Source of the DNA: a virus
DNA: 64,000 nucleotides
Virus record (IMG/VR): IMGVR_UViG_3300033153_010326
Location: 40,369 to 104,368 of that record
Strand: one strand, 5' to 3'
Below, one piece after another: positions 1 to 64,000 of this stretch. How positions within the stretch are numbered: position 1 is the stretch's first letter; each line of letters starts with the position of its first letter. Both the position numbers and the translations under genes were made by a program. The notes beneath the pieces are model-generated. The model had not been told where the DNA came from, did no database searches, and was given only the letters and a program-made list of their open reading frames with translations.

Positions 1-2
1 AA

Positions 3-635
3 AAAGAGGTAATATTTTTTATAGATGAAATAGATACTATGGATTGGAAAATTTTAAAGATTTTAAATCCTATTATAGAACAGTTTGAAATTAATGGAAA
101 GAAAATAAAGCCCTTTGTATTTGCAAGTGCAACCATTAACAAGCATACTTTAATTAAAAATAATCCCGATACGCTTGACCGAATTCCACATCATATTCAA
201 TTTCATAGATACACTGCTAACGATATAAGTAAAATTATAACTCAATATAAAAATCATTTATATACTGATGAAAATATCCCTAAAGAAGCTATTGAAGTTA
301 TTTCTCATTCTTGTAAATTTAATCCTAGAACTGCTATAGCATTATTAGAAGATTATATTATAGAAAGAAATATGAATATAGTTTTAAAGAATAATAAGAT
401 TATAAGGAATGGTTTAAATGATATTGATATATCTGTCCTAAAAATATTAAACAACTCTACAAGGGCTATAGGGGCGAATTCTTTGGCTATGCAAGTAGGT
501 CTATCACAAAATCAATACATAAGAGAATTTGAACCTTTTTTAGTAGAATTTGGATATATTGCTCGTATTCCGTCAAGAATAATAACACAACTGGGAAGAA
601 TAACATTGGAGAAATTAAATGATAAAATTAACTAA
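3..635 (+). CDS. ruvB: RuvB-like Holliday junction branch-migration AAA+ ATPase (5' truncated)
   Basis: Frame open from base 3: Walker B IFFIDEID, sensor FASAT, NPR, C-terminal winged helix EPFLVEFGYIAR. Confidence 0.85.
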   Translation, partial: KEVIFFIDEIDTMDWKILKILNPIIEQFEINGKKIKPFVFASATINKHTLIKNNPDTLDRIPHHIQFHRYTANDISKIITQYKNHLYTDENIPKEAIEVISHSCKFNPRTAIALLEDYIIERNMNIVLKNNKIIRNGLNDIDISVLKILNNSTRAIGANSLAMQVGLSQNQYIREFEPFLVEFGYIARIPSRIITQLGRITLEKLNDKIN

Positions 636-1149
636 TAAAGAAAAATATTGGTTAGCAGGATTTATTGATGGTGATGGTTGCATAGCTATAAGATTAGGCT
701 ATATATCACATAAAAGAAAAAAATTTAAATTATATAAAACCTATAGTTATATTAGACCTTCGGTAGAAATAGGAAATACCGATAAAAATGTTATAAAAGA
801 AATTTCTAAATTATTAAATTCTAAATATAGAACTATAAAAAGAAAAAGAGGATATAAAAACTTTTATATTATTACATTATCAATTAAAAGCAGTATAGAA
901 TTATTAATCATTATTAAAAATTCATTAAAAATAAAAAAACCTCAAACAGAACTATGTTTACATTTATATAAAACTTTTAGTAATCATAAAAGAACAATTC
1001 AAGGAAGATTTAGAAAATTAGATAAAAGAACTATAAAAAAGAGGTTTTATTTATACAAACAATGTAAACTTTTAAATAAAAGAGGTAAACCAATAATAAA
1101 TAAAAATCAATTATTAAAAAAATTAAGAAAGGAAGGGTTAATAAAATGA
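619..1149 (+). CDS. Free-standing LAGLIDADG homing endonuclease
   Basis: YWLAGFIDGDGC motif; very basic protein. Confidence 0.9.
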   Translation: MIKLTNKEKYWLAGFIDGDGCIAIRLGYISHKRKKFKLYKTYSYIRPSVEIGNTDKNVIKEISKLLNSKYRTIKRKRGYKNFYIITLSIKSSIELLIIIKNSLKIKKPQTELCLHLYKTFSNHKRTIQGRFRKLDKRTIKKRFYLYKQCKLLNKRGKPIINKNQLLKKLRKEGLIK

Positions 1150-1535
1150 AGAAACAAAAAATAATCAAAACTTATTTTCCAACTTGTCCTAAAAATTTAA
1201 GAAAATATTTTAAAATTTCTTGGATAGATAAATCAATAACAGAATTAGAAGATATTTATAAAACAAACAATCGTAAGTTGAATAAACATTGTAAAACTGC
1301 TTTACTCTATTATATTCACTATAATTATAAAGAAATAGAACAATTTGCAATAGAAAGTTATACTTCTCCACTTTTATATTTGGCTTTTAATAAATGTTTA
1401 AACCTGCTTGAAAATATAGAATTGTATAGTTATTTATTACTTACAGCACTTTTAATTCTCAAAAAAACAGAAACTAGCAAAAAATTTCCAGAATTGAAAC
1501 TATATTGCGAAAGGAAATTAAATGATAGTATATAA
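1146..1535 (+). CDS. Hypothetical protein
   Basis: 129-aa ORF translationally coupled to neighbours. Confidence 0.6.
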   Translation: MKKQKIIKTYFPTCPKNLRKYFKISWIDKSITELEDIYKTNNRKLNKHCKTALLYYIHYNYKEIEQFAIESYTSPLLYLAFNKCLNLLENIELYSYLLLTALLILKKTETSKKFPELKLYCERKLNDSI

Positions 1536-1914
1536 ATGGGTACATAAAAAAGGCGATAAATATTATAGCTTAATGAATTTCGGCTTTACTAAACTATCGG
1601 AAGAATTTAAAACAAATCAACCTCCTTACGAACTTGGAAAGAGTTATAATAATATTCATAAAGAATATAAAAGTTTAATGCTACAATTTAGAAATAAAAA
1701 AGGATATATACCACAATATATTAAAAAAGGTTTTTATTTGTGGATAAATAAAAATACTAAGCCTAATAAAAAACAATTAGATAGAATGAAAATATTAGGA
1801 GGAGAGATTAATGCAGTATTAGAATGTTATATTTCTATAAATGATATACTTTCTTATGAAAGAGGAAATAACTGTATAAGAGTAAGCAAAATGAAAATAA
1901 TAAGGGAAATATGA
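1522..1914 (+). CDS. Hypothetical protein
   Basis: 130-aa ORF, AAGGA RBS. Confidence 0.65.
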   Translation: MIVYKWVHKKGDKYYSLMNFGFTKLSEEFKTNQPPYELGKSYNNIHKEYKSLMLQFRNKKGYIPQYIKKGFYLWINKNTKPNKKQLDRMKILGGEINAVLECYISINDILSYERGNNCIRVSKMKIIREI

Positions 1915-1956
1915 TAAACATAATCCACAGTTTAGAGTATTAAAAGAGGAATTATT

Positions 1957-2784
1957 ATGATACAGAAATATAAAGAATGGTTAGAAACTATACAAAGACT
2001 ATCTCCTAATACTATTCAATCGTATTTAGGTAGAGTTGGGATTTTATCTAAGTATATAAACTTAAATGAATTAAATGAGGAAAATATTAATCAATTTTTG
2101 ATTAGTTATACTAAAAATAAATCTAAAAGTACTTTCAATGGTTACATTAATACTATAGCTTCTTTACTAAAATTTCTAAAAAAAGATATTAAATTAAATC
2201 AACAAGTAATTATTAAAGAACATACTCCTAACTACATTACTGAAAAAGAATTTTTAGAAAGGTTAATACCAGTTGTGGAATATTATTGCGAAAGTAATGC
2301 TTTACAAATGAAAAGTTTATTATATTTTATGTTCTATACAGGGGCTAGATTATCCGATATAAACTATCTTTTAAGACAAGACATTGACTTTAAAAATAAA
2401 TATGTAACCTTTAGAAGTGGAAAAGGAGATAAGGATAGAGATGTTCCTTTATTAGATTGTGTTATAGAATTATTACAAAAATATTTTAATGTAGAAATAG
2501 AAGAAATCAATGCTTTTAATGTTAAAGCAAACACTTTAAGAAAAAGGTTAATTAGTATTAGAGAAATATTGGGAGATTTAAAATTTACTGCCCATACCTT
2601 AAGACATTCTTATGCTATGTGGTATCTTAACGAATTTAGGGGTAATATTAGAAACTTACAATTAAATATGGGGCATAATGATATTAAAACTACTATGAAA
2701 TATTTAAACATAAAAAATAAAGATAGGATAGAGGGTTTTAAAACTAAAGAAAAAGAATGGAAGAAAAGAACAAAAAGAAGATAA
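1957..2784 (+). CDS. XerC/D-like tyrosine recombinase/integrase
   Basis: N-terminal SAM-like domain (LSPNTIQSY); catalytic R (TGARLSD), K (GKGDKDR), HTLRH, MGH, KY. Confidence 0.95.
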   Translation: MIQKYKEWLETIQRLSPNTIQSYLGRVGILSKYINLNELNEENINQFLISYTKNKSKSTFNGYINTIASLLKFLKKDIKLNQQVIIKEHTPNYITEKEFLERLIPVVEYYCESNALQMKSLLYFMFYTGARLSDINYLLRQDIDFKNKYVTFRSGKGDKDRDVPLLDCVIELLQKYFNVEIEEINAFNVKANTLRKRLISIREILGDLKFTAHTLRHSYAMWYLNEFRGNIRNLQLNMGHNDIKTTMKYLNIKNKDRIEGFKTKEKEWKKRTKRR

Positions 2785-2786
2785 AA

Positions 2787-3119
2787 ATGAAAAAATATGA
2801 TGTATATTGTCCTTTTTGTCAAAATCTTTTAAAAAATTGTGAAAATTATGTTAAATGTAATAATTGTAAAACTAAAATTAAAATAATTTATACTATAATC
2901 CCTTGTAAAAATTGTAATAAACAAAAATTTATAAGTTATATTCAAAAAAACGATAAAGCAACTTATTGTAATAATTGTGGACATATGATAAAACAATCTA
3001 AATTAGTTGCTCAAAATATTTTAGAAGAAAGATTAAAATTTAAAACTACTATACCTAAAGATTATTGGACAGATATACAAATAGACTTATATAAAATAGG
3101 AAAAGGAGAAAAAATATGA
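2787..3119 (+). CDS. Double zinc-ribbon protein
   Basis: Four CxxC pairs. Confidence 0.65.
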   Translation: MKKYDVYCPFCQNLLKNCENYVKCNNCKTKIKIIYTIIPCKNCNKQKFISYIQKNDKATYCNNCGHMIKQSKLVAQNILEERLKFKTTIPKDYWTDIQIDLYKIGKGEKI

Positions 3120-3391
3120 TATATACTAAACAATCTATATGGACAACTTGTGATGGAAGAAGAATACCTTATGATAAATTAGAAGATACTCATTTAGCAA
3201 ATATAATAGATTTTATAGAAAAAAGTAAATGTCCGACATTTGAAATTTTAACAATATTAAAAAACATTGCTAAAGAAAGAGGGTTAAAAAAAGAATTTTT
3301 AGAAAGGTCTCAAATTCCTTATAAAAATAAATATAATAAATGGGAAATATATAACTTTAAAAATCATACTTTCCAAAAAATAGAAAAATAA
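3116..3391 (+). CDS. Hypothetical phage protein
   Basis: WTTCDGRRIPYDKLEDTHLANII, a recurrent small phage-protein pattern; AGGAG RBS. Confidence 0.65.
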   Translation: MIYTKQSIWTTCDGRRIPYDKLEDTHLANIIDFIEKSKCPTFEILTILKNIAKERGLKKEFLERSQIPYKNKYNKWEIYNFKNHTFQKIEK

Positions 3392-3405
3392 AAAAGGAAT
3401 AAAAT

Positions 3406-3555
3406 ATGAAAGAAAGAATGAAGCTATTAAAAAAATTAGATAAACTCCGGAAACAATTAGATATTGTTGTTAATGGAGACCAATATTGTAATGAATATAA
3501 ATTAGAAGAAAGAATAAAAGAATTAGAAAATAGATTAAAAATAAAAAATATTTAA
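3406..3555 (+). CDS. Small coiled-coil protein (49 aa, not in ORF track)
   Basis: AAGGA RBS then ATG; MKERMKLLKKLDKLRKQL... Confidence 0.5.
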   Translation: MKERMKLLKKLDKLRKQLDIVVNGDQYCNEYKLEERIKELENRLKIKNI

Positions 3556-3740
3556 CTCCTTTAATATAAAGAAGTTATATAAAATCTAATATAAACTCCT
3601 ATTATAAATATATATAGTAATCAATAATTAAGATTAATTAAGACTAATATATCTTTTTATTATTTATATAACTATATAAATAGAACTTACTTAATTGCTC
3701 AATAAGAATATATTATTGATAAAAGAAGGTGCATATATCG

Positions 3741-3785
3741 GCTACCTTTTGATTTTCTTAACAAATTAATAAGAAAAAAGGTAGT
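3741..3785. other. Inverted repeat in AT-rich non-coding region
   Basis: CTACCTTTT/AAAAGGTAG plus inner TTCTTA/TAAGAA. Confidence 0.6.
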
Positions 3786-3801
3786 TATATTGTACCATTT
3801 T

Positions 3802-3833
3802 ACTTGCACTTGAACTAGATTGTATGGTATACT
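3802..3833 (+). promoter_or_regulatory. sigma70-type promoter with extended -10
   Basis: TTGCAC-18 bp-TATACT with TGn; near-identical architecture at 12132. Confidence 0.8.
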
Positions 3834-4021
3834 TATAGTGAGTAAATTTATTGAAAGGAAAATTTATAATGGTGCATTTAAAAAAAGTAGGGAAATTATT
3901 TCAATTAAGTTTTTTTAGAGGAGGAACGGAATTAGTTTACGATATGAATTGGAAAGAGATGGTAGTATTATTTTGTTTAGTTTCTTCAATAATGTGTAAA
4001 TTTGTAAAGTCAAAGAAAAAA

Positions 4022-4067
4022 TAAGAAGTATGGGCGTTGACTGTGTCGATAGCTCCTCTGCTTCTTA
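4022..4067 (+). other. Intergenic GC-rich hairpin
   Basis: TAAGAAGTA/TGCTTCTTA outer stem, inner GTTGAC/GTCGAT. Confidence 0.55.
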
Positions 4068-4090
4068 ACTAATAAAAATAAGGAAATAAT

Positions 4091-4303
4091 ATGGGAGCAT
4101 TAATAACAATTACAAAGGTTGAACTAAAAAATGATAAAGCTAAAGTTACTTTTGAATATAATAATGATTTAAAAGATACTATTTGTAATTACTATGGAGT
4201 TAAGAGAGCTACTAAGGCTAAGATTAGAGATTTCTTCCTTCAAGCGGTGATGGAGGGAGTTATGAAACACAAGAGAAGGGGATTAGGTAGAGATAATGAA
4301 TAA
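4091..4303 (+). CDS. Hypothetical protein
   Basis: 70-aa ORF with RBS. Confidence 0.6.
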   Translation: MGALITITKVELKNDKAKVTFEYNNDLKDTICNYYGVKRATKAKIRDFFLQAVMEGVMKHKRRGLGRDNE

Positions 4304-4550
4304 GAAAATAAGGGAGATATTAAAAGGATATAAATTAGGAGAACATGACAGAAGAAGCGGTTTACGCTTTGAACTTTATGATACTGACCAAGCTCTTTTC
4401 GTCATAGAACAAGAGATTAAGAGATGTATGGGGGAAGATATACCAAGTGTGTATGATATAAAAACAGGCAAAAAGCACATTGAGCAATATAATGAAGGAT
4501 ATAGTCATAGAGCCAAAAACTTTTGGGAGGCGTGGAGAGGAAAGAAATGA
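4296..4550 (+). CDS. Hypothetical protein
   Basis: 84-aa ORF, coupled, higher G+C than flanks. Confidence 0.6.
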   Translation: MNKKIREILKGYKLGEHDRRSGLRFELYDTDQALFVIEQEIKRCMGEDIPSVYDIKTGKKHIEQYNEGYSHRAKNFWEAWRGKK

Positions 4551-4783
4551 AATATATAATTATATTAATAATGATGATGGCTTTTATATTTCCTATGAAA
4601 GAAGTTAAACCTTCTTCTAATATTGAAACTATTGTAGATAAAATGGAACAATGGCAAAGAGATAATTTAGAAAAGAAAGCGGAAAGATTAGATAGGATTA
4701 GGCAAATTATTAATATAAGAGATAGAGTAGAAGGTAAAATAAAGAAACCTAAAAAGCCCAAGAAGCCTAAAAAGGAGAAATAA
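4547..4783 (+). CDS. Signal/TM-anchored small protein
   Basis: Hydrophobic N-terminus, KKP repeats at C-terminus. Confidence 0.55.
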   Translation: MKYIIILIMMMAFIFPMKEVKPSSNIETIVDKMEQWQRDNLEKKAERLDRIRQIINIRDRVEGKIKKPKKPKKPKKEK

Positions 4784-4952
4784 AGTGAAAGTTATTAATT
4801 TGATAAAAAATAATGAAAAAATAAATTTATGGGAATTTAGCAGGTAATATGAAAGTAATATTAATTGTGGGAGATAAAATTGAGGAATATAAAAAGAAAG
4901 TAGGATTTTGGACAGAAACTCATTATAGAAAAATAGATTATAAGAGGAAGAA

Positions 4953-5195
4953 ATGAAAGATAAAGATATAAAATTATTCTCAAAAGCGATACATAACGCA
5001 AAAAAAGTTATACAAGATATAGAAACAGAAAGACAAAAAGCACATGAAAAATTAAATAAATCAATACATACTATAAAACAAGTTCGTAATTCTCATGATA
5101 AAAAAATGAAAAAATTAACAGAAGAAGTTAAAGAAATATTAGATGAAGTTTATGAATTGTTTGAAGATTTGTATGAAGAAAAAACAGGAGAATAA
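4953..5195 (+). CDS. Coiled-coil hypothetical protein
   Basis: 80-aa ORF with RBS. Confidence 0.6.
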   Translation: MKDKDIKLFSKAIHNAKKVIQDIETERQKAHEKLNKSIHTIKQVRNSHDKKMKKLTEEVKEILDEVYELFEDLYEEKTGE

Positions 5196-5196
5196 A

Positions 5197-5442
5197 ATGG
5201 ATAATGATTTTGTTTTAATTAGACTTGAAAGATTAGCAAAAAAAATATCAACTTTAGAGGGAACTCTTTTAACTACATCTAATATGTTAGAAGATAAGGA
5301 TAACAAAGATTCTGTTTATTATGCAAAAGAAAATATAGAAGGAGTTGCAGAATTTTTAAATGATATAAGAAATGACGTAGATTTATTGTGCGAACAAATT
5401 AATAAAAAAGAAACAGGATTAGATTTGGAAAATCCATTTTAA
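5197..5442 (+). CDS. Hypothetical protein
   Basis: AGGAG RBS before ATG 5197. Confidence 0.6.
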   Translation: MDNDFVLIRLERLAKKISTLEGTLLTTSNMLEDKDNKDSVYYAKENIEGVAEFLNDIRNDVDLLCEQINKKETGLDLENPF

Positions 5443-5457
5443 AGGAGAAAACTAAAT

Positions 5458-5826
5458 ATGCCTTATATCTCAGCGAAAAATGATAGAAGAAAGAAATTAA
5501 GACATGGAGAACCTGCTTTAAATGCAGGAGAGTTAAATTATCAAATTTTCTATTATATTAAACATTATGATTGGAGAAAACATCACCAAATTGATTATAC
5601 AATGATACAAACTATACATAAATTTGTTAATAAATTTTTAGGAAAAAATCCTAATTACCAGAGGTGGAATGATATGACAGGTTGTTTGATAAGATGTTAT
5701 AAAGAAATTAAAAGAAGGTTGAATATAAATGTTAAGGAGATATTGATAGAGATTATGGAAGATTATGATAATGAAATTGCAAGATACGAAGATACTAAAA
5801 TTATTTCTAATTCGGATGTAGAGTAG
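5458..5826 (+). CDS. Conserved phage protein (DUF6899-like)
   Basis: MPYI...AGELNY...YEDTKI..NSDV pattern. Confidence 0.65.
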   Translation: MPYISAKNDRRKKLRHGEPALNAGELNYQIFYYIKHYDWRKHHQIDYTMIQTIHKFVNKFLGKNPNYQRWNDMTGCLIRCYKEIKRRLNINVKEILIEIMEDYDNEIARYEDTKIISNSDVE

Positions 5827-5834
5827 GAGATAAT

Positions 5835-6098
5835 ATGAAACTATTAGCTACTAAAAAAATGAAACAATTATTAAGAAAAGGAAAATATTTAGCAAAAAAA
5901 GATAAACTTAAAGTAACTAGTCCAGATTATATGTATATGCTTATAAATGATACTCTTAAAAACGGATGGCATTATAATGTGGATTTATCTTATTCTGGAA
6001 TACATGTATATGCTTTTAAACCTCCTTTGGATTTTAGGGCTAGACCAGCAGATTATTATTTAGCAAGTAAATTTAAAAAACGAAAAGGAGGTGGTTAA
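5835..6098 (+). CDS. Hypothetical protein
   Basis: 87-aa ORF, AGGAG RBS. Confidence 0.6.
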   Translation: MKLLATKKMKQLLRKGKYLAKKDKLKVTSPDYMYMLINDTLKNGWHYNVDLSYSGIHVYAFKPPLDFRARPADYYLASKFKKRKGGG

Positions 6099-6099
6099 T

Positions 6100-6776
6100 A
6101 TGATAGGTAAGATAATTAGAATCTTAAAATTCAAATTATTCTATACCTATCTTTGAAGCTAGCAGGAGCGATTGAGTTTGATACCAAAGATGGTGGTCAA
6201 ACTTGGAGGAATAGTATAACTATTCCTTTAGATGAAATGGGAATTTATGTTGGAGACCCTGTAAAGACTGAACCTGTTGCTACTGGTATGGATGTTATGG
6301 AAGCTCAAAATAAATTTAATGGGTGGATTCAATCAGGTAATTATGATATATTTGAAAAGATGTTTACAAGAATTGTTCAAAAAGATATTAGATTAGTTAA
6401 TAGAGCAGATTTTTTGATTGTTCATTTATTTCCTGATATACCTACTACTGGAACTATTCACGAAATGGCTTTAGCGTGGATGCAAAAGAAACCTATATAT
6501 TTAATATGGAAAGATGCTAAGAGCAAATTATCAAAGTGGGCATTATATTTAGTTATTTCTTCAGGAGGGCGATTATTTGATAGTGAAAATAAACTTACAG
6601 AGTTTATAAGGGTAAAATATAATCTTAAAAATCAAAGTTTTAGAGTTCAATTTATTCAAATTATAAAAGCCATAAGTAGACTTATAGAGGAAAATTTATA
6701 TAATTTAAAAACGAATAGTAATGGTAATCAAGAAAAAATTAAACAGGACTTAGAAAAGAAAGAGGAGAAGAAATAA
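6100..6776 (+). CDS. Nucleoside 2-deoxyribosyltransferase-like protein, interrupted by an 8-nt stop-containing gap (recoding or pseudogene)
   Basis: AGGAGGT RBS and ATG 6100 give ...YTYL-stop (6154); another frame continues AGAIE...DIRLVNRADFL...GTIHEMALA..KKPI. Confidence 0.75.
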
Positions 6777-7492
6777 TGAGGCGATTTAAAGGAGGAGCTA
6801 CCAGAAATAATGATGAAAATAAAAATGATTATGATGGTTTTTTATCTTCCATGGTATTAAACAAATATGACCAATTTTTAGAAAGAGAAAATCAAATTGC
6901 ATGGGCTTCTGGTTTGTTTGAAGGAGAGGGTTGTGTTTTTAAAGCTACTACAAAAAACAAACATGCTCGTTTAGAAATTAAATTAACAGATGAAGATGTA
7001 TTACAAAGATTTTTAAAAATTGTTGGATATGGAAAAATATATGGGTCTTATTGGGCTAAAAAAAGTACAAAACCTTATTGGTCATGGCAATGCAACAAAG
7101 ACCAAGAAACTATAGAAGTATTAAAATTACTTTATCCTTATTTAGGAACAAGAAGAAAAAATAGAGTAAAAGAAATTTGTTCTATAGAAAGACTTGCTGA
7201 AATAAATGCAATGCCTCCTTTAGTTATAAAAGCTTTTGGTGATTATATGACTAAACATAGAAAACAAGCAGATGGAAAGTTAAGACCAAGTGATAATTGG
7301 AAAAAAGGCATACCTCAAGAAGCTTATTTCCAATCAGCATGGAGACATTTTTTAGATGTATATTTGCATCATAAAGGATATAATGATAAAACTACAGAAA
7401 ATCTAGAAGATTCTCTTTGTGCATTGATTTTTAATATAATGGGATATTTGCATGAATTATTGAAAAATAAATTATTGAAGGATAAAAAATAA
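6776..7492 (+). CDS. dATP/dGTP diphosphohydrolase-like (DUF5664) protein with in-frame LAGLIDADG insertion
   Basis: F.GGATR..D..K.DYDGFLS / PLVIKAFGDYM..H...DNWKKGIP...SAWRH...LCALIFN flanking WASGLFEGEG. Confidence 0.8.
   Translation: MRRFKGGATRNNDENKNDYDGFLSSMVLNKYDQFLERENQIAWASGLFEGEGCVFKATTKNKHARLEIKLTDEDVLQRFLKIVGYGKIYGSYWAKKSTKPYWSWQCNKDQETIEVLKLLYPYLGTRRKNRVKEICSIERLAEINAMPPLVIKAFGDYMTKHRKQADGKLRPSDNWKKGIPQEAYFQSAWRHFLDVYLHHKGYNDKTTENLEDSLCALIFNIMGYLHELLKNKLLKDKK
6848..7216 (+). mobile_element. In-frame LAGLIDADG endonuclease domain insertion (123 codons)
   Basis: IAWASGLFEGEGC motif; no intein block A or C-terminal HN. Confidence 0.75.
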
Positions 7493-7779
7493 AATGATAA
7501 ATCTATCTTATGAAAAACAAATAAATATGCTTGTTAAAGATGTTGTAAAATGGATGAGATTAACATTTGTTATGTTTGTAGTAGGTTTATTTTTAGGAGT
7601 AATATTATTTTAATAGGAGGAAGAGATGTTAGGTTATGAATGTCCTAAATGTGGTACTGTAAAATTCCCTGATGGAAAAGGATGTCAATGTGGGGAGAGT
7701 TATGGTGCTTTAAAAGTAATTCGATTAAAAAATACATTGAAACCAAAAAAAGACAGAGAATATTATGGAGAAAGAGATT

Positions 7780-8022
7780 ATGACTAAAAAAGAACAATTA
7801 ATAATTCAATATATATTATATGCAATGGAATATATGAAAGAAGCAAGTAAATTATGTACTAAATTACCTGAGAAAGAAATTAAGTACTTACTTGAAGATT
7901 ATTTATATATTATAGGAAAATCAACTCAGGAATTAGGAATAGGGTTGGCAACTTTAGGAACTGATATTTCTAATTCTGGATTTGAAAAATTGATGAAAAA
8001 ACTAATGAGGAAACGTAAATGA
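7780..8022 (+). CDS. Hypothetical protein
   Basis: ORF coupled to next gene. Confidence 0.55.
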   Translation: MTKKEQLIIQYILYAMEYMKEASKLCTKLPEKEIKYLLEDYLYIIGKSTQELGIGLATLGTDISNSGFEKLMKKLMRKRK

Positions 8023-8234
8023 GAATAATTGTAAAACAAGTAAATAATAAAGATAGACAAATGGAGGAATTAGAAAAAGCTCTTAAAAAGCTTAAAAAGA
8101 AGCTTGATAAGGAGGGAGTATTTAAACTTTTAAGACAGAGGAAATATTTTAGTAAACCTAGTGAAATAAGACATATGAAATTAATGAAAATATTACATGA
8201 CCAGAAAAAAAGGAAAAGACGTGGAAAGAAATAA
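8019..8234 (+). CDS. rpsU: Ribosomal protein bS21
   Basis: LEKALKKLKKK...EGVFKLLRQRKYFSKPSEIR matches the bS21 signature. Confidence 0.9.
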   Translation: MRIIVKQVNNKDRQMEELEKALKKLKKKLDKEGVFKLLRQRKYFSKPSEIRHMKLMKILHDQKKRKRRGKK

Positions 8235-9060
8235 AGTTATTATAGTTGACTATTCTATATTTATGTTTAGGGCTATATTTGCAGGGAGAAAAAATAAACA
8301 AATGACACCTACTTATAATTGTGTTAATATGATAGTCTCATGTTTAAGAAAAATAGGAGTAGAACCTACAGATAAAATTATACTTGCTTGTGATTATGGA
8401 AGGTCATGGAGAAAAGAACTTTCTAAAGAATATAAAGCTGATAGAGAGAAAAAAAGAAAACAATATAAAGATATTGATTGGGATAAAAGATTCAAAGAAT
8501 TTAATCAGTTAATAGAAGATTTAGATAAAAGTACAAGTTGGTTAGTGGTAAAAGAATGGAGTTTTGAATTTGATGATTTTGCGAGTGTTGCTCCAAGATA
8601 TTTTAAAAATAATGAGATTATCATTATTTCTTATGATAAGGATATGGAGCAACTTTGTAGTTATCCTAATGTAAAATTGTTTTCTCCTTTGATAAAATAC
8701 AAAGGAAAAAAAGGAGCTTATAAATTAGTTGAAGACCCTTATAAAGTATTAGCTGATAAAATTGAAAAAGAAGCTTCTGATAATTTAAAAAGTAAAATTG
8801 TTACGACTAAAGACTATGAATTAAGAGAAACTTTAGTTTCATTATTAAAACTACCAAGACATATTGAAGAAAAGATTGTAGAAATTTATTCTAATTTAAA
8901 AGAAAAACAATATATAGATAAAGATAGAATTCCATTTAAAAAAGATTTAAAAAAAAGAATTATTAATTTATATAATGATAAAAAGAATATTGTAGATTAT
9001 GAGGAATGTATTGAATATATTGCTAAAAAAAGAAAAGGAAAAAAGAAATGCAAAAAATAA
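8221..9060 (+). CDS. 5'-3' exonuclease / flap endonuclease (T4 RNase H-like)
   Basis: IIVDYS, ACDYGRSWRKE...YKADR, EFDD, SYDKDMEQL. Confidence 0.9.
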   Translation: MERNKVIIVDYSIFMFRAIFAGRKNKQMTPTYNCVNMIVSCLRKIGVEPTDKIILACDYGRSWRKELSKEYKADREKKRKQYKDIDWDKRFKEFNQLIEDLDKSTSWLVVKEWSFEFDDFASVAPRYFKNNEIIIISYDKDMEQLCSYPNVKLFSPLIKYKGKKGAYKLVEDPYKVLADKIEKEASDNLKSKIVTTKDYELRETLVSLLKLPRHIEEKIVEIYSNLKEKQYIDKDRIPFKKDLKKRIINLYNDKKNIVDYEECIEYIAKKRKGKKKCKK

Positions 9061-9204
9061 AAGTATATATTAATAAGAATGGAAGAAGACAATTGACAAA
9101 AGCAATATTAATAAAAGAAAATAAGAAAACTGTAATTGTAAAATTAAAAGGTGGAAATATTATTAAACGAAATAAAGTAAAAGATTTAATTAAGGAGGAA
9201 AATA

Positions 9205-9561
9205 ATGGATAATAAAGTAGGAAAGAATTATCAGAAACAAAAAGTAGTAGAAATACCAGAACATTATTTAGATTTAATTGAAGACGAATACAAACATCAA
9301 AATAAATTATTAGATAAAATGTTAAATGTTTCTATGAAAATTGCAAGATTTGAAGAAGAATTGGAATCAGATAAAAAGACCCAAAAACAGGTTAGAAATG
9401 AAATATTAAAGATTACTCAATCTAAAAAACGAATTTTAAGTAAAATTCATAAGAAATTGGGATTAGATAAAGAGAAACAATATCGTTGGGAATTTACAGG
9501 TACATCTTTTATAGGTACGTTGGATTCTAAAACAAAAGAAAATAAGAAGGAGGAAAAGTAA
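9205..9561 (+). CDS. Coiled-coil hypothetical protein
   Basis: 118 aa, AGGAGG RBS. Confidence 0.65.
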   Translation: MDNKVGKNYQKQKVVEIPEHYLDLIEDEYKHQNKLLDKMLNVSMKIARFEEELESDKKTQKQVRNEILKITQSKKRILSKIHKKLGLDKEKQYRWEFTGTSFIGTLDSKTKENKKEEK

Positions 9562-10326
9562 ATGAAATTTAAAGTAGCTATAATTAAAGACGGTCAACAG
9601 CTTATTAAATTTGTATTAGATGATGGTGAGGAAATTTGGGCAGAAACTTCTCAAAAGGTTTATGATTTTGCCAAGAAGAATTTTGAAGAAAATGAAATTT
9701 GTGATTTTGATTATGAAGAAAAAGACGATGGTAGTTATTATGTAGATAGAATCCTAAAGAAAGAAGGAGGAAGTTCTTCTAAACCTTCTCCTAAGAAAAG
9801 AGGCAGAGGTAGACCTAAGAAATTTTCTTCTTCAACATCAGGAAAAGTTTGTGAGTGCGGTACAGAAATAAAAAATGCTAAATATAGTCAATGCTACGAA
9901 TGTAATCAAGCAAAGAAGAAAACGAAATCAGAAGGTGGGAAGTATTGTGAATGTGGTACTGAGATAAAGAATACTAAGTATGATAAGTGTTATGAGTGTA
10001 ATCAAGCAGGAAAAGAAGAAAAATCAGATGATAAGAAATATTGTACATGTGGAACAGAGATAAAAAATCATAAGTATGATAAATGTTATAATTGCAACAA
10101 AGAAAATAAAGGTTCTTCTGGTTCTGGAAAGCCTGATTATGAAAAAGGTGCTCCTTATGGTTCTGTAACTGAAGGGGAAGCAATTAGAAGAAATAAATTA
10201 GCAGTATTGGGAAGTATAGCTTCTGCTATAGGTACTGCTATGGCAGGTCAAGTAGAAGACGCAGATGCTCTTATTGATATGATTATTGAAGCACATAAGA
10301 AGATTTATAAGGAATTGTTTGGATAA
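9562..10326 (+). CDS. Putative DNA-binding protein (OB-like N-domain, AT-hook, three zinc-finger repeats)
   Basis: KKRGRGRPKK; 3x CxCGTEIKNxKYxxCYxCN. Confidence 0.7.
   Translation: MKFKVAIIKDGQQLIKFVLDDGEEIWAETSQKVYDFAKKNFEENEICDFDYEEKDDGSYYVDRILKKEGGSSSKPSPKKRGRGRPKKFSSSTSGKVCECGTEIKNAKYSQCYECNQAKKKTKSEGGKYCECGTEIKNTKYDKCYECNQAGKEEKSDDKKYCTCGTEIKNHKYDKCYNCNKENKGSSGSGKPDYEKGAPYGSVTEGEAIRRNKLAVLGSIASAIGTAMAGQVEDADALIDMIIEAHKKIYKELFG
9850..10098 (+). repeat. Three zinc-finger coding repeats, 96-bp period
   Basis: Units begin at 9850, 9946 and 10042. Confidence 0.85.
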
Positions 10327-10339
10327 AATTAAGATTTAT

Positions 10340-10412
10340 TGTCTCGTAAGTAGTTAAGATTTGTCGCATCGGACAATAGTGCTGGAATCCATTTTTTAAC
10401 GAAAGCGAGACA
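10340..10412 (+). ncRNA. Candidate structured RNA with loop-E/sarcin-ricin motif
   Basis: TGTCTCGT/GCGAGACA stem, AGTA/GAA internal loop, GTTAAGA/TTTTAAC stem, TTGTC/GACAA hairpin. Confidence 0.55.
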
Positions 10413-10414
10413 TA

Positions 10415-10618
10415 TTGTATAAAGAGGATAGGATTAATTTTTCGGAACTCGATTACGCGCTTAGACGCAGGAACATGAAAACTATGATTACGCAACTCAT
10501 TGATAATACTGGACTTAGAGATAAAGCTACTAAACAATATATTTATATTTTATATATGACAAGAGCTGTGAAAACTGAACATTTACATGAATTACTTGAT
10601 AAAGTTATGGAGAACTAA
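10415..10618 (+). CDS. Hypothetical protein (start uncertain)
   Basis: 67-aa ORF; an internal ATG preceded by AGGA may be the true start. Confidence 0.45.
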   Translation: MYKEDRINFSELDYALRRRNMKTMITQLIDNTGLRDKATKQYIYILYMTRAVKTEHLHELLDKVMEN

Positions 10619-10829
10619 AATGTTTGGATGGCTGATAGGAGATGTTACTAAAGATGTAGTAGTTTTAATGAATGAAATTATCCAAATAATGAAAATTATG
10701 CTGATAGGTGGAGGGGTTTGTTTATTTATTATTTGGATAACAATTATATTTAAAAAATGATTATTCGTATAAGTACATTAAATTAACACTTTAGTTAATT
10801 AACTGTATTTGAAAATAAAAGGAAGAAAT

Positions 10830-11288
10830 GTGAATAAATCTATTTTTTTTAGGAAAAAAGTAAAAGAACTAGCTTTATTAAATAATATTAAAGAAGATAT
10901 TGTTATTAGACAAGATAATAGATTAGGAGGTTACTTAGCGTGTACTAGATTATATTTATATTCAGATACACAAGAACCTGTCTATTTAATTACATATAAT
11001 GCAAAATTATTTAAATATAAAACTAAATTACAATTAATGGCTTTAGCTTTACATGAATTAGGGCATATTAAATTTAGACATGAATATAAGTATAGTTTTA
11101 AAAATACTACAAAAAAACAATTAATTCGTATGGAATACGAAGCGGAAAAATTTTCTTTATTATATATAAAAAATCATTACTCTAAATATTTTAAAAAAAG
11201 AATAGAGCTTTTAAAAAATTATATTACTAATGATAATGTTATTTATAGAGAAGCTTTTTATAAATTAGCTAAAGAATTTGATAAATAG
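10830..11288 (+). CDS. Zincin metallopeptidase-like protein (ImmA/IrrE/M48-like)
   Basis: LHELGH motif plus downstream EYEAE. Confidence 0.75.
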   Translation: MNKSIFFRKKVKELALLNNIKEDIVIRQDNRLGGYLACTRLYLYSDTQEPVYLITYNAKLFKYKTKLQLMALALHELGHIKFRHEYKYSFKNTTKKQLIRMEYEAEKFSLLYIKNHYSKYFKKRIELLKNYITNDNVIYREAFYKLAKEFDK

Positions 11289-11705
11289 GAGAAATTATGT
11301 ATTATTTTTTATATAGTTTAATGTTAATAGGTTTTATAGGGGTATCAGTACAAGCTCCTGATTTAAGGTCGAAAGTTATTGGGATTTTGTTGGTTGTGGT
11401 GAATGGGTTAATTTTTTGGAGATAATAATATGAAATATAAATTTTATGTATATAAAGTAATAGGAGAAGCGGAAATATTTACTGAAAATCAACCTAATAA
11501 AGAAGAAGCTAGAGAATTTGTAATGAAAAATGCTAAACATCTTAATTATAAAAGACCTGGTTATTTTTATATGTTATTAAATAAAAGACCAAAGGTGGTG
11601 AAATGATTATTTGTAAATATTGTAAAAGAGAAATACCTAATAAAAATCTTATAACTAAAAATGGATGCCGATGGTGTTCGGCAGAATACCATCAAAATAA
11701 AAATA

Positions 11706-12131
11706 ATGAAAAAATTAAAGATAAGTAAAAAAGATTTAATAAAAGCTTATAATATTGATAGATTAAAACTTCAAGAAATTTGTATTAGATTTGCTTGTGG
11801 AGAAACTACTGTAGTTAGATTATTAAAAAGATATAAGATTTTTAAAAGAGGAATGGTATCATCTATAGGAAATAAAAAGTATACTTCTAAAGGATATATT
11901 TTAATTTTATTACCATTTCATCCTTTTAGTTCAAAACGAGGATATGTTAGAGAACATAGATTAATGATGGAAAAGTATCTTGGTAGGTATTTAAAAAGAG
12001 AAGAAGTAGTTCATCATGAAAATGATATTAGAGATGATAATAGGATTGAGAATTTAAGATTATTTTCTAATCAAGGTAAGCATAACAAGTTTCATAGGAA
12101 TCGTGTTAATAAAGAAAAAGGCAGTTTCTAA
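11706..12131 (+). CDS. HNH homing endonuclease
   Basis: REHRLMMEKYLGR.L...EVVHHENDIRDDNRIENL; N-terminal HTH. Confidence 0.9.
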   Translation: MKKLKISKKDLIKAYNIDRLKLQEICIRFACGETTVVRLLKRYKIFKRGMVSSIGNKKYTSKGYILILLPFHPFSSKRGYVREHRLMMEKYLGRYLKREEVVHHENDIRDDNRIENLRLFSNQGKHNKFHRNRVNKEKGSF

Positions 12132-12163
12132 ACTTGCACATGAAGCCTAAAGTATGATATACT
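12132..12163 (+). promoter_or_regulatory. sigma70-type promoter with extended -10
   Basis: TTGCAC-18 bp-TATACT with TGn, then AAGGAG RBS and ATG 12182. Confidence 0.8.
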
Positions 12164-12181
12164 AGTAGTAAGGAGAATATA

Positions 12182-12559
12182 ATGACTGATGAACAGATAC
12201 TTAAAGAGGTTATAAATAAAGTAGTTAAGAATGGATTAAAAGAAATAAATGGACTTCCCTATAATAAAGAATGTTTTTATAAGCCACATAAGAAGTTTCA
12301 GCAAATAGCTTTTGAGAATTTAGCAAAAGAGTTGCTTAGAAATAATAATTATATAAAGTTTATTTTTTCTTCTGAATTTGCAAAAATTTATTGGGGTGAA
12401 AATATTCCTATTAGAGAAGTAGGAAAAGGAGATAAAATTGTAGGTTATGATATACCAAAAAAAGGCAGATTAAAATATTGGCAATATTATCAACATAAAA
12501 TGTTAGATGAAATACAAGCTGGAAGAAATCTTTTAAAATATTTGGAGAAATTTTTATGA
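12182..12559 (+). CDS. Hypothetical phage protein
   Basis: FSSEFAKIYWGE...WQYYQHKM...LKYLEKFL pattern. Confidence 0.65.
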   Translation: MTDEQILKEVINKVVKNGLKEINGLPYNKECFYKPHKKFQQIAFENLAKELLRNNNYIKFIFSSEFAKIYWGENIPIREVGKGDKIVGYDIPKKGRLKYWQYYQHKMLDEIQAGRNLLKYLEKFL

Positions 12560-12695
12560 AAACGAGTTATTTAATTACTATTCCCTTTAGAATTATAGCA
12601 ACTCTTTTTATATTAATAGTATCTATAATGTCAATACCAAACATGTTTTTAAATATTTTTTTAAGAGAAATGGAAATTATTTGGAGAAATAAATA

Positions 12696-12899
12696 ATGAA
12701 AATTACTTCGCTTAAAGTAAAAAAGAAAGTCCGATTAGCAAGTATAAAAAGACTTAAAAATAATATAAAGGAAGTTGTTCATAATTGTCTTCTTGATATA
12801 GAAAAATATATTGTGGAAGATGTTATGAAATGTTTGAAAAAGGATGGAATTATTTATGCGAAAAACACGAAGAAAAATAGAAAGAAAAATACGAGGTGA
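12696..12899 (+). CDS. Hypothetical protein
   Basis: 67-aa ORF with GGAG RBS. Confidence 0.5.
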   Translation: MKITSLKVKKKVRLASIKRLKNNIKEVVHNCLLDIEKYIVEDVMKCLKKDGIIYAKNTKKNRKKNTR

Positions 12900-13065
12900 A
12901 ATAAGTAAACCTAAAAAGAGAAAGAATTGTATATTAAAACATTTAGATTCTTCAATAACAAATAGGTTTACTCGGATTCAATCTTATCTTATATTAATAG
13001 TAGATACTTTATTTATGATAATTTGTGCATATTGGGCTTATTATGAAATATTTGTAAGGAGATAA
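12844..13065 (+). CDS. Small membrane protein
   Basis: C-terminal hydrophobic helix. Confidence 0.5.
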   Translation: MELFMRKTRRKIERKIRGEISKPKKRKNCILKHLDSSITNRFTRIQSYLILIVDTLFMIICAYWAYYEIFVRR

Positions 13066-13166
13066 ATTGAAAAAATTAACTAAAAAACAAATAAATAAAT
13101 GTAAACAACATTTGAAAATGAAGATGAAATTTGTATAAATTATATAGTTACAGGGATAGATAAAAA

Positions 13167-13448
13167 ATGAAAAAGAAAAATAAAGGTAGAGATTTTGAAG
13201 AAAAAATTAGGAAAACTATCGCAAGCGGAAACTTATGGTTTGATAAGGGAGATATAAATACAGAAAATTTTTTAATTGAAACTAAATATACAGATAAAAA
13301 AAGTTTTAGAATCACTGAACAAATAATTAATAAAATATGGAATGATGCTCTCGATAGTAACAGACTTCCTCGCATAGTTATAGGTATACCAAAGAACGAA
13401 AGAGAACTATTTGTATTGACATGTAATATCCATGTTATTAAAAAATAG
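13167..13448 (+). CDS. PD-(D/E)xK nuclease, Hjc-like resolvase
   Basis: KGRDFE...SG...GD......LIETKYT. Confidence 0.75.
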   Translation: MKKKNKGRDFEEKIRKTIASGNLWFDKGDINTENFLIETKYTDKKSFRITEQIINKIWNDALDSNRLPRIVIGIPKNERELFVLTCNIHVIKK

Positions 13449-13457
13449 GAGATAAAA

Positions 13458-14480
13458 ATGAAAATTGCAAATAAGAAATTGTTCATAGAACTTTATAATT
13501 CAGGTAAAAGTGATTGTGAAATTTCTCAATTATTAGAAATAGGAGAAAGAACAGTTTCTAGATATGCTCAAAATTTAAGAGCAAAAAACCAAATTAAATC
13601 TAGAAAAGAATTGCAAATTAATTCTAAAGTGAATTTAGATAAAGTTAAGGACATAGATATAGAAAAAAATTTAAAACAAGCTCAAACAGATTGGAAAATA
13701 CCAAAAGGAACTAAAAAAACAGATTCTATAGATACTTTTAAAAAATGGCTTTATGTAGCAGACCAACATGTACCTGAACATAATGTTCCTGCTAATAGAG
13801 CTATTCATAAATTAATGGATGATATTAAATTTGATGGATTTCGTATTGTAGGAGATTTTATGGATATGTCTCCGATTTCTCATTGGAACGAGCATAAACG
13901 CAAAACTCTTGAAACACAAAGATTAAAGGAGCATTATATAATAGGTAATGTTCTTTTGGATGAATATGATAAAAGATTACCTAAAAATTGCAATAAAGGT
14001 TATTTTTGGGGAAATCATGAGAATTGGTATAATGATTTAATAGAAAAACTTCCAGTATTAGAAGGAATGTTAAATCCTACAGAAGAGCTTCGTCTAATAG
14101 AAAGAAATTATAAAGTTTATGAAAATCAAAATCATATTGAAAGAATAGGCAGACTTTCAGTAACACATGGAGTATATGCTAATGTTCATGCAGTAAAAAA
14201 GCATATTGACGAATTTAAAACCAATGTAATGTTTTTTCATACTCATAGAATAGGTTCAAGGTCTTCAAGTTCTCCTGCTAAAGAAATAGCTATTATAGGA
14301 TATAATGTAGGATGTTTATGTGATAAGAATCCTGATTATCTTAGAAATAGACCTAATAAATGGAGTCTTGGTTTTGCTATTGTTTATTATTTACCAAATG
14401 GATTCTTTTTTGTCCAAAATATAAGAATTATTAAAGGAAAATTTATATATAATAATAAACTTTACGATGGGAATATATAG
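13458..14480 (+). CDS. HTH plus calcineurin-like metallophosphoesterase
   Basis: DQH, GDFMD, GNHE, THG, HTH motifs. Confidence 0.9.
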   Translation: MKIANKKLFIELYNSGKSDCEISQLLEIGERTVSRYAQNLRAKNQIKSRKELQINSKVNLDKVKDIDIEKNLKQAQTDWKIPKGTKKTDSIDTFKKWLYVADQHVPEHNVPANRAIHKLMDDIKFDGFRIVGDFMDMSPISHWNEHKRKTLETQRLKEHYIIGNVLLDEYDKRLPKNCNKGYFWGNHENWYNDLIEKLPVLEGMLNPTEELRLIERNYKVYENQNHIERIGRLSVTHGVYANVHAVKKHIDEFKTNVMFFHTHRIGSRSSSSPAKEIAIIGYNVGCLCDKNPDYLRNRPNKWSLGFAIVYYLPNGFFFVQNIRIIKGKFIYNNKLYDGNI

Positions 14481-14499
14481 AAAATAAAGGAGGATAATT

Positions 14500-14832
14500 A
14501 TGAAACTACATGTAGAGAATATATTATCACCTTACTATACTATAACTGATAAAAAATCAGGAAAAAGGATTCCTTTCTGTGTTTGGGCAAATGATAAGCA
14601 GGGAGTTTATAACTGTTATAAAACAGATAAAAATAAAAAAGTTGTTGTAAATAAAGAAAACAAAGTTGTAACCGAAACAATAAATAAACCTATTAAGATT
14701 ATTAGAAATTGTTCATGGATTTATATGTTTTTTAATTCTATGGTAAGAATTTTTAACCAATTAAGATTACTTAAAAAAATTGAAAGGAGAAAGAAAAAAT
14801 GTCTAAACCTTACCCCAAGTATGAAAAAGTAG
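14500..14832 (+). CDS. Hypothetical protein
   Basis: 110 aa, AGGAGG RBS. Confidence 0.6.
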   Translation: MKLHVENILSPYYTITDKKSGKRIPFCVWANDKQGVYNCYKTDKNKKVVVNKENKVVTETINKPIKIIRNCSWIYMFFNSMVRIFNQLRLLKKIERRKKKCLNLTPSMKK

Positions 14833-15068
14833 ACAAAGATACCATAAAAATAATAATGGAAAGAGTACAAGATGTTCCAATACAAAGAATATTAAACAAT
14901 AGGGAAGTATTGCTGGCTCAAAAAGCAGAGATAGAAAAACAATTAGAAAATATTGCTGAAATTATTAAAACAGCTAAAAAATTAGGTATAGATACTACTC
15001 TTAAACTTAAACAAGAAGATAAGAACTTTAAAAAAGGAGGAAATAAAAATGGGAAAGAAAATAGATAA
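14799..15068 (+). CDS. Coiled-coil hypothetical protein
   Basis: 89 aa, AGGAG RBS. Confidence 0.6.
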   Translation: MSKPYPKYEKVDKDTIKIIMERVQDVPIQRILNNREVLLAQKAEIEKQLENIAEIIKTAKKLGIDTTLKLKQEDKNFKKGGNKNGKENR

Positions 15069-15672
15069 AAATATGAATTTACATATTAAAATTGCTAAAG
15101 GTATAAAAGAACCTATTAATGTTTATACTATTCCAGAATATTTAAGAGAAAATGCTTTTATAAAAGAGGCAACTCCAGAGTCTCGAAGTTATATTATAGA
15201 AGCTAAAAAAGTTACTTATATAGATGGTGATGGTCGTTTAAGTAGAGTTAAAGCAGATTATTATGGAGATTGTGAAATTCCTTTTTCTGGATTGAATTCT
15301 AATTTAGAATATATGTCTATAGAAGGGGTGCTTAAAGGGAATAATGAAGAAGAATTAAACGAAATAAGAATAAAAATAGCAACAGTTATGGATGTAAAAG
15401 AAATAAATTTATTAAAATTATTAAGAAAGAAAACTATTTTTTCTTGGATTTTTAGAAAGAAAGAAAACAGATATTTTATTTTTATAAAAAGAGGGGTTCC
15501 TAGAGAATTAGCAAAAAGTATGGGATTTTCTGAAAAAATTATGTTAAGAACTCCGATTGTTAATCCTTGTCCAGTTAGTATGTCAGATACAACAAAAGGA
15601 ATAAAACCAAATACTTTAGCTTATGGAGTCTATGGTTACGAATCTTACATTATGGCATTAGTTGAGGTATAA
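15049..15672 (+). CDS. Possible shortened HK97-fold major-capsid-like protein
   Basis: E-loop-like beta hairpin, spine-helix-like segment, terminal YGVYGYESYIMAL strand (by eye only). Confidence 0.4.
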   Translation: MGKKIDKNMNLHIKIAKGIKEPINVYTIPEYLRENAFIKEATPESRSYIIEAKKVTYIDGDGRLSRVKADYYGDCEIPFSGLNSNLEYMSIEGVLKGNNEEELNEIRIKIATVMDVKEINLLKLLRKKTIFSWIFRKKENRYFIFIKRGVPRELAKSMGFSEKIMLRTPIVNPCPVSMSDTTKGIKPNTLAYGVYGYESYIMALVEV

Positions 15673-15924
15673 ATGACCAAAAAAACTTTTAAGATAAGAA
15701 CTCCTATTTGGAAGACTATGAGCGTAGGATTAGCAGAATATAAGTTAGCTGATATGAATTATGTGGAGATTATATATAGAGCTAATTCTGGAAGAAAATT
15801 ATTTCCAGATAAATATAGAATTTCTAAAGAGAAAGTTTTGAAGTATCCAACTCAGTTTGTAGGAGTAAATTTAAGAATTATTCCAATAGAAGATTTAGAA
15901 ATTGTAAAAAAAAGGAGGAAATGA
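15673..15924 (+). CDS. Hypothetical phage protein
   Basis: IRTPIWK.MSVGLA...IIPIEDLE. Confidence 0.6.
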   Translation: MTKKTFKIRTPIWKTMSVGLAEYKLADMNYVEIIYRANSGRKLFPDKYRISKEKVLKYPTQFVGVNLRIIPIEDLEIVKKRRK

Positions 15925-15925
15925 A

Positions 15926-16159
15926 ATGGGAAAGATTAATTATATAAGAGTATCGTCTGTAAAGGGACTTGTAAAGGAACTTGGTCGTAGAAGTGGTAAG
16001 GATTTTTTGGAAGAGTTAGATAGAGTAGTTGGAGAAATAGTAAAAAGAGCTTCTAAGAAAGAAAGTAAGAAGAAAACTTTAGATGCTTCAGATGTTAAAG
16101 TAATTGTAGATTCTATGGTAGTAGGAGTACCAGAAGAAATGGTTAAGGATTCTAAATAA
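15926..16159 (+). CDS. Histone-fold protein (bacterial Bd0055-like)
   Basis: alpha1 SSVKGLVKE, loop GRRSG, alpha2 DFLEELDRVVGEIVKRA, KKTLDASDV. Confidence 0.75.
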   Translation: MGKINYIRVSSVKGLVKELGRRSGKDFLEELDRVVGEIVKRASKKESKKKTLDASDVKVIVDSMVVGVPEEMVKDSK

Positions 16160-16162
16160 TTA

Positions 16163-16216
16163 AATATTGAGGGAGTTATTTGTAAGCGACCTGACCCCTC
16201 CCTCAGTATTATTTTT
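16163..16216 (+). terminator. Hairpin / probable terminator downstream of histone gene
   Basis: 13-bp stem AATATTGAGGGAG/CTCCCTCAGTATT followed by ATTTTT. Confidence 0.55.
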
Positions 16217-16228
16217 GGAGGATAAAAA

Positions 16229-16369
16229 ATGGCTAATAGAATAATTAGAATGAGAAAATGGAGAGCTTCTGGTCATAAGCATAAGAAGAATAAGAAGAGC
16301 GTAGCTGACAGAAAAATAATTAAGAATCTTCTTAAAAAACATACCATAAAGGAAGTTTATGGAATATAA
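16229..16369 (+). CDS. Small highly basic protein (46 aa, not in ORF track)
   Basis: GGAGG RBS; MANRIIRMRKWRASGHKHKKNKK... Confidence 0.55.
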   Translation: MANRIIRMRKWRASGHKHKKNKKSVADRKIIKNLLKKHTIKEVYGI

Positions 16370-18371
16370 AAAAATCATCTTATCAAAATTGCTTATCTAT
16401 TTAAAAAATAAAAAAGTAAAATTAAGTAGAGGTAATATAAAAACTTTAAAATGTCCCAAATGTGGTAAGACTGCTAATATTATTCCTAATGTTAATGAAA
16501 TTAATTGTTTCGTTTGTAAGCCAAAGAAATTGTTAAATCGTTACTGGAATCTTATAGATATAGTAAGAATAATAGAAAAAGATAAAGAAAGTTGGGATGA
16601 TGAAAAGATTTTACAATATTTAAAGGAATATTTAGATATTAAAGTTACTACAGAAAAAGATAATCAAGCTATTGAAGATATTTTAAATAAGTATCAAGAA
16701 TGGGGATTTGATTTAGTACCTATACATGCTAATGGTAAAGTTCCATTTGAAATAAAAGATTGGACTATTATACCTCATAAAGAAATATATGAATGGAAAA
16801 ATTGGCTAAATGATGGTCTTAATATAGGAGTTAAAACTGGTAAGAGAAGTAATATAACCGCCATTGACATAGATGCTTTAACTAAAGAAGAAAAGAAAGA
16901 AATAAGAACAAAGAAAATTTCAAAAGAAAGATTAGAAGAATTGATGCAATTAAGACAAGACAGATTAGATAAAGTTTATAAAGAAATGGGAGATATAGTA
17001 GGTAATCCTTTAGTACAACATAATCTTGGAGGTCATCATTTAATTTATCAATATGAAGAAGATATTCGCAAAACTTATATTAAGGTTCAAGATATTCATT
17101 TAGATATAGAAAATAATGGAGGTTATATTTTACTTGCTCCTTCAAAAGTAGGTAACAATGATTCTAGAAGTTTTAAAGAAAATACAACACCACCTAAAAT
17201 GCCTGACAAATTAAAACAATTTATATTATCAAAAATGAAACCTTCTAATAAAACTTATAGTGAAGGTATTATAGAGGATATAAAAACTGAAGATTTTAAA
17301 ATAGACCCAAAGAAATTTATGTTAAAAAATAATCAATTGGAAGGATGTTGTAATACTGAATTTATAAAACTTGGAGGGATTTTACGAAAGCAATTAAATA
17401 TGAAACAAACAGGTTATGTTCTTAATGTTTTAAATAAACATATTTTAGAAAAACCAATGGAATCAAAAATGGTAAGAGCAATGTTACAAGAGTTAAATAA
17501 ATATTCTCAATTTGACGAGACAGAATTAGCTCATAAAATTTTAGAATATTTAAAAGATTGTGTAGAAGAAGCTGGTAGAATAGAAATAGCTATGGCAGTA
17601 GTTGGAACAAATAGAGGAGAAGATAAAAAGAGAGTAGATAAAGCTCTTCAGTATTTAATTAGAGAGAAGCAAATTGTAAGAAATGGCAAAGCTTATGAAA
17701 TTATTGATGATTCGGAATGGACTGAAGAATTTATGAATACAGGAATTCCTATAGATTTTAAGATGCCTTATTTTTATGATACTATGTATTTTCACGTCGG
17801 AGACCTTCTATTAATTGGAGCTTCTCCTGCAATAGGCAAAACTCACATTTCAGTAAATATTATCAAACAATTAGTAGACCAAAATATTAAACCTTATTAT
17901 GTATCATTGGAAGGAGGGAGTCGCTACGCAAAAATTGCGAAACAATTAGGATTAAAAGAAGGAGATTTTTCAATTAAAGAAACTTCTAATCCTAATAAAA
18001 TAAAATTAAAAGATGGAGCAATAACTATTATAGATTGGATATGTCCTCGTAATTATGCAGAAACTGACAAAGTTTTACAAAATTTAGCTGACAAAGTAAG
18101 AGAAACTAAAGGAATATTAATAATTTTTGTTCAATTAAGAAAAAATGATACTTGGTTAGCTCCAGACCTTATTAATCAATTTCCATCATTTGCTTGTAGA
18201 TATACTTATGATAAAGAAGATGATGGAGAATTTGGGAGATTTCATATAGATAAATTGAGAGATGCTAAAGTTAAAATTAAGAATCATAAAATACCTTGTA
18301 AGTATTCATGGGATACTAAATTATTTAAGAGGGTGGATGAATTAGATGAAGATATTAAAGAGACTGGTTAA
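16359..18371 (+). CDS. Primase-helicase (Zn ribbon, bifunctional Prim-Pol, RecA-fold helicase)
   Basis: CPKC/CFVC; GKVP..W, NIGVKTG..AIDID, GGHH, GGYILLAPS; Walker A GASPAIGKT. Confidence 0.88.
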   Translation: MEYKKIILSKLLIYLKNKKVKLSRGNIKTLKCPKCGKTANIIPNVNEINCFVCKPKKLLNRYWNLIDIVRIIEKDKESWDDEKILQYLKEYLDIKVTTEKDNQAIEDILNKYQEWGFDLVPIHANGKVPFEIKDWTIIPHKEIYEWKNWLNDGLNIGVKTGKRSNITAIDIDALTKEEKKEIRTKKISKERLEELMQLRQDRLDKVYKEMGDIVGNPLVQHNLGGHHLIYQYEEDIRKTYIKVQDIHLDIENNGGYILLAPSKVGNNDSRSFKENTTPPKMPDKLKQFILSKMKPSNKTYSEGIIEDIKTEDFKIDPKKFMLKNNQLEGCCNTEFIKLGGILRKQLNMKQTGYVLNVLNKHILEKPMESKMVRAMLQELNKYSQFDETELAHKILEYLKDCVEEAGRIEIAMAVVGTNRGEDKKRVDKALQYLIREKQIVRNGKAYEIIDDSEWTEEFMNTGIPIDFKMPYFYDTMYFHVGDLLLIGASPAIGKTHISVNIIKQLVDQNIKPYYVSLEGGSRYAKIAKQLGLKEGDFSIKETSNPNKIKLKDGAITIIDWICPRNYAETDKVLQNLADKVRETKGILIIFVQLRKNDTWLAPDLINQFPSFACRYTYDKEDDGEFGRFHIDKLRDAKVKIKNHKIPCKYSWDTKLFKRVDELDEDIKETG

Positions 18372-18585
18372 GAATTGGGTTTGGGTATTAATATTTATGT
18401 TTTATGGTAGTATAATAGGATTGTTGATTTTAGAAAATATAGGAGTATTTAAATCATGAAAATTATAGCTTATTGGTTAGCAAAATCATGTAGGAAATTT
18501 AAATTTAAAATAGAATATTATAAACATATGAGAACAATAGAAATAACTTTGCCTCTGTGGAATATTCTTATTTTTTGGGGGAAAG

Positions 18586-19176
18586 ATGTATATTAAAAAA
18601 ATAAAAAAATCTAATGTGGAAACTTTCTTAGGTGTAAAGCTAAAAGATAATATGGTTGCTCTTGGAGCAGATACAGCAGTTTATCATACAGCATTTGCAA
18701 TTATTAGAACTACTGATACTTATTTAATTTTAGAAAGTTTAGAAAAAATCGAAGTTCCTAAATTAGCTAAAAAATCTACTATAGAACAAAGATTGAAAAA
18801 TTTAGATTTATACACCGAACAGTTAGATGACCTAAAAAACAAATGGTCAAAATTATATAAATTTGATTATACAAAAATCGAGGACTGTTATTATGCTTTT
18901 AGCGTTTTGACAACTAAATCTCTAGCTTATAATTCTATCCTAACTTATGATAGATTAAAACGAATTTCTACATATACAACTTTAATAATGCCAAATTCGG
19001 CTAGAGCTAAAATTAAATTTAAGAAATCTAAAAAGAAAATGACTAAAATTGAATTTAAGAATGAAATTATAGATTATGTAAATTTAGCTTTGGGATTAGA
19101 AATTACTAATAATGATGAAGCAGACAGTATCATATTAGCATTAGCTGGATTAGTGGAGGGATATTATGGGAAATAA
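18586..19176 (+). CDS. RuvC-like Holliday junction resolvase
   Basis: LGADTA, KIED, NNDEADSIILA. Confidence 0.75.
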   Translation: MYIKKIKKSNVETFLGVKLKDNMVALGADTAVYHTAFAIIRTTDTYLILESLEKIEVPKLAKKSTIEQRLKNLDLYTEQLDDLKNKWSKLYKFDYTKIEDCYYAFSVLTTKSLAYNSILTYDRLKRISTYTTLIMPNSARAKIKFKKSKKKMTKIEFKNEIIDYVNLALGLEITNNDEADSIILALAGLVEGYYGK

Positions 19177-19360
19177 ATTTTATAAAAAATTAGAAAAAAT
19201 TAAAGGAAAAGTATTAAAAGATATTAGAACTGGATGGTCAGGAGCAGAAATAGAATTAGAGTTTGAAGATGGAACTATAGCGGAGTTAAGTATATTAAGA
19301 TACCCTGATGGTACTATTAGTGAAAAAATATTAGAAATTGAGGAAAATAATGGCAAATAA
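19166..19360 (+). CDS. Hypothetical protein
   Basis: 64 aa, GGAGG RBS. Confidence 0.55.
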   Translation: MGNKFYKKLEKIKGKVLKDIRTGWSGAEIELEFEDGTIAELSILRYPDGTISEKILEIEENNGK

Positions 19361-20312
19361 AGACCTAGATAAAAAATTATCAGACTTAGAAAAGAATTTT
19401 GGATTAGTTAGAGGCTCTTCTAATGATAAACTATATGAGACTATTAGAGTAGGAATTTATGCACTGGATTATGTAATTGGAGGAATAAAGGTAGTTGAGG
19501 GTGGACACAAAGTTGAGTTTTACGGGAATGAATCTAGTGGAAAAACTACGTTTTTATTAAAGACTGTAGCCAAATATCAATCTTTAGGTAAAATTTGTGT
19601 TTGGATAGTTTCTGAAAGTTTTGATGAAAATTGGGCTAAACAAATGGGAGTAGATGTAGATAAACTTTTAAGATTTTTTCCTGATTCAGTAGAACATGCT
19701 TGTGATAAAATTCTAGATTTAATACCTGAAGTAGACCTTATTGCAGTAGATAGTGTAGCTTCTTTAGTACCTGAAGCAGAATTAAAAGGAACATTAAGCG
19801 ATAAAACTAGAGGAGCACAAGCAAAAGCTTATTCAGAATTTACTAGAAAATTATATAAAAAAATTGCTCATGAAACTACAACTCTTATTTTTATTAATCA
19901 AATTCGGGAAAAGATGAATGTGATGTGGGGGAATCCAGAGGACACCCCTTGCGGTAGAGCATTAAAATTTATGTATGATACTAGAGTGATATTTAAAATT
20001 GGTAAACCTATAGATGTAGGACAAGGGAAAGATAAGGTTAGAATTGGAACGGAATTAAAAATACATGGATATAAAAATAAAAGAGGGGTTTCTAAACGTA
20101 CTGCCTACATTAATTTTTTCTTCGAGGATGGAGAAATAGAAAATGATATAAGTTTACTTCATGCTGGTATTAAATATTCTGTTATAGAATTTACTGGTCA
20201 AACTTATAAATTTGGAGATAAGAAAGCTAGGGGGAAAGATAAATTTATGAAAATCATGACAGACAAGGATTGGAATAAAGTGGAGGAATTAGTATGGAAA
20301 AGACTAAAATAA
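19350..20312 (+). CDS. recA: RecA/UvsX recombinase
   Basis: EFYGNESSGKTT, VDSVASLVP.AEL.G, FINQIREK, GRALKF. Confidence 0.95.
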   Translation: MANKDLDKKLSDLEKNFGLVRGSSNDKLYETIRVGIYALDYVIGGIKVVEGGHKVEFYGNESSGKTTFLLKTVAKYQSLGKICVWIVSESFDENWAKQMGVDVDKLLRFFPDSVEHACDKILDLIPEVDLIAVDSVASLVPEAELKGTLSDKTRGAQAKAYSEFTRKLYKKIAHETTTLIFINQIREKMNVMWGNPEDTPCGRALKFMYDTRVIFKIGKPIDVGQGKDKVRIGTELKIHGYKNKRGVSKRTAYINFFFEDGEIENDISLLHAGIKYSVIEFTGQTYKFGDKKARGKDKFMKIMTDKDWNKVEELVWKRLK

Positions 20313-20608
20313 AAAAGATTCCTGATAGATGGTATCATAGAGTCAAAGGATGGAAATATAGTAGGGATTGTAAATGTTATTATAGGTCAGATTTTCAAAG
20401 TCCTCCTTTTATGTATTGTTTAGGAAATAGAATGATACATGCTGATTATGGTTATGATAGTTATGGAATTTATTGGACAGGTTCTACAAGTGAAGCTTGG
20501 CATGGGGGGTATAGAGGTAATGATTTAGGAAAAGCTATAAGATGGGTAAGAGGAGCTAGACATAAAAAATTAGGTTGTTATTTATGGGGAGATAAATATG
20601 AAAAATAA
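20294..20608 (+). CDS. Hypothetical protein
   Basis: 104 aa, Trp/Tyr-rich, GGAGG RBS. Confidence 0.55.
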   Translation: MEKTKIKKIPDRWYHRVKGWKYSRDCKCYYRSDFQSPPFMYCLGNRMIHADYGYDSYGIYWTGSTSEAWHGGYRGNDLGKAIRWVRGARHKKLGCYLWGDKYEK

Positions 20609-20906
20609 AACAGTAGAATGTTATTGTTGTCATAAAGAATACGAACTTAAAGATATTACAAAAATTTATGCTGGAAAAGATGAATATAGATTTGTATGTA
20701 AAGGATGTAATAATTTAAAAGATATACCAATAGGAATAATAGGAGACAAATAAATGAAAGAATATTATTGGGTTTCTACTTCATTTGCAACATCCATGAT
20801 AACTATAGAAGAAGGAATTATTATAGATTCAGCACCAGTATGGAGAGAGTTTATAGAAACTAATTTTAATAAATTTTTAGAATGGTTAGAACAAAAAGGA
20901 GAAGTT

Positions 20907-21108
20907 AAATGGAAACAAATAGGATAGAAAGAATTATTGAAGGTTTAAAATTAATAAATTCTAAAGCGGAAGTAATATTAAGAAGAGAAGTTATGGAAGC
21001 TGATTGTTTAAATTTTTCTGAATTAGCTGATAAAATGTCAAATCATATTAAAAATATTTGTAATCAATTAATTAAGGAAATTAAAAATGGAAACAAATAG
21101 GATAGAAA
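20907..21108 (+). repeat. 24-bp direct repeat at two consecutive gene starts
   Basis: AAATGGAAACAAATAGGATAGAAA at 20907-20930 and 21085-21108. Confidence 0.9.
20909..21100 (+). CDS. Hypothetical protein (METNRIE start 1)
   Basis: 63 aa, AGGAG RBS. Confidence 0.55.
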   Translation: METNRIERIIEGLKLINSKAEVILRREVMEADCLNFSELADKMSNHIKNICNQLIKEIKNGNK

Positions 21109-21284
21109 AAAGAGCTAAAGAAATTTTAGCAGAATTTCCTCAAATAAAAGAACAACCTGTTTCTATAAGTGGAAACTTCCATTTAGGAGAGACCATAGAA
21201 CAACATTTAGAAAGATGTAAACAGAAACCTAATCTAGAGAAAGCAAATAAATTTCTTTTAGATATTAGAAAGGAGAATTGGTAA
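21087..21284 (+). CDS. Hypothetical protein (METNRIE start 2)
   Basis: 65 aa, AAGGA RBS. Confidence 0.55.
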   Translation: METNRIEKRAKEILAEFPQIKEQPVSISGNFHLGETIEQHLERCKQKPNLEKANKFLLDIRKENW

Positions 21285-21285
21285 C

Positions 21286-21495
21286 ATGAAAATAATATTA
21301 GAATATGAAGGCAATGGAGAATTAAGAAGAAGAGTTCAAATAGATACAGATGCAGAATCAATTCATAATGTTATGAATGAAATTGAAAATGCTTTGATTG
21401 CTTATGGATTTCATCCAGATACTGTAAAAGATGGGTTTTTAGGAAAAGCGGAACAAATAGAAAATAACAAAGAAGGAGAAAAAAGTGGATTATAA
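21286..21495 (+). CDS. Hypothetical protein
   Basis: 69 aa, AGGAG RBS. Confidence 0.6.
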   Translation: MKIILEYEGNGELRRRVQIDTDAESIHNVMNEIENALIAYGFHPDTVKDGFLGKAEQIENNKEGEKSGL

Positions 21496-21937
21496 AAAAC
21501 TAGAAAAATATTTTAAAGAAGAAGAAACTTTAGAAGAAGCTTTAGATTATTTAGAGAAGCCTATTAAAAAGGTTACTTATTGGGCTAATCTATTTCAAAA
21601 AGGAATTGTTCATGATAATCCTGAAGAAATTAATAAAGCTATAATAGAATTAGCTGGAGCATATTCAGATTTAAGAATTGCTTTAGGATTGGCAAATTAT
21701 TATAAGAAACATAAAGAATTAGAAAGATATATGGAAATAAAAACTGAAATAGAGAACGAAGGAGAAAAAAAATTCGTTTCCGCTTCAGCAGAAAAAGAAG
21801 CTCAAAAAGATACCATGCCTTATCGTAGAGTTAGAAATATTATAAGAGCACATAAAGAATCTGCTGATAAAAGTATAACCGCTTTACAAAATGTTAATAA
21901 TAATTTAGATAAAGAAATGAGAAAGAATCCTGAATAA
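21485..21937 (+). CDS. UvsY-like recombination mediator (putative)
   Basis: All-helical, ~150 aa, near recA. Confidence 0.45.
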   Translation: MDYKKLEKYFKEEETLEEALDYLEKPIKKVTYWANLFQKGIVHDNPEEINKAIIELAGAYSDLRIALGLANYYKKHKELERYMEIKTEIENEGEKKFVSASAEKEAQKDTMPYRRVRNIIRAHKESADKSITALQNVNNNLDKEMRKNPE

Positions 21938-21952
21938 TAAGGAGAAAGATTT

Positions 21953-22519
21953 ATGGATAAAAGGCAGAAGGAAATAGTAGAGGATAGGATTAAACTTTTG
22001 GGCGAACTCAAACCTTCAATAAAAGAGGACAAAGATGAAGCAGATGCCCTTAAGAGTTTGCTTGCTGAGGTAGACAGTATCAAAGCAGAACGAGATGAAT
22101 TAGCATGTGATACAACTGCTGTAATCAAGCTTCTTGAAGAACAACTCGCCCAAGCTAAGGCAGAGGTGGAGAGGTTGAAGAAGATGGCATACGAAGGAAG
22201 TGAGTGGGAAAAACTTAGCTTGGGTTGGAGTAAGAAATATCATAATTGCCTAGCCGAACTCTTTAAGGCTAAAGAGGCTTTAGAAGTCAAATTCGGTATG
22301 TGGTTATGTCCTACTTGCGGAAGAGGCGCCCCGAGTGGAAGAAATTGTCATAATTGTCTTGAACTAGAGATAGCTCGTATCAAGGGTATAACGGTGGAAG
22401 AGTGGATAACAATAGTAGAAACTACTCGTAAAAGAATATTGGATGGAACAATGGTAGGAGAATTATTTTCAGATGTAATAGCCACAGCCATAGTTGAAAA
22501 GATACAAGGAGGTAAATAA
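21953..22519 (+). CDS. Coiled-coil/zinc-finger hypothetical protein, G+C-rich
   Basis: CPTC...CHNC; codon usage visibly different from flanks. Confidence 0.65.
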   Translation: MDKRQKEIVEDRIKLLGELKPSIKEDKDEADALKSLLAEVDSIKAERDELACDTTAVIKLLEEQLAQAKAEVERLKKMAYEGSEWEKLSLGWSKKYHNCLAELFKAKEALEVKFGMWLCPTCGRGAPSGRNCHNCLELEIARIKGITVEEWITIVETTRKRILDGTMVGELFSDVIATAIVEKIQGGK

Positions 22520-22998
22520 TGAAAGATTCTAGTAATATTTTTAAGGTGTGGGGGACTCGCAATAGAATTCTTTTAACAGATACTTGTGAAATAGATTACC
22601 TTAAACTTAAAGCTAATACCTATTGCTCCCAACATACACATGAAAATAAAATAAATTTATTTTATGTATTAAAAGGTAAGGTTAGAATTGAGAGTGAATT
22701 TGGTAAAGTAGTTTTACAAAAAGGGCAGGGATTTGAAGTAAGCCCTCCTTTAAAACATAGATTCGTGGTTTTGGTAGATTCTGAAATGGTAGAAATCGCA
22801 TTTGTAAATAAAGGAAAAATTGATGCTAATGATATTAAAAGAGAAAAACAAGGTGGTAGAATAATTAAAGGTAAATATATAGGTATACCTGAATTAAGAA
22901 AACAAGGTTATTTAGAATTAGATAATACAGATTCTCAACCTTCTACTGAAGGTAAACCTACAATAATTAAACTTGGAGAACAAAAAGATGTTAATTAA
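22519..22998 (+). CDS. Cupin-domain protein
   Basis: SQHTHENKINLFYVLKG...V.P.LKHRF. Confidence 0.8.
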   Translation: MKDSSNIFKVWGTRNRILLTDTCEIDYLKLKANTYCSQHTHENKINLFYVLKGKVRIESEFGKVVLQKGQGFEVSPPLKHRFVVLVDSEMVEIAFVNKGKIDANDIKREKQGGRIIKGKYIGIPELRKQGYLELDNTDSQPSTEGKPTIIKLGEQKDVN

Positions 22999-23101
22999 AT
23001 ATTGTAATTGTAAAAAACCAGCTTTAGCAGGGATGCTTACTAAGAATAAAGAACAACAATGTGCTAAGTGTGGAAAAATTATTAAAAAGAGGATAAAATG
23101 A
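22988..23101 (+). CDS. Mini zinc-finger protein (37 aa, not in ORF track)
   Basis: KYCNCKKP...CAKCGKII; GGAG RBS; stop overlaps pol ATG. Confidence 0.55.
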   Translation: MLIKYCNCKKPALAGMLTKNKEQQCAKCGKIIKKRIK

Positions 23102-26100
23102 AACTTATAAATATTGCGAATGAGTTTAGGTCAATTTATTTATTCTGTAGAGATGATGCAGGAAAATTAAATATAAAAACGATTAATAGTTTCTTTCCTT
23201 ATTATTACATCCTCGATGATGATGGTTCTTATCTAAGTTTTACAGGTGAACCCCTTAGAAAAGTAATTGTATCTGCTCCTCATGAGATAGCTCAAAATAG
23301 AACTGATAGTTCTTATGAAGCTGATATTCAACTAACTAAAAGATATTTAATAGATAAAATAGATAAATTAGAAAAAACTAAAATTAAATATTCTTTTATT
23401 GATATAGAAATTTTAACAGATGAAAAACCCAATGTTCAAATAGCGAATAAACCTGTAAGTTGTATTTCCGTATATAATTCCTTTACTGATGAAATTAAAA
23501 CTTTCTTCTTAAAAGATTATGATAGTGATGAAAGGGAAATGTTAGAAGATTTTGTAGTGTATATGAAATCGGAAGCATTTGATTTATGGTTAAGTTGGTT
23601 TGTAGATTTTGATTATGATTATTTATTTCATAGATATCATCTTTTAACTGGAGAAGTTTTTCCTGAAGCTATTAGCCCTATAGGAAAATCTAGATATGGG
23701 AAAAAAGATGTATATTATCCAGCAGGAATAAGTATTGTAGATTATCTTGAATGGTTTAAGAAAATAACTATGAATAAAGAATTACAATACACTTTAGATT
23801 ATATTGCACAAAAACATTTAGGAAAAGGAAAAGTTCATTCTAAAGTAGATTTTTCTAAACTTACAGATGAAATTAAAGAAAGAAATATAGAAGATGTAAC
23901 TATAATGAAACAATTAGAAGAAAAGAAACAACTTATTCCTTACTTCGATGAAATTAGAAGAATGTCTAAAGTTGAATGGGAAGATTTAAATTTTAATAGT
24001 CGAATTTTAGATATGCTTTTATTATCAGAAGCGAAGAATCAAAAAGTAGTTTTGCCAATGAAACCTGATGAAAGAAGAGGAACTTTAGCTGATAAACCAG
24101 ATTTTACAGGAGCTTATCGTGATATACTGGAAAGTGGTGCTTTTTTTGACGTGGGAGCATATGATATTTCCGAAGCGTACCCATCCATGATAATAAATTT
24201 CGCTTTAGATATTGCTAACTTAAAATCAGAAAAAGAAGAAAATACTTTACCTATAACTATAAAAAATATGGATAGAGATGAAAATAAAAATTTACAATAT
24301 AATAAAGACCATTCTTTAAAAACTATAGTAGGAAATACTCATTATTATATTCAAGATAATACTAAACTTTTATCAACTGTAACTAAAAAACTATTAACTT
24401 TAAAAAGGAAAATTAAAAATCAATTGAAAGAATGTAAATTGGATAGTCAAGAATATATTGATACTAAGCAAAGTTATGATGCTATAAAGACAATTGTAAA
24501 TTCTTGTTTTACACCAGATACAAATATAATTACAACAGAAGGTATTAAAAATATTAAAGATATTAAAATAGGAGATAAGGTATATAATGTAAATCCTATA
24601 ACTTTAAAAGTTGAAGAAGATGAAATAATAGATACTCAAAAATTAAATTATAATGGAGATATTTATAATTATAAAAATGATTTAACAAATTTAAAAATTA
24701 CAAATGACCATAAATTTTTAGTTCAAAATAAACGAACTCAAAAAAATAAATTTGAATCAGTTAAAGAATTATATAAACAATCTGGTAAATATTATACTAT
24801 TCCTTCAATACAACCTAGAATAATAGATTCATCAACTATAATTACTCTTTTAAATATTTTACAAAAAAATGATGGTAAAATTTGGATGAGAACAAAAAAT
24901 ATGTATAAAATAAGAAAAACAAAAATTTTCCCTTTTAAAAAGAAACTTACAAAAAGAAATAATCATCATACTTGGTATATTTGTAATGCTAAAGAAATAA
25001 CTGAAAAAAAATTATTATCTTTTTATAAAGCTGATTGGAAAATTTATGGAGAAATAAGACCTAAAACAAAATTATCACCTATAATATTTTCTAAATATCA
25101 TTTTATTCAATTATTAGGTTGGTTTATATCAGAAGGAAGTATTTATAAATCTAAAATGAAACAATATGAAAAAACAAAAAGAGATATTAGTACTGTTATA
25201 AGTATTAGTCAATATGATAAACAAAATAGAGAAGAAATAGAAGATTTACTTAAAAATTGCGATTTTGATATTAATTGGAAAAATAATAAAGGATTATCAT
25301 TTTGTTCAGAAGTTTTATATTACTATTTTAAAGATAATTGTGGAAATAATTCTTTTAATAAAAAAATTCCAAAATTTATTTTTAAAGAAAGATACAATAT
25401 TATTTCTTTATTTTGGAATACTTTATATAAAGGAGATGGTAATAAAAGAGAAAAAAGATACAATACTAACTCTTGGCAATTAACTCAGGATTTATTAAAT
25501 TTGTTAATTTTAATGGGAAATAATTCAGTTAGATATTATAAAGATAAAAATACTTATAGAATTGTATGGAGCAATACAAATAAATCTATAAATAATAAAC
25601 AAATTAAAACTGAAAAATATAATGGATTTGTTTATTGTTGTACTACTAAAAAAAATCATAATCTATTTGCTGGTAGGAAGGGAAATTTTAGTTTAACAGG
25701 ACAATGCTATGGAGTATTTGGAAATCGGTTCTTTCGTTTATTTTCTGAAGAAATAGCGGAAACTACTACTTTTTTAGTAAGAGATTTTTTAGATTATGTA
25801 GTAACTGCTTTATATAAGAAAGGACATAAAGTTTTATATGTAGATACGGACAGCGTTATGATAGATAATCATAAGGAAGATATTTCAAATCTTTTAAATG
25901 ACTTAGCAATTAAATGGGCAAAAGAAAAATACGACAAAGATAATATTTCTTTAAATTTTGGTTTTGAAGGAGTTTTTGAGAGTATATTATTATGTACCAA
26001 ATGTAGGTATAAAGGTTATTTAAAAACACCAAAAGGAATTGAACCTATTACAAAAGGATTAGAGATTAAAAGAAAAGATAGTACAATTTATATGAAGGAA

Positions 26101-26688
26101 TTTCAAGAAATTTTAATAGATAAAATTATAAAACTTCGACAATCAAAAGAATTAATTTTTAAATGGATAAGAAGCGAAATTAATAATTTTAAGAATCAAT
26201 CCCTACAAGATATTTCTTGTCCTTGTAAATTAGGAATGAAACCAGAAGAATACAAAAATGTTCCGATTTTTTTAAGAGCTTTAAATAATACTAAAGACTA
26301 TACTAAAAAAGTTGGTGAAGCTTTTTATTATATTTATGTAAAACCTATAGAAGAACCTAAAATTAAGACTATAATTAAGGATAAAGGGAATTTAGGCCGG
26401 GATGATATTGTATTGGAAAAAAATATAACTCGTAAAGAAGGTATCGAATATGCTAAAAAAGAATGGGAAGTTCCTACTTATTTATCAAAAAATATAAGTG
26501 TAGTACATAAAAAAGAACAACCTAAGAATGTATTAGCATTTGATGAAGATAATTTTAATCATATAGAGAAATCAATGATAGATTGGAAAATGATGTTGGA
26601 ACGGAATATTTTAAAAAAGTTGGTAACAATATTTGAAGCAATGCGATGGGATTTGGAGGGATTTTTAAATGAAGAAAAGACAAAGTAA
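23098..26688 (+). CDS. polB: Family B DNA polymerase with intein
   Basis: Exo I DIE, FD, motif A D....YPS, motif B KTIVNS/CYG, motif C YVDTDS, KGLEIKRKD. Confidence 0.97.
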   Translation: MKLINIANEFRSIYLFCRDDAGKLNIKTINSFFPYYYILDDDGSYLSFTGEPLRKVIVSAPHEIAQNRTDSSYEADIQLTKRYLIDKIDKLEKTKIKYSFIDIEILTDEKPNVQIANKPVSCISVYNSFTDEIKTFFLKDYDSDEREMLEDFVVYMKSEAFDLWLSWFVDFDYDYLFHRYHLLTGEVFPEAISPIGKSRYGKKDVYYPAGISIVDYLEWFKKITMNKELQYTLDYIAQKHLGKGKVHSKVDFSKLTDEIKERNIEDVTIMKQLEEKKQLIPYFDEIRRMSKVEWEDLNFNSRILDMLLLSEAKNQKVVLPMKPDERRGTLADKPDFTGAYRDILESGAFFDVGAYDISEAYPSMIINFALDIANLKSEKEENTLPITIKNMDRDENKNLQYNKDHSLKTIVGNTHYYIQDNTKLLSTVTKKLLTLKRKIKNQLKECKLDSQEYIDTKQSYDAIKTIVNSCFTPDTNIITTEGIKNIKDIKIGDKVYNVNPITLKVEEDEIIDTQKLNYNGDIYNYKNDLTNLKITNDHKFLVQNKRTQKNKFESVKELYKQSGKYYTIPSIQPRIIDSSTIITLLNILQKNDGKIWMRTKNMYKIRKTKIFPFKKKLTKRNNHHTWYICNAKEITEKKLLSFYKADWKIYGEIRPKTKLSPIIFSKYHFIQLLGWFISEGSIYKSKMKQYEKTKRDISTVISISQYDKQNREEIEDLLKNCDFDINWKNNKGLSFCSEVLYYYFKDNCGNNSFNKKIPKFIFKERYNIISLFWNTLYKGDGNKREKRYNTNSWQLTQDLLNLLILMGNNSVRYYKDKNTYRIVWSNTNKSINNKQIKTEKYNGFVYCCTTKKNHNLFAGRKGNFSLTGQCYGVFGNRFFRLFSEEIAETTTFLVRDFLDYVVTALYKKGHKVLYVDTDSVMIDNHKEDISNLLNDLAIKWAKEKYDKDNISLNFGFEGVFESILLCTKCRYKGYLKTPKGIEPITKGLEIKRKDSTIYMKEFQEILIDKIIKLRQSKELIFKWIRSEINNFKNQSLQDISCPCKLGMKPEEYKNVPIFLRALNNTKDYTKKVGEAFYYIYVKPIEEPKIKTIIKDKGNLGRDDIVLEKNITRKEGIEYAKKEWEVPTYLSKNISVVHKKEQPKNVLAFDEDNFNHIEKSMIDWKMMLERNILKKLVTIFEAMRWDLEGFLNEEKTK
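24505..25704 (+). mobile_element. Intein (400 aa) with LAGLIDADG endonuclease, C-terminal Gln
   Basis: CFTPDT start, TNDHKF block B, LLGWFISEG and LYKGDG, ends TGQ before Cys. Confidence 0.93.
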
Positions 26689-26869
26689 ATATTGTAAATG
26701 TAAAATTGCTATTCCTAATTATAAAGAAGACAATATTATATGTAATAGATGTAATAAAATTATTAATGTTAAAATTAGGAAATTTTGGAAGATGAATCCG
26801 TTTACTAAAATAGAAAAGAATAAGAAAAAGTATAATAGAAAAAGAAATAAAGGAGAAAGATATGAATAA
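26669..26869 (+). CDS. Small basic zinc-finger protein
   Basis: KYCKC...CNRC. Confidence 0.55.
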   Translation: MKKRQSKYCKCKIAIPNYKEDNIICNRCNKIINVKIRKFWKMNPFTKIEKNKKKYNRKRNKGERYE

Positions 26870-27299
26870 TTGTTGTAAGAAATGGAAAGAAACCCAAGGT
26901 GTTAAATTAAGAGGACAGCATACTATATCACCTAAACGTATTATTTATTGCCCTGAATGTAGTGAAAGGTTGAAAGAAGTTACAATTAAGTATTGTGAGT
27001 GTGGCAATAAAGGTTTAATGGTAGTGAATGGTCAGATAGTAGAACCCTTATGTTGTGGTTTGTGTTATAAACCTTTCAAACTTACTAAATCTAATACCAA
27101 ATGGTGTAAGTGTGAAAAGCCTATGATACAAGAGAAATTTAGTCATTGTATGATTTGTTGGAAATCTATCAAGCCCAAGAAGATAAAAAAGTTAAAAATT
27201 TTACCACCACTAAACGGAGATACGACTGAATCAATATTATTGGGTTATAAAATTAACGAAATTATAGACCATATAAATAAGGAGAAATATGATGGATAA
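26862..27299 (+). CDS. Multi zinc-finger protein
   Basis: CPEC, KYCEC..CGLC, KWCKC..CMIC. Confidence 0.65.
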   Translation: MNNCCKKWKETQGVKLRGQHTISPKRIIYCPECSERLKEVTIKYCECGNKGLMVVNGQIVEPLCCGLCYKPFKLTKSNTKWCKCEKPMIQEKFSHCMICWKSIKPKKIKKLKILPPLNGDTTESILLGYKINEIIDHINKEKYDG

Positions 27300-27516
27300 T
27301 AGAAAATTAGTAAGAATAGAAGTTAGTTTTGTAAATGGAGCCCTTCATGATACTATATTAAATCCAAAAGACACTATAAATAATGATTATTGTTATGTTA
27401 TTGAAACTCAAGATAATAAAACTTTACTATATCCCTTTACTTCTATTTTAAGAATAACTGAACAATTTGAAACGGTAAAAGATAAACCAGAAGATTTAGA
27501 ATACGGTAATGCTTAA
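27289..27516 (+). CDS. Hypothetical protein
   Basis: 75 aa, AGGAG RBS. Confidence 0.55.
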   Translation: MMDNRKLVRIEVSFVNGALHDTILNPKDTINNDYCYVIETQDNKTLLYPFTSILRITEQFETVKDKPEDLEYGNA

Positions 27517-27545
27517 TAACAATAACAAAACAAGGAGGTTTTAAA

Positions 27546-27791
27546 ATGATAACAGGTAAAGACGTAAGAAAAGAATTAAGGATAGCCAAAGATACTATAG
27601 CTTCTAAAGATTCCACTATGGAACAGAAGCTAGAAGTAGTTAGGAAATCTGTTGAAGTAGGTGTTAAAGTTATACTTAGTGTTAGAGCAAGTTTAGTAAG
27701 AGTGATGGCAAAATTAGGAGTTGATAAGGTAAAACCTTCTCGCACTAATAATGTAGAAACTGTTGAAACAGAAGATAATGTTGAAGAATAA
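27546..27791 (+). CDS. Hypothetical protein
   Basis: 81 aa, AGGAGGT RBS. Confidence 0.65.
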   Translation: MITGKDVRKELRIAKDTIASKDSTMEQKLEVVRKSVEVGVKVILSVRASLVRVMAKLGVDKVKPSRTNNVETVETEDNVEE

Positions 27792-27800
27792 TTAATATTA

Positions 27801-27841
27801 GCTAGGGGGAGGTTCGCCATGTCCCAAGCCTCCTCCCTAGC
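27801..27841 (+). other. Strong intergenic hairpin
   Basis: GCTAGGG/CCCTAGC plus GGAGGTT/AGCCTCC. Confidence 0.65.
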
Positions 27842-27858
27842 CTTTGGGAGAAAAAATT

Positions 27859-28719
27859 ATGGTAAAAATAGCGTTTTGCGACCCTCATATTTCAGAAGAT
27901 TCTCTTTTAGAACTAGAAGAAATATTTAAAGAAATTTGTAGAACTAAGGGAGACCTTTTAATAATGTTGGGAGATTATTACGAATCTTCTAAACCAACAG
28001 CTAAAGAATTAGAGTTTGGTACTAAGTGGGCTTATTTCTTTAAAAAATTATATAATAAAGTAATATTTATTAAAGGTAATCATGATAAAGATAGAGATGG
28101 AAGTGTTATTGACTATTTACAATATTTAGGAATAGAAGTTGTAAACCATTATGTTGATGATGAAGGAACTTTTTTTGGGCACTTTATGACTGATAAATCA
28201 GAATATGAATATGGTACTGCATTTAAAAAAACATTTGAATTAAAAAAACATAAATTTGTAATGCTTGGACATCAACATTCGTGGCAAAATGTTACTCCTA
28301 GAATTCTTCATCCTGGAAGTGTAAGATTTGTAAATTTTAATGAAAGTAAAGATATTTGTAAATATTATATGATAAAATTTTACCAATCTGAATGGACTAG
28401 AAAAAGACTAGGTTCTCCAATTCCTATGAAAGATTTTAAAAGTATAGAAGAACTTGCTAAACAAAAGAATAAAAACATTAAGGCTCGTTTAATAATATCA
28501 TCTTATAAACAATATAAAGAGGAAATAAATATTATAGAAGAATATAAAAATAAATTTAAAAGTTTTAAGTTAAAACTAGATATTCAAGATAGAGTAATAA
28601 AAACAGAGGATAATATTGTTATAGATAAAAAGAAAAAATTGGAAGATATTATCAGAGAAGGTATAAGAAAAATAGAAGATAAAGATGTAAGGAAATTGTT
28701 AAAGGAGGCATTAAAATGA
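27859..28719 (+). CDS. SbcD/Mre11-like nuclease
   Basis: DPH, GD, GNHD, GH, GHQH, PGS; sbcC-like gene nearby. Confidence 0.88.
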   Translation: MVKIAFCDPHISEDSLLELEEIFKEICRTKGDLLIMLGDYYESSKPTAKELEFGTKWAYFFKKLYNKVIFIKGNHDKDRDGSVIDYLQYLGIEVVNHYVDDEGTFFGHFMTDKSEYEYGTAFKKTFELKKHKFVMLGHQHSWQNVTPRILHPGSVRFVNFNESKDICKYYMIKFYQSEWTRKRLGSPIPMKDFKSIEELAKQKNKNIKARLIISSYKQYKEEINIIEEYKNKFKSFKLKLDIQDRVIKTEDNIVIDKKKKLEDIIREGIRKIEDKDVRKLLKEALK

Positions 28720-29291
28720 AAACTACTACTTGTATTGTAGGATATAATGATAAAAAGAATAAAATACTTTATATTGGAGGAGATTCAGCAGGAGTAGCAG
28801 GAACAGATATTAGAATTAGAAAAGACGAAAAAGTATTTAGAAATGGTAACGTGATATTTGGATTTACTTCTTCTTTTCGTATGGGTCAATTGTTAAGATA
28901 TAAATTAGAAATTCCTAAACAAAATAAAGAACAATCCGATTATGAATTTCTGGTAACTGATTTTGTAGATGCAGTAAGAAAATGTTTAAAAAATAATGGT
29001 TATATTAAAATAAAAGATAATGAAGAAATAGGAGGAACTTTTATTATAGGATATAAGAATAATTTATATTGTATAGAAGATGATTTTCAAGTTGAACAAT
29101 TATATGATAATTTTATGGCAACAGGTTGTGGAGAAGATTATGCGTTAGGTTGTTTATATGGGATTAAAGATGTAGATATATTTATTAAAAGTAAAATTAT
29201 AAAAGCATTAGAAAGTGCTTCTTATTTTAGTGGAGGAGTTTCTGCTCCTTTTAATATAATAGGAATATCTTATAAAGGGGAATCTAAATGA
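28716..29291 (+). CDS. HslV-like Ntn-hydrolase (phage protease subunit)
   Basis: TTCIVG, GGDSAG, KVF, ATGCGEDYALG, V.APF. Confidence 0.8.
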   Translation: MKTTTCIVGYNDKKNKILYIGGDSAGVAGTDIRIRKDEKVFRNGNVIFGFTSSFRMGQLLRYKLEIPKQNKEQSDYEFLVTDFVDAVRKCLKNNGYIKIKDNEEIGGTFIIGYKNNLYCIEDDFQVEQLYDNFMATGCGEDYALGCLYGIKDVDIFIKSKIIKALESASYFSGGVSAPFNIIGISYKGESK

Positions 29292-29629
29292 GATTTAATG
29301 AATATCAAAAACAAGCTCTTCAATTTTTCAAAAGGAATAAAAATGACAACAATCTTATACTTGCTAGATTAACTTTAGGATTAACAGGGGAAGCTGGAGA
29401 AGTAGCTGAAAAGGTTAAGAAGTATTTAAGAGATACTAAATTAGATAAGGAATCCAGAGATGAACTTAGAATTAAAGTAAATAAAGAATTAGGAGATGTA
29501 CTTTGGTATGTAGGAGTGTTAGCAAAGAAATTAGATTTAACATTAAGTAGTGTTGCTAGGGATAATATTACTAAACTTACTTCAAGACAACAACGAGGAA
29601 AATTAAAAGGAAAGGGAGATAATAGGTAA
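29288..29629 (+). CDS. MazG-like NTP pyrophosphohydrolase
   Basis: LGLTGEAGEVAEKVKK...ELGDVLWY...N..KL. Confidence 0.92.
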   Translation: MRFNEYQKQALQFFKRNKNDNNLILARLTLGLTGEAGEVAEKVKKYLRDTKLDKESRDELRIKVNKELGDVLWYVGVLAKKLDLTLSSVARDNITKLTSRQQRGKLKGKGDNR

Positions 29630-29633
29630 TTAT

Positions 29634-29822
29634 ATGATAGATTTTGTTAAAAACAGTTATATATTAATAAATTATACTAAAAAAGAAATTAGATTAGTTG
29701 ACCAAAGATGTTCTTCTATAATCGAACCTTATTATAGTTTATTAGTAAGCTTTGGATGGGAAGTTTTTGATAATATAAAAATAAAAAAATATAATGAGGA
29801 TAATAATCAATTATGTTCATAA
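29634..29822 (+). CDS. Hypothetical protein
   Basis: 62-aa ORF in operon. Confidence 0.45.
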   Translation: MIDFVKNSYILINYTKKEIRLVDQRCSSIIEPYYSLLVSFGWEVFDNIKIKKYNEDNNQLCS

Positions 29823-31246
29823 CTAAAATCAAAGTCAAAACTTTTAAAAATTTCCTCCATAAAGCCCTAAAATTAGGTAAAATGGTCTTATTTAAGGGCA
29901 AAATTAGGGCAGGTAAGTCCACACTTGCCCTTCACTCGCTCCTATTTGCCTTTTACGGATATTCTATAGCAGAGACCCTAAAAGACCTCCCAACACGAAG
30001 TTTGGCGAAATCTACTACTGTAGAAATAGATGTTGAACATAAAACTAAATTATTTACTATTATAAGAAGCTACCCTACTAAATTGAAGATATTAGAAGAT
30101 GGAAGAGAGATGCCTTTTAATACTGCTACAGAAGCTCAGAATTGGATAGATAATAATTTTGGTAGTAGAACAGATTTTCAAAAATTTAGAATTATTGATG
30201 CTCGTAGTTCTGATGCCAATTTTTTGGAAGAAGGACAATCTACCTTTAAAAAAATATTGTTTGCTGGATGTGAAAAAATATTTGTAGAATTAAGAGAAAA
30301 ATTATTTAAAATTAAAACACATAGAGAAATGTATTGCAAAGATAAAGCAATAATATATAAACATTATCCATCTGAAAAAAGATTGAAAATTATTCAAGAT
30401 AAATTAGGAGAATTAAAACAGAAAGAAAATAAATTAAAAAATAAAGTTAATAATTTAGAAATGGAAGTTCGTAGGTCAGAAAGAGAAATGGGAAGTTTAG
30501 AATATAATATAAAATCTTTAGAAGAAAAACGAACCAAATTAAATAAAGAAAAGATTTGTTATACTTGTAAGCAAGCTATAGCTATTAAAAAAAGAGATGA
30601 ATTATTAAAAGATATTAAGATAAAAACTTTAGAAGCAAAATTAAAAATTCAAAATCATATTAAAACAATAGAAATAGATAAAGATTTATTAAATTTTGAG
30701 AAGAAAAGATTGGATAAATTTAGACCTCACGTTTCTAAACTTGCTGAATTAGAGATGAAATTAAAAGCTAGAATTAAACAGAAAAAATATAAATATACAG
30801 AAAGAGATATTCTTATTGTTAAGACTGCTATTCAAGAAGTAGATAAATTATCTACTTTTTACCTTACTGAAAGTATAAAAACTTTAACACCTATAATTAA
30901 TGATGTATTAAGTAAAATTAATTTTAAAGTTAAGTTTATAATTGATAGTAAAGATAGGTTTAAAATTAGATTATATAAAGATGAAGTAGAATATAAATAT
31001 CATGATTTAAGTGGTGGTGAAAAATTAATATTGCAGATTGGTTTTAAACTTGCTCTACTTATGGAAAAAGGAGAATCAGGTATTATGATTGCAGATGAAG
31101 GATTCAGCTCATTGGATAAAGAAACTCTTTATCATATCATTTCTTTATTTCAAAATTTACCTTTTCAGCTTTTTTTCATTATCCATCGTTTTGAAAATAT
31201 ACCAGATAACGTAACAGTAATAGATTTATCTAATAAGGAGGAATAA
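29813..31246 (+). CDS. SbcC/Rad50-like ATPase
   Basis: GKIRAGKST, coiled coil, CYTC zinc hook, LSGGE, ADEGFSSLD. Confidence 0.92.
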   Translation: MFITKIKVKTFKNFLHKALKLGKMVLFKGKIRAGKSTLALHSLLFAFYGYSIAETLKDLPTRSLAKSTTVEIDVEHKTKLFTIIRSYPTKLKILEDGREMPFNTATEAQNWIDNNFGSRTDFQKFRIIDARSSDANFLEEGQSTFKKILFAGCEKIFVELREKLFKIKTHREMYCKDKAIIYKHYPSEKRLKIIQDKLGELKQKENKLKNKVNNLEMEVRRSEREMGSLEYNIKSLEEKRTKLNKEKICYTCKQAIAIKKRDELLKDIKIKTLEAKLKIQNHIKTIEIDKDLLNFEKKRLDKFRPHVSKLAELEMKLKARIKQKKYKYTERDILIVKTAIQEVDKLSTFYLTESIKTLTPIINDVLSKINFKVKFIIDSKDRFKIRLYKDEVEYKYHDLSGGEKLILQIGFKLALLMEKGESGIMIADEGFSSLDKETLYHIISLFQNLPFQLFFIIHRFENIPDNVTVIDLSNKEE

Positions 31247-31399
31247 TATGTGGATTAAATTTGACGGAAAGAGTGCAATTATTACAATACCTGAATCGGG
31301 ATTAAAAGTTAAAACAGAGTTTATAATTGATAAATGGTATCATCTTGTAGAACATGACAATAAATTGTATCTGAATGGAGATGAAAAAGATAAAAAATA

Positions 31400-31957
31400 A
31401 TGAAAACCAAATTACAACCTAAACAAGCAGATATAATATTAGCTCATAACTATGGGATTTTTGGTTGGTATGTAAGATTAGTAACTAAAAGTTATTGGAA
31501 TCATTGTCTTTTATATTTAGGTAATGGAGAAGTATTAGATATATTAGGAAAGGGAATTACCAAATTAAATTATAATAAATATTATAAAGACAAGATAGAC
31601 CATAAATTTTTAAGAGTTAAAGGATTAACTGATTACGAAAAGAGGCAAATTTGTAAACATGCTTTAAAATTTAAAGGACAAGCTTATAATATAAGTTTAG
31701 TTTTAGGATTTAAAAATAATATTAAAGCTTTTACTTGTAGCCAGTTTATAGTTAAAATATTTGCAGATAAAGGAATTCTTTTATGTAAGGAAGCTTTAAC
31801 GGTATCTCCAGCAGAATTAGATAATAGTATGTTTACTTATGATTTAGATAATCCTCCTAATAGACAAAAGAGGTTAAATAAATTAGGAGAGATTATTAAT
31901 TATGAAGTAAAAAAGTATGGATTTAAGAAAGAAGAAATTGTAAATTTAATTAAATAA
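31400..31957 (+). CDS. Permuted papain-like (YiiX/YebB) NlpC/P60 protein
   Basis: ADIIL, WNHC, FTCSQF, VSP. Confidence 0.85.
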   Translation: MKTKLQPKQADIILAHNYGIFGWYVRLVTKSYWNHCLLYLGNGEVLDILGKGITKLNYNKYYKDKIDHKFLRVKGLTDYEKRQICKHALKFKGQAYNISLVLGFKNNIKAFTCSQFIVKIFADKGILLCKEALTVSPAELDNSMFTYDLDNPPNRQKRLNKLGEIINYEVKKYGFKKEEIVNLIK

Positions 31958-31969
31958 AAGGAGGTTTAC

Positions 31970-32293
31970 ATGTTTGGAAAAATAATTATTGCATTGTATA
32001 CTTGGTATTCAAAGAGAGTTCAAGCTAAATATCAGAAGGTTCAACAAGATACTAAAAAAGATAAAGAAGTAGAGTTTTATCAGAGTCTTCAAAAACTGTA
32101 TAAGTTTGCTCAATGGTTAAATAAACAATTTGTTAATAGACAAGAAAGAAAGAGGTTTTGGAGTGGAGTTGCAAAAGGAGAAAAGCCTTTGGAAACCACA
32201 ATACAACAATTAATAGATAATTATAAAAATAAACAAGAAATAGAAAAAAAGAAGAAAGAAGTGAAAATTAATGTCCAAGAAAAAACCATTTGA
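31970..32293 (+). CDS. Hypothetical protein
   Basis: 107 aa, AGGAGGT RBS. Confidence 0.65.
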   Translation: MFGKIIIALYTWYSKRVQAKYQKVQQDTKKDKEVEFYQSLQKLYKFAQWLNKQFVNRQERKRFWSGVAKGEKPLETTIQQLIDNYKNKQEIEKKKKEVKINVQEKTI

Positions 32294-32435
32294 TAAACAA
32301 GTATTTATGTGTTTATATTGTAATCATACTTGGGAATTGAGATGTGATAATAGGTTAGTTACAGAAGAAGAATTTAAAAATTGGATAGAAGAAGTAAAGG
32401 AACAACATAAACAAAATTGCAATAAATGAGGAATT

Positions 32436-32816
32436 ATGTTAATTTATCATCCATCTAATAAAAATTTTAACATAGTTAAAGTTAAATATTTTGGAGAAAA
32501 TTTTTATACTCAAAATGATAAAAAAGTTTCTCCCATAAATAGAACTTTTTGGTATACTATACTTCCTATTTTGGAAGGTAGGTTTAAAAATGTAAAATAT
32601 ATTTATATAGCTAAAGTTAATAAAAAAGAGATATATGATATTTCTAAAGATGATTTTAATTTTAAATTTAAATTTTCTAATATTCATAATTTGTTATTAC
32701 ATTTAAAAACAGAATACTTAGGAATAAAATATCAAATTGAAACTTATGAATTAGTAGTATTATTTAAAGATATTAAACCTACAGGTAGAATAAAAAACAG
32801 AAAAAATATAATATGA
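32436..32816 (+). CDS. Hypothetical protein, possibly ADP-ribosyltransferase fold
   Basis: LIYH.S N-terminal strand, aromatic second strand, terminal ELVVLF. Confidence 0.4.
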   Translation: MLIYHPSNKNFNIVKVKYFGENFYTQNDKKVSPINRTFWYTILPILEGRFKNVKYIYIAKVNKKEIYDISKDDFNFKFKFSNIHNLLLHLKTEYLGIKYQIETYELVVLFKDIKPTGRIKNRKNII

Positions 32817-33559
32817 AATTAAGAAAAATAAATAAAAGAACTTTTAGTTGGCAAGGAATTACTTATAGAATTTTTGTAATTTGTATAAATGCTTTATTTT
32901 TTAAAATAGGAGCTAAACAAGCTATGCAAAATTATGGAGCATTAGGAGCTTCTTTAATTTGGAATAGTATCAATATGGCGTTATATTTTTTCTATCATGG
33001 GATATTTTTAAATTTATTTTCTTTAGAAGTTAAAACTAAAGGAGCTGTTATTTGGTTTACTGGATTACCTTGCTCTGGTAAAACTACTATTGCAGATGCA
33101 GTAGCAATAGAATTAAAACAATTGGGAAAAAATATAGAAAGATTAGATGGTGATATCGTTCGTAAAGGAAAATTAAGTGATGATTTGGGATTTTCAAAAG
33201 AAGATAGAGATAAAAATATAAACAGAATTAATTTTATCAGCAAATTATTATCAAGAAATGAAATAATTGTTTTGGCTTCTTTTGTATCTCCTTATAGAAA
33301 AACTAGAGATATAATAAGAAAAAATGTTACTAATTTTATAGAAGTATATGTTAATTGTTCTTCTAAAGAATGTATAAGAAGAGATATTAAAGGAATGTGG
33401 AAATTAGCTAAAGAAGGAAAAATAAAAGGATTTACAGGATATGATGCTCCTTATCAATATCCTTGTACTCCTGAAATAAAAATAAAAACAGAATTAGAAA
33501 CTATAGAAGAATCTACTAAAAAAGTAATAGAATATCTTAAATATAAGAATTTAATATAA
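32813..33559 (+). CDS. cysC: Adenylyl-sulfate (APS) kinase with N-terminal DUF2061-like membrane domain
   Basis: WFTGLPCSGKTT, LDGD.VR, LGFSKEDRDKN, SFVSPY, RDIKG, FTG...PY. Confidence 0.95.
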   Translation: MKLRKINKRTFSWQGITYRIFVICINALFFKIGAKQAMQNYGALGASLIWNSINMALYFFYHGIFLNLFSLEVKTKGAVIWFTGLPCSGKTTIADAVAIELKQLGKNIERLDGDIVRKGKLSDDLGFSKEDRDKNINRINFISKLLSRNEIIVLASFVSPYRKTRDIIRKNVTNFIEVYVNCSSKECIRRDIKGMWKLAKEGKIKGFTGYDAPYQYPCTPEIKIKTELETIEESTKKVIEYLKYKNLI

Positions 33560-34119
33560 TGCTTATTAGTCATAAATTAAAATTAATATTTATTCATATA
33601 CAAAAAACAGGAGGAGCTAGTTTTAAACAAGCTATTAGAGATATAGACCCTAAAGCTCAAGAAATAATAGATTTTCATGCAAAAATAACAAGAGAATTGA
33701 TTAATAAATATCCCGATTATTATAAAGTTACTATTGTAAGAAATTCTTATAAAATAGTGGTATCGAGGTGGAAATTTGGAGGAATTAAATATGGACATTT
33801 AACAGAAACTCAAGTTAGAGAATTTTGGAGATTTAAAGAATGGTTATTAAATAGTTTAGGAGAAGTATTTAATCAAGTATCATATATTAAAGATGAAAAA
33901 GGAATGTTAGTTGACCAAATTATATATTATGATAAATTAGAAGAAGGAATAAAAAAATTAAACAAAAAATTAAATATAAATATATCTATGAAAAATAAAA
34001 AAGTTCATTATTATGGTTTATATAATTATAAAGAATTTTATAATAAAGAAATAAAACAAATTGTTGAAAAGAAATGTAAAGAAGATATTAAATATTTTAA
34101 TTGGAAATTCGAGGATTAA
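33559..34119 (+). CDS. Sulfotransferase (family 2)
   Basis: FIHIQKTGGAS 5'-PSB loop; VRN.Y..VVS 3'-PB motif. Confidence 0.88.
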   Translation: MLISHKLKLIFIHIQKTGGASFKQAIRDIDPKAQEIIDFHAKITRELINKYPDYYKVTIVRNSYKIVVSRWKFGGIKYGHLTETQVREFWRFKEWLLNSLGEVFNQVSYIKDEKGMLVDQIIYYDKLEEGIKKLNKKLNINISMKNKKVHYYGLYNYKEFYNKEIKQIVEKKCKEDIKYFNWKFED

Positions 34120-34120
34120 A

Positions 34121-34759
34121 ATGAGACAAGAAGAAATATATATTATTGGTGGAGGAGCTTCTTTAAAAGGATTTGATTTTGATTTATTAAAAGATAAAGA
34201 TACTATTGTTGTTAATAAAACTATATTTCATGTTAAAAATCCTACTTATTTTATAACTATGGATTATATGTTTTTAAAAAATTATAGAGAAAAAATTAAA
34301 AGAAATAAAACTGCTAAGTTTTTTGTTGGAGCTATGAATAATGCTTATTTAAAATATAAAAATGGAAAATTAACAGATACTAAACATAAAATTTCTTATG
34401 ATTTAGATATGATAGATGTTCTTATTTTTTCTAAATATGATAAAGGTATTGGATTTGATTTTACTAATTTTAGGCATGGATGTAATAGCGGTTACTGTGC
34501 TCTTCAGTTAGCAATTATATTAGGATATAAAAAAATAAATTTACTAGGTATAGATTTAAATTTTACAGAAAATACCCATTTTCATGGAGGATATGGATAT
34601 TCAAAAAATCATTTTAAGAAAAGATTAGCTTTTTATACTTTATATTTTAGATATGCTTTTTATGTATTACAAAATCACCCTGAAATTCAAATTTATAATT
34701 GTTCTGATATTAGTTTATTAAAAAATTATTTACCATTTAAAAATTTAGGAGAAATCTAA
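34121..34759 (+). CDS. DUF115/MptE-like Rossmann transferase (putative glycosyltransferase)
   Basis: IIGGGASL, VN, NSGYCALQLA..LG...I.LLGID, HF. Confidence 0.75.
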   Translation: MRQEEIYIIGGGASLKGFDFDLLKDKDTIVVNKTIFHVKNPTYFITMDYMFLKNYREKIKRNKTAKFFVGAMNNAYLKYKNGKLTDTKHKISYDLDMIDVLIFSKYDKGIGFDFTNFRHGCNSGYCALQLAIILGYKKINLLGIDLNFTENTHFHGGYGYSKNHFKKRLAFYTLYFRYAFYVLQNHPEIQIYNCSDISLLKNYLPFKNLGEI

Positions 34760-35481
34760 TGAAATATTATTGTAAAGAATCTGGATGTAATAATAAGATT
34801 CATTATAATACTTTTAAATATGGACAGAAAAGATGTAGAAAATGTGCGAATAAACAACATAGTAAGAGAATGAAAGACAAAAACAATCCTTTTTATGGTA
34901 AAAAACATACAATTAAAACTAAAAAAAGAATTAGTATAGTAAATAATGGTAAAAATAATGGTAATTATATAGATGGAAGATGCTCTAAAATTTATTATTG
35001 CAAAGAAAAAAATTGCAATAAAGAAATAACTATTATGTCTGCTATTTATGGTAAAGGAAGATGTAAATCATGTGCTAAAAAAGGAAAATTAAATCCTATT
35101 CAAAGCGGTAAAAATAATCCTAATTTTGGGAATGGAGATAAAATGAAAGGAAAAAATAATCCTATGTTTGGTAAAATTGCTCACCATAGTAAAAAAATCA
35201 AATATAAAAAAATTCTTATGAGGTCTTCCTGGGAAATGGCTTATGCTAAATATTTAGACAAATTAGGAATTAAATGGTTATATGAATCAAAAACTTTCGA
35301 TTTAGGAGATTGTACTTATACTCCAGATTTTTATTTACCCGAACAAAATAAATATATAGAAATTAAAGGTTGGTGGAGAAACAATGATAAAAGAAAATTC
35401 AAATTATTTATAAAAAAATATCCAAATAAAAATATAATAGTATTAATGAAATTTGATTTACAAGCAAAGGAGATATTATGA
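34759..35481 (+). CDS. Homing endonuclease: Zn modules, NUMOD3, PD-(D/E)xK
   Basis: NPFYGKKHT; RSSWE...YE...YTPDF...YIEIKG. Confidence 0.85.
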   Translation: MKYYCKESGCNNKIHYNTFKYGQKRCRKCANKQHSKRMKDKNNPFYGKKHTIKTKKRISIVNNGKNNGNYIDGRCSKIYYCKEKNCNKEITIMSAIYGKGRCKSCAKKGKLNPIQSGKNNPNFGNGDKMKGKNNPMFGKIAHHSKKIKYKKILMRSSWEMAYAKYLDKLGIKWLYESKTFDLGDCTYTPDFYLPEQNKYIEIKGWWRNNDKRKFKLFIKKYPNKNIIVLMKFDLQAKEIL

Positions 35482-36194
35482 TTTTTGATATAGTTATTCC
35501 CTCATTCAAACGCAAAGAAAAACTTATTAGATGTTTAAACTCCATTTTTAAAGCTAAAAAAAATCTAAAAAAAGACCAAATTCAAATATATATTTATTTT
35601 GATAATAATGATAAAATAACTTACAATTATTTTACAAATAAATATAACAATATTAAATGTAATCTCATGAACAAACAATACAGAGCCTTTGGAATTTGGA
35701 ATAAACATTTACAAATATTGGATTCATGTGGAATGGTATACCTTTGTGATGATACTCAATTATATCCAGAAACTTTATATATTTTATTTGAATTATTTAA
35801 TCAAATTTATAAAAACACAGATGGAATATTAACTTTTAATCAATATAATCTAGAATCAGCTTCTAAATATGCTATGGGATTAATTGGAAAAAAGTTTATT
35901 AATAGATTTCCTAATAATCAATGTTTTTGTCCTGATTATGTCTCGTTTTATGCTGATGCAGAATTAGGAAGATTTGCGGAATCTTTAAATAAATTTTATT
36001 TTGGTAATGGAATAAAAATACATCATTTTCATCCAGCATTTTATCCAAATGAAAAAGATTCAACTCATTTATTAGTAAGAGATGAACAACAAAAAATAGA
36101 TAAAGAAGTTAATAAAAAGAGAAGAGAACGAGGATTGCTTTGGGGTAAAGATTTTAAATTAATTAGACCTACAATAGAAGGAAATATAAAATGA
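35478..36194 (+). CDS. Glycosyltransferase family 2-like
   Basis: DIVIPSFKR, LCDD, YADAE, H.H. Confidence 0.82.
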   Translation: MIFDIVIPSFKRKEKLIRCLNSIFKAKKNLKKDQIQIYIYFDNNDKITYNYFTNKYNNIKCNLMNKQYRAFGIWNKHLQILDSCGMVYLCDDTQLYPETLYILFELFNQIYKNTDGILTFNQYNLESASKYAMGLIGKKFINRFPNNQCFCPDYVSFYADAELGRFAESLNKFYFGNGIKIHHFHPAFYPNEKDSTHLLVRDEQQKIDKEVNKKRRERGLLWGKDFKLIRPTIEGNIK

Positions 36195-37393
36195 AAGTAA
36201 TATTTTTAGATTGGCATAGATGGACATTTCCTCCAGATAAGAATAGTTTGAAAAAACTTCTTATTAAATGCGGAGTAGAATGTAAAGATATGAAACCCGC
36301 TCCTGTAAATTCTGGTAATTCTAATTTACTTATTAAATCAAATCATAAACCTCAAAATAATTATAGGGGATTTGATGTAAAATCTATGATAAAAGCAGGA
36401 GTATTACGAGAAACAAAATGGTATGTTAATAATTCTAAAGTAACAAAAAAATATATGGTAGAAGTAATGGAGTATATAGATTGGGCTTTTAAAATATTTG
36501 AAGAAGAAAAGCCTAATTACATAGTAATTGAAGGAGGATTGACTCATTTTCATAGAGCAATATTAGAAGTTGCTAGAGAATTAAATATAGGTATTATTGC
36601 AATTGAAAATTCTTTTATTAAAGATAAAATATTTATAGAATTTAATACTGGTTATGTATGTAATAGACATTCTTTTGCAAGATGTTCTAAAGATTGGATA
36701 AATACTAGAGTGTTAAATTCTTTTAAAATAAAAAAAGTAGATAATATTATACAAAGTATTTTTTCTAAAAATAATTTAAAATATCCAACAACAGGCAATT
36801 TTGATTATTCTCAATTAAAATACGATAAAACTATTTTTGTACCATTACAAGTAGCTTTTGACCAAGTAGTAGTATACGATTCTAAATTTAATAATAAAAC
36901 TTTTATAGAAGAAGTTATGAAAATTTTTACTAAGTATTTTAAGAATTGGAATATTATTTTTAAATGCCATCCTAAAGAAGAAAAAAGTGGTATATTAAGA
37001 CAGACAGGGAATTGGATACAAGATAATATTTCAAATAATAATATGTATCTTATAAGAGGAGCAGAAGAATCTCCTAATACTCAAAATTTAATACAACATG
37101 CCGATTTGGTTTGGGTGAATAATTCGCAAGCAGGATTAGAAGCTTGTTTATTAGATAAGCCCGTAGTAGTTTTTGGTGATGCTTTTTATTCTAAAAAAGG
37201 CTTTACTTTAGAATATAATAAATATATTAATTGGAAAGAGATAAAATTAAACCCTGAATCTATTAAAAATATTGACCAAGTTAAACTTTGGTTTTATTAT
37301 TTTTATAAGTGGCTTTATAATAAATCATTTACTAAACAAGATGAAGAAAAAATTAAAAATATATTAAATATACAGGAGAAAGAAAATGGATAA
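36191..37393 (+). CDS. Capsule polysaccharide biosynthesis protein (KpsS/KpsC-like GT-B)
   Basis: PLQV..D, FKCHP.E, NSQAGLEA.L..KPV...G.AFY. Confidence 0.85.
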   Translation: MKVIFLDWHRWTFPPDKNSLKKLLIKCGVECKDMKPAPVNSGNSNLLIKSNHKPQNNYRGFDVKSMIKAGVLRETKWYVNNSKVTKKYMVEVMEYIDWAFKIFEEEKPNYIVIEGGLTHFHRAILEVARELNIGIIAIENSFIKDKIFIEFNTGYVCNRHSFARCSKDWINTRVLNSFKIKKVDNIIQSIFSKNNLKYPTTGNFDYSQLKYDKTIFVPLQVAFDQVVVYDSKFNNKTFIEEVMKIFTKYFKNWNIIFKCHPKEEKSGILRQTGNWIQDNISNNNMYLIRGAEESPNTQNLIQHADLVWVNNSQAGLEACLLDKPVVVFGDAFYSKKGFTLEYNKYINWKEIKLNPESIKNIDQVKLWFYYFYKWLYNKSFTKQDEEKIKNILNIQEKENG

Positions 37394-37976
37394 AATAGTT
37401 TTTATTATAGGAATGAGAAGAGCAGGAACAAGTATATTGAGGTCTCTTTTAATGCAACATTCTAAAATTGAATTTATAGAATTTGAACCTCATGATTTAT
37501 TATTTGCTGTTGGAACTAGACATATAAAAAGGTATAATAGTTCAAAGTATCATATAGATACTATTAATCGTTTTTTTAAAAATAACAAAAAATATTATGG
37601 AGCCAAAATAGTTTGTAATCCTTATTTATCAGCATTAGGATGGAGATTTTTAAAACGATATTTTCCACAAGCTAAATTTATTTTTATAAAAAGAGATTGG
37701 ATAGATAATTATAATTCTTGGTATAAACAAGACATAAATTCGGTTAGAGGAGTTATTCCAAAAGAAATGTATAAATATTTTTATGATAAAATTAATACTA
37801 GTTTTGAAAATTTTTATGAAAAAAATATGCTTAATGCTTGTATGATTATTTATGAAAATCTTGTTAATAATGCTGATAAAGAATTAATAAAAGTATGGGA
37901 AGTTTTAAATATTAGAATTAAAACGGGCTTTAATAAAGAAATGAAAAAACCTTCTAATTGGAGAATAAAAACATGA
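37386..37976 (+). CDS. Sulfotransferase (P-loop family)
   Basis: FIIGMRRAGTS, FPQAKFIFIKRD...S, YENL. Confidence 0.88.
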   Translation: MDKIVFIIGMRRAGTSILRSLLMQHSKIEFIEFEPHDLLFAVGTRHIKRYNSSKYHIDTINRFFKNNKKYYGAKIVCNPYLSALGWRFLKRYFPQAKFIFIKRDWIDNYNSWYKQDINSVRGVIPKEMYKYFYDKINTSFENFYEKNMLNACMIIYENLVNNADKELIKVWEVLNIRIKTGFNKEMKKPSNWRIKT

Positions 37977-39010
37977 GTAGACAGATAATTTGGATAGACC
38001 CTAAAATTATTACTAAAATTTCTCCAATTTCAGCTTCTGCTTATACTCGAAAACAAAGAATATTAAAATATAACTTAACTTTTAAGAGTGGTTATTTAAA
38101 TGGAGATTGGGATAAAACTAATAATAAATTTAAACATTTACTTTGTTGGGGAGATTACAATCTTTTTAAAAATAATAAAAAATCAGTATATAATTGGAAA
38201 ATTCTTTATAATAGTATAAAGAAAAAAGGTTATAAACAAAATCCATCTAAAAGACATGTTGAAGTAGCTCTTGGAAGAAATGGGGAAATTTTATTTGTTG
38301 ATGGAAGGCATAGATTATTATTAGCAATGGAATTTAATATTTCTGAAATTCCAGTTGATATAGTATATATTCATAAAGATTATAATTTTAATAATCTTCA
38401 TTTAATAAAAAACCTCATAATTCCAGAATTTTTATATAATATAATTAGCAAAAAATGGGATAAAAAAATAAAAATTTATCATAGATATTTAGTTATTCAT
38501 CAAAGAGGCAATTTAGTTAAAAAATACTTACCTTTGTTATCAGGTTTAAATGTGTTAGAAATAGGATGTAATTCAGGAATGATGATGTGGTCAATTATGA
38601 AATATGCTAATTCTTTAATAGAATTAGAAAAACAATTAAAATATTTTAATCAAAGTTATATCACTTATAAATCTTTAAAGAAATCTTCTAAGGTATTATT
38701 ATTTAATGATTCTTTTAAAGATTTTATAATTAAATATCCTCATGCTTATCTTGATATAAATGCTTTATATGCTTCTTTTGTTTTATATCATATGAATAAA
38801 GAAGAAATAGATTTTCTTAAAACTAAAATACTGCCTTTATGTAAAACAGTAATTATTCCCAATCGCCAAAAAGAAAGAAAAAGCAAAATAAATCCTTATT
38901 ATTTAAATAGAGATAGTAGGATTAAACAATTATTAGAAGATTGTGGATTTAAAGTTATAATAGATACTTCTTTTCAAAAAGGATTCTCAGTTATAGTGGG
39001 GACAAAATGA
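37973..39010 (+). CDS. ParB/Srx-like domain fused to class I SAM methyltransferase
   Basis: SIKKKGY...DGRHRL; VLEIGCNSG; VLYH. Confidence 0.8.
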   Translation: MSRQIIWIDPKIITKISPISASAYTRKQRILKYNLTFKSGYLNGDWDKTNNKFKHLLCWGDYNLFKNNKKSVYNWKILYNSIKKKGYKQNPSKRHVEVALGRNGEILFVDGRHRLLLAMEFNISEIPVDIVYIHKDYNFNNLHLIKNLIIPEFLYNIISKKWDKKIKIYHRYLVIHQRGNLVKKYLPLLSGLNVLEIGCNSGMMMWSIMKYANSLIELEKQLKYFNQSYITYKSLKKSSKVLLFNDSFKDFIIKYPHAYLDINALYASFVLYHMNKEEIDFLKTKILPLCKTVIIPNRQKERKSKINPYYLNRDSRIKQLLEDCGFKVIIDTSFQKGFSVIVGTK

Positions 39011-40020
39011 AAATTAAACTTTTTCAATGTGGTGGAGAAAACAGTATTTCAGAATATCCTTTAGGATTAGGATATTTAAAATCTAATTGTATAGCAAATA
39101 TTAAAATAATTAAAAATAAAAACGATTTAAATAATTGTGATTTTATTGGACTTTCTACTAATGCTTGGGGATTAAAAGAAGCTATATCTATTTTAAATAA
39201 AACAAATATTCCTATTATTTTAGGAGGACAAGGAGTATTATGGAAGGAAATTAAAAATTATCCTTTTAAGTATATTGTTTATGGAGATGGGGAAATAGCT
39301 CTTCAAACAATTATAAACAAGAATACTAATAAATTATTACATTATCCAGTTCAAAATATAGATAATTTAAAATTTCCAGAAAGAGGAAAATGTAAAGAAA
39401 GAATTCCAATTTTAACTTCAAGAGGATGTCCATTTAAATGTAATTTTTGTTCTTCTAATGCTTTTTGGGGTAATGTTCGTTATCATAGTGCTGAATATTT
39501 TATTGATGAAGTATTAGATATTTTAAATAAATATCCTCAAGGTAAAGTATTATGGATTTTAGATGATTTATTTATAGGTAATAAATTAAGATTTGAAGTT
39601 ATTTATAAAAAATGGATGAGTTTAAATTTAAATAAAAAATTAAAATTAAGAGGATTTGTAAGGTCTAGTTTAATAACTTCAGATAATGCAAAACAAATGA
39701 AAGAAATGGGATTTCAAAGAATTCGATTTGGGGCTGAAAGTGGTAGTAATAAAATGCTAAAAGATTTAAATAAAAGTGCTACAGTAGAACAACATCAACA
39801 GGCTATTGATATTGCAAATAAAATTAAATTACCTATTTCAGCTTCATTCATGTATGATTTACCTGGAGAAACTTTAGAAGATAAAAAAATGACTAAAGAA
39901 TTTATAGAAAAAAACAAAGGAAAGTTATTAGTAGAAGGATGGTATAAATTTAAACCTTTTCCAGGTACTAAATTTTATAATGGAGAAAATCCTTTAACTT
40001 ATGATATGAGGGTACGATAA
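39007..40020 (+). CDS. B12-binding radical SAM protein
   Basis: PLGLGYL, ILGG, GDGE, TSRGCPFKCNFC, GAESG, PGET, PFPGT. Confidence 0.92.
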   Translation: MKIKLFQCGGENSISEYPLGLGYLKSNCIANIKIIKNKNDLNNCDFIGLSTNAWGLKEAISILNKTNIPIILGGQGVLWKEIKNYPFKYIVYGDGEIALQTIINKNTNKLLHYPVQNIDNLKFPERGKCKERIPILTSRGCPFKCNFCSSNAFWGNVRYHSAEYFIDEVLDILNKYPQGKVLWILDDLFIGNKLRFEVIYKKWMSLNLNKKLKLRGFVRSSLITSDNAKQMKEMGFQRIRFGAESGSNKMLKDLNKSATVEQHQQAIDIANKIKLPISASFMYDLPGETLEDKKMTKEFIEKNKGKLLVEGWYKFKPFPGTKFYNGENPLTYDMRVR

Positions 40021-40595
40021 TGAATAAACAAAATAAAAATTTTAATAAAAAATTAAGGTCAGGAGAAAGACAAGTTCGTAATGATTTACATAAAATGCAA
40101 TGGAATCAAAAATGGAGATATTGTAAAGCTTTGAATTATATTAAACAAGAAAATACCGTATTAGATATAGGTACAGGATGTGGTTCTGGAGCTTATATTC
40201 TTTCATTATTAGCAAAAAAAGTAATAGGAATAGATGATAGTGAAGAAGCTATAAAATTTGCTAAAATGAATTGGTCAACTTCCAATATAGAATTTTTTTG
40301 CCAAGATGCTTTAAATTTACAAGGTAAATACGATATTATAACAGCTTTTGAATTAATAGAACATATTAAAGATGATATAAAATTATTTATTAAATTTAAG
40401 CAACTTAATCCTAAATATATTATTATATCAGTTCCTCATATTTCAGTACCTTTATCTAGGTCTAAATGGCATTGGAAACATTATAAACAAAAAGAAATTA
40501 ATAAATTATTTAATAATATAGGATATAAAGTAATTGTTAATGATATAATAAAATTTGGAAATTTAGCTATTTTTGCAGTAGCAGAAAGGAAATAA
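40020..40595 (+). CDS. Class I SAM methyltransferase
   Basis: VLDIGTGCGSG, FELIEH. Confidence 0.9.
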   Translation: MNKQNKNFNKKLRSGERQVRNDLHKMQWNQKWRYCKALNYIKQENTVLDIGTGCGSGAYILSLLAKKVIGIDDSEEAIKFAKMNWSTSNIEFFCQDALNLQGKYDIITAFELIEHIKDDIKLFIKFKQLNPKYIIISVPHISVPLSRSKWHWKHYKQKEINKLFNNIGYKVIVNDIIKFGNLAIFAVAERK

Positions 40596-40597
40596 TT

Positions 40598-41887
40598 ATG
40601 AAAAAATTAGCATTAATAAAAGTTTTTTTAAATGAATTTCAAAGAAAAACTCATTCACTTACTTTTGATTATTTAATAGCAAGTATTAATCAAGCAAAAA
40701 TAGAGATAGATATAAAAATTTGTTATAGTTTACAAGAAATTAAAGAATATAAACCCGATATAGTAGGTATTTCTACTGTTACCGAATCTTATATGATTGC
40801 TAAACAATTAGCAAAAGACATTAAAAAAGAATTAGGAAGTATAGTAATTATAGGAGGAACTCATATAACAGCATTACCTCAAACTATGTCAAAAGATATG
40901 GATATTGCAATAATAGGAGAAGGGGAAAGAACTATAGTAGAAATATTAAAATTGTCAGAAAAACCTCCTTGGCATTTAACTGGAATAGATTCTATTTTAG
41001 GAATAGCTTATTGGAAAAATGGTAAACTTTTTCAAACTAACCCAAGACTTTATATTCCTATGGATGAATTACCTATACCTATTCATCCAAATATTAAATA
41101 TGATTTTGGAGAGGCTATAGCTATTTTAACTACTAGAGGATGTGTTAATCGCTGTGTTCATTGTTCTGAACAAAAAATATGGAGACCTTTTAGATATTTG
41201 TCTGGCAAAAGATTAGCTGAAATTATAGATGTTCATTATAAAAGAAGTGGAATAACTGATTATGTATTTATGGATGATATTTCAGTATTTAATCTTAAAC
41301 GATTAGTAGAATTAAAAGAAGAACTTATAAAAAGAAATATATTTGATAAAATTAAAATTGTAAAAATTTCTACTAATTCTGAAATTATTACTGAAGATAT
41401 TGTAAAAATATTAAAAGAATTAGGATTAAGATTAGCAGGGTTTGGTTTAGAATCCGCTTCTTCTAGAATTTTAAAAGAAATGAAAAGAGGAAGAGTAACT
41501 ATAGAAGATTTTAAAAGATGTATAACTTTATTTGGAAAATATGGGATAAGGTCTGGAGCCTCTACAGTATGGGGATTTCCTGGAGAAACTTTAGAAGATA
41601 TGGAAAAAAATAAAAAATTTTTGGTAGAATGGAATGGCAAATATCAATTCAAATCTTTTATGCAATATTGCTGTCAACCTTTGCCTGGTTCGGATTTGTG
41701 GGATATGATGTATGCAAAAGGGAAAGTATCTTTAGATATGGATTTTTCAACAATGAAAATTCATCCAAAAAATATAAAAGAAAATTGGTTATATATTAAT
41801 GAGGATACTGTAAATAAAGAAGATTTTATAAAATTTTTAAATCAAACCAGAAAAGAAATAAGAGAGGCTAAAAAAAATAAAAAATAA
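40598..41887 (+). CDS. B12-binding radical SAM protein
   Basis: PDIVGIS, GGTH, GEGE, TRGCVNRCVHC, GLES, GFPGET. Confidence 0.93.
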   Translation: MKKLALIKVFLNEFQRKTHSLTFDYLIASINQAKIEIDIKICYSLQEIKEYKPDIVGISTVTESYMIAKQLAKDIKKELGSIVIIGGTHITALPQTMSKDMDIAIIGEGERTIVEILKLSEKPPWHLTGIDSILGIAYWKNGKLFQTNPRLYIPMDELPIPIHPNIKYDFGEAIAILTTRGCVNRCVHCSEQKIWRPFRYLSGKRLAEIIDVHYKRSGITDYVFMDDISVFNLKRLVELKEELIKRNIFDKIKIVKISTNSEIITEDIVKILKELGLRLAGFGLESASSRILKEMKRGRVTIEDFKRCITLFGKYGIRSGASTVWGFPGETLEDMEKNKKFLVEWNGKYQFKSFMQYCCQPLPGSDLWDMMYAKGKVSLDMDFSTMKIHPKNIKENWLYINEDTVNKEDFIKFLNQTRKEIREAKKNKK

Positions 41888-41898
41888 GGAGAAGATAA

Positions 41899-43047
41899 AT
41901 GAAAAAAATTGGAATAATTTCTTGTTTTGGATATAAAAATTGGGGAGATGATGCTCAATTATGTAATGCTATTTTAAAATTAAAAAAGAATAATTATAAG
42001 AATATTTTAGTTTTTTCAAGAGCAGGATATATAAAAGAATTAACTAAAACTCCTATGGTTTTTTCTTCTCATATTTTATTTAAAAATTGTAAAACAAATG
42101 AACAGTATTTAAAAAAATACCAATTTTTATTACAAAACTATAACCAACCTAATAAATTAAGTATTAATGAAAAAGTATTTATTAAAAATTTATCAAAAAT
42201 TGATATATTATGGTTTTCTGGAAGTGGAGCTATTAATACTCTTAAATTATCAAGATTATGTATTTTTTTCTTGCCTTGTATATTAGCTAAAAAATTAGGA
42301 AAAAAAGTAATTTTAACAGGACAAGGAGTAGGAAATTGTGATAATAAAGAATATCATCCTTTAATGAAAGAAGCTTTAAATTCAATAGATATAATAACAG
42401 TAAGAGATTTTGATTCAGGTATTAATCAATTAAAACAATTAGGAATTACATCGTCAATATATAAAGGAGTTGATGATGCTTTTAATTATCCTATTACTAC
42501 TAATAAATTTAAATCTTTAAAAAATAAACAAGTATTAGGTATTAATATTTCTTTTCTTATAACTCCTAAATTAAAAAAGATTTTATATAATTTTGCAATA
42601 ATAATGAAAAATCAAGGATACTTTCCTGTATTTAATTATTTTCAAAGAGAAGAAAAAATTGCTAAAGAATGTAGTAAAGGTAAATTTCCTGTTGTTGGAT
42701 TTAATAAAGTTTCTGAAATGGCAGAATTTTATAATTATTGTAAAATAGCTATTGGAATGAGATATCATTCTGTTATTTTTGCTTTAAGTCAAAAAGTTCC
42801 TACTTTAAATATATATTTAAATGAATATCAAGCAAATAAAATAAAAGCTATTGAAAAAGAATTAAATATTAAAATGGGAGTTAATTGTATTAAAGATACA
42901 CCAACTGCTAAAGAACTAGTGGATTTAATAACGAACATATCTAGTTTGTGTAATCAAACTAAAGAAGTATTAATTTCAGCCCATAAACAATGGACAGAAA
43001 AAACAAATTTAATATTTAATTTATTAAAAGGAAAATATGAAAAATAA
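41899..43047 (+). CDS. Polysaccharide pyruvyltransferase (WcaK/CsaB-like)
   Basis: NWGDDA, GQG.G, VRD, GMRYHS.IFA. Confidence 0.88.
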   Translation: MKKIGIISCFGYKNWGDDAQLCNAILKLKKNNYKNILVFSRAGYIKELTKTPMVFSSHILFKNCKTNEQYLKKYQFLLQNYNQPNKLSINEKVFIKNLSKIDILWFSGSGAINTLKLSRLCIFFLPCILAKKLGKKVILTGQGVGNCDNKEYHPLMKEALNSIDIITVRDFDSGINQLKQLGITSSIYKGVDDAFNYPITTNKFKSLKNKQVLGINISFLITPKLKKILYNFAIIMKNQGYFPVFNYFQREEKIAKECSKGKFPVVGFNKVSEMAEFYNYCKIAIGMRYHSVIFALSQKVPTLNIYLNEYQANKIKAIEKELNIKMGVNCIKDTPTAKELVDLITNISSLCNQTKEVLISAHKQWTEKTNLIFNLLKGKYEK

Positions 43048-43591
43048 TATTAAAAATATTATCAAATCTCGTCGGAGTATAAGAAAATTTAAAAATATTC
43101 CTATTGCAAAAAAAGATTTAGAAGATTTAATAGAAGCTGGAAGTTTTGCTCCTACAGGTTCAAATACCCAATGTTATAGATTTATTGTTACTACTAATAA
43201 ACAAGATATTCAGACTATAAGAAAGTTAAGAGGTTATTGGTTTAAAACTTGTCAAGCTATTATAATTTGTTTTGCTGATAAAAAGAATTATCCAGTTAAA
43301 AGTAAATTACTTATTCATTTACCTTATTGGGATTGTGGAGCATCTATTCAAAATATATTATTATTAGCGGAAGAAAAGAAAATAGGAACTTGTTGGGTAT
43401 CTATGCACCCCAAATTAAAATGTATGGAATTTATTAATAAAACTTTTAAAATTCCAAAAGATTATGAAGTGATGGGAGCAATAGCATTAGGATATTCTGA
43501 TGAAATTATAAATTATAAAACTGCTACACATGGTACAAGGTTTATTAAAAGAAAACCTATTAAATATTATATATGGAAATGGAGAGAATAA
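43037..43591 (+). CDS. Nitroreductase family protein
   Basis: RRSIRKF, APTGSNTQ, QNILL.A....GTCW, LGY. Confidence 0.92.
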   Translation: MKNNIKNIIKSRRSIRKFKNIPIAKKDLEDLIEAGSFAPTGSNTQCYRFIVTTNKQDIQTIRKLRGYWFKTCQAIIICFADKKNYPVKSKLLIHLPYWDCGASIQNILLLAEEKKIGTCWVSMHPKLKCMEFINKTFKIPKDYEVMGAIALGYSDEIINYKTATHGTRFIKRKPIKYYIWKWRE

Positions 43592-43741
43592 TATGGGAAT
43601 AATAATCTGTCCTTGTGGTAAAGTAATAGAAAATTGGCAAAAAGGAATTTATCAAATAACTCATAAAGATAAAGATGGTAAAATAATTTTTGCTCAATGT
43701 TATCATGGAACTATAGTAATTAATAAATTGGAGGAAGAAAA

Positions 43742-44365
43742 ATGATAATTATATCATATTTTACTCGTAATACTCCTTACGAAGAAGTTATGAATTTTAA
43801 ACTACTTCCTAGTCTTAAAAAATGGAATCTTAAATATGATATTGAAGCTATAGAAGATAAAGGAAGTTGGCAAGCCAATACTCACCTTAAAGCTGATTTT
43901 ATTAAAAGGATGTTATTAAAGCATAAACAAGCAGTAATATTTTTAGATGCTGATGCAACTATAGAAAAATTTCCTGAATTATTTTTTAGATTAAAACATG
44001 AGAATTATGATATTTCTTATCATGAATTGGATTGGTTTAAGATGTGGAGGAAACAAGAAGGTAATTCTAAAAGAGAAGTTCTTAGTGGTACTTTATTTAT
44101 AAATTATACTGAAAATAGTTTAAAATTTTTAGATGATTGGATAGAATTAAATAAACAAAGTATTGAATGGGAACAGAGAAATATGGAGAAAGTACTTGAA
44201 AAATGGAAAGATAAACTTAAAATATATCCATTACCTTATGCCTATATTACAGTAATGTATAGAAATAACCAATTACCTTTACATATGATAAAGAAAGAGG
44301 ATATATTTATATTACATTGGCAAGTGAGTAGGTTATATCGCAATTGGCATAAAAGGAGAAAATAA
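43742..44365 (+). CDS. GT-A nucleotide-diphospho-sugar transferase
   Basis: K..FI, FLDADA (DxD), LSGT, EQ, LP..Y, H.Q.SR. Confidence 0.8.
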   Translation: MIIISYFTRNTPYEEVMNFKLLPSLKKWNLKYDIEAIEDKGSWQANTHLKADFIKRMLLKHKQAVIFLDADATIEKFPELFFRLKHENYDISYHELDWFKMWRKQEGNSKREVLSGTLFINYTENSLKFLDDWIELNKQSIEWEQRNMEKVLEKWKDKLKIYPLPYAYITVMYRNNQLPLHMIKKEDIFILHWQVSRLYRNWHKRRK

Positions 44366-44574
44366 TGATAAAAACAAAAAAACAAAAATATTTAGGTAAA
44401 CTAATTTTTTCAGCAACAGGATTAAGAAAGATGGCTAATGCTTTACAAAAAAAGAATAAAACTAAAGGAGATGTTAAAGTTAAATGTTATATAGAAAAAT
44501 TTAAATATAAGTATGATGGAGAAATTTATAAAACTATAGGTATTGATATAAAAGGAAAAAAACATGATAAATAA
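44365..44574 (+). CDS. Hypothetical protein
   Basis: 69 aa, AGGAG RBS. Confidence 0.5.
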   Translation: MIKTKKQKYLGKLIFSATGLRKMANALQKKNKTKGDVKVKCYIEKFKYKYDGEIYKTIGIDIKGKKHDK

Positions 44575-45283
44575 ACCAACTCAATTAATAATTCTTGGTG
44601 GTGGGTCTTCTGTTGTTGAAGGTATTAATAAAGAATTATGGCAGAAACTTAAAGGTAGATTTGTCATTGGTTTGAATCATTCGTACGATTTCTATCCTGA
44701 CCCTACTTTTATGACTTGTTTAGATAATCATTTTTTCACCCATAAAAATAAAGACGGTGGTGATGTTTGGGAAGATTTAAAAAAACAACCTTTAATAATT
44801 ACCAAGCAACATAAACCTAAAGATATGTTACCTAATATGATTGTTGTTAAAGGTTGTTCTTGTTTTAATAGGACTTTATTTGAAGGAGCATATAAAAGTA
44901 GTCTTACAGGGATTTATACCTTATCTTTAGCTATTCATTTATTAGATGTAGGAGAAATATTTCTTTTAGGATATGATTTTTGTGCTAATGGAAAAAATAA
45001 AGGAAAAGATATTACTCATTGGTATCAAGGACAGTTACAGCATAAAGGCATTGGTAAAATTAATTATTATCATACTAGGAATCGAGCAAATAACGATTTT
45101 AAACCTTTTTTAAAAGAAACAAAATGTAAGATATATAACGTGTCAATGATAAGTAAAATTCCAGAAAATATTTTTGAAAAAATAAGTTATAATAAATTTT
45201 TCAGTTTATTAGATAAAAACCAATATAATCAAGATTTATTGAGGACTGAAATTAAAAATAAATTAAAAGAGATAACAAAATGA
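44564..45283 (+). CDS. DUF115/MptE-like Rossmann transferase, paralogue of 34121
   Basis: ILGGGSS, LN, TG...L.LA, LLGYD, HWY. Confidence 0.72.
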   Translation: MINKPTQLIILGGGSSVVEGINKELWQKLKGRFVIGLNHSYDFYPDPTFMTCLDNHFFTHKNKDGGDVWEDLKKQPLIITKQHKPKDMLPNMIVVKGCSCFNRTLFEGAYKSSLTGIYTLSLAIHLLDVGEIFLLGYDFCANGKNKGKDITHWYQGQLQHKGIGKINYYHTRNRANNDFKPFLKETKCKIYNVSMISKIPENIFEKISYNKFFSLLDKNQYNQDLLRTEIKNKLKEITK

Positions 45284-45891
45284 ATAAACTTAGTTTTAAT
45301 ATACCCAAAAAATTATTAATTAATTTATATAGAACCCAAAAATTATCTGCATTTAAAATTGCTAAGAAATTAAGATGTAGTACTACTACTATAATTAAGA
45401 GATTAAAAAAATTTAATATTAAAATAAGAACTTCTGCTGAATATATGATAGAAAATAAATATTGTAAAACAGGAGAAAAACATCATAATTGGAAACCCGA
45501 AAAACACAAAATTTATTATTGTAAAGAAAAAAACTGTAATAATAAAATCACTTATCAAACTTGGAAATATGGTTCAGGAAGATGTGGTTCTTGTGCTCAA
45601 CATTATTTTCGTAAGATTCATCCAAATTATCAAAAAAAAAATCATCCTATGTTAGGAAAAAAACATACTAAAAAAAGTAAAGAAAAAATGAGAAAATCTT
45701 TATCAAAGCATCATATATATTTAAAAGAAAATCATGATAAAATTATAAAATTATCAAAGTCAAAACATTCTTTATTACATGTAAAAGCTTATACTTATAT
45801 ATACCAAAAATATGGAAAAAAAGGTATTAATAATTATTTAAAATGGTTTGATAAAAATTATGATTTATTTGAAGGCAAAAAACATGACTAA
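45280..45891 (+). CDS. Homing-endonuclease-like protein (HTH, Zn module, NUMOD3, degenerate HNH)
   Basis: HPMLGKKHT..SKEKM; HH...H..LH. Confidence 0.7.
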   Translation: MNKLSFNIPKKLLINLYRTQKLSAFKIAKKLRCSTTTIIKRLKKFNIKIRTSAEYMIENKYCKTGEKHHNWKPEKHKIYYCKEKNCNNKITYQTWKYGSGRCGSCAQHYFRKIHPNYQKKNHPMLGKKHTKKSKEKMRKSLSKHHIYLKENHDKIIKLSKSKHSLLHVKAYTYIYQKYGKKGINNYLKWFDKNYDLFEGKKHD

Positions 45892-45973
45892 AATAATTAT
45901 TATGAGTATAGCTTTATTTATCGCTTTTTATCTTATAATGTTTATTGATTTAATCATAGGAGGACTTAAAAAA

Positions 45974-46321
45974 ATGGAAAAGAAAATTTATTCTTTAGTA
46001 ATTGGGAGGTTTCAATGTTTACCTCCTCACGATGGACATTTAGGATTAATTAATACTTTATTGAAAGAAGATAAAAATGTTTGTATAGCTTTAAGAGATA
46101 CAGATACAAATGAAAAAAACCCCTATACTTTTGAACAAAGACATAGAGCTTTTATGAAGATTTATAGTAAAAAAGTAGCTGAAGGCAGAATTAAAATTAT
46201 AAAAATTCCTGATATTGAAGATGTAGTTTATGGGAGAAAGGTTGGGTGGGGAATAAGAGAAATAAGATTAAATTCTAAAATAGAAGATATAAGTGGTACA
46301 AAAATAAGAGAAAAATCATGA
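45974..46321 (+). CDS. HxGH nucleotidyltransferase (cytidylyltransferase-like)
   Basis: GRFQ...HDGH, NPY, ISGTKIR; AGGAGG RBS (upstream ATG 45884 would add a TM helix). Confidence 0.85.
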   Translation: MEKKIYSLVIGRFQCLPPHDGHLGLINTLLKEDKNVCIALRDTDTNEKNPYTFEQRHRAFMKIYSKKVAEGRIKIIKIPDIEDVVYGRKVGWGIREIRLNSKIEDISGTKIREKS

Positions 46322-46809
46322 AAAGAGGGGATATAATACTATTTTATTACAAATATGACCCTATTGCTTGGCTTATACGGCTCACCACGCATAGTAAATG
46401 GAATCATATAGGGATAATGCTACATGGTACTGTAATCCTCGATTTAAGGGCTACTAAGCGAAGAACTGCCCATATAAGAAGGTTTTTACATAGTCCTATT
46501 TATAAGCTAAAATTACTAAGGATTAAAAATCTAACTCATGAAGCTCAAGAACGTATAATTGCAAATATAGATGCTCAACCAAAAGTTAGAATCTATTATA
46601 AATTATTGTGGAAATTTTTATTAATGTTTTTTGGAATTCCTTCTAATATATGTAATAACTGTGCTGAAGTAATTGCGAAACCTTTAAGAGAAGAAGGGTT
46701 TGATATATGTCCAGGTAAAGATGTGAGATTAATAACTCCTGAAGATTTTAATAAAAGCGATTTAGTTGAGGATGTTAGTGGAGAATTAACTTATAAAAGG
46801 AGTTTATAA
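46318..46809 (+). CDS. Permuted papain-like (YiiX/YebB) NlpC/P60 protein
   Basis: GDIIL, WNHIG, NCAE, ITPED. Confidence 0.82.
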   Translation: MKRGDIILFYYKYDPIAWLIRLTTHSKWNHIGIMLHGTVILDLRATKRRTAHIRRFLHSPIYKLKLLRIKNLTHEAQERIIANIDAQPKVRIYYKLLWKFLLMFFGIPSNICNNCAEVIAKPLREEGFDICPGKDVRLITPEDFNKSDLVEDVSGELTYKRSL

Positions 46810-47477
46810 TGACTAATAAAATAGCAATTTTAGTACCTTGTTTTAATGAAGAAGATACTATATCTGAAGTAGGAAGTGATTTAAGAAAAAGTAATTATCC
46901 TTATTTAATTATTAATGATGGTTCTACAGATAGGACTAGCAAACTTTTAGATATTAATAATTTAAATCATATAGATTATTATCCTAATAGAGGAAAAGGT
47001 AATGCTATTAAATTTGGAGCAGGAATTTTAATAGGACAGGGTTTTAATTATATATTAATAATGGATGCAGATGGTCAACATGATATAAAAGACATTTATA
47101 CTTTTATAAATTATTTAGAAACTCGCTCTATGGTAAAAATTATTATAGGTAATAGATTTTGGAATCCAAAAAGAATGTCTCTTATTAGAAAATTAACTAA
47201 TAAAGTTATGAGTTGGGTAGTATCTAGATTAGCAGAGGTTATAATTCCAGATACTCAATGTGGATTTCGTCTAATACACAAAGATATTATAAATAAATTA
47301 ATAACAGAAAGTGATAATTTTGATTATGAAAGCGAACAACTTATTAAAGCTGGAAGAGAAGGATATGAAATAATATCAATTCCTATTACCTGTATATATA
47401 AAAAAGGAAGAGAGTCCAAAATGAACCCTCTTCGTGATACTATTCGTTTTTTTAAAATGATTAAAAGATTTATTTAG
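46809..47477 (+). CDS. Glycosyltransferase family 2 (DPM-synthase-like)
   Basis: PCFNEE, DGSTD, NRGKG, MDADGQH, DTQCGFR. Confidence 0.93.
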   Translation: MTNKIAILVPCFNEEDTISEVGSDLRKSNYPYLIINDGSTDRTSKLLDINNLNHIDYYPNRGKGNAIKFGAGILIGQGFNYILIMDADGQHDIKDIYTFINYLETRSMVKIIIGNRFWNPKRMSLIRKLTNKVMSWVVSRLAEVIIPDTQCGFRLIHKDIINKLITESDNFDYESEQLIKAGREGYEIISIPITCIYKKGRESKMNPLRDTIRFFKMIKRFI

Positions 47478-47524
47478 AAATATTAATAATATTTAATCCT
47501 TTCTTTTTTAAATTTAAAATAATA

Positions 47525-48979
47525 TTATTCTGAAAGTTTAGCTCTAAATGTAACAGGGAAAATTTTTATTTGTCCAAGCTCTGTTTGACAAGATATTTCA
47601 GAGTTAGATTCATGTAATTTTAGGTCATATGGAGGATGAATGTCCCTATATTTTCTTGTTTGAGCAAAGCCCTGTAAACTAGTAAACAATTCTATTTTTT
47701 CAATACTCCATCCAGCACCAGTAGGAACACCTTCAAAATCCAAAATTAAAATTCCATTTTCTTCTTTAACCAAAATAGATTGAGATTCATTTTCACTACC
47801 TAAAGCATTAACTTTTAAAGTTGTATGTTTTATTTCTTCAGTTATTTCATCTTTTTTATACATATGAAAAAGTAAAAAACTAGTTCCAACAGAATATCCT
47901 GTTCCATAGGCATAAGGACTTAATGGGTTTTCTTCATAATAAAATTCTGATTTACGAGATTGAGTAAAATTATAAATATAGATTTTAGTTTTATTATTAA
48001 TTACTAATCCTTTTTTTGGTATATTATGAACTAAATATTGAGTAATTTCAGACCTATTAGTTCCATCTAAAGTATATATGGGTTCATCTGTTAAAGTAGC
48101 AAAATTTTGAATCTGATTATCAGTAGTAATTTTATTAAAAGTCTCATCTTCTGTAACTAAATTTGTTATTTTAAAATTACTAGAATAAGAAGTTGACCCA
48201 TCCAAATTTTTACCTTGTCGAACAATCTCAATTCCTTGAGGAGTCATGTGCCAATCTACATATCTATTTGTATTTAAAAGTTTAGTCTCTAAAATCCAGG
48301 TTCTTTTGTTCGTTATAATATCATATTCTTTGAATTGTATCTTATTTAGTTCTGTATCTGTATCAAGAAAATTAGGTTCGTCTTCAAGCCAATTTTCTAT
48401 CCAAAATCCAAATAACTGATGTCTTAAATCTTCAATATGACTTCCTTTTATTACAAACAATTTTTCTTTATCTTCTCCTATTTTAGGGTCTGTCCAATCT
48501 GTTTTTGTAATTAATTGATTTCCTCCAATTATTTCATAACTTAAATAATCTTCTAATGTCATTCCACTTTCTTCTAATATTCTTTCTGTAGATTCTCTTA
48601 ATTCTACAATATGTTTTACATTCCATTGAGCTATACCCGAATCTGTGATTTGAATAGGACTAAATTCCGTAACAGATACACCAATATCAAGTTCTTGTTG
48701 ATTTCTTAAATCTTGAATTTCTTGTATATGATTATTTCTTGCTTGAGTAAATCCTACATGGTTAGCTTTTATACTAGAAACCTCTTCGTTTTCATCTACT
48801 AACCAACTATAATTTGCTCCTTTTGCATTTAAAATAGGGTCATCATGTTCCCAAAAATGAATTCCTAATTCTATTAAATCATCTTTTTCAAGTTGAGATA
48901 GTGGAATTACTTCTTCTCCTACTTGTTTTCCAATTGGAGTAAAACAATAAGGACATAGAACATATTTAAGATTTGGCAT
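47525..48979 (-). CDS. Putative virion/tail protein
   Basis: 484 aa, last gene of tail operon; repeated H(I/V).ELR-type motif. Confidence 0.55.
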   Translation of the reverse strand: MPNLKYVLCPYCFTPIGKQVGEEVIPLSQLEKDDLIELGIHFWEHDDPILNAKGANYSWLVDENEEVSSIKANHVGFTQARNNHIQEIQDLRNQQELDIGVSVTEFSPIQITDSGIAQWNVKHIVELRESTERILEESGMTLEDYLSYEIIGGNQLITKTDWTDPKIGEDKEKLFVIKGSHIEDLRHQLFGFWIENWLEDEPNFLDTDTELNKIQFKEYDIITNKRTWILETKLLNTNRYVDWHMTPQGIEIVRQGKNLDGSTSYSSNFKITNLVTEDETFNKITTDNQIQNFATLTDEPIYTLDGTNRSEITQYLVHNIPKKGLVINNKTKIYIYNFTQSRKSEFYYEENPLSPYAYGTGYSVGTSFLLFHMYKKDEITEEIKHTTLKVNALGSENESQSILVKEENGILILDFEGVPTGAGWSIEKIELFTSLQGFAQTRKYRDIHPPYDLKLHESNSEISCQTELGQIKIFPVTFRAKLSE

Positions 48980-48991
48980 TGTTATTTATTC

Positions 48992-49534
48992 CTATTCTTC
49001 ATCAGGAGCATATACGGCATAAAATCTAAAACATTGTTTATCTTTATCCCATACAATATTAGGTTCATCACTATCTCCATATATTGTTCCTATTTGTTCT
49101 ATTCCATTATCATCTTTTTTAATAGGAGGGTCTGTTCCCCAAAATTGTTGGCAATGTTTACTATAATCATCACTTTCATCCCAATCAATATTATATTCTA
49201 TAAATTCTAAAGTATTAATATCTAAAGCCCCTCCTGCATATCTAGAATGGCTATGCCTATGATAACCTATAGTTGGGTCTGTTGGGGGTTTTAATCCATA
49301 TGGAGGAAACTCTAATTCTGCATTATTCCAGGGCATAAAATTTCCATAAGTTCCTCCTAATCCTGTTTTTAAATCTACAGAAAAATTATTACTTATATCT
49401 TTACTTCCTCCAACTATAGTATAAGGATTTGGATTAGAATCTTTAGGAGTTTCACTTTCCATAGTATTTATTCTAGATTTTAATTTAATAATTTCCCGTT
49501 CTAATTGATTAATTTTTTCATTTATATATCCCAT
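48992..49534 (-). CDS. Putative tail protein
   Basis: N-terminal coiled coil; tail operon context. Confidence 0.55.
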   Translation of the reverse strand: MGYINEKINQLEREIIKLKSRINTMESETPKDSNPNPYTIVGGSKDISNNFSVDLKTGLGGTYGNFMPWNNAELEFPPYGLKPPTDPTIGYHRHSHSRYAGGALDINTLEFIEYNIDWDESDDYSKHCQQFWGTDPPIKKDDNGIEQIGTIYGDSDEPNIVWDKDKQCFRFYAVYAPDEE

Positions 49535-49543
49535 ATTACCTCG

Positions 49544-52282
49544 CTATGCCTTTCTTATAGATGTTGTAGTCATTCCTTCTCCATGAGAAGGTATACTTAC
49601 AGTTCTTTTAAAATATCTAAAATTTTCTACATCAATATCTACAGTAAAATCATTCATATTATAAGTTAAAGATGTAATATTTAAAGGAGAATCTAATATT
49701 CCATCTACCATTATTCTTTTGTTTAATTCAATTCCATAAAATATACAAGCATCTAAAGTTATTTTAATTGTACCTGATACTTTTTTATCAGCAGTTTCGC
49801 TTAATTTCCAATAAGCCATATCTTTAGCAAAATTAGTATCATTCCAAGTAGGAGTAGAAACATATATAAAATCTCCTGTACTAGATAGTTTACGAGATAC
49901 AATTCCTCCTTGTATTGACAAACCTGTAAGATTTAAAGTATCTAAAATAGTTGTAGGATAATCTCCAACTTTATCTGTAAAAAACATTAAATCATTTGAA
50001 ATATCTATTTCAGGATTATCTGCATCAGTTTCTGTACGAGTTATCCAAGTTTGTCTATATATAAGTACAGTTACACAAGGAGCATATAATTTATCCATAT
50101 GCCCATCTGCATCTTTTGTATAATAATATAAAGGGTCGTTTAAAGTTAAAATTCCTTCTTTAAAATCTATAGAAAATCCTTCACTTAATACTCCATCTCC
50201 TCCTTTTACAGAAGGAATACTTACTCCAGCACCAAAAGGTCTAGTAATTTCTACTTCAGGAGGTAAATAATCTGTCCAAGATTCCAATGTAGGATTAACT
50301 ATTCTATATTTTTTAAATACATCTGCATAAGCAGAGGATGTTGGATGATAATCAAATCCCTTCCCTTCATATTGTCCTCTTCTTGAAAATATTTCTTGCC
50401 CCGAATCCCACATAGGTATAGCCCTAACTCTACTTACTCCTATAATTCTACTAGTATATTCTCTTACTTCTCCTTGACTCCCAGGATGTCTTATAATTTG
50501 GTCTCCCATTTGAACTCTTAATTTATTAACTACATTTTCAGCAGATTCTGTTATATCATGACTTAATACTTGATACAGTTCTAAATTTTCTCCTAATTTT
50601 TGAGGTTCTAAATTTATTATAGACCCTCCATTAGCTGTCCAAAGTTTTTTATTTTCTTCTTCATCATAATACCAATCAAAATTACCACAATTTTGTACCA
50701 TTGCAGAAATAGCATTACTTCTACCTGTACCAAATAAACTTGTTGATTGAGGTATAAAATTTCCTATTCCGAAATTAACTCCCACAGAAGCTAATCCTTC
50801 CGACATAGTTCTATAATATAATTCACTATTATCTGAAGCACTATGTCCAATATCAAACCAAACTTTATTTCTGTTATCTAACCAATATTTATCTTTACAA
50901 TTAATTTGGATTTTTTCTGGAGTATCTGTTGGAGCAATAAAAGTGATATAGCCTTTATATATTACAATATCCTTATATTTAATTAATACTGTTGCTTCTA
51001 AGTTTGGGCGATTAGCATCATAAGCTCTTTCTAAGTCAAAAGTAATAGTATGAGCAGAGCCTGTGGTTTTTAAAATTTTAATAGTATCTATATTTATATC
51101 TGTTATTTCTACATTATCAAAATAAATTTTTAGATATTTTTTACCTAATGACTGTATACCTAAATCTCCAGCAACTTGCCAAGGTAATCTCATCCTAAAA
51201 TCATTAGTAACATCATTTATAGATTGTGCTCTCATATTAAATTTATTATCTACATCTGATAAATTATCATATGCCATATGAAAAGCCATGTTCATATCGT
51301 TTAATTCTAATTTAGCTGTATTTAATTTTTGTATAATATCTATTAATTCTGTTTTTACAGTATTAAATTTATTATCTACATCATCTATTACTTGAGAAGC
51401 AATATTTATTTTATTATCTATATCTTCTATTTCTTGAATAACACTTCTAAAATCATTATCTAAATCTTTCATTTCCACATATCCAGCAATAACTTCATCA
51501 GTTAAAGATAAAGTAATATCGGGTTGGGATTTTTCTAAACTTATATTAGTTTCTAATTCGTCATTTAAATTTAAAATTTCATCTAAATATTCTTCTCTCC
51601 TATTTACAATAATCTTATCACTTAATCCTAATTGTTCTTCTATTTCTACAATAAATCTAAATTGAATAGTATCTGAAAGAGAAAGAGTTTCTTCTGATGA
51701 TTGTATTAATGCTGGTTGAATTATAAAATTCTCAGAATAACCAGTTGCAAATTTACTTCCTGCTCCTGCTGTAATACCAAAACCACAATGTAAATACCTC
51801 CAAGCAGTATCATCTGCTCCTGATATTCCTGGGTCTAAAGTATCTAAACAATCAGTATCATTTATTCTATCTTCTTCGGAACTATAAATTTTTACATACA
51901 TTCTATCAACAATTCTATATATTTTTAAATAATATACAGTATCTATAGTTCCTATATAAGTAGACGTTTGATTATTACTTCTAGCAACAATCCAGATATT
52001 TCCACTTCCAATATCACTTAAATAAACAAGTTGTCCTGATAAACCAGCACTTGCTTGATTATTTAATTTAAAAACTCCCATTAAACTAGAAGTATCACTA
52101 GAAGTATCCATTCTAACATCAAACCATATCTCATAATCTTCAAAATATCCAGCTCCATAATCTTTATAAACATAACTATTATTATAAGTTTCAAGACCTG
52201 TTGCTGTATTCCTAGATATAGTTTGAGACCAAACATTATTAGGGTCTACTTCTGTGAAGGTTGTAAGATTTACAATTTCCAT
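49544..52282 (-). CDS. Tail tip/hub protein with N-terminal lectin-like domain and repeat stalk
   Basis: beta-rich N-domain, 14-aa repeats, hub-like YKGYI...INCKD region. Confidence 0.65.
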   Translation of the reverse strand: MEIVNLTTFTEVDPNNVWSQTISRNTATGLETYNNSYVYKDYGAGYFEDYEIWFDVRMDTSSDTSSLMGVFKLNNQASAGLSGQLVYLSDIGSGNIWIVARSNNQTSTYIGTIDTVYYLKIYRIVDRMYVKIYSSEEDRINDTDCLDTLDPGISGADDTAWRYLHCGFGITAGAGSKFATGYSENFIIQPALIQSSEETLSLSDTIQFRFIVEIEEQLGLSDKIIVNRREEYLDEILNLNDELETNISLEKSQPDITLSLTDEVIAGYVEMKDLDNDFRSVIQEIEDIDNKINIASQVIDDVDNKFNTVKTELIDIIQKLNTAKLELNDMNMAFHMAYDNLSDVDNKFNMRAQSINDVTNDFRMRLPWQVAGDLGIQSLGKKYLKIYFDNVEITDINIDTIKILKTTGSAHTITFDLERAYDANRPNLEATVLIKYKDIVIYKGYITFIAPTDTPEKIQINCKDKYWLDNRNKVWFDIGHSASDNSELYYRTMSEGLASVGVNFGIGNFIPQSTSLFGTGRSNAISAMVQNCGNFDWYYDEEENKKLWTANGGSIINLEPQKLGENLELYQVLSHDITESAENVVNKLRVQMGDQIIRHPGSQGEVREYTSRIIGVSRVRAIPMWDSGQEIFSRRGQYEGKGFDYHPTSSAYADVFKKYRIVNPTLESWTDYLPPEVEITRPFGAGVSIPSVKGGDGVLSEGFSIDFKEGILTLNDPLYYYTKDADGHMDKLYAPCVTVLIYRQTWITRTETDADNPEIDISNDLMFFTDKVGDYPTTILDTLNLTGLSIQGGIVSRKLSSTGDFIYVSTPTWNDTNFAKDMAYWKLSETADKKVSGTIKITLDACIFYGIELNKRIMVDGILDSPLNITSLTYNMNDFTVDIDVENFRYFKRTVSIPSHGEGMTTTSIRKA

Positions 52283-52307
52283 ATTTATTCCTTTTTAATA
52301 GTTAAGA

Positions 52308-52775
52308 CTAACCTACTGTAATTGTAAATTTAAGATATAATTCTGTATCGGCATCTACATTTTTAGTAGTAAATAAAGCCCTATTAAACATTACAGAACC
52401 TGTTTCAGTAGCAGAATCAAATAAACCAGCTTCTTCTATAGCAAAACTTTCTCCAGTACCAAATGAAAAAGTTTTTTCAAAAGTAACTTCATTACCACTT
52501 CTAGCAATTGTAGCTAATTCTCTAGCAGATTCGTTTTTTAAAGCAGTATCTCCTACTACTACAGAATCTCCAGATTCAGATTCTCCTATAGCTATATAGG
52601 GAAAACCTGCTATACCTGTTTCTAAATTACCTAAATAATCTCCAACATTGTATTTTCCAGTATTAACTATGGTATTATGAGCTACTGATTTTTCTATAGT
52701 CTTTCCATCACGTCTTAATTCAGCAATAACATTAACATTTATAGGAAATTTTATATTATTCTTAGTTCTCTTCAT
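52308..52775 (-). CDS. Tail fibre attachment/collar-like protein
   Basis: HNTIVNTG...YIAIG...DTAL..E..R...IEEAGLF...G.MFNR. Confidence 0.7.
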   Translation of the reverse strand: MKRTKNNIKFPINVNVIAELRRDGKTIEKSVAHNTIVNTGKYNVGDYLGNLETGIAGFPYIAIGESESGDSVVVGDTALKNESARELATIARSGNEVTFEKTFSFGTGESFAIEEAGLFDSATETGSVMFNRALFTTKNVDADTELYLKFTITVG

Positions 52776-52787
52776 TGTATTCCTCCA

Positions 52788-53234
52788 TTATTTCCATTGA
52801 GACTCTCTTAATCCCCACGATTTTATTTTTTGAGAATCTGTTTTATATATTCGTTTAGTTAAATCGCTTAATTTGTATTTGTCTCCATCTTTTTCTGCTT
52901 TTAAAGAAATCCTATAACTAACAATTAAATCGTTTTTTCTGCCCATTATATAAAAATATTCAAGTCTAGGAATATTATGATTAATTTTTTCTGCTGTCTT
53001 ATTTTTAACATTAATTCTAGCCCAATCTTTAGTAGCTTCTACCATAAAATAATATAAATCATATCCATCTAAAATTAAATGGTCTCCTCCTGGTAATCGA
53101 ACAAATATACGTTTTATACTTTTATAGGGAACGTCTGTCCATTTAGTATCGAAAAAACTATTACCTCCTATAAATCTAGTATTATCTTCAAATACTATAC
53201 TATAAAGTGCATGAGTGATTTTCTCGCTCTTCAT
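52788..53234 (-). CDS. Hypothetical protein
   Basis: 148 aa, GGGAG RBS. Confidence 0.6.
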   Translation of the reverse strand: MKSEKITHALYSIVFEDNTRFIGGNSFFDTKWTDVPYKSIKRIFVRLPGGDHLILDGYDLYYFMVEATKDWARINVKNKTAEKINHNIPRLEYFYIMGRKNDLIVSYRISLKAEKDGDKYKLSDLTKRIYKTDSQKIKSWGLRESQWK

Positions 53235-53246
53235 AATTTTTCTCCC

Positions 53247-53411
53247 TTACTTTGGTAATTGACAACATTCTAATTTAATAGTAGGTATAGTTGCACCACT
53301 TCCCATTTTTATGTCTAATTGACTAATACATACATATCCTTCTTTATCTTCTATACCTAAATATTCTTTTACAAGGTCTATTAATTTAGCTCCAAATTGA
53401 ATATTATCCAT
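53247..53411 (-). CDS. Small hypothetical protein (54 aa, not in ORF track)
   Basis: GGAGG RBS; MDNIQFGAKLIDLVKEYLG... Confidence 0.55.
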   Translation of the reverse strand: MDNIQFGAKLIDLVKEYLGIEDKEGYVCISQLDIKMGSGATIPTIKLECCQLPK

Positions 53412-53451
53412 ACTTTCCTCCCTTATATTTTAAAGTTTATCATAAATACTT

Positions 53452-54111
53452 CTAATTCCAGGTAAATCTTGTACTGAGCACAAATGATACAACTTCAGGT
53501 GTAGCATAGCCAGCAGGTATTGTAATCTTTATATTAGCATACAATTCATGACTAGTTTCGCCAGTTGCTAATTCATCTAAAGCTCCATTACCTTCATTTA
53601 ATAATAATACATTATCATTTCCTGCTATAGAACTTCCAGCCCAACTTGCTCCTGGAAGTGAAGTTGAAGTAGCGATAGCTTTTAACATAGAATTAGCAGG
53701 TGTACCATTTCCAAGTACATGAGCGTCTGTTGTATTATGATTGGAATCATCCCAAGCTTCTAATTGAGGTTCGCTTGCTGTAGCTCCATCAAAACTAAAA
53801 TCAAATACAAATTGTTTATTTTCTCCCATACCAACAACTTCATGAGTATAATAAGCTCCTCCAACATTATGAGAATAATCCATAAGTAAACATAAAGCTA
53901 CATCTACATCTGCCGAAGCATCTATAATAGCGGAAGCATTATTAAGTTCTTTAGCTGTTGGTTCTGCTGTCATTAAATCTTTGACAGTAGCATCTCCTTT
54001 AGTCCAGATAATATAATCATGGTCAAGGTCTAAATCTATATATCCAGCTCCTGACTCTCCATATTCAAGGTCAGCATCAATATAATTGGTTCTAATTGTT
54101 AAATTAGTCAT
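53452..54111 (-). CDS. Virion structural protein
   Basis: Acidic, beta-rich; tail operon. Confidence 0.6.
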   Translation of the reverse strand: MTNLTIRTNYIDADLEYGESGAGYIDLDLDHDYIIWTKGDATVKDLMTAEPTAKELNNASAIIDASADVDVALCLLMDYSHNVGGAYYTHEVVGMGENKQFVFDFSFDGATASEPQLEAWDDSNHNTTDAHVLGNGTPANSMLKAIATSTSLPGASWAGSSIAGNDNVLLLNEGNGALDELATGETSHELYANIKITIPAGYATPEVVSFVLSTRFTWN

Positions 54112-54121
54112 ATTATTCCTC

Positions 54122-55219
54122 CTAGTAAGATAGCACTAAAAAATTACATTCGTATTCTTGTATTCCAGTTCTGTCCGATTGTGCAAATACAATTTCTTGA
54201 TTTCTAAAAACAGTATACTCCCAATCCGTAGTCCAATTTCCACCTGTTAAAGGTCTATGTTCCATACTTAATACTCCTGGTGGAGTAGTAATAGTAGTTC
54301 TCATAGTATTCATTAAGGTAGTTAAATCTTCATAACCATCTTCATCAAATAATTTTCCTCTAACTGTAATTTCATGACTTCTTTTTCCTCCAGGTATTTT
54401 AATAGACCCATCAGCTCTATTTCCATGATGTACTATATCTTTATTTTTAGGTTGAGGGTCGTCAATATGAAATACATAAGGTAATTTATATCCTTCACAA
54501 CATTCACATTCCACAGTAGGAACTACAATAGTATCTGGAGTAGCTCCTGTAGCATCTAAATCTACAGGAGAAGCTGAAAAATGATTATGATTTTCTACAT
54601 GAATACAATCCATATAACCATTGAAAAAATTGGCAACATTTTTTGTACCTATATATAAAATTCCTGCAAAAGTATCAATATCATTATCTTCAGTATAAGC
54701 TACTTGAGTTCCATCTAAATAAATTGCATATACATTTGCTATTTTTATTAAAAGTATATGATGCCAATCGGTATCAGTAATTTCAGTTCCAATCATTTCA
54801 ATTTTTGTATCTCCTCCAGAAATCATCCTAAAAACTAATCCAGTTCCATGAGCATGTGCAAGATACCATCTATCTCCACCGCCTTCATATTGTCCTATAT
54901 AATATTCAGTTCCAGAGTGGTCATTATGTTTTACGAAAAGTGATATATTTTGAGTATCAGTATTACTTCCACAAAAATCCCAATTATCAGAATCTGGAAT
55001 TGATAAAAAAGCAGTAGTTCCATTAAATACTCCAGCATGACTTCCAAATTTTTTAATAGTATTACTAAAAGTTACATCTGTATTGGTAACAATAGTACCC
55101 CCATTTGATTTATCAATTACATCATTATTAAGACGTAATAATAATTTAATAGCTTCATATTCTGCTAAAGCTGATTTACTTTTAAAAATCACTCTCACTT
55201 CATAATTTTTGTATCCCAT
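54122..55219 (-). CDS. Distal-tail-like protein with inserted LamG/concanavalin domain
   Basis: Follows tape measure; KFG...FNG, WHHI, IYLDG, FNGYMD. Confidence 0.72.
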   Translation of the reverse strand: MGYKNYEVRVIFKSKSALAEYEAIKLLLRLNNDVIDKSNGGTIVTNTDVTFSNTIKKFGSHAGVFNGTTAFLSIPDSDNWDFCGSNTDTQNISLFVKHNDHSGTEYYIGQYEGGGDRWYLAHAHGTGLVFRMISGGDTKIEMIGTEITDTDWHHILLIKIANVYAIYLDGTQVAYTEDNDIDTFAGILYIGTKNVANFFNGYMDCIHVENHNHFSASPVDLDATGATPDTIVVPTVECECCEGYKLPYVFHIDDPQPKNKDIVHHGNRADGSIKIPGGKRSHEITVRGKLFDEDGYEDLTTLMNTMRTTITTPPGVLSMEHRPLTGGNWTTDWEYTVFRNQEIVFAQSDRTGIQEYECNFLVLSY

Positions 55220-58200
55220 TATAACTCCTTTGGATTTTTCTTTATATGGTCTAAAGTGTCTTTTTTAAGTTGGTCAGAACGCTGTTTAAATAGTTCATCC
55301 CATCTTTCTGGTGTCATTTCTCCTTTAATATATACCTGAAAATCTCCCATATCTATATGATTATGAATTTCTTTTGGGGCTTGGACATCAGCTCTACGAT
55401 ACAATTTTACATCTCTCGTTTCACGAGCCATTCCCATTTGTATATCAGCTTCTGCTTGTAATCTTCCTATATTCTTTATCTTACCAGAAATACCAGTCAT
55501 TAATTCTTGTTGAGATAATTCTAATACTGATTTTTGAAGTTCTAAAAATTTTTCTTTAAGATTTTCAATTGCTTCAAATCCTCTTTTTTCCCAAGGATTC
55601 CAAAATTGATTAGCATCAAATTTCATTTGTTCTTCTACAGTTAATTTTAATCTAGGTTTTGGGAAATCAACTCCTAACTTAAAAATATCATTTCTGGTTT
55701 TATTAACTGCATCTTTGCTTTGAGAATTAAAATGACTAAAAAAATCATCTATTATTTCTCTATCAAATATATTAGTTCTATATTTCCAAGCTATTTGTTT
55801 TGGTTTTAATTGTGTTAATTCTATAGCTCTTTTTATACGACCACGTTCTAATTCATCTGCTTTTGCATATTGTCCAAATAAACCTGTTACTGCATCCCAT
55901 TCTTTTCTTTTTTCTTTAGTAATAGCAACTACTTTTTGTAATTCTAAATTTTTAAGTTGTAATCGGTATTGTTCTTCTCCTATCACTTCTCTCATTAAAT
56001 CTAATTCTCTTTTTTTCATATCAATAATATCTGATTCACTTGCTCCTAAAGTTTTAAGTATAGTTATTTGAGCATTTAAAATTTGGTCTTTAATAGTTCT
56101 TCTGGATTGTAATTCTTTTTCTATTAAATTATTATTTTCTTTTTGAACTCTTAATATTTCTTCTTTAATATCTAAATTTCCTAATTCTAAATCTAAAGCT
56201 TCCTCTTTAAATTTCGCTATTTCTAATTCACTTGCTCCTACTATTTTCATAAGATTTACTTGATGCTTAATAATTTGTTGGATTTCTTTATGAGTATCTC
56301 TTCTTACTTCTGTTGCTTGTACATCTGCTTTTTGTTTAACTGTGAAATTCATTAAAGTTCTTTTATCTGAGTTTATTTGTCGTTGAAATTCCTCATGTTT
56401 TTTCTGTTGTTCTTCTCTTGAAATTCCTGTACTTTCTATAAGAGCGTCAAGAGCTATTTTAAACATCCTTATTCCTGAAGATATATGTGCTCCTGCCACT
56501 CCAAAAGTACGAATATCAAATCCTACTGATTTGCCCATTGCTTCATCCATACTTCCCAATACAATATTAGCTTCAGATGTATTATCTCTTAATTTCGCAA
56601 TTGTTTGTACTAAAAGTCTCATATTAGCAGTATAAAAACCTACTTCTGAACCTGCTTGTCTAAATTGGTCTCTACTAGCTTCTAAATTATCATTTATACC
56701 TTTTATAGCTTGTGCTAATGTCATTCCAGCCAAAGCATTATTTAAATATTCATGAGCCACTATTGCTAAAAGATTTTTTAATCTTCCTAATTGTGCTCTA
56801 GTAGTTTCTTCTCTAATAGCTTTCATTCTTTTAGCAAAACCTTCAGCTTCTTCATTTGCTCTTTGAACTTGTCTTTTTAGTTCATCAAAATTGTCAATTA
56901 ATAAACGCACAGCTACACCTGCTCTAGTTGCAAAAACATCTTGAATCTTTTGACCTTGTTGAGCTGTAATAGCTCCTTGTGTTTTAATTTGTTTACTGAT
57001 TTGTTCTATAATCTCTAAAAATTTAATAGGTTTATTTGGGTCAAAAGTTATACCAAAAACATCTGCTAATTTACTAGAATTTTTAGTTAATTGTAAAATA
57101 GCTCTTCCAGTTAATCTTCCAGTTCTTCCTCCTCTTAATAAACGAGTATTTAAAAAACCTAAAGTTGTAATTATTTCAGTAAAATCATCTGATAATCCTG
57201 AAACATATGGAGCAAATTTAGTATAAGATTCTGTTAATTCTTGTAATTGAACATCTTGAGTATTTCCACACCATAAAGTTTTTCCGTTTCTTCTAACAAA
57301 TAAAGTATGATATTTTGGTACTTCTACACAATAAACTAATCCTTTATAATCAACCCATTCTTCAACAGAAGCTGTTTTTCTATTTTCTAGTTTAGCATAA
57401 TATTTATTCTTTTTATTATACATTAAAAATTCTGTTCTATTTGAAAACCCTATCATCCAATTCTCTCTAGTATTAGTCTTTATTCCTTTAATTTTTTTAG
57501 AAGTAGCTGGTCTTGTAAGATAAGTAGTACCATAATTGGCTTTTAACGCTATTTCTTGCAAATCATCTCTCATTTTTTTAGAACTGGTAATAATAACAAA
57601 ACCTTTTTTCTTAAAAGAACTATCTCCAAAAGCATAAGTTTGTAAAAATGCTCTTAATAAATCTTTCGATAAATTCTTAATACCATTAGGTATAAATTTT
57701 TCATATGATTTCCCAAATTGCTTGAGATATTGACAAAGTTGTTTATTATGAATATTAAACCCTCTATGAAATTCAGATACTGTATAAGGCATCTTTTTCA
57801 TTATAAGTTTTAAATCGTCCCAATATTTCGATTTTTTTGATTGATATATTGTTATCTTGTATGTAGGGTCGTCTCCTTCTATCCAAGTACAACAACCTTC
57901 ACTTAAATACCATCCTAAAAACTGTACCCATAATTTCATAGGAATTTTTTTAGCTTTTCTGTTTCCAGTTTTATTTTCTATTTCTGGTAATATGAAATAT
58001 TCTGGATTATCTCCTAACCAATTAGACCCACGATAAAAACTTTTAGGTCTTCCAAATACTTTTCCAGCTTCTGCTAAAACATAATTTTGATTTTTTGGTC
58101 TATAACCTACTTTAGTATATAATTTATGTTTAGGAGTTACTTTAATATCTGCAAATTTTCCTTTTAAATGACATAATTTGCCATCAAACCATTTTACTAC

Positions 58201-58956
58201 ATATTCTCTAGGTTTTTGATATTCTATTTCATTAGTCTTAGGATTTAATGTAGCTACTTTTTCAGTTTTATTTAAATCTTTAAAATATTTCCAACCTTGG
58301 TCAGTAAGAATTTCAGTATCTGGAGTATAGCAAGCATAAGTAAAAGTTAATAAATCAGATATTTTTTGCATTTTTTCTAAATCTGTTAAATTATCTCCTA
58401 TAGCATCTCCCATAGTATTAAAAATACCAGCTACAGCTCTAGCAGTATCTTTAGCATTATTCATAGTTCCTACCATAGCATTAATAACTGGTTCAAAAGC
58501 ATCTATAGCTTGTTGTGTAGATAAATTAGCAGTTCTTAAAAAATAAAAAGCTTCTGCCAAATCTTTAATAGGAATTCGAGTTTTTACAGCAACATCTAGA
58601 ATTTTTTGTTTAATTCTTGCCATATCGGTTTCTACTGTTTTAGAGGAAGCCGACACTACTGTTTTTATTCTGGCAAGACCTTCTTCTAAATCTAAATTGG
58701 CAATTATCATATCTCTAATAGTTGTTATAATTCCCATGAAAATTGACCTTAAAAGTAACCATACCGGTATAGTTAAAGCCGCTCTTAAAGCTAATTTCTG
58801 GAACTGTTGACCTAAACTTTTAGTTTTTTTGCCTAATTTATCACCTCCTTTGCCAGTTTTATCCGTTTCTGTCTGTATTTTTCTTAAACCCCTAACAACT
58901 AGTTTATCGCCTTGAATCGAAGCAAGAAAACTTATTAAATATTGTTTGTTATTCAT
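55219..58956 (-). CDS. Tail tape measure protein with intein
   Basis: Long helical protein, DLAEAFYFLRTANL, GGRTGR; position after tail tube and chaperones. Confidence 0.92.
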   Translation of the reverse strand: MNNKQYLISFLASIQGDKLVVRGLRKIQTETDKTGKGGDKLGKKTKSLGQQFQKLALRAALTIPVWLLLRSIFMGIITTIRDMIIANLDLEEGLARIKTVVSASSKTVETDMARIKQKILDVAVKTRIPIKDLAEAFYFLRTANLSTQQAIDAFEPVINAMVGTMNNAKDTARAVAGIFNTMGDAIGDNLTDLEKMQKISDLLTFTYACYTPDTEILTDQGWKYFKDLNKTEKVATLNPKTNEIEYQKPREYVVKWFDGKLCHLKGKFADIKVTPKHKLYTKVGYRPKNQNYVLAEAGKVFGRPKSFYRGSNWLGDNPEYFILPEIENKTGNRKAKKIPMKLWVQFLGWYLSEGCCTWIEGDDPTYKITIYQSKKSKYWDDLKLIMKKMPYTVSEFHRGFNIHNKQLCQYLKQFGKSYEKFIPNGIKNLSKDLLRAFLQTYAFGDSSFKKKGFVIITSSKKMRDDLQEIALKANYGTTYLTRPATSKKIKGIKTNTRENWMIGFSNRTEFLMYNKKNKYYAKLENRKTASVEEWVDYKGLVYCVEVPKYHTLFVRRNGKTLWCGNTQDVQLQELTESYTKFAPYVSGLSDDFTEIITTLGFLNTRLLRGGRTGRLTGRAILQLTKNSSKLADVFGITFDPNKPIKFLEIIEQISKQIKTQGAITAQQGQKIQDVFATRAGVAVRLLIDNFDELKRQVQRANEEAEGFAKRMKAIREETTRAQLGRLKNLLAIVAHEYLNNALAGMTLAQAIKGINDNLEASRDQFRQAGSEVGFYTANMRLLVQTIAKLRDNTSEANIVLGSMDEAMGKSVGFDIRTFGVAGAHISSGIRMFKIALDALIESTGISREEQQKKHEEFQRQINSDKRTLMNFTVKQKADVQATEVRRDTHKEIQQIIKHQVNLMKIVGASELEIAKFKEEALDLELGNLDIKEEILRVQKENNNLIEKELQSRRTIKDQILNAQITILKTLGASESDIIDMKKRELDLMREVIGEEQYRLQLKNLELQKVVAITKEKRKEWDAVTGLFGQYAKADELERGRIKRAIELTQLKPKQIAWKYRTNIFDREIIDDFFSHFNSQSKDAVNKTRNDIFKLGVDFPKPRLKLTVEEQMKFDANQFWNPWEKRGFEAIENLKEKFLELQKSVLELSQQELMTGISGKIKNIGRLQAEADIQMGMARETRDVKLYRRADVQAPKEIHNHIDMGDFQVYIKGEMTPERWDELFKQRSDQLKKDTLDHIKKNPKEL
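57262..58332 (-). mobile_element. Intein (357 aa) with LAGLIDADG endonuclease
   Basis: CYTPDTEILT start, VTPKH, FLGWYLSEG, VYCVEVP...VRRNGK...CGN before Thr. Confidence 0.95.
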
Positions 58957-58958
58957 AA

Positions 58959-59315
58959 TTATTTCCTTTTAGGTGTAAATATTATTTTAGGTATTCCTGG
59001 TGCTTGTATTCTTTGTTTTTTATTGCCTTTTTCTAATTTATCTTGTTTTTTATTTTTTACTTTATTTCTATATACTAAATAAGCATCAACTCTTATTGCA
59101 TCCTTTAATACTTCTTCATCAATAAATTCTTCTTCTCTAATTAAATCAGTATATAAAGAATGATAAATATTTAACCAATTTAAATATAAAACTTGAAGAT
59201 ATCCAAAATCCATTTCGTTTTTAAATAAACGAACTCCATTAATATCTTTTGACATACTAAGCAAACTCTGATGTTTTTCGGATTTTGCTAAATTTCTTAC
59301 AATATCAGAAATCAT
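58959..59315 (-). CDS. Putative tail assembly chaperone (second)
   Basis: Immediately upstream of tape measure. Confidence 0.5.
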   Translation of the reverse strand: MISDIVRNLAKSEKHQSLLSMSKDINGVRLFKNEMDFGYLQVLYLNWLNIYHSLYTDLIREEEFIDEEVLKDAIRVDAYLVYRNKVKNKKQDKLEKGNKKQRIQAPGIPKIIFTPKRK

Positions 59316-59950
59316 TATTGTACCCTATAAATTATATAATTTATATAGCTTAATGCTTTCGTTGTTATTTCATTATCAACCTTTTCAAATTCTTCATAAT
59401 TATTAAACTTTTTTACCCATTTATCTTCTACTAATTGTTCAAGCACTAAATAACAAGTATAAGCAGTAGCAAATATAGTAAGCTGGTCTTCTATAGAATA
59501 ACTTAACAAATCTGCCTTTTCTTCTGCTATATCATATAATCTATCTTTTAATGCTCTAATTTCCTTTTTTAATTTCTCTACGGTTTTTCTATCTTTTACT
59601 TGTGCTAATTCTATATATATTTTTTCTAAAGTATTTTTAGTAGTTATAAATTCTTTTTCCATCTTTTTTATATCTATACCTTTATCCTTATAAAGAGCTA
59701 TCCAATCTTTTTTAAATAAGAAAGTTTTATCTTTTATCATTTCTAAATATTTAATTCTACGAACTTTAAACATTTCTTTATTTTCTTCTGCATTAGGTTG
59801 TCTTATTCTATATTTATCCTTATCTACATCAAATTTTATCATATTATCTTTTACCATATCTTCAACTGCTGATTCTTGTTCTAATTCTTTTATAGCATTT
59901 AAAGCTAATTCTGCTTGTTCTTTTCTAGTCATTTCTTTTTTCTTTTCCAT
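59315..59950 (-). CDS. Putative tail assembly chaperone
   Basis: Between tail tube and tape measure; Y.IRQP..EE. Confidence 0.55.
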   Translation of the reverse strand: MEKKKEMTRKEQAELALNAIKELEQESAVEDMVKDNMIKFDVDKDKYRIRQPNAEENKEMFKVRRIKYLEMIKDKTFLFKKDWIALYKDKGIDIKKMEKEFITTKNTLEKIYIELAQVKDRKTVEKLKKEIRALKDRLYDIAEEKADLLSYSIEDQLTIFATAYTCYLVLEQLVEDKWVKKFNNYEEFEKVDNEITTKALSYINYIIYRVQ

Positions 59951-59985
59951 ACATCCTCCTTACGTTATAAATAAAAAAATCCCCA

Positions 59986-60216
59986 TTAAACAGATTTATT
60001 CTGCTTTTTGGGTACTATAAAATCTATTTTTCCAATATCTATAATATTTTTTAAGACACGAGACCATTCGTATATTAATTCTTTGCTAAGTTCTTTATAT
60101 AAGTTGGCAGTTAATACTTTATTTTTATCAAGAACTTCTATTCTCTTACAAAGCATTCCTACAAGTACTCTAGTTTGTTTATCTATAATATTATATAATA
60201 CCTTTTTGTCTTCCAT
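59986..60216 (-). CDS. Hypothetical protein
   Basis: 76 aa, GAGG RBS. Confidence 0.6.
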   Translation of the reverse strand: MEDKKVLYNIIDKQTRVLVGMLCKRIEVLDKNKVLTANLYKELSKELIYEWSRVLKNIIDIGKIDFIVPKKQNKSV

Positions 60217-60238
60217 ACCATTACCTCACAGTTTATTA

Positions 60239-60267
60239 TGGGGAGGAGTTTTAATAGCTCCTCCCCA
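60239..60267 (-). other. Hairpin 3' of major tail gene (terminator or mRNA stabiliser)
   Basis: TGGGGAGGAG/CTCCTCCCCA stem. Confidence 0.65.
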
Positions 60268-60280
60268 ATTAATTTTAAAA

Positions 60281-61552
60281 TTAAATTCCAAGTACGCTGG
60301 TATCAGCAGAAATCTTCAAAACCTCTCCTTCTAATGTATTTTCACGATTATGATATTCATTTACAGCAACACTAGGATTAACTTCTGTTGGTGATAGTCC
60401 TGTTGCTAAAAATCCATATTTAAAGTCCGTCTTAGTATTATCATCATAAATTTTAATTATAAGAGCAATTTCATCAGAAAATTGTTCTACATCTAATTTT
60501 CCAAAATCATCTACTGCTCCACTTAAAACTTCTTCTATAGTAAAATCATCAACTGTTCTACCTAAAGTTACCGTTACAGTCTTTTCTCTTGCTCCTCTAG
60601 CAACAACTTCTTTATTTCCTATTTCACGAATATCTTCTCTTTCAAAACTAACTTCTAAAGTAACACTCTGCAAACGATAAACATAATCAGTAGTGCTAGG
60701 TTTTCCAGATTCAGGAACATAAAGGTAAATACTTACATCTTCTCCAGTAAGTCCAGCAGGGTCTGTATCATTATCTGTAAACTGAGTAACAGGTGCTGTA
60801 CCAGAGGTATAATAAACTTTATATATATCTCCAATTTGTGCACCATTAATAGTAAGAGTAGTGGAAGAAGCGTTATATTCATATTCTCCACTAGAAGTTC
60901 CTTCGTCTAATTCCGTAGAAACTGTACTTCTAATCCTAACAACTCTCTGCATAAATTTATCAGCAGTATTAGGGTCTTCAACAGGTACTCTAGCACTTAA
61001 ATCTATTTCAAAGTCATCAGCAGTATCTAATTCTCCTGTTCCGACTTCCTCTCTAACCATAATAAAATACTTATTATTACCTTGCCAAATAACAGCTTTC
61101 TCTCCAACAAAATCAAAACTTCGTTCTATAAGAGCTTGAGGGTCTCCTATTGTTAAAGAAAATCCCGAAGTTCTTAAATCAGGATACCAAACTGTTCCCT
61201 TAAATACATCATCATCATCAGTTAAATAAGCAACTATATCAAAATAAGGAGTTTTAAAATCATCTAAATCTATTTCAGTTTGTCCATTACTTCCTAAAGT
61301 ATCAGTATTTACTAACTTCTGCCAAAACTCAATACTACCATATTCTAATTGAGTCAAAGCATATCCAACAGTAGGACTTCTTTTAATATATCCTACAGCA
61401 TCATCTCTTCCTATTTCATTAATTTTTTCCCTATTAAGAGCTATAGTAGGGTCAATACTTTGTGCTCTATCAATCTCAGCACCAAGACCTGTATCATCTC
61501 CTTTTATAGGAAATATTCTAGGTTTATATTTACTAGCATGTACTAAACTCAT
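60281..61552 (-). CDS. Major tail (tube) protein
   Basis: AQS...T....RE...EIG and RLQSV...V.FEREDI.EIG duplicated motifs; acidic; AGGAGG RBS. Confidence 0.72.
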   Translation of the reverse strand: MSLVHASKYKPRIFPIKGDDTGLGAEIDRAQSIDPTIALNREKINEIGRDDAVGYIKRSPTVGYALTQLEYGSIEFWQKLVNTDTLGSNGQTEIDLDDFKTPYFDIVAYLTDDDDVFKGTVWYPDLRTSGFSLTIGDPQALIERSFDFVGEKAVIWQGNNKYFIMVREEVGTGELDTADDFEIDLSARVPVEDPNTADKFMQRVVRIRSTVSTELDEGTSSGEYEYNASSTTLTINGAQIGDIYKVYYTSGTAPVTQFTDNDTDPAGLTGEDVSIYLYVPESGKPSTTDYVYRLQSVTLEVSFEREDIREIGNKEVVARGAREKTVTVTLGRTVDDFTIEEVLSGAVDDFGKLDVEQFSDEIALIIKIYDDNTKTDFKYGFLATGLSPTEVNPSVAVNEYHNRENTLEGEVLKISADTSVLGI

Positions 61553-61645
61553 TTTTTTGTCCTCCTTTGACAATTATCAGTTTTTATATTCCTTCTCCAT
61601 AAAGAATATAAACCATACTAATTCAAACTTATTTTTCTTACGTTT

Positions 61646-61930
61646 TTAGTCGTTTTTATGTCTCATTTCACAAATTGCATCTCGTTTAATTATTAATCTA
61701 TCTATACTTCCTAATCTTTTAAATATTTTCTTTAATTCACAATAAATTTTTTCAGTTCTTTTTTCGTCATTTTGTTTTAATTCTATAACATCAATAGCCA
61801 AATGTTTTAAATCATTGCCCTGAATTTTATCTGCAATTATTTTTCCTACTATAAAATTACAAGCACTCCATAGTAATGATAAAATTGCTATTAATAATGT
61901 CCAAAATATAGGATTTTTTAAAAATTCCAC
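61646..61930 (-). CDS. Membrane protein with coiled coil (holin-like)
   Basis: N-terminal TM helix, NDLKHL. Confidence 0.45.
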   Translation of the reverse strand: MEFLKNPIFWTLLIAILSLLWSACNFIVGKIIADKIQGNDLKHLAIDVIELKQNDEKRTEKIYCELKKIFKRLGSIDRLIIKRDAICEMRHKND

Positions 61931-61932
61931 AA

Positions 61933-62415
61933 TTAAGCCTCTACTTTCCCTGTTCTGCATGTAAGTGAAATCAAATGGCGGTATCTATCTGATGGGTCTA
62001 AAACATCTTTATCAAGGTCAAAATTTATAGGGTCATCGTCAATATTAGTTATACTAATTCTACCACTTAAAGTTTTAGATTTTATCTTTCTGTTTTCTAT
62101 TTCAAATATATAATAAGGACATCCTCCTTTTAATTCTGAAATAATATAATCTTTAAGGTCTAGTCTTTGTCCATCACCAGTAGCAAAAATATCTATTAAT
62201 ACCATAGGTTCTCTCCAAGTAGAAGGACTACCAACTTCAACTTTATTATGTAAAGTAGTACCACATCTTATAAGAACTACAGGTAAAGTTAATTTTCTTA
62301 CTTCATCCCATACAGCAGTAACTTCTACGTTGCTCCCATTTCCAGCCATTTTAGAAGTTAAAAAATCAATAACTGAAGCTTCAATGTTGCGAGTTTCACG
62401 ATATGTATTGGACAT
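61933..62415 (-). CDS. Tail terminator/completion protein
   Basis: LPVV, IDIFA...R; position before tail tube. Confidence 0.6.
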   Translation of the reverse strand: MSNTYRETRNIEASVIDFLTSKMAGNGSNVEVTAVWDEVRKLTLPVVLIRCGTTLHNKVEVGSPSTWREPMVLIDIFATGDGQRLDLKDYIISELKGGCPYYIFEIENRKIKSKTLSGRISITNIDDDPINFDLDKDVLDPSDRYRHLISLTCRTGKVEA

Positions 62416-62427
62416 TAAAAGTCTTCC

Positions 62428-62967
62428 TTATTTTATTTTTGTTAGCATTATTCTTATATCTCTAGTTAATTTATGTCGAGTAGCTTGGATATAATGCATT
62501 GGTCTTATTGCATTTTTAGGAAACATTCCCATACCCATATAATTAGTTTTACTAAATCCTTCTCTTCCTTTTCCAGCTTGAGAAGCTTTAGGTCTACCAT
62601 CTCCTCCTCGAAAATAACCTGGACAAAATTTTCCCCAATAAGGAATATATTTTATACCTCCAACAGTTTTACCATAATTAACAACATACCATTCTTTTGC
62701 TCTAGCATTTAATATTGAAAGGTCTCCAACTCCCCAAAATATTCTTCCTTTACTTCCTGCATCCATATAAAAATTAACGGAATTAGCTAAGTTTCCAGTT
62801 CCACCAGACCTTTTTCTCTTTTTATTAATATATTTTCGCATATAATTATGAGTGTTTTTTCCTAAAATCATCGCTTCTTTACTAAATCTCCCCCAATCTT
62901 TCCCAATCGTGGAATTAATGATTTCCCTTGTATGGAATCTAGGAGTGATTTTAATACTTTTTATCAT
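62428..62967 (-). CDS. Neck/tail-completion protein (HK97 gp10-like)
   Basis: TGNLANS, YVVNYG, RPMHYI. Confidence 0.65.
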   Translation of the reverse strand: MIKSIKITPRFHTREIINSTIGKDWGRFSKEAMILGKNTHNYMRKYINKKRKRSGGTGNLANSVNFYMDAGSKGRIFWGVGDLSILNARAKEWYVVNYGKTVGGIKYIPYWGKFCPGYFRGGDGRPKASQAGKGREGFSKTNYMGMGMFPKNAIRPMHYIQATRHKLTRDIRIMLTKIK

Positions 62968-62971
62968 GGTC

Positions 62972-63145
62972 TTATATTCCTTTTATAGTATTAGTACCAT
63001 ATTTCAACTTAAAATACGCTTTATTTGCACAATCTTCTTTATCACAAATAATATATTTTCTTATATGTCCAGCAGAGCATATATATCTAGTAGATTTTTC
63101 TTGACAGAATAGACATTTATATTTCTCAAAATAAAATTTACGCAT
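62972..63145 (-). CDS. Small zinc-finger protein
   Basis: CLFC...CDKEDC. Confidence 0.5.
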   Translation of the reverse strand: MRKFYFEKYKCLFCQEKSTRYICSAGHIRKYIICDKEDCANKAYFKLKYGTNTIKGI

Positions 63146-63501
63146 TACTGTTCTTTCTTTATGTAACAATATACTTTAATATAGTCCCCAACTCTACGAT
63201 ATTGTAATTTTCCTCCTACCTTCCATCCATTATATTTTTCTCCATCTATCACTATTTGATAAGACTGTAATAATAAACTTTCTCTTTTCTTTTCAATTAA
63301 AATCTCTTTTGCTTTAGAAGTTGATATTCCAGGCATTTTCCAGCTTATTTGGCTAAATATTAAATCAGTTACAATAGCTCTTATAGGTAATGGGTTTAAT
63401 TCAGTATGTGTTTTATTTTTATATATAGGGTCTTCTATAACTTCTTTAGATAATATTATACCAATTTTCTGTGATTGTTCATTAAAAAATTTATCCATCA
63501 T
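63145..63501 (-). CDS. Putative head closure protein
   Basis: beta-rich, I.IDGEKY; neck context. Confidence 0.55.
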   Translation of the reverse strand: MMDKFFNEQSQKIGIILSKEVIEDPIYKNKTHTELNPLPIRAIVTDLIFSQISWKMPGISTSKAKEILIEKKRESLLLQSYQIVIDGEKYNGWKVGGKLQYRRVGDYIKVYCYIKKEQ

Positions 63502-63600
63502 TGTCTTGTTCTTCCATAGAGACCTCGTATACATTTTCTTCATATAAAGTTATAAAAGTATCTCTTTGTGTAAGCACTTCTTCTATTTTTATTTTCATTA

Positions 63601-63963
63601 TTAGGCTCTCTTTGTTACAGAATCTATAAAAGTTATTCTTCCCATATATATTACTTCGCTATTTCCTTCATCATCAATATATTTAATATCATAATAATAA
63701 CTTCCACTTCTATTAGTATCATCTTGAGTTAAAACTATTTCAGTTTCACCAGCAACAGGATTAGAATGAGCTAAATCTGCTCCATCCATAGCACCTATAT
63801 CTTTTTTAATAACTGCATCATCATCAGAATCTTCCATATTTTCTTTAACAGTAAAATAAAATTCCCAATCGGAGATACCTTCTACACTTCCACTGTCTTT
63901 TACTGTTAATTCATAAGTTTTTTTAGTATTTCTTGCAATTTTTAAGTCTAACCACTTACTCAC
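63601..63963 (-). CDS. BppU N-terminal-like Ig-fold virion protein
   Basis: YFTVK...G...I.LT..DT...YYYDI. Confidence 0.6.
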   Translation of the reverse strand: MSKWLDLKIARNTKKTYELTVKDSGSVEGISDWEFYFTVKENMEDSDDDAVIKKDIGAMDGADLAHSNPVAGETEIVLTQDDTNRSGSYYYDIKYIDDEGNSEVIYMGRITFIDSVTKRA

Positions 63964-64000
63964 GAAAGTCCTCCTATACAGAATTAAATCTTTTTATTTT

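Follow-up and report, generated by a model that had tools for sequence, protein, structure and literature searches.

The locus described here raises the question of whether a gene whose reading frame is broken by 8 surplus nucleotides that include a stop codon, 18 codons after its start, still gives a complete protein, and if so, how the ribosome crosses the break. The window (the whole stretch of 64,000 nt that was analysed) is part of a virus record that is complete, with 104,368 bp, terminal repeats and a G+C content of 26.8%. Our comparison of this locus with its relatives suggests that the gap is decoded by a short Leu-to-Leu stop-hop that would restore an invariant YLAG motif, a reading to which we give a probability of roughly 0.6. 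We hold with considerably more confidence that the gap itself is real, mobile and linked to an HNH endonuclease gene.

A gap at the end of the first strand of a deoxyribosyltransferase-like protein

The features on which the argument turns are the following.

5835 to 6098, plus strand: 87-aa ORF in the slot that the HNH gene occupies in relatives; its last codons (K-G-G-G) stem from the 3' end of a lost HNH gene
6084 to 6099, plus strand: remnant of the HNH 3' end, doubling as the ribosome-binding site of the leader (AAAGGAGGTGGT), nearly identical to L010
6100 to 6153, plus strand: 18-codon leader (MIGKIIRILKFKLFYTYL), a cassette-borne copy of the N-terminus of the gene, ending in the proposed take-off codon CTT at 6151-6153
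6154 to 6161, plus strand: coding gap of 8 nt, consisting of TGA (6154-6156), AG and the proposed landing triplet CTA (6159-6161), assigned by reading the sequence and by homologous gaps
6162 to 6776, plus strand: continuation of the nucleoside 2-deoxyribosyltransferase-like gene after the gap, with 204 codons and a stop, starting AGAIEFD

The ribosome-binding site AGGAGGT (6086-6092) lies inside AAAGGAGGTGGT at 6084-6095, as read from the letters of the window, and the ATG at 6100 opens an 18-codon mini-ORF that ends with CTT at 6151-6153. This codon is followed by TGA (6154-6156), AG (6157-6158), CTA (6159-6161) and GCA GGA GCG from 6162, after which 204 codons remain open up to a stop at 6774-6776. 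The preliminary description had reported the strong ribosome-binding site before ATG 6100, the reading up to CTT-TGA and a skip of 8 nt from CTT 6151 to CTA 6159 that gives YLAG, all of which agree with our reading to the nucleotide, and YLAG is also the consensus of the family; the remainder of the gene, given there as about 205 codons, is indeed intact. ORF callers set the start of the gene at TTG 6153, which overlaps the stop codon TGA.

A search of the collection returned 63 homologues besides the window protein, 34 of which were aligned. Most of the aligned proteins begin with M..KLFYTY-LAGAIEFD (family form M-FAKIIQFFKIKLFYTY-LAGAIEFD), and intact homologues read without a break through ...KLFYTYLAGAIEFD. 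The alignment thus identifies the mini-ORF as the true N-terminus of the family, and it follows that the window has exactly 8 surplus nt between Leu and Ala. The gap splits the catalytic Tyr-Leu-Ala-Gly motif between L18 and A19, and both Tyr17 and Gly20 are invariant in 51 homologues.

The window ORF scores below the cut-offs of PF05014/PF15891 (27.5 versus 28.8 bits and 23.6 versus 30), and many of its homologues carry precomputed matches to these families. The AlphaFold (AF2) model of the intact homologue P0005 has a pLDDT of 89.9, and its residues 14-19 (FYTYLA) form a strand; according to this model, the leader covers a short helix and strand beta-1, and the gap falls at the end of this first strand. 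Foldseek searches with the P0005 model gave NDT, DNPH1 and MilB structures as top matches (E values of 3e-5 and below), and the YxAG and GTxxE motifs, the latter with the nucleophile Glu, align with those of Trypanosoma NDT (T. brucei, 2a0k). Judged by its modelled fold, the gapped gene is a member of the nucleoside 2-deoxyribosyltransferase superfamily.

Recurrence and mobility of the gap with an upstream HNH gene

Protein-guided scans of viral and metagenome contigs yielded 40 loci, whose junctions were read individually. Eleven contigs, including the window, have an interrupted junction, and these fall into six sequence types that share one codon boundary before GCN GGN.

Window: CTT TGA AG CTA, gap of 8 nt
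L010: CTT TGA AG CTC, gap of 8 nt
L009: CTT TGA CG CTA, gap of 8 nt
L004, L007, L018 and L026 (type B): CTT TGA CG GTA, gap of 8 nt
L035, L038 and L039: CTT TGA CTT, gap of 6 nt, in frame
L032: CTG TAA CTG, gap of 6 nt, in frame

An assembly or sequencing error, which the preliminary description had allowed for as the source of the 8 nt, has nothing in its favour beyond the frame break itself, and it can be set aside for all practical purposes since homologous gaps occur at the same site in 10 other, independent contigs from different samples and projects. The second caveat raised there, a recent inactivating insertion, is not supported either. In five of the six types, one Leu codon CTN precedes the stop and another directly precedes the codon at which the frame resumes; the four type B contigs would land on GTA, so matched codons are not universal. 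The protein P0007 (MKVAG...) probably lands on GTA as well, its gap being deduced from the protein. Among 17 distinct intact sequences, TAY is followed by TTA (7), TTG (6), CTT (2), CTG (1) or ATG (1), and then by GCN or ATT. The codon at the take-off position is therefore CTN in 6/6 interrupted types versus 3/17 distinct intact sequences. All interrupted forms retain an open leader and a strong ribosome-binding site, the last seven leader codons (K-L-F-Y-T-Y-L) differ across types by five synonymous variations and two conservative replacements, and none of the 11 interrupted genes has a second lesion.

Relatives were sought by other routes as well. A scan of viral contigs with the pattern TAYCTTTGANGNTAGCNGG gave 62 matches, two of them real (L004 and L007), the others being chance matches or conserved sequence from unrelated phage groups. 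A search of GenBank phages gave no match at the DNA level and one distant match at the protein level, and no relative was found in the prokaryote genome contigs scanned, which hence provide no clue to the host.

The gap is closely associated with a nuclease gene. In each of the 10 other interrupted contigs, an HNH ORF lies directly upstream of the leader and overlaps its start, and an HNH gene is present upstream in 0/25 intact loci (the tally covers the 25 in which 560 nt or more are available upstream). The HNH ORFs of the cassette are about 170-190 aa long (138 aa in L018) and match PHROG HNH endonuclease families with E values of 1e-12 to 1e-16; NUMOD3 is also matched, and Pfam HNH_3 falls just under its cut-off. 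Their positions upstream of the leader were confirmed by tblastn. In the intact loci L001, L008, L012, L019 and L020, whose upstream genes were read, a DUF6899 gene abuts the deoxyribosyltransferase-like gene, and it is between these two genes that the cassette HNH sits.

It had been proposed in the preliminary description that the gap and a LAGLIDADG nuclease encoded downstream form an endonuclease-plus-bypass cassette. The concept has held up, with a Leu-flanked stop and linkage to a nuclease; the choice of partner has not, the real partner being the upstream HNH. The LAGLIDADG domain is present as described, about 750 nt downstream (ORF 6776-7492, Pfam LAGLIDADG_1, aa 45-131). However, tblastn searches for this domain in 40 related loci, interrupted or intact, found it in none of them, and five other interrupted loci (L004, L007, L009, L018 and L026) carry an uninterrupted dGTP_diPhyd_N-like gene at the position of the LAGLIDADG ORF. 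Instead of co-occurring with a LAGLIDADG insertion, which is unique to the window genome, the gap covaries with the upstream HNH gene, and we consider a protective role against the LAGLIDADG nuclease very improbable.

The LAGLIDADG domain of the window (aa ~36-140 of the ORF at 6776-7492) forms an in-frame insert in a dATP/dGTP-diphosphohydrolase-like gene (C-terminal part of PF18909). The insert is preceded by SMVLNKYDQFLERENQ, a diverged duplicate of the post-insert residues PPLVIKAFGDYMTKHRKQ. Among the ~20 loci with the neighbour gene, the window genome alone has the insert, and Pfam gave no Hint/intein domain for this ORF. Other endonucleases were seen around the deoxyribosyltransferase-like gene. 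At L005:2454-2924 (and likewise in L006 and L024), the gene is intact and a free-standing LAGLIDADG ORF of 156 aa occupies the intergenic slot of the HNH, apparently a hot spot for homing endonucleases of different kinds. At L035:755-1900, and in the same region of L038 and L039, the upstream HNH and the 6-nt CTT TGA CTT gap are found together with a LAGLIDADG intein in the same gene; this intein is inserted between QDP and CKTEP (Cys1 ... His-Asn/Cys+1). L031 and the protein P0045 were noted together with these relatives.

Several comparisons indicate that the HNH gene and the gap move as one element. Interrupted genes are dispersed over the maximum-likelihood tree built from the gene body, with at least 4 changes of state forced by starred branches and 7 given by parsimony. 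A sliding identity profile of L018 against the intact L019 shows 90-100% identity from +16 nt past the junction and 27-62% upstream of it, and L018 is 85-97% identical to the other type B cassettes from -70 to +10. The same breakpoint pattern is seen between L010 and the intact L011. The window and L010 are 95-100% identical across the leader and 62-85% identical right after the landing triplet, and the 3' crossover lies at the landing triplet or no more than ~20 nt from it. These sharp breakpoints imply that the HNH gene, the leader and the gap travel together between gene backgrounds. In relatives, the cassette is thus made up of the HNH gene, a copy of the first 14-18 codons of the target gene that overlaps the HNH stop, and a stop-containing gap of 6 or 8 nt. 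The HNH has diverged down to ~41-57% identity, while the leader and the Leu-stop-...-Leu layout have been kept.

The window departs from its relatives in that the HNH gene adjoining the gapped gene is not there. In its place, the ORF at 5835-6098 has no Pfam or PHROG match. Positions 5829-6060 align to positions 1748-1976 of L009 (an 83-aa ORF), which lie ~1 kb further upstream in that contig, and positions 6084-6165 align to 2932-3013 of L009/L010, a stretch that takes in the final ~26 nt of the HNH gene together with the leader and the gap. The L010 counterpart of the sequence from 6084 onward encodes the C-terminal residues KGGG of the HNH, whose gene spans L010:2452-2955, and the window is nearly identical to it there, with 95-100% identity to L010 from -64 to -24. 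The joint of the deletion falls at ~6061-6083, and ~955 nt, including the HNH gene, are missing. The best reading of the window is thus an orphaned HNH-plus-bypass cassette, in which the leader and gap were kept and the nuclease gene was deleted. The leader differs from that of L010 at ~1 of 59 bases, and with so small a difference the invasion of the window genome may be recent. The sole other HNH gene of the genome is a free-standing one at 11661-12131, encoding 156 aa and distantly related to the cassette HNH (E = 3.9e-8).

Proposed decoding of the gap

The recurrence of the gap at one site, always behind an HNH gene in relatives, suggests that ribosomes most likely hop over it. Peptidyl-tRNA-Leu would detach from CUU 6151 while UGA occupies the A site and, after a slide of the mRNA by 8 nt, pair again with CUA 6159. 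Translation would then continue from GCA 6162 to give ...FYTYLAGAIEF..., with LFYTYLAGAIEFDTK as the junction peptide. By analogy with T4 MobA, the gap would break the target of the HNH in a highly conserved stretch, so that its carriers would be immune. The protein is most likely still made in the window genome.

The hop is favoured firstly because it alone restores Y-L-A-G, the alternatives placing K, T or W at the invariant Tyr or deleting beta-1. A second argument comes from the landing triplet, which is the first CUN 3' of the take-off codon in 5/6 types, with all four wobble bases represented and CU conserved. A third is the take-off codon, which is CUN in all six types and mostly UUR in intact genes; UUR Leu codons are read by other tRNAs than CUN. 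The take-off codon and landing triplet can be read by the same tRNA in the pairs CTT/CTA (window), CTT/CTC, CTT/CTT and CTG/CTG, the exception being the CTT/GTA of type B. The stop is followed by C in 4/6 types, which is a weak termination context. Two observations speak against the hop: the GUA of type B pairs at two of three positions, with a first-position mismatch for tRNA-Leu, and translation of the CTN and GTA landing triplets would likewise give a conservative pattern (Leu/Val). Some latitude for mismatches in landing is known from gene 60 variants and from yeast mitochondria (PMC5009743; 10.1101/2022.08.31.505936).

No conserved RNA structure or internal Shine-Dalgarno common to all types was found, and shuffled sequences fold at least as well as the window and L010 (z +1.5). 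Type B has GTA in place of CTA at the landing triplet and, along with it, TAC in place of TAT two codons upstream (e.g. L004:2995-3010). Together the two changes produce a perfect 5-bp hairpin enclosing the stop (CUACC-UUUGAC-GGUAG), present in this type alone, which might be a compensatory take-off structure. A take-off hairpin as a general feature was rejected, as it was seen in type B only.

Two unconventional decodings were discarded outright. A code in which TGA specifies Trp would leave the gap out of frame and would lead to a TAG, and TGA is an ordinary stop in this genome, where 18 of 60 long ORFs close with it. Neither the window nor the 104-kb genome as a whole was found to contain tRNA genes. 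A +1 frameshift of the prfB type would run into a stop after 7 codons, and the upstream sequence TTCTATACCTAT is without a Shine-Dalgarno.

A slip of tRNA-Leu by +2 from CUU to UUG in the 8-nt types, combined with stop codon readthrough in the 6-nt types, would yield a product with YL-x-(L/V)-AG (peptide LFYTYLKLAGAIEFDTK). The +2 frame does read UUG AAG CUA, the triplets CTA, CTC, CTT, CTG and GTA would all be translated as the conservative residues Leu or Val, type B included, and the protein P0008 is recorded with YLWLAG. This reading nevertheless requires two unrelated mechanisms for homologous cassettes that are a 2-nt indel apart, and the in-frame 6-nt types rule out both a +2/-1 shift and re-initiation at UUG as a mechanism common to all types. 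Moreover, the UAA of L032 is a tight stop, a competing +1 slip onto UUU would enter a frame that closes after 7 codons, and K, T or W would replace the invariant Tyr of YxAG, two residues before Ala-Gly. We consider slippage with readthrough unlikely.

Termination at the UGA could also be followed by re-initiation at the overlapping UUG 6153, which would give an 18-residue peptide and a protein starting MKLAGAIEF, i.e. a split or truncated enzyme. The TTGA stop/start overlap is present in all 8-nt types, ORF callers start P0002, P0007 and P0035 at this codon, and T4 MobA and MobE do make functional split proteins (10.1101/2022.08.31.505936). In the 6-nt types, however, the UUG is out of frame and the ORF is preceded by CUU or CUG alone; in the window, there is no ribosome-binding site before 6153, and the truncated protein would be without strand beta-1 and the invariant Tyr. 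Re-initiation thus appears distinctly improbable.

The remaining alternative to a stop-hop is that no recoding takes place at all, and that a selfish cassette inactivates a dispensable gene and persists by homing, the copy in the window being a young pseudogene. The dN/dS of the downstream frame is 0.06-0.28; these low values need not reflect selection after the interruption, since the cassette keeps invading fresh genes, and both they and the intact frames could predate the invasion. The small distance between the leaders of the window and L010 would also fit this scenario. It accords poorly, however, with the lack of any second lesion in the 11 interrupted genes, with the conservation of a strong ribosome-binding site, an open KLFYTYL leader (with mostly synonymous changes) and the Leu-stop-...-Leu layout through the divergence of the HNH, and with the fact that the window gene stayed intact after the loss of the nuclease. 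A gene simply inactivated by the cassette is for these reasons a rather doubtful explanation.

Relation to known bypassing systems

To our knowledge, translational bypassing in phages has been published for one element only, T4 gene 60/MobA together with the topoisomerase-gene homologues. We lean, if not strongly, towards the view that the interrupted genes represent programmed hops of peptidyl-tRNA-Leu from CUU or CUG over 6 or 8 nt, forming a natural stop-hop family within a homing-endonuclease cassette independent of gene 60, with the orphan gap of the window as an immunity allele.

The likeness to T4 rests on architecture. In the relatives' cassettes, as with MobA and gene 60, the element brings along its own copy of target-gene sequence, whose start is overlapped by the HNH immediately upstream; the gap opens with a stop right after the take-off codon and falls in a motif of high conservation; the landing triplet, or a point just past it, marks the end of the element, which has inserted repeatedly into close gap-less genes; and, in the window, the nuclease has been lost and the gap kept. 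MobA elements likewise carry a homologous N-terminal copy and a gap, and some lineages have lost the nuclease (10.1101/2022.08.31.505936). In contrast to gene 60, with its 50-nt gap, the gap here is of 6-8 nt, neither a take-off stem-loop nor an internal Shine-Dalgarno is conserved, and the tRNA would be Leu (CUN) rather than Gly (GGA). The target also differs, being a deoxyribosyltransferase-like gene instead of a topoisomerase gene; the HNH occupies an intergenic slot and does not split a gene; and the virus belongs to a different phage group (27% G+C, ~104 kb).

The 6-nt types CTT TGA CTT (L035, L038 and L039) and CTG TAA CTG (L032) have the exact layout of the synthetic stop-hops of E. coli, in which a stop is enclosed by matched codons and 9 nt give one amino acid (Weiss et al. 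1987; PMC5009743). Those constructs were engineered and inefficient, and the window differs from them by two further bases, which make the hop an out-of-frame one of +8. According to a 2016 review of recoding, natural in-frame stop-hops were not known (PMC5009743). Like the byps of Magnusiomyces capitatus mitochondria, the gaps would be short mobile inserts corrected in translation, with an imperfect codon match that recalls type B; the byps are mitochondrial, 27-55 nt long, have an unused codon, not a stop, in the A site, and lack a nuclease partner (PMC5009743).

There is also a resemblance to prfB (RF2), in that types A3, B and D share the core UAY CUU UGA C, where a tRNA-Leu on CUU faces a weak UGA. 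The programmed +1 frameshift site of prfB is UAU CUU UGA C. Unlike prfB, the gapped genes have no Shine-Dalgarno 3 nt upstream, and the shift required is +8 or +6.

If ribosomes do hop the gap, homing-endonuclease cassettes would have in bypassing a general means of breaking up their own DNA target within a protein motif that is invariant while leaving the protein unchanged, and the orphan gap would be the immunity allele that remains after nuclease loss. The elaborate signals of gene 60 would then not be needed, and a Leu codon and a weak stop with a Leu triplet close by may suffice. The interrupted loci would provide a natural allelic series (6 or 8 nt; CUA, CUC, CUU, CUG and GUA; with or without a hairpin) in which the rules of P-site re-pairing could be mapped. 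Annotation pipelines would also be expected to miscall such genes systematically as truncated, as would then have happened to P0002, P0007, P0009 and P0035. In a further record, P0008 (an ENA contig of 1018 nt), the protein is given as ...FYTYLWLAGAIE..., with an N-terminus otherwise identical to that of L035; its Trp probably arose when the gene caller translated the TGA of a CTT TGA CTT gap as Trp, unless a variant with TGG has turned the gap into two sense codons.

Follow-up and report, generated by a model that had tools for sequence, protein, structure and literature searches.

The usual view is that a homing endonuclease can persist within a gene only if an intron or an intein removes it, and a few recent cases, such as those in actinophage methylases, suggest a third way, in which the endonuclease is tolerated as a protein domain. 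The locus described here raises the question of whether a LAGLIDADG domain that lies in frame inside a small DUF5664 gene of a virus is a further instance of this third way and, if so, where the domain came from and whether it still moves. The stretch of DNA analysed (64,000 nt, hereafter the window) corresponds to bases 40369-104368 of a complete virus record of 104,368 bp with direct terminal repeats. The genome is AT-rich, with ~26-28% G+C around the locus. The gene in question encodes one polypeptide, in which a compact LAGLIDADG domain of ~100 aa occupies the short linker that joins the N-terminal arm of a DUF5664 enzyme to its helix alpha-1 (Table 1).

Architecture of the fusion gene

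The ATG of the fusion ORF overlaps the stop codon of an upstream nucleoside 2-deoxyribosyltransferase-like (NDT-like) gene in the sequence TAATG. An NDT-like gene is located directly upstream both in the window and in L111, one of the metagenomic DUF5664 loci considered below, and a gene of this type also neighbours DUF5664 in a published case (PMC12884076). The reading frame of the NDT-like gene in the window is broken by 8 nt at positions 6154-6161, and the gene may use a translational hop.

Table 1. Features of the fusion gene and of the gene preceding it, with positions given in the window.
Feature	Position	Strand	Description
Upstream NDT-like gene	6100..6776	+	Nucleoside 2-deoxyribosyltransferase-like; translationally coupled to the fusion ORF
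Shine-Dalgarno-like AAGAGGAG	6760..6767	+	8 nt before the ATG at 6776; read directly from the sequence
Whole fusion ORF	6776..7492	+	238 aa plus stop; DUF5664 dNTP pyrophosphohydrolase with internal LAGLIDADG domain
Host N-terminal arm, codons 1-24	6776..6847	+	R2, F4, GATR 7-10, K16, D18 and GF 21-22 as in insert-less homologues
N-side linker, codons 25-37 (SMVLNKYDQFLER)	6848..6886	+	Probable decayed duplicate of host helix alpha-1
LAGLIDADG endonuclease core, codons 38-136	6887..7183	+	Predicted alpha-beta-beta-alpha-beta-beta-alpha; pLDDT 84-96
LAGLIDADG motif AWASGLFEGEG, codons 42-52	6899..6931	+	Alignments and profile match
C-side linker SIERLAEINAM, codons 137-147	7184..7216	+	In other carriers, GFxP/GIxP-like apparent remnant of host GFLS at its end
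Host C-terminal part, codons 148-238	7217..7489	+	Helix alpha-1 PLVIKAFGDYM, HRKQADGKLR hairpin, SDNW, WRH, CAxxFN, GYLHE

To place the insert within its host gene, we aligned the window protein with 15 insert-less homologues and 10 further proteins that carry the insert (alignment A1). The extra block falls exactly between DYxGF(LS) and (LS)PLVLxxFGxYMxKHRKQADG; all insert-less proteins are unbroken across this site (..DYxGF-LSPLVLxxFGxYMxKHRKQADG..), and the 123-137 additional residues of the carriers all enter at the identical point. A search of 5.8 billion proteins retrieved more than 100 insert-less homologues, 130-180 aa in length and 50-69% identical to the flanks of the insert, along with ten proteins of the full architecture, which are 45-53% identical to the window protein over 97% of its length. 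Matches to insert-less proteins, several of which are annotated as PF18909, reach phmmer E-values of 1e-28 to 1e-37 and represent collinear, full-length homology. The original prediction, made from the letters of the sequence, that a LAGLIDADG domain sits in frame inside a DUF5664 enzyme is thus confirmed by homologues that are continuous across the site, and its two flanks align as one continuous DUF5664 domain. The limits it assigned to the insert, 6848-7216 (codons 25-147), proved right within one codon: their deletion leaves LS-PPLVI against a consensus of LS-PLV, the exact boundary is ambiguous by nature, since duplicated host residues flank the insert on either side.

With the domain split by the insert, the Pfam profile of the host family (PF18909, dGTP_diPhyd_N, formerly DUF5664) is matched only in part, with aa 172-236 aligning to profile positions 38-98 of 99 and a score over these positions of 21.3 bits, or 23.4 bits when the C-terminal part is searched by itself, below the cut-off of 27. 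The family residues F4, G7, A8, R10, G21, R170, N174, W175, S187, R190, H191, F219 and N220 are kept in the fusion; within the part of the family encoded by the 5' portion of the gene, G21 is invariant, and K16, D18, F22, S24 and V27 are nearly so. In a model of an insert-less family member (pLDDT 88), the insertion site corresponds to residues 23-24, in a turn between a short helix (residues 19-22) and alpha-1 (residues 25-38). The predicted host fold weakly resembles the MazG-like all-alpha NTP pyrophosphohydrolases (2p06, Z 8.4; MazG, Z about 5); a sequence search of the PDB with the host domain returned no significant match, and Foldseek returned only MazG-like rows at E>1. Calling the host an enzyme is nevertheless justified, because one stand-alone member of the family, from Arthrobacter phage Wayne, has been demonstrated to act as a pyrophosphohydrolase that converts dATP, dGTP and dUTP to the respective dNMPs (PMC12884076). 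Without the insert, the host gene is 345 nt long.

The insert is recognised by the LAGLIDADG_1 profile (PF00961) at aa 45-131, scoring 25.1 bits in the whole protein and 26.3 bits when only the insert is searched (Pfam cut-off 23.1), and aa 38-136 are matched by PHROG 5046 with an E-value of 5e-19. The latter is a family of 161-aa free-standing endonucleases that is mislabelled HNH. Structure prediction, which had been proposed as a check, bore out the assignment. The AF2 model of the fusion contains the elements H25-51, E52-56, E64-70, H73-83, E87-93, E100-106 and H109-122, at pLDDT 84-96, with the N-side linker forming an N-terminal extension of the LAGLIDADG helix; the fusion model overall is of moderate quality (pTM 0.57), with a low-confidence N-arm. 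In Foldseek, the top ranks were taken by I-CvuI, I-MsoI and I-CreI, with a probability of 1.0 and a TM-score of 0.5 when normalised by target length. A profile built from the insert and its free-standing relatives aligns GLFEGEG with the GLFEGDG of I-HjeMI and I-AniI, and the same family profile matches I-CvuI over 111 positions (E 2e-5).

The motif itself is strongly conserved. Every carrier read has GLFEGEG (P0124 with the variant GIFEGEG), as do the free-standing relatives; among 11 aligned carriers, neither E49 nor E51 varies, and the residue equivalent to E51 (E19) is invariant across the 22 members of a second alignment (A4). Conservation of the catalytic motif suggests that the nuclease is still active. 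One subclade of carriers (P0003, P0005 and P0121) has lost D74, a residue invariant in 22 aligned members, and reads MCDRGPL instead of MTDEDV. The free-standing relatives, which are abundant in phage contigs, share GLFEGEG, MTDEDV, KPxWxW and PYLGxRR with the insert. Some of them carry C-terminal Zn-ribbon or HTH tails, and others, such as L055 and L071, are only ~100 aa long; the insert is therefore full-length for its family. The product of LittleE gene 14, from a Mycobacterium phage, is 35% identical to the insert and sits in a group I intron of the capsid gene, the splicing of which was shown by RT-PCR (PMC3706429). These similarities support the derivation of the insert from a homing endonuclease whose relatives are free-standing or intron-borne phage genes.

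Endonucleases at DUF5664 genes and the origin of the insert

The same endonuclease lineage is also encountered next to DUF5664 genes. In two IMG/VR records (L004 and L005), the gene of a free-standing member of 120 aa runs 4 nt into the start of an intact DUF5664 gene, and its RxRKDG..PEGYxxPRL loop is that of the carriers P0004, P0007, P0009 and P0010. At another locus (L118), a free-standing member is likewise positioned directly upstream of an intact DUF5664 gene. A half-fused arrangement was found in two groundwater samples (L110 and L111): here a single ORF joins a 75-aa leader, host residues 1-17 (ending in IREFATGATCDTDEGKL) and the LAGLIDADG domain, followed by a stop. The host residues in this stub ORF are a duplicated, decaying copy of the 5' end of the host gene, and the ORF overlaps an entire DUF5664 reading frame with a start of its own, MRKFDSGATRD... 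Moreover, an endonuclease of a different LAGLIDADG subfamily is encoded just upstream of yet another DUF5664 gene (L141). The free-standing, stub-fused and L141 arrangements therefore show that endonucleases land repeatedly at the 5' part of DUF5664 genes. The LAGLIDADG tree that includes the free-standing members is too weakly resolved to fix the direction of change, from free-standing to internal or the reverse, and the host tree that includes the adjacent-type genes is likewise too shallow to root.

The first residues of the insert had been likened to the host helix that follows it, as in a diverged duplication. In the window protein alone this resemblance is weak, with 1 identity in 10, but it held at the level of the family. 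When scored with a position matrix derived from 205 insert-less proteins, and compared with 2,800 control windows, the 12 residues in fixed register after GF-LSxx were within the top 8% for 16/16 carriers and within the top 1% for 8/16, with the window protein at 0.14%; because of their shared ancestry, the 16 carriers are not independent tests. At this place P0006 (SPLVLERIDEY) and P0007 (SPIVLQRY) almost reproduce the host consensus SPLVLERFxEY, and several carriers keep GFxP or GIxP just before the downstream helix. The comparison supports, at the family level, the view that the first ~13 residues of the insert are a decayed copy of host helix alpha-1. Together, the helix duplicate, the GFxP remnant and the L111 stub point to recombination of a cassette consisting of an endonuclease gene plus a DUF5664 gene with a resident DUF5664 gene.

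A profile search of 1.84 billion representatives yielded ~9 clusters at 50% identity with the fusion, compared with more than 1,000 host-only clusters at E<1e-30. In total, we collected ~20 distinct carriers among metagenomic phage proteins, including the metagenome loci L082-L084, and all have the insert at the same site. No carriers were found among 185,579 species genomes or among 50,697 phage records, which include cultured phages, and a search of IMG/VR through the flanking genes retrieved no close relatives of the window phage.

A quick tree of the host domain scattered 11 carriers over 8 places. Polyphyly of the carriers as proof of homing was dropped, however, because a tree with all carriers in one clade has a higher likelihood than the free quick tree (AU p 0.68), which is compatible with a single origin of the carriers. 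Among them, identity in the host parts correlates with identity in the insert (Mantel r 0.48, p 2e-4), with mean identities of 56% for the host parts and 47% for the insert. In trees restricted to the carriers, the window protein groups with L082 by its insert (support 96/89) and with P0123 by its host parts (87/83). This incongruence is not robust: the host data do not reject the grouping of the window protein with L082 (AU p 0.42), and the insert data reject that of the window protein with P0123 only at p 0.035, in a test chosen after the trees had been seen.

The base composition of the insert is close to that of its surroundings, with a G+C content of 0.29 against 0.27 for the flanks in the window, and the genes of the carriers follow the G+C of their own genomes, which ranges from 28 to 47%; there is no compositional island at the insert. 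The joints show no DNA repeats beyond low-complexity A-rich matches, and no pair of closely similar alleles with and without the insert was found, the best insert-less counterpart of the window protein having 68-69% amino acid identity. Hence, we found no direct sign of recent movement of the insert in the carrier trees, in composition or in the allele comparisons. An old insertion passed down with the gene would account for the data, and so, just as well, would a cassette travelling with the 345-nt gene as a whole. Of the proposal that the insert is a splicing-free homing element, the homing endonuclease origin and the lack of splicing (see below) are supported, whereas present movement is conjectural, given that one origin fits and that host and insert identities vary together.

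Selection and competing explanations

Selection on the two parts of the gene was estimated from one close pair of carriers, L001 and L084. For the insert, dN/dS is 0.11 (dS 0.32), calculated over the whole insert including the linkers, and for the host parts it is 0.065; the insert is therefore translated and kept by selection. At synonymous sites the two carriers differ less in the insert (0.32) than in the host parts (0.61), a difference based on counts too small to use. The carrier closest to the window protein is L082, with which it shares 69% identity in the LAGLIDADG core and 52% in the host parts. The host invariants are kept in the 24-aa N-arm of the carriers, which would make no sense unless the arm acted jointly with the C-terminal part of its own chain; the unused N-terminal stub of L111 has lost the invariant Arg and reads GATC instead of GATR. 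These observations support purifying selection on both halves. They also agree with the earlier suggestion of an insert tolerated as a protein-domain fusion, which is upheld by host invariants kept on both sides and by the low dN/dS of the insert.

As a whole, the explanation that we consider probable is an unspliced in-frame fusion that stems from a DUF5664-targeting endonuclease lineage, with both halves working and the nuclease still active. The endonuclease lineage would target the conserved 5' part of DUF5664 genes. In the lineage leading to the carriers, the recombination joints would have come to lie inside the gene, in frame on both sides and with an overlapping duplicate of residues ~22-37, after which each copy would have decayed where it was not needed. 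Expression of the endonuclease would rely on the ribosome-binding site and the start codon of the host gene, and the host enzyme probably still folds because the domain would hang off a surface linker. The activity is the least certain part: the protein may dimerise through its LAGLIDADG helices and cut insert-less DUF5664 alleles of co-infecting phages, in which case the insert would be copied in along with much or all of the 345-nt host gene.

A bolder version of this explanation, which we put forward tentatively, sees the locus as a live splicing-free homing element. Translated from the host start codon as a bifunctional dNTPase-endonuclease, it would cut insert-less DUF5664 genes in co-infecting phages and spread together with its host gene, and the free-standing, stub-fused and in-frame forms would be successive stages on the way to a permanent protein domain. 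The element might also be functionally linked to the 8-nt interruption of the NDT-like gene, in a manner comparable to T4 mobA and gene 60.

Alternatively, the LAGLIDADG fold could have entered the enzyme once, long ago, and might now serve the phage and no longer home, for example by tethering the dNTPase to DNA or the replisome, by oligomerising it or by cutting the DNA of the host or of competitors. A single origin that is not rejected, host and insert diverging together and a composition fully adjusted to the flanks would all be in keeping with such domestication, as would the strong purifying selection, including a core more conserved than the host enzyme in the pair of the window and L082, and the subclade that changed the otherwise invariant D74 yet stays under selection. 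We nonetheless regard it as rather unlikely. Domesticated LAGLIDADG proteins, such as WhiA and the maturases, usually lose the catalytic motif, whereas here no carrier has lost GLFEGEG, which the free-standing relatives have in identical form. A useful module would, moreover, not be expected to be as rare in the host family as this fusion is, and the same lineage shows typical selfish arrangements beside DUF5664 genes.

To our knowledge, nearly all other endonuclease genes that lie within a coding region depend on an intron or an intein for their removal, which favours the idea that this insert, too, is removed after all, whether by an unrecognised intron (through RNA splicing or translational bypass), by an atypical intein or by proteolytic release. 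The intron-borne relative of the insert (PMC3706429) and the upstream gene that may itself use a translational hop point the same way, and proteolytic processing is not a matter that sequence can judge. However, a search of positions 6000-8200 against Rfam at E<=10 yielded no intron family, only chance snoRNA and miRNA rows, and no Hint or intein family was matched by the fusion protein in Pfam at E<=1. The first residue of the insert varies (S, E, A, P or H), leaving no conserved junction nucleophile, and the 3' joint lacks a His-Asn followed by a nucleophile, reading ..NAM|PP in the window and ..AGI|PG or ..SGF|HP in other carriers. A Hint domain combined with a LAGLIDADG domain is excluded on size, because the insert, at 123 aa, is too short. 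The stretches between the endonuclease core and the host sequence measure just 13 and 11 codons, and each of them is coding and subject to selection. Pfam, Rfam and the length of these linkers thus agree with the initial description of a single-motif LAGLIDADG domain without Hint blocks or room for a group I intron. In ~20 carriers, whose inserts vary between 123 and 137 aa, the reading frame is open across both joints; the insert does not end in a stop codon, and the domain contains no stop codon, frameshift or truncation. From the absence of splicing signatures we infer that the insert stays in, with nothing removing it at the RNA or protein level, and we hold its removal to be very improbable. 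That the insert is a dying relic, an inactive and functionless endonuclease remnant just not yet deleted, is hardly credible: the homing cycle predicts decay after fixation and evidence of recent transfer is lacking, but the dN/dS of the insert is low, all family invariants are retained across carriers only ~47% identical in this part, and the domain is uninterrupted in every one of them.

Relation to known systems

Fusions of LAGLIDADG endonucleases to host proteins are known from fungal mitochondria, where I-OnuI and I-LtrI bear the PDB title 'Ribosomal protein 3/homing endonuclease-like protein fusion'. In the fungal mitochondrial rps3 fusions, double-motif monomers are inserted near the 3' end of the gene, so that they form a C-terminal extension. 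Other free-standing mitochondrial endonuclease genes are reportedly fused to host genes with duplicated host ends. The window gene resembles the rps3/LAGLIDADG fusions in that the endonuclease lies in frame in a coding region, uses host expression signals and is accompanied by a duplicated, displaced host segment that keeps the host protein complete. It differs in that the domain has a single motif, is internal and in frame on both sides, and is found in a phage.

In fold, motif and the acidic residue at the end of the motif, the insert is similar to the homodimeric enzymes I-CreI, I-MsoI and I-CvuI, whereas these are intron-encoded, ~160 aa long and equipped with C-terminal helices, as opposed to the ~100 aa of the insert, with which they share only 13-19% identity. 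Free-standing phage endonucleases can adjoin their target gene, a situation known as intronless homing and exemplified by T4 mobA with the bypass element of gene 60. The endonucleases abutting DUF5664 genes in L004/L005 and L118 fit this pattern, and the NDT-like gene of the window has an 8-nt interruption. Unlike the T4-type enzymes, which are GIY-YIG or HNH proteins encoded by separate genes, the endonuclease of the window is a LAGLIDADG protein whose reading frame has merged into the target protein.

A published precedent is found in the DNA methylases of actinobacteriophages (the Taj_79 group; Genes 2023), which contain a lone in-frame LAGLIDADG domain with no intein or splicing machinery (PMC9957025). 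In these proteins the domain is separate in the AlphaFold model, and its divergence roughly tracks that of the host protein, with no clear transfer between lineages (PMC9957025). The window gene shares with the Taj_79 type the joints in frame on both sides, the lack of splicing elements, the separately folded domain and the otherwise intact host; unlike the Taj_79 type, its host is a dNTP pyrophosphohydrolase and not a methylase, and the insert belongs to another LAGLIDADG subfamily. Since the published precedent exists once, in phage methylases (PMC9957025), we class the window locus as a further case of a rare known kind. Beyond that precedent, what is new here is that the same lineage also occurs free-standing immediately upstream of its target gene (L004/L005 and L118) and as a stub-fused intermediate (L110/L111), that the insert begins with what appears to be a decayed copy of a host helix, and that selection on the insert has been measured. 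The locus thus adds a well-populated example to the class, with ~20 carriers, measured purifying selection and an intact catalytic motif. The capture of one lineage next to, half-fused to and fully inside one small host gene is unusual and suggests how such elements settle in proteins. Since the protein has only 28 kDa and the target gene 345 nt, the way in which a selfish gene becomes a protein domain can be tested here.

Endonuclease genes at DUF5664 loci

The DUF5664 gene is used by more than one endonuclease lineage, since in one of the phage and metagenome loci compared with the window (L141) another DUF5664 gene is closely preceded by a LAGLIDADG gene of a different subfamily (see table). 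Free-standing members of the insert's own lineage abut intact DUF5664 genes, and the pair in L005 is flanked by genes for a RecG-like helicase upstream and an NT5C 5'-nucleotidase downstream. At L110 and L111, the open reading frame encodes a 75-aa leader, host residues 1-17 and an in-frame LAGLIDADG domain that runs to the stop codon, overlapping a complete DUF5664 ORF. The invariant Arg of the family is gone from the L111 stub, which reads GATC versus GATR. The window itself carries a second LAGLIDADG gene. It belongs to a subfamily other than that of the insert in the fusion ORF, and the final part of a RuvB-like gene overlaps it.

LAGLIDADG genes in the window and at the compared DUF5664 loci
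Feature	Location	Strand	Evidence
Free-standing LAGLIDADG gene, 176 aa	window 619-1149	+	PF00961, 30.5 bits; motif YWLAGFIDGDGC
Stub-LAGLIDADG ORF and complete DUF5664 ORF	L111 4767-5694; also L110		
Free-standing LAGLIDADG, same lineage as insert, abutting intact DUF5664 gene	L005 10001-10701; also L004		
Free-standing LAGLIDADG, same lineage as insert, abutting intact DUF5664 gene	L118 4944-5694		
LAGLIDADG of different subfamily, just upstream of another DUF5664 gene	L141 261-1119		PF00961, 49 bits; FAGFVDGEGH

Upstream gene and N-terminal extensions

Directly upstream of the fusion ORF, the reading frame of the nucleoside 2-deoxyribosyltransferase (NDT)-like gene is broken within window positions 6100-6170. 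The first ORF starts with ATG at 6100 and ends in ..FYTYL at a TGA (6154-6156), and the domain resumes at 6162 as AGAIEFD.. in a different frame, so that 8 nt (TGAAGCTA) divide the YLAG motif. The NDT-like genes adjoining the DUF5664 loci of L111, where the gene directly precedes the stub-LAGLIDADG ORF, and L001 appear unbroken.

Long N-terminal extensions precede the DUF5664 arm in some metagenomic proteins with an insert at the same site, namely P0123 (420 aa), P0006 (323 aa) and P0004 (294 aa). The P0123 extension spans about 180 aa, and no Pfam family was found for the extensions of these three carriers.

Annotation of the endonuclease family

Free-standing members of the insert's LAGLIDADG family are widely labelled 'HNH endonuclease' in PHROG 5046 and GenBank records, including LittleE gp14 and the members in cyanophage NATL2A-133 and Streptomyces phage Coruscant. 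This label is an annotation error that conceals the family.

Follow-up and report, generated by a model that had tools for sequence, protein, structure and literature searches.

The DNA analysed, referred to below as the window, is a stretch of 64,000 nucleotides that corresponds to positions 40,369 to 104,368 of the IMG/VR virus record IMGVR_UViG_3300033153_010326. The record is 104,368 bp long, carries direct terminal repeats and is rated 100% complete in IMG/VR; the window has a G+C content of 26% and no tRNA genes were detected in it. Positions 15926 to 16159 of the plus strand (stop codon included) contain an open reading frame (ORF) for a protein of 77 amino acids, which a preliminary description had presented as a phage-encoded histone-fold protein with exactly these coordinates and this length, and the ORF list confirms both. 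This structural gene, called the histone gene in the following, is present as a single copy in the phage genome. A Shine-Dalgarno sequence AGGAGG, also part of the preliminary description, is located at positions 15913 to 15918 (plus strand), 7 nt ahead of the ATG and within the 3' end of an upstream ORF for 83 amino acids (15673 to 15924, plus strand). The TGA codon of this upstream ORF ends 1 nt ahead of the histone ATG, suggesting that the two genes are tightly (translationally) coupled. Two genes upstream of the histone gene, an ORF for 207 amino acids is found at positions 15049 to 15672 (plus strand), for which neither a Pfam nor a PHROG match was obtained.

On the downstream side, positions 16163 to 16210 (plus strand) can form a hairpin with a stem of 13 bp and a loop of 22 nt, followed by a T-rich stretch (UAUUUUU), and this element may serve as an intrinsic terminator or attenuator that separates the histone gene from the helicase operon. 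The hairpin that had been announced behind the gene is therefore present, with a folding energy of -17.6 kcal/mol (z = -2.3), and 7 of 200 shuffled sequences folded equally well; its stem sequence has no second copy in the window and was absent from all of 100 shuffles. A comparison with Rfam gave no match for the hairpin, and it was not listed by a simple terminator scan, which missed it because of its long loop. Between the hairpin and the next large gene, a K/R-rich and very basic ORF for 46 amino acids (16229 to 16369, plus strand) is preceded by its own GGAGG; no family match was found for it and it overlaps the start of the primase-helicase gene by 11 nt. The primase-helicase (670 amino acids; 16359 to 18371, plus strand) combines an N-terminal Prim-Pol domain with a DnaB-like C-terminal domain (DnaB_C), so that the earlier placement of the histone gene just ahead of it is correct, with the 46-aa ORF as the only gene in between.

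A contig from a related phage (L027, 27% G+C) has its gene order in common with the window from about 10.8 kb to 19.2 kb. At the syntenic position it encodes a protein that is 79% identical to the 77-aa protein, is preceded by AAGGAGG and is adjoined by the helicase gene. The upstream 83-aa ORF and the basic 46-aa ORF are 83% and 84% identical in this contig, respectively, and the 207-aa ORF is 58% conserved. The stem of the hairpin is kept as well, with a single change from U.G to C-G, and the loop differs at several positions. When both histone genes are compared, differences at the first, second and third codon positions number 18, 7 and 21, and the amino acid replacements are mostly conservative. 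The L027 protein (P0002), which is the closest relative, ends at residue 70, and the last 7 residues of the 77-aa protein are therefore not conserved. With a syntenic relative of 79% identity, second codon positions that are the least changed and more than 100 homologous sequence clusters, the histone ORF is a real gene.

When the 77-aa protein was employed as single query, no match was obtained in PHROGs, PADLOC or NCBIfam and nothing convincing in the PDB. In Pfam there was no hit at E values up to 10, and thus no match to PF00808 (CBFD_NFYB_HMF), DUF1931 (PF09123) or HU/IHF models; also, the histone models of Pfam matched none of the 21 family members tested. Searches by tblastn of a phage GenBank collection with the histone and with the primase-helicase gave no match either. 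From large protein collections, 10 close relatives and 13 representatives at the 50% identity level were recovered, and a search with a profile of 21 sequences extended the family to 111 clusters of about 50–120 amino acids, none of them with a Pfam domain. Among neighbors in the ESM Atlas, clusters dominated by Uroviricota (viral) come first, and the weaker rows are clusters in which 13–18% of the members carry PF00808 or DUF1931. The 77-aa protein thus belongs to an unannotated, mostly viral or phage-borne family with over 100 sequence clusters. Its members in the alignment of 111 sequences (A3) have a median length of 68 amino acids, with a median of 13 residues after T51, and a median net charge of +7, compared with +5 for the window protein. 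One member, P0127 (250 amino acids), is the sole long form found, and its histone-fold domain is at the C-terminus, behind a fused N-terminal region of about 185 amino acids that is rich in Cys and Arg and has no match in Pfam.

Whereas single-sequence searches gave nothing meaningful, the relationship to histones came to light with family profiles only, which were searched against 177,635 distinct PDB sequences. As the family alignment was deepened, matches to short histones grew stronger. With the deepest profile (A3), the histone HTkC from Thermococcus kodakarensis (9f2c) was detected with an E value of 1.3e-6 over residues 2–56 of 59, HLp from Leptospira perolatii (9qt0) with 2.8e-3 and HBb (Bd0055) from Bdellovibrio bacteriovorus (8cmp and 8fvx) with 0.03–0.04. 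These four top rows are all alpha3 histones, and only one further row appeared, a designed protein at an E value of 0.21. By sequence profile, a relationship of the family to alpha3 histones is therefore detectable for HTkC, HLp and HBb alike.

Structure predictions were consistent with this result once the alignment was deep enough. A first AF2 model built on 10 sequences had a pLDDT of 61 and formed a compact bundle like those of AAA+ lid domains; it was set aside in favor of the model built on the 111 sequences of A3, which has a pLDDT of 85.3 and a pTM of 0.67, with helices at residues 9–18, 25–44 and 54–65. In the latter model the chain is open and extended, the shape found inside histone dimers, and with its topology of helix, loop, long helix, loop and helix the model superposes on solved histones. 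In a Foldseek search of the PDB the best 50 rows are all histone folds, led by HLp and HBb, with an rmsd of 1.4 Å over 52 aligned columns and a probability of 1.00 for HLp. When Foldseek candidates were realigned with VIA-align, HBb (8fvx) reached a Z score of 7.0 with an rmsd of 1.8 Å over 60 of 63 residues. A search of 48,161 representative chains that is independent of Foldseek placed HBb (8cmp) first, with a Z score of 6.6 and an rmsd of 1.1 Å over 55 of 58 residues. The five best rows include HLp and HTkC, and almost all of the best 40 were histone folds, with MHF and Dpb3/Dpb4 lower down at a Z score of 4.5. Z scores of 6–7 are modest, as expected for a helical domain of 60 residues.

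It might be argued that the protein is no functional histone at all and forms a small monomeric three-helix bundle (helix-strand-helix, similar to an AAA+ lid) with an unrelated role, its resemblance to histones being ancient or convergent. The compact model from the shallow alignment, for which ClpA, Lon and MCM lid domains are the top Foldseek rows, would fit such a proposal, and so would the failure of Pfam histone models to detect the protein. However, the shallow model has the low pLDDT of 61 whereas the model from the deep alignment (pLDDT 85) is an open histone fold, the profile independently matches alpha3 histones only, and the loop residues that putatively touch DNA are the most conserved of all, so that we consider this explanation very improbable. 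Because an unanimous structural hit list and an independent sequence-profile result agree, the predicted histone fold can be regarded with high confidence as secure, and the identity proposed in the preliminary description is borne out. Judged by profile and by model, the protein is of the alpha3 type and related to the archaeal and bacterial face-to-face histones HTkC and HLp and to HBb from Bdellovibrio.

According to the model, helix alpha1 comprises residues 9–18 (positions 15950 to 15979; these and the following coordinates refer to the plus strand) and is followed by loop L1 with residues 19–24 (G-R-R-S-G; 15980 to 15997). The central helix alpha2 (residues 25–44; 15998 to 16057) contains the conserved residues F27, L31 and D32 and, with a modeled length of 20 residues, is shorter than in nucleosomal histones. 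This short alpha2, together with HBb as the top structural match, is in agreement with the resemblance to the Bd0055 type that had been noted from the letters. Loop L2 (residues 45–53; 16058 to 16084) includes K49-K50-T51-L52-D53, which align to R-K-T of histones. Helix alpha3 (residues 54–65; 16085 to 16120) is modeled with 12 residues at lower confidence, the mean pLDDT for residues 61–70 being 71, and as most relatives end about 13 residues after T51 they have room for a short helix only. In alpha3 histones as defined by Schwab et al. in 2024, this helix is cut down to 3–4 residues. The C-terminal tail (residues 66–77; 16121 to 16156) is not conserved, is predicted to be disordered with a pLDDT below 50 at residues 74–77, and is cut short in the L027 protein P0002. 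Aligning the protein with HTkC and HBb requires one-residue gaps in the query, both in loop 1 and where alpha2 ends.

Crystals of HBb with DNA revealed contacts by T8, S9, K10 and K12 of alpha1, by T23, S24 and A25 at L1 and the start of alpha2, by K52 and T53 of L2, and by R57 (PMC11317129). In an HMM alignment these residues correspond to V9, S10, S11, K13, S23, G24, K25, K50, T51 and S55 of the window protein, respectively. The peripheral contacts T8, K10 and R57 of HBb have no match in the window protein, and the paired-loop site and the alpha1 lysine are retained and fall on the columns with the highest conservation in the family: R22, T51 and L52 are each kept in 110 of the 111 sequences, F27 and K50 in 108, D53 in 100, K49 in 99 and D32 in 97, and K or R occupies position 13 in 108 of 110. 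Also S10 lies at the position of a contact residue, that of S9. Judged from the alignment, putative DNA-contact positions in alpha1, L1 and L2 are thus kept with respect to K12, the loop-1 region, K52 and T53 of HBb. Loop 1 of the family follows the pattern G-K/R-R-V/S-S/G, according to which G24 is replaced by S in some relatives, and it corresponds to R-V-S of HTkC. Moreover, it is similar to the first loop of HMfB, where an arginine reaches into the minor groove.

The preliminary description had equated the segment KKTLDASDV with the histone motif RKT(V/I)xxxD. The first half of this proposal was upheld, as KKT aligns with RKT of HTkC, HLp and HBb. The second half was not, for D56, which takes the Asp position of RxTxxxxD, is an aspartate in only 3 of the 111 members, window protein included, and V, L or I in 105 of them. 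With K49-x-T51 in place of R-x-T and with the Asp being this rare, the window protein lacks the Arg-Asp clamp of RxTxxxxD, and given V, L or I at the Asp position in 105 of 111 relatives the clamp is not a feature of the family.

In the window, the histone gene forms part of a plus-strand block that also contains genes for a metallophosphoesterase, the primase-helicase, a RuvC-like resolvase, a UvsX-like recombinase and a family B DNA polymerase, the latter being only about 25% identical to T4-like gp43; the tail genes are on the opposite strand and far from the histone gene. On contig L028, whose relationship is more remote (56% identity), the helicase gene comes first and the histone gene stands immediately behind it, so that the order is inverted. 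On this contig, positions 1 to 1881 (plus strand) encode the helicase C-terminal domain preceded in one frame by an intein-like insert with LAGLIDADG motifs; the insert ends with HN followed by T at the P-loop position, and a radical-SAM/TRAM-like N-terminal stretch stands before it. The frame may belong to an intein-bearing helicase, with the contig being chimeric, or it may be an unusual fusion.

Family members were further located on 14 IMG/VR contigs with G+C contents of 42–60%, whose flanks show no homolog of any other window protein. Six of these 14 (L004, L005, L008, L011, L012 and L014) carry, at a distance of 0–3.2 kb, genes for a RepO-like initiator and a RecE-like exonuclease (phrog_412), the exonuclease gene being directly adjacent to the histone gene in L004 and L005, and in three others a ParB-like gene is found 2.4–3.4 kb upstream. 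Metagenome-assembled genomes (MAGs) of bacteria, mostly Ignavibacteriaceae and Melioribacteraceae, yielded 11 loci with a match, one of them weak and partial. At 9 of the 10 clear MAG loci, a gene for a Sak4-like recombinase is either the immediate neighbor of the histone gene or separated from it by one small gene, within runs of small genes of phage type. On contigs L016 to L025 from Ignavibacteria and other MAGs, early regions of prophage-like character, in many cases close to the end of the contig, repeatedly show a conserved trio, in which a 72-aa ORF overlaps the histone-fold gene by 4 nt and a gene for a Sak4-like recombinase of 368 amino acids is the third member. A core chromosomal histone of cellular origin was considered for the MAG loci and rejected, as no more than 3 of the 151 genomes sampled from the order of genome G001 had a match; for the same reason the gene is best described as sporadic prophage cargo.

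The coupled upstream ORF was also considered as encoding a partner for a heterodimer and was rejected. Comparison of the 83-aa ORF with the family by hhalign gave a probability of 0.1, indicating no histone-fold relationship, and the coupled upstream ORFs of the Ignavibacteria loci are not histone-fold paralogs either. Since the phage genome has no second histone-fold gene and the upstream ORF coupled to the first shows no relationship, a homodimer is to be expected if the protein dimerizes.

On these grounds, the product of the histone gene is probably a homodimeric architectural protein of the replication/recombination module that would bind and bend double-stranded DNA independently of sequence. 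Two copies would most likely pair as a histone 'handshake' homodimer, and each end of the dimer would present a paired L1/L2 site (R22 together with K49-K50-T51) plus the N-terminus of alpha1 (S10 and K13). These loop sites may meet the phosphate backbone of the DNA minor groove, so that double-stranded DNA would be bound regardless of its sequence and then bent or compacted. The strong ribosome-binding site and the terminator-like hairpin behind the gene suggest that the protein might be made in quantity, and in this way a protein of the phage itself would organize phage DNA during replication and recombination. The strong ribosome-binding site, the hairpin of its own and the place inside a replication/recombination module all point to an architectural protein, and a role in replication and recombination is suggested by the fact that the gene is found in such a module here and in unrelated phages and lies apart from the virion genes. 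Since early regions of phages are dense in genes, a neighborhood of this kind is by itself weak functional evidence, and the partner gene next to the histone gene also changes from one phage group to another.

The same neighborhoods could be read in another way, namely that the histone-fold dimer acts as an accessory subunit through protein-protein contacts with the primase-helicase, the RecE-like exonuclease or the Sak4 and UvsX recombinases, and would anchor or stimulate these enzymes on branched or double-stranded DNA, by analogy to eukaryotic MHF1/2 with FANCM or to Dpb3/Dpb4 with polymerase epsilon. Consistent with such a subunit, the helicase gene is adjacent in both gene orders, several prophage loci have the Sak4-like recombinase gene as immediate neighbor of the histone gene, as 2 phages have the RecE-like exonuclease gene, and MHF and Dpb3/4 do appear among the lower structural matches. 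However, the adjacent partner gene differs among phage groups, which is more easily reconciled with a general role in DNA architecture than with a single dedicated partner, and the best matches in structure as well as in sequence are free-standing DNA-binding histones and not MHF or Dpb proteins, making a dedicated accessory subunit an unlikely explanation.

The preliminary description proposed that the protein coats phage DNA, protects it from nucleases or perturbs the host nucleoid. In such a role it would cover the incoming or replicating phage genome against nucleases of the host, or attach to the nucleoid of the host and thereby switch it off. A basic protein with conserved predicted DNA-contact residues, encoded behind a strong ribosome-binding site in a region of early type, could serve such a purpose, and one prophage locus (L024) carries an anti-restriction-type gene in addition. 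The absence of any PADLOC match speaks against this view, and so does the position of the gene outside the virion genes, which makes packaging of the protein together with the DNA unlikely; moreover, the evidence would apply to phage DNA as target just as well as to host DNA. Protection of the genome or takeover of the host is therefore regarded as rather improbable, and the architectural role in replication and recombination is the reading preferred here.

A broader proposal can be advanced only tentatively. Short histone-fold proteins might be a general and so far unrecognized component of phage replication/recombination modules and not mere packers of DNA, an idea we find somewhat doubtful. 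In that case they might act as architectural cofactors that prepare DNA for, or stimulate, primase-helicases and recombinases of the RecE, Sak4 and UvsX types, which is likewise a doubtful extrapolation, and the comparison would be with IHF/HU for phage lambda and MHF for FANCM. If the link to recombination modules is functional, phage histones would gain a concrete and testable role.

Short histones of bacteria and archaea have been recognized only recently, and their phage-borne relatives are known from computer surveys only; in the literature, no experimental study of any phage alpha3 histone was found. The locus described here provides a clean case, with a single-copy gene in a complete genome, a confident model and conserved putative DNA-contact residues, and it adds a recurrent location close to or adjoining genes for replication and recombination, as seen in phages and prophages that are not related to each other. 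As Pfam, PHROGs and NCBIfam contain no matching model, annotation pipelines call members of the family 'hypothetical', and a profile made from the 111-sequence alignment would label them. Among the proteins with which phages are known to shape DNA, those of the HU/IHF type, such as TF1 of SPO1, are small, basic and abundant architectural DNA-binding dimers tied to replication and transcription. Their fold is entirely different from that predicted for the window protein.

The closest counterpart in structure is HBb, the 'bacterial dimer' alpha3 histone of B. bacteriovorus (PDB 8cmp, 8fvx and 9ezz; Hocher 2023, PMC10627809; Hu 2024, PMC11317129). It is the best structural match (Z scores of 6.6–7.0, rmsd of 1.1–1.8 Å over 55–60 residues), both proteins consist of one small histone fold in which alpha2 is short, and the DNA-contacting K-T of loop 2, the lysine of alpha1 and a Ser/Thr in loop 1 are retained. 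In contrast, sequence identity is only 20–26% with a profile E value of 0.03, and the window protein has Lys for the Arg of RKT, no Asp clamp, a conserved Arg in loop 1 (R22) and, in the model, a longer alpha3 followed by a tail. Furthermore, its gene is carried by a phage whereas the gene for HBb is essential and chromosomal. The best sequence-profile matches are HTkC, a face-to-face (FtF) alpha3 histone with a crystal structure (9f2c; PMC11390915), and HLp, a tetrameric FtF alpha3 histone that wraps DNA (PDB 9qt0-2; PMC12701072). Both have a loop 1 of the R-V-S type and K-T in loop 2 in common with the window protein, and rmsd values are 1.4–1.7 Å, whereas the alignment of the window protein reveals neither the residues for an FtF tetramer nor the RxTxxxxD clamp.

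Two surveys have already catalogued histones from phages. Schwab et al. in 2024 defined alpha3 histones including 'phage histones', exemplified by A0A2E7QIQ9, in which the alpha3 fold is combined with a C-terminal tetramerization helix, RxTxxxD is absent and K10, G17, R30 and K49 are conserved (PMC11390915). A survey of IMG/VR published in hLife in 2025 reported 289 non-redundant histone-fold proteins of Caudoviricetes in seven clusters, among them the Bd0055-like BBVHFP, the face-to-face VFFHFP, the head-to-head VHHHFP and the tail-to-tail VTTHFP (PMC13681535). Like the window protein, the phage histones of Schwab and the VTTHFP, VHHHFP and BBVHFP clusters are phage-encoded alpha3 folds that are said to lack the full RxTxxxD motif, and the spacing K-7-G-13-R-19-K of the former is close to K13-G20-R33-K50 of the window protein. 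Both the window protein and most of its relatives differ from the phage histones of Schwab and from VTTHFP by the absence of a C-terminal tetramerization helix; in the model and by comparison with L027, the window protein has in its place only a non-conserved tail of 12 residues at low confidence. Four members of the family (P0037, P0064, P0068 and P0076) do carry the same extra C-terminal helical region. Together with the K/G/R/K spacing, these four members suggest that the family, which was compared by published descriptions only, is probably the same as or a sister to the groups of Schwab and hLife, and that the window protein represents a short form without the extra helix. The gene at positions 15926 to 16159 is therefore not a new kind of gene but a well-supported further example of the phage histones that were catalogued computationally in 2024–2025.
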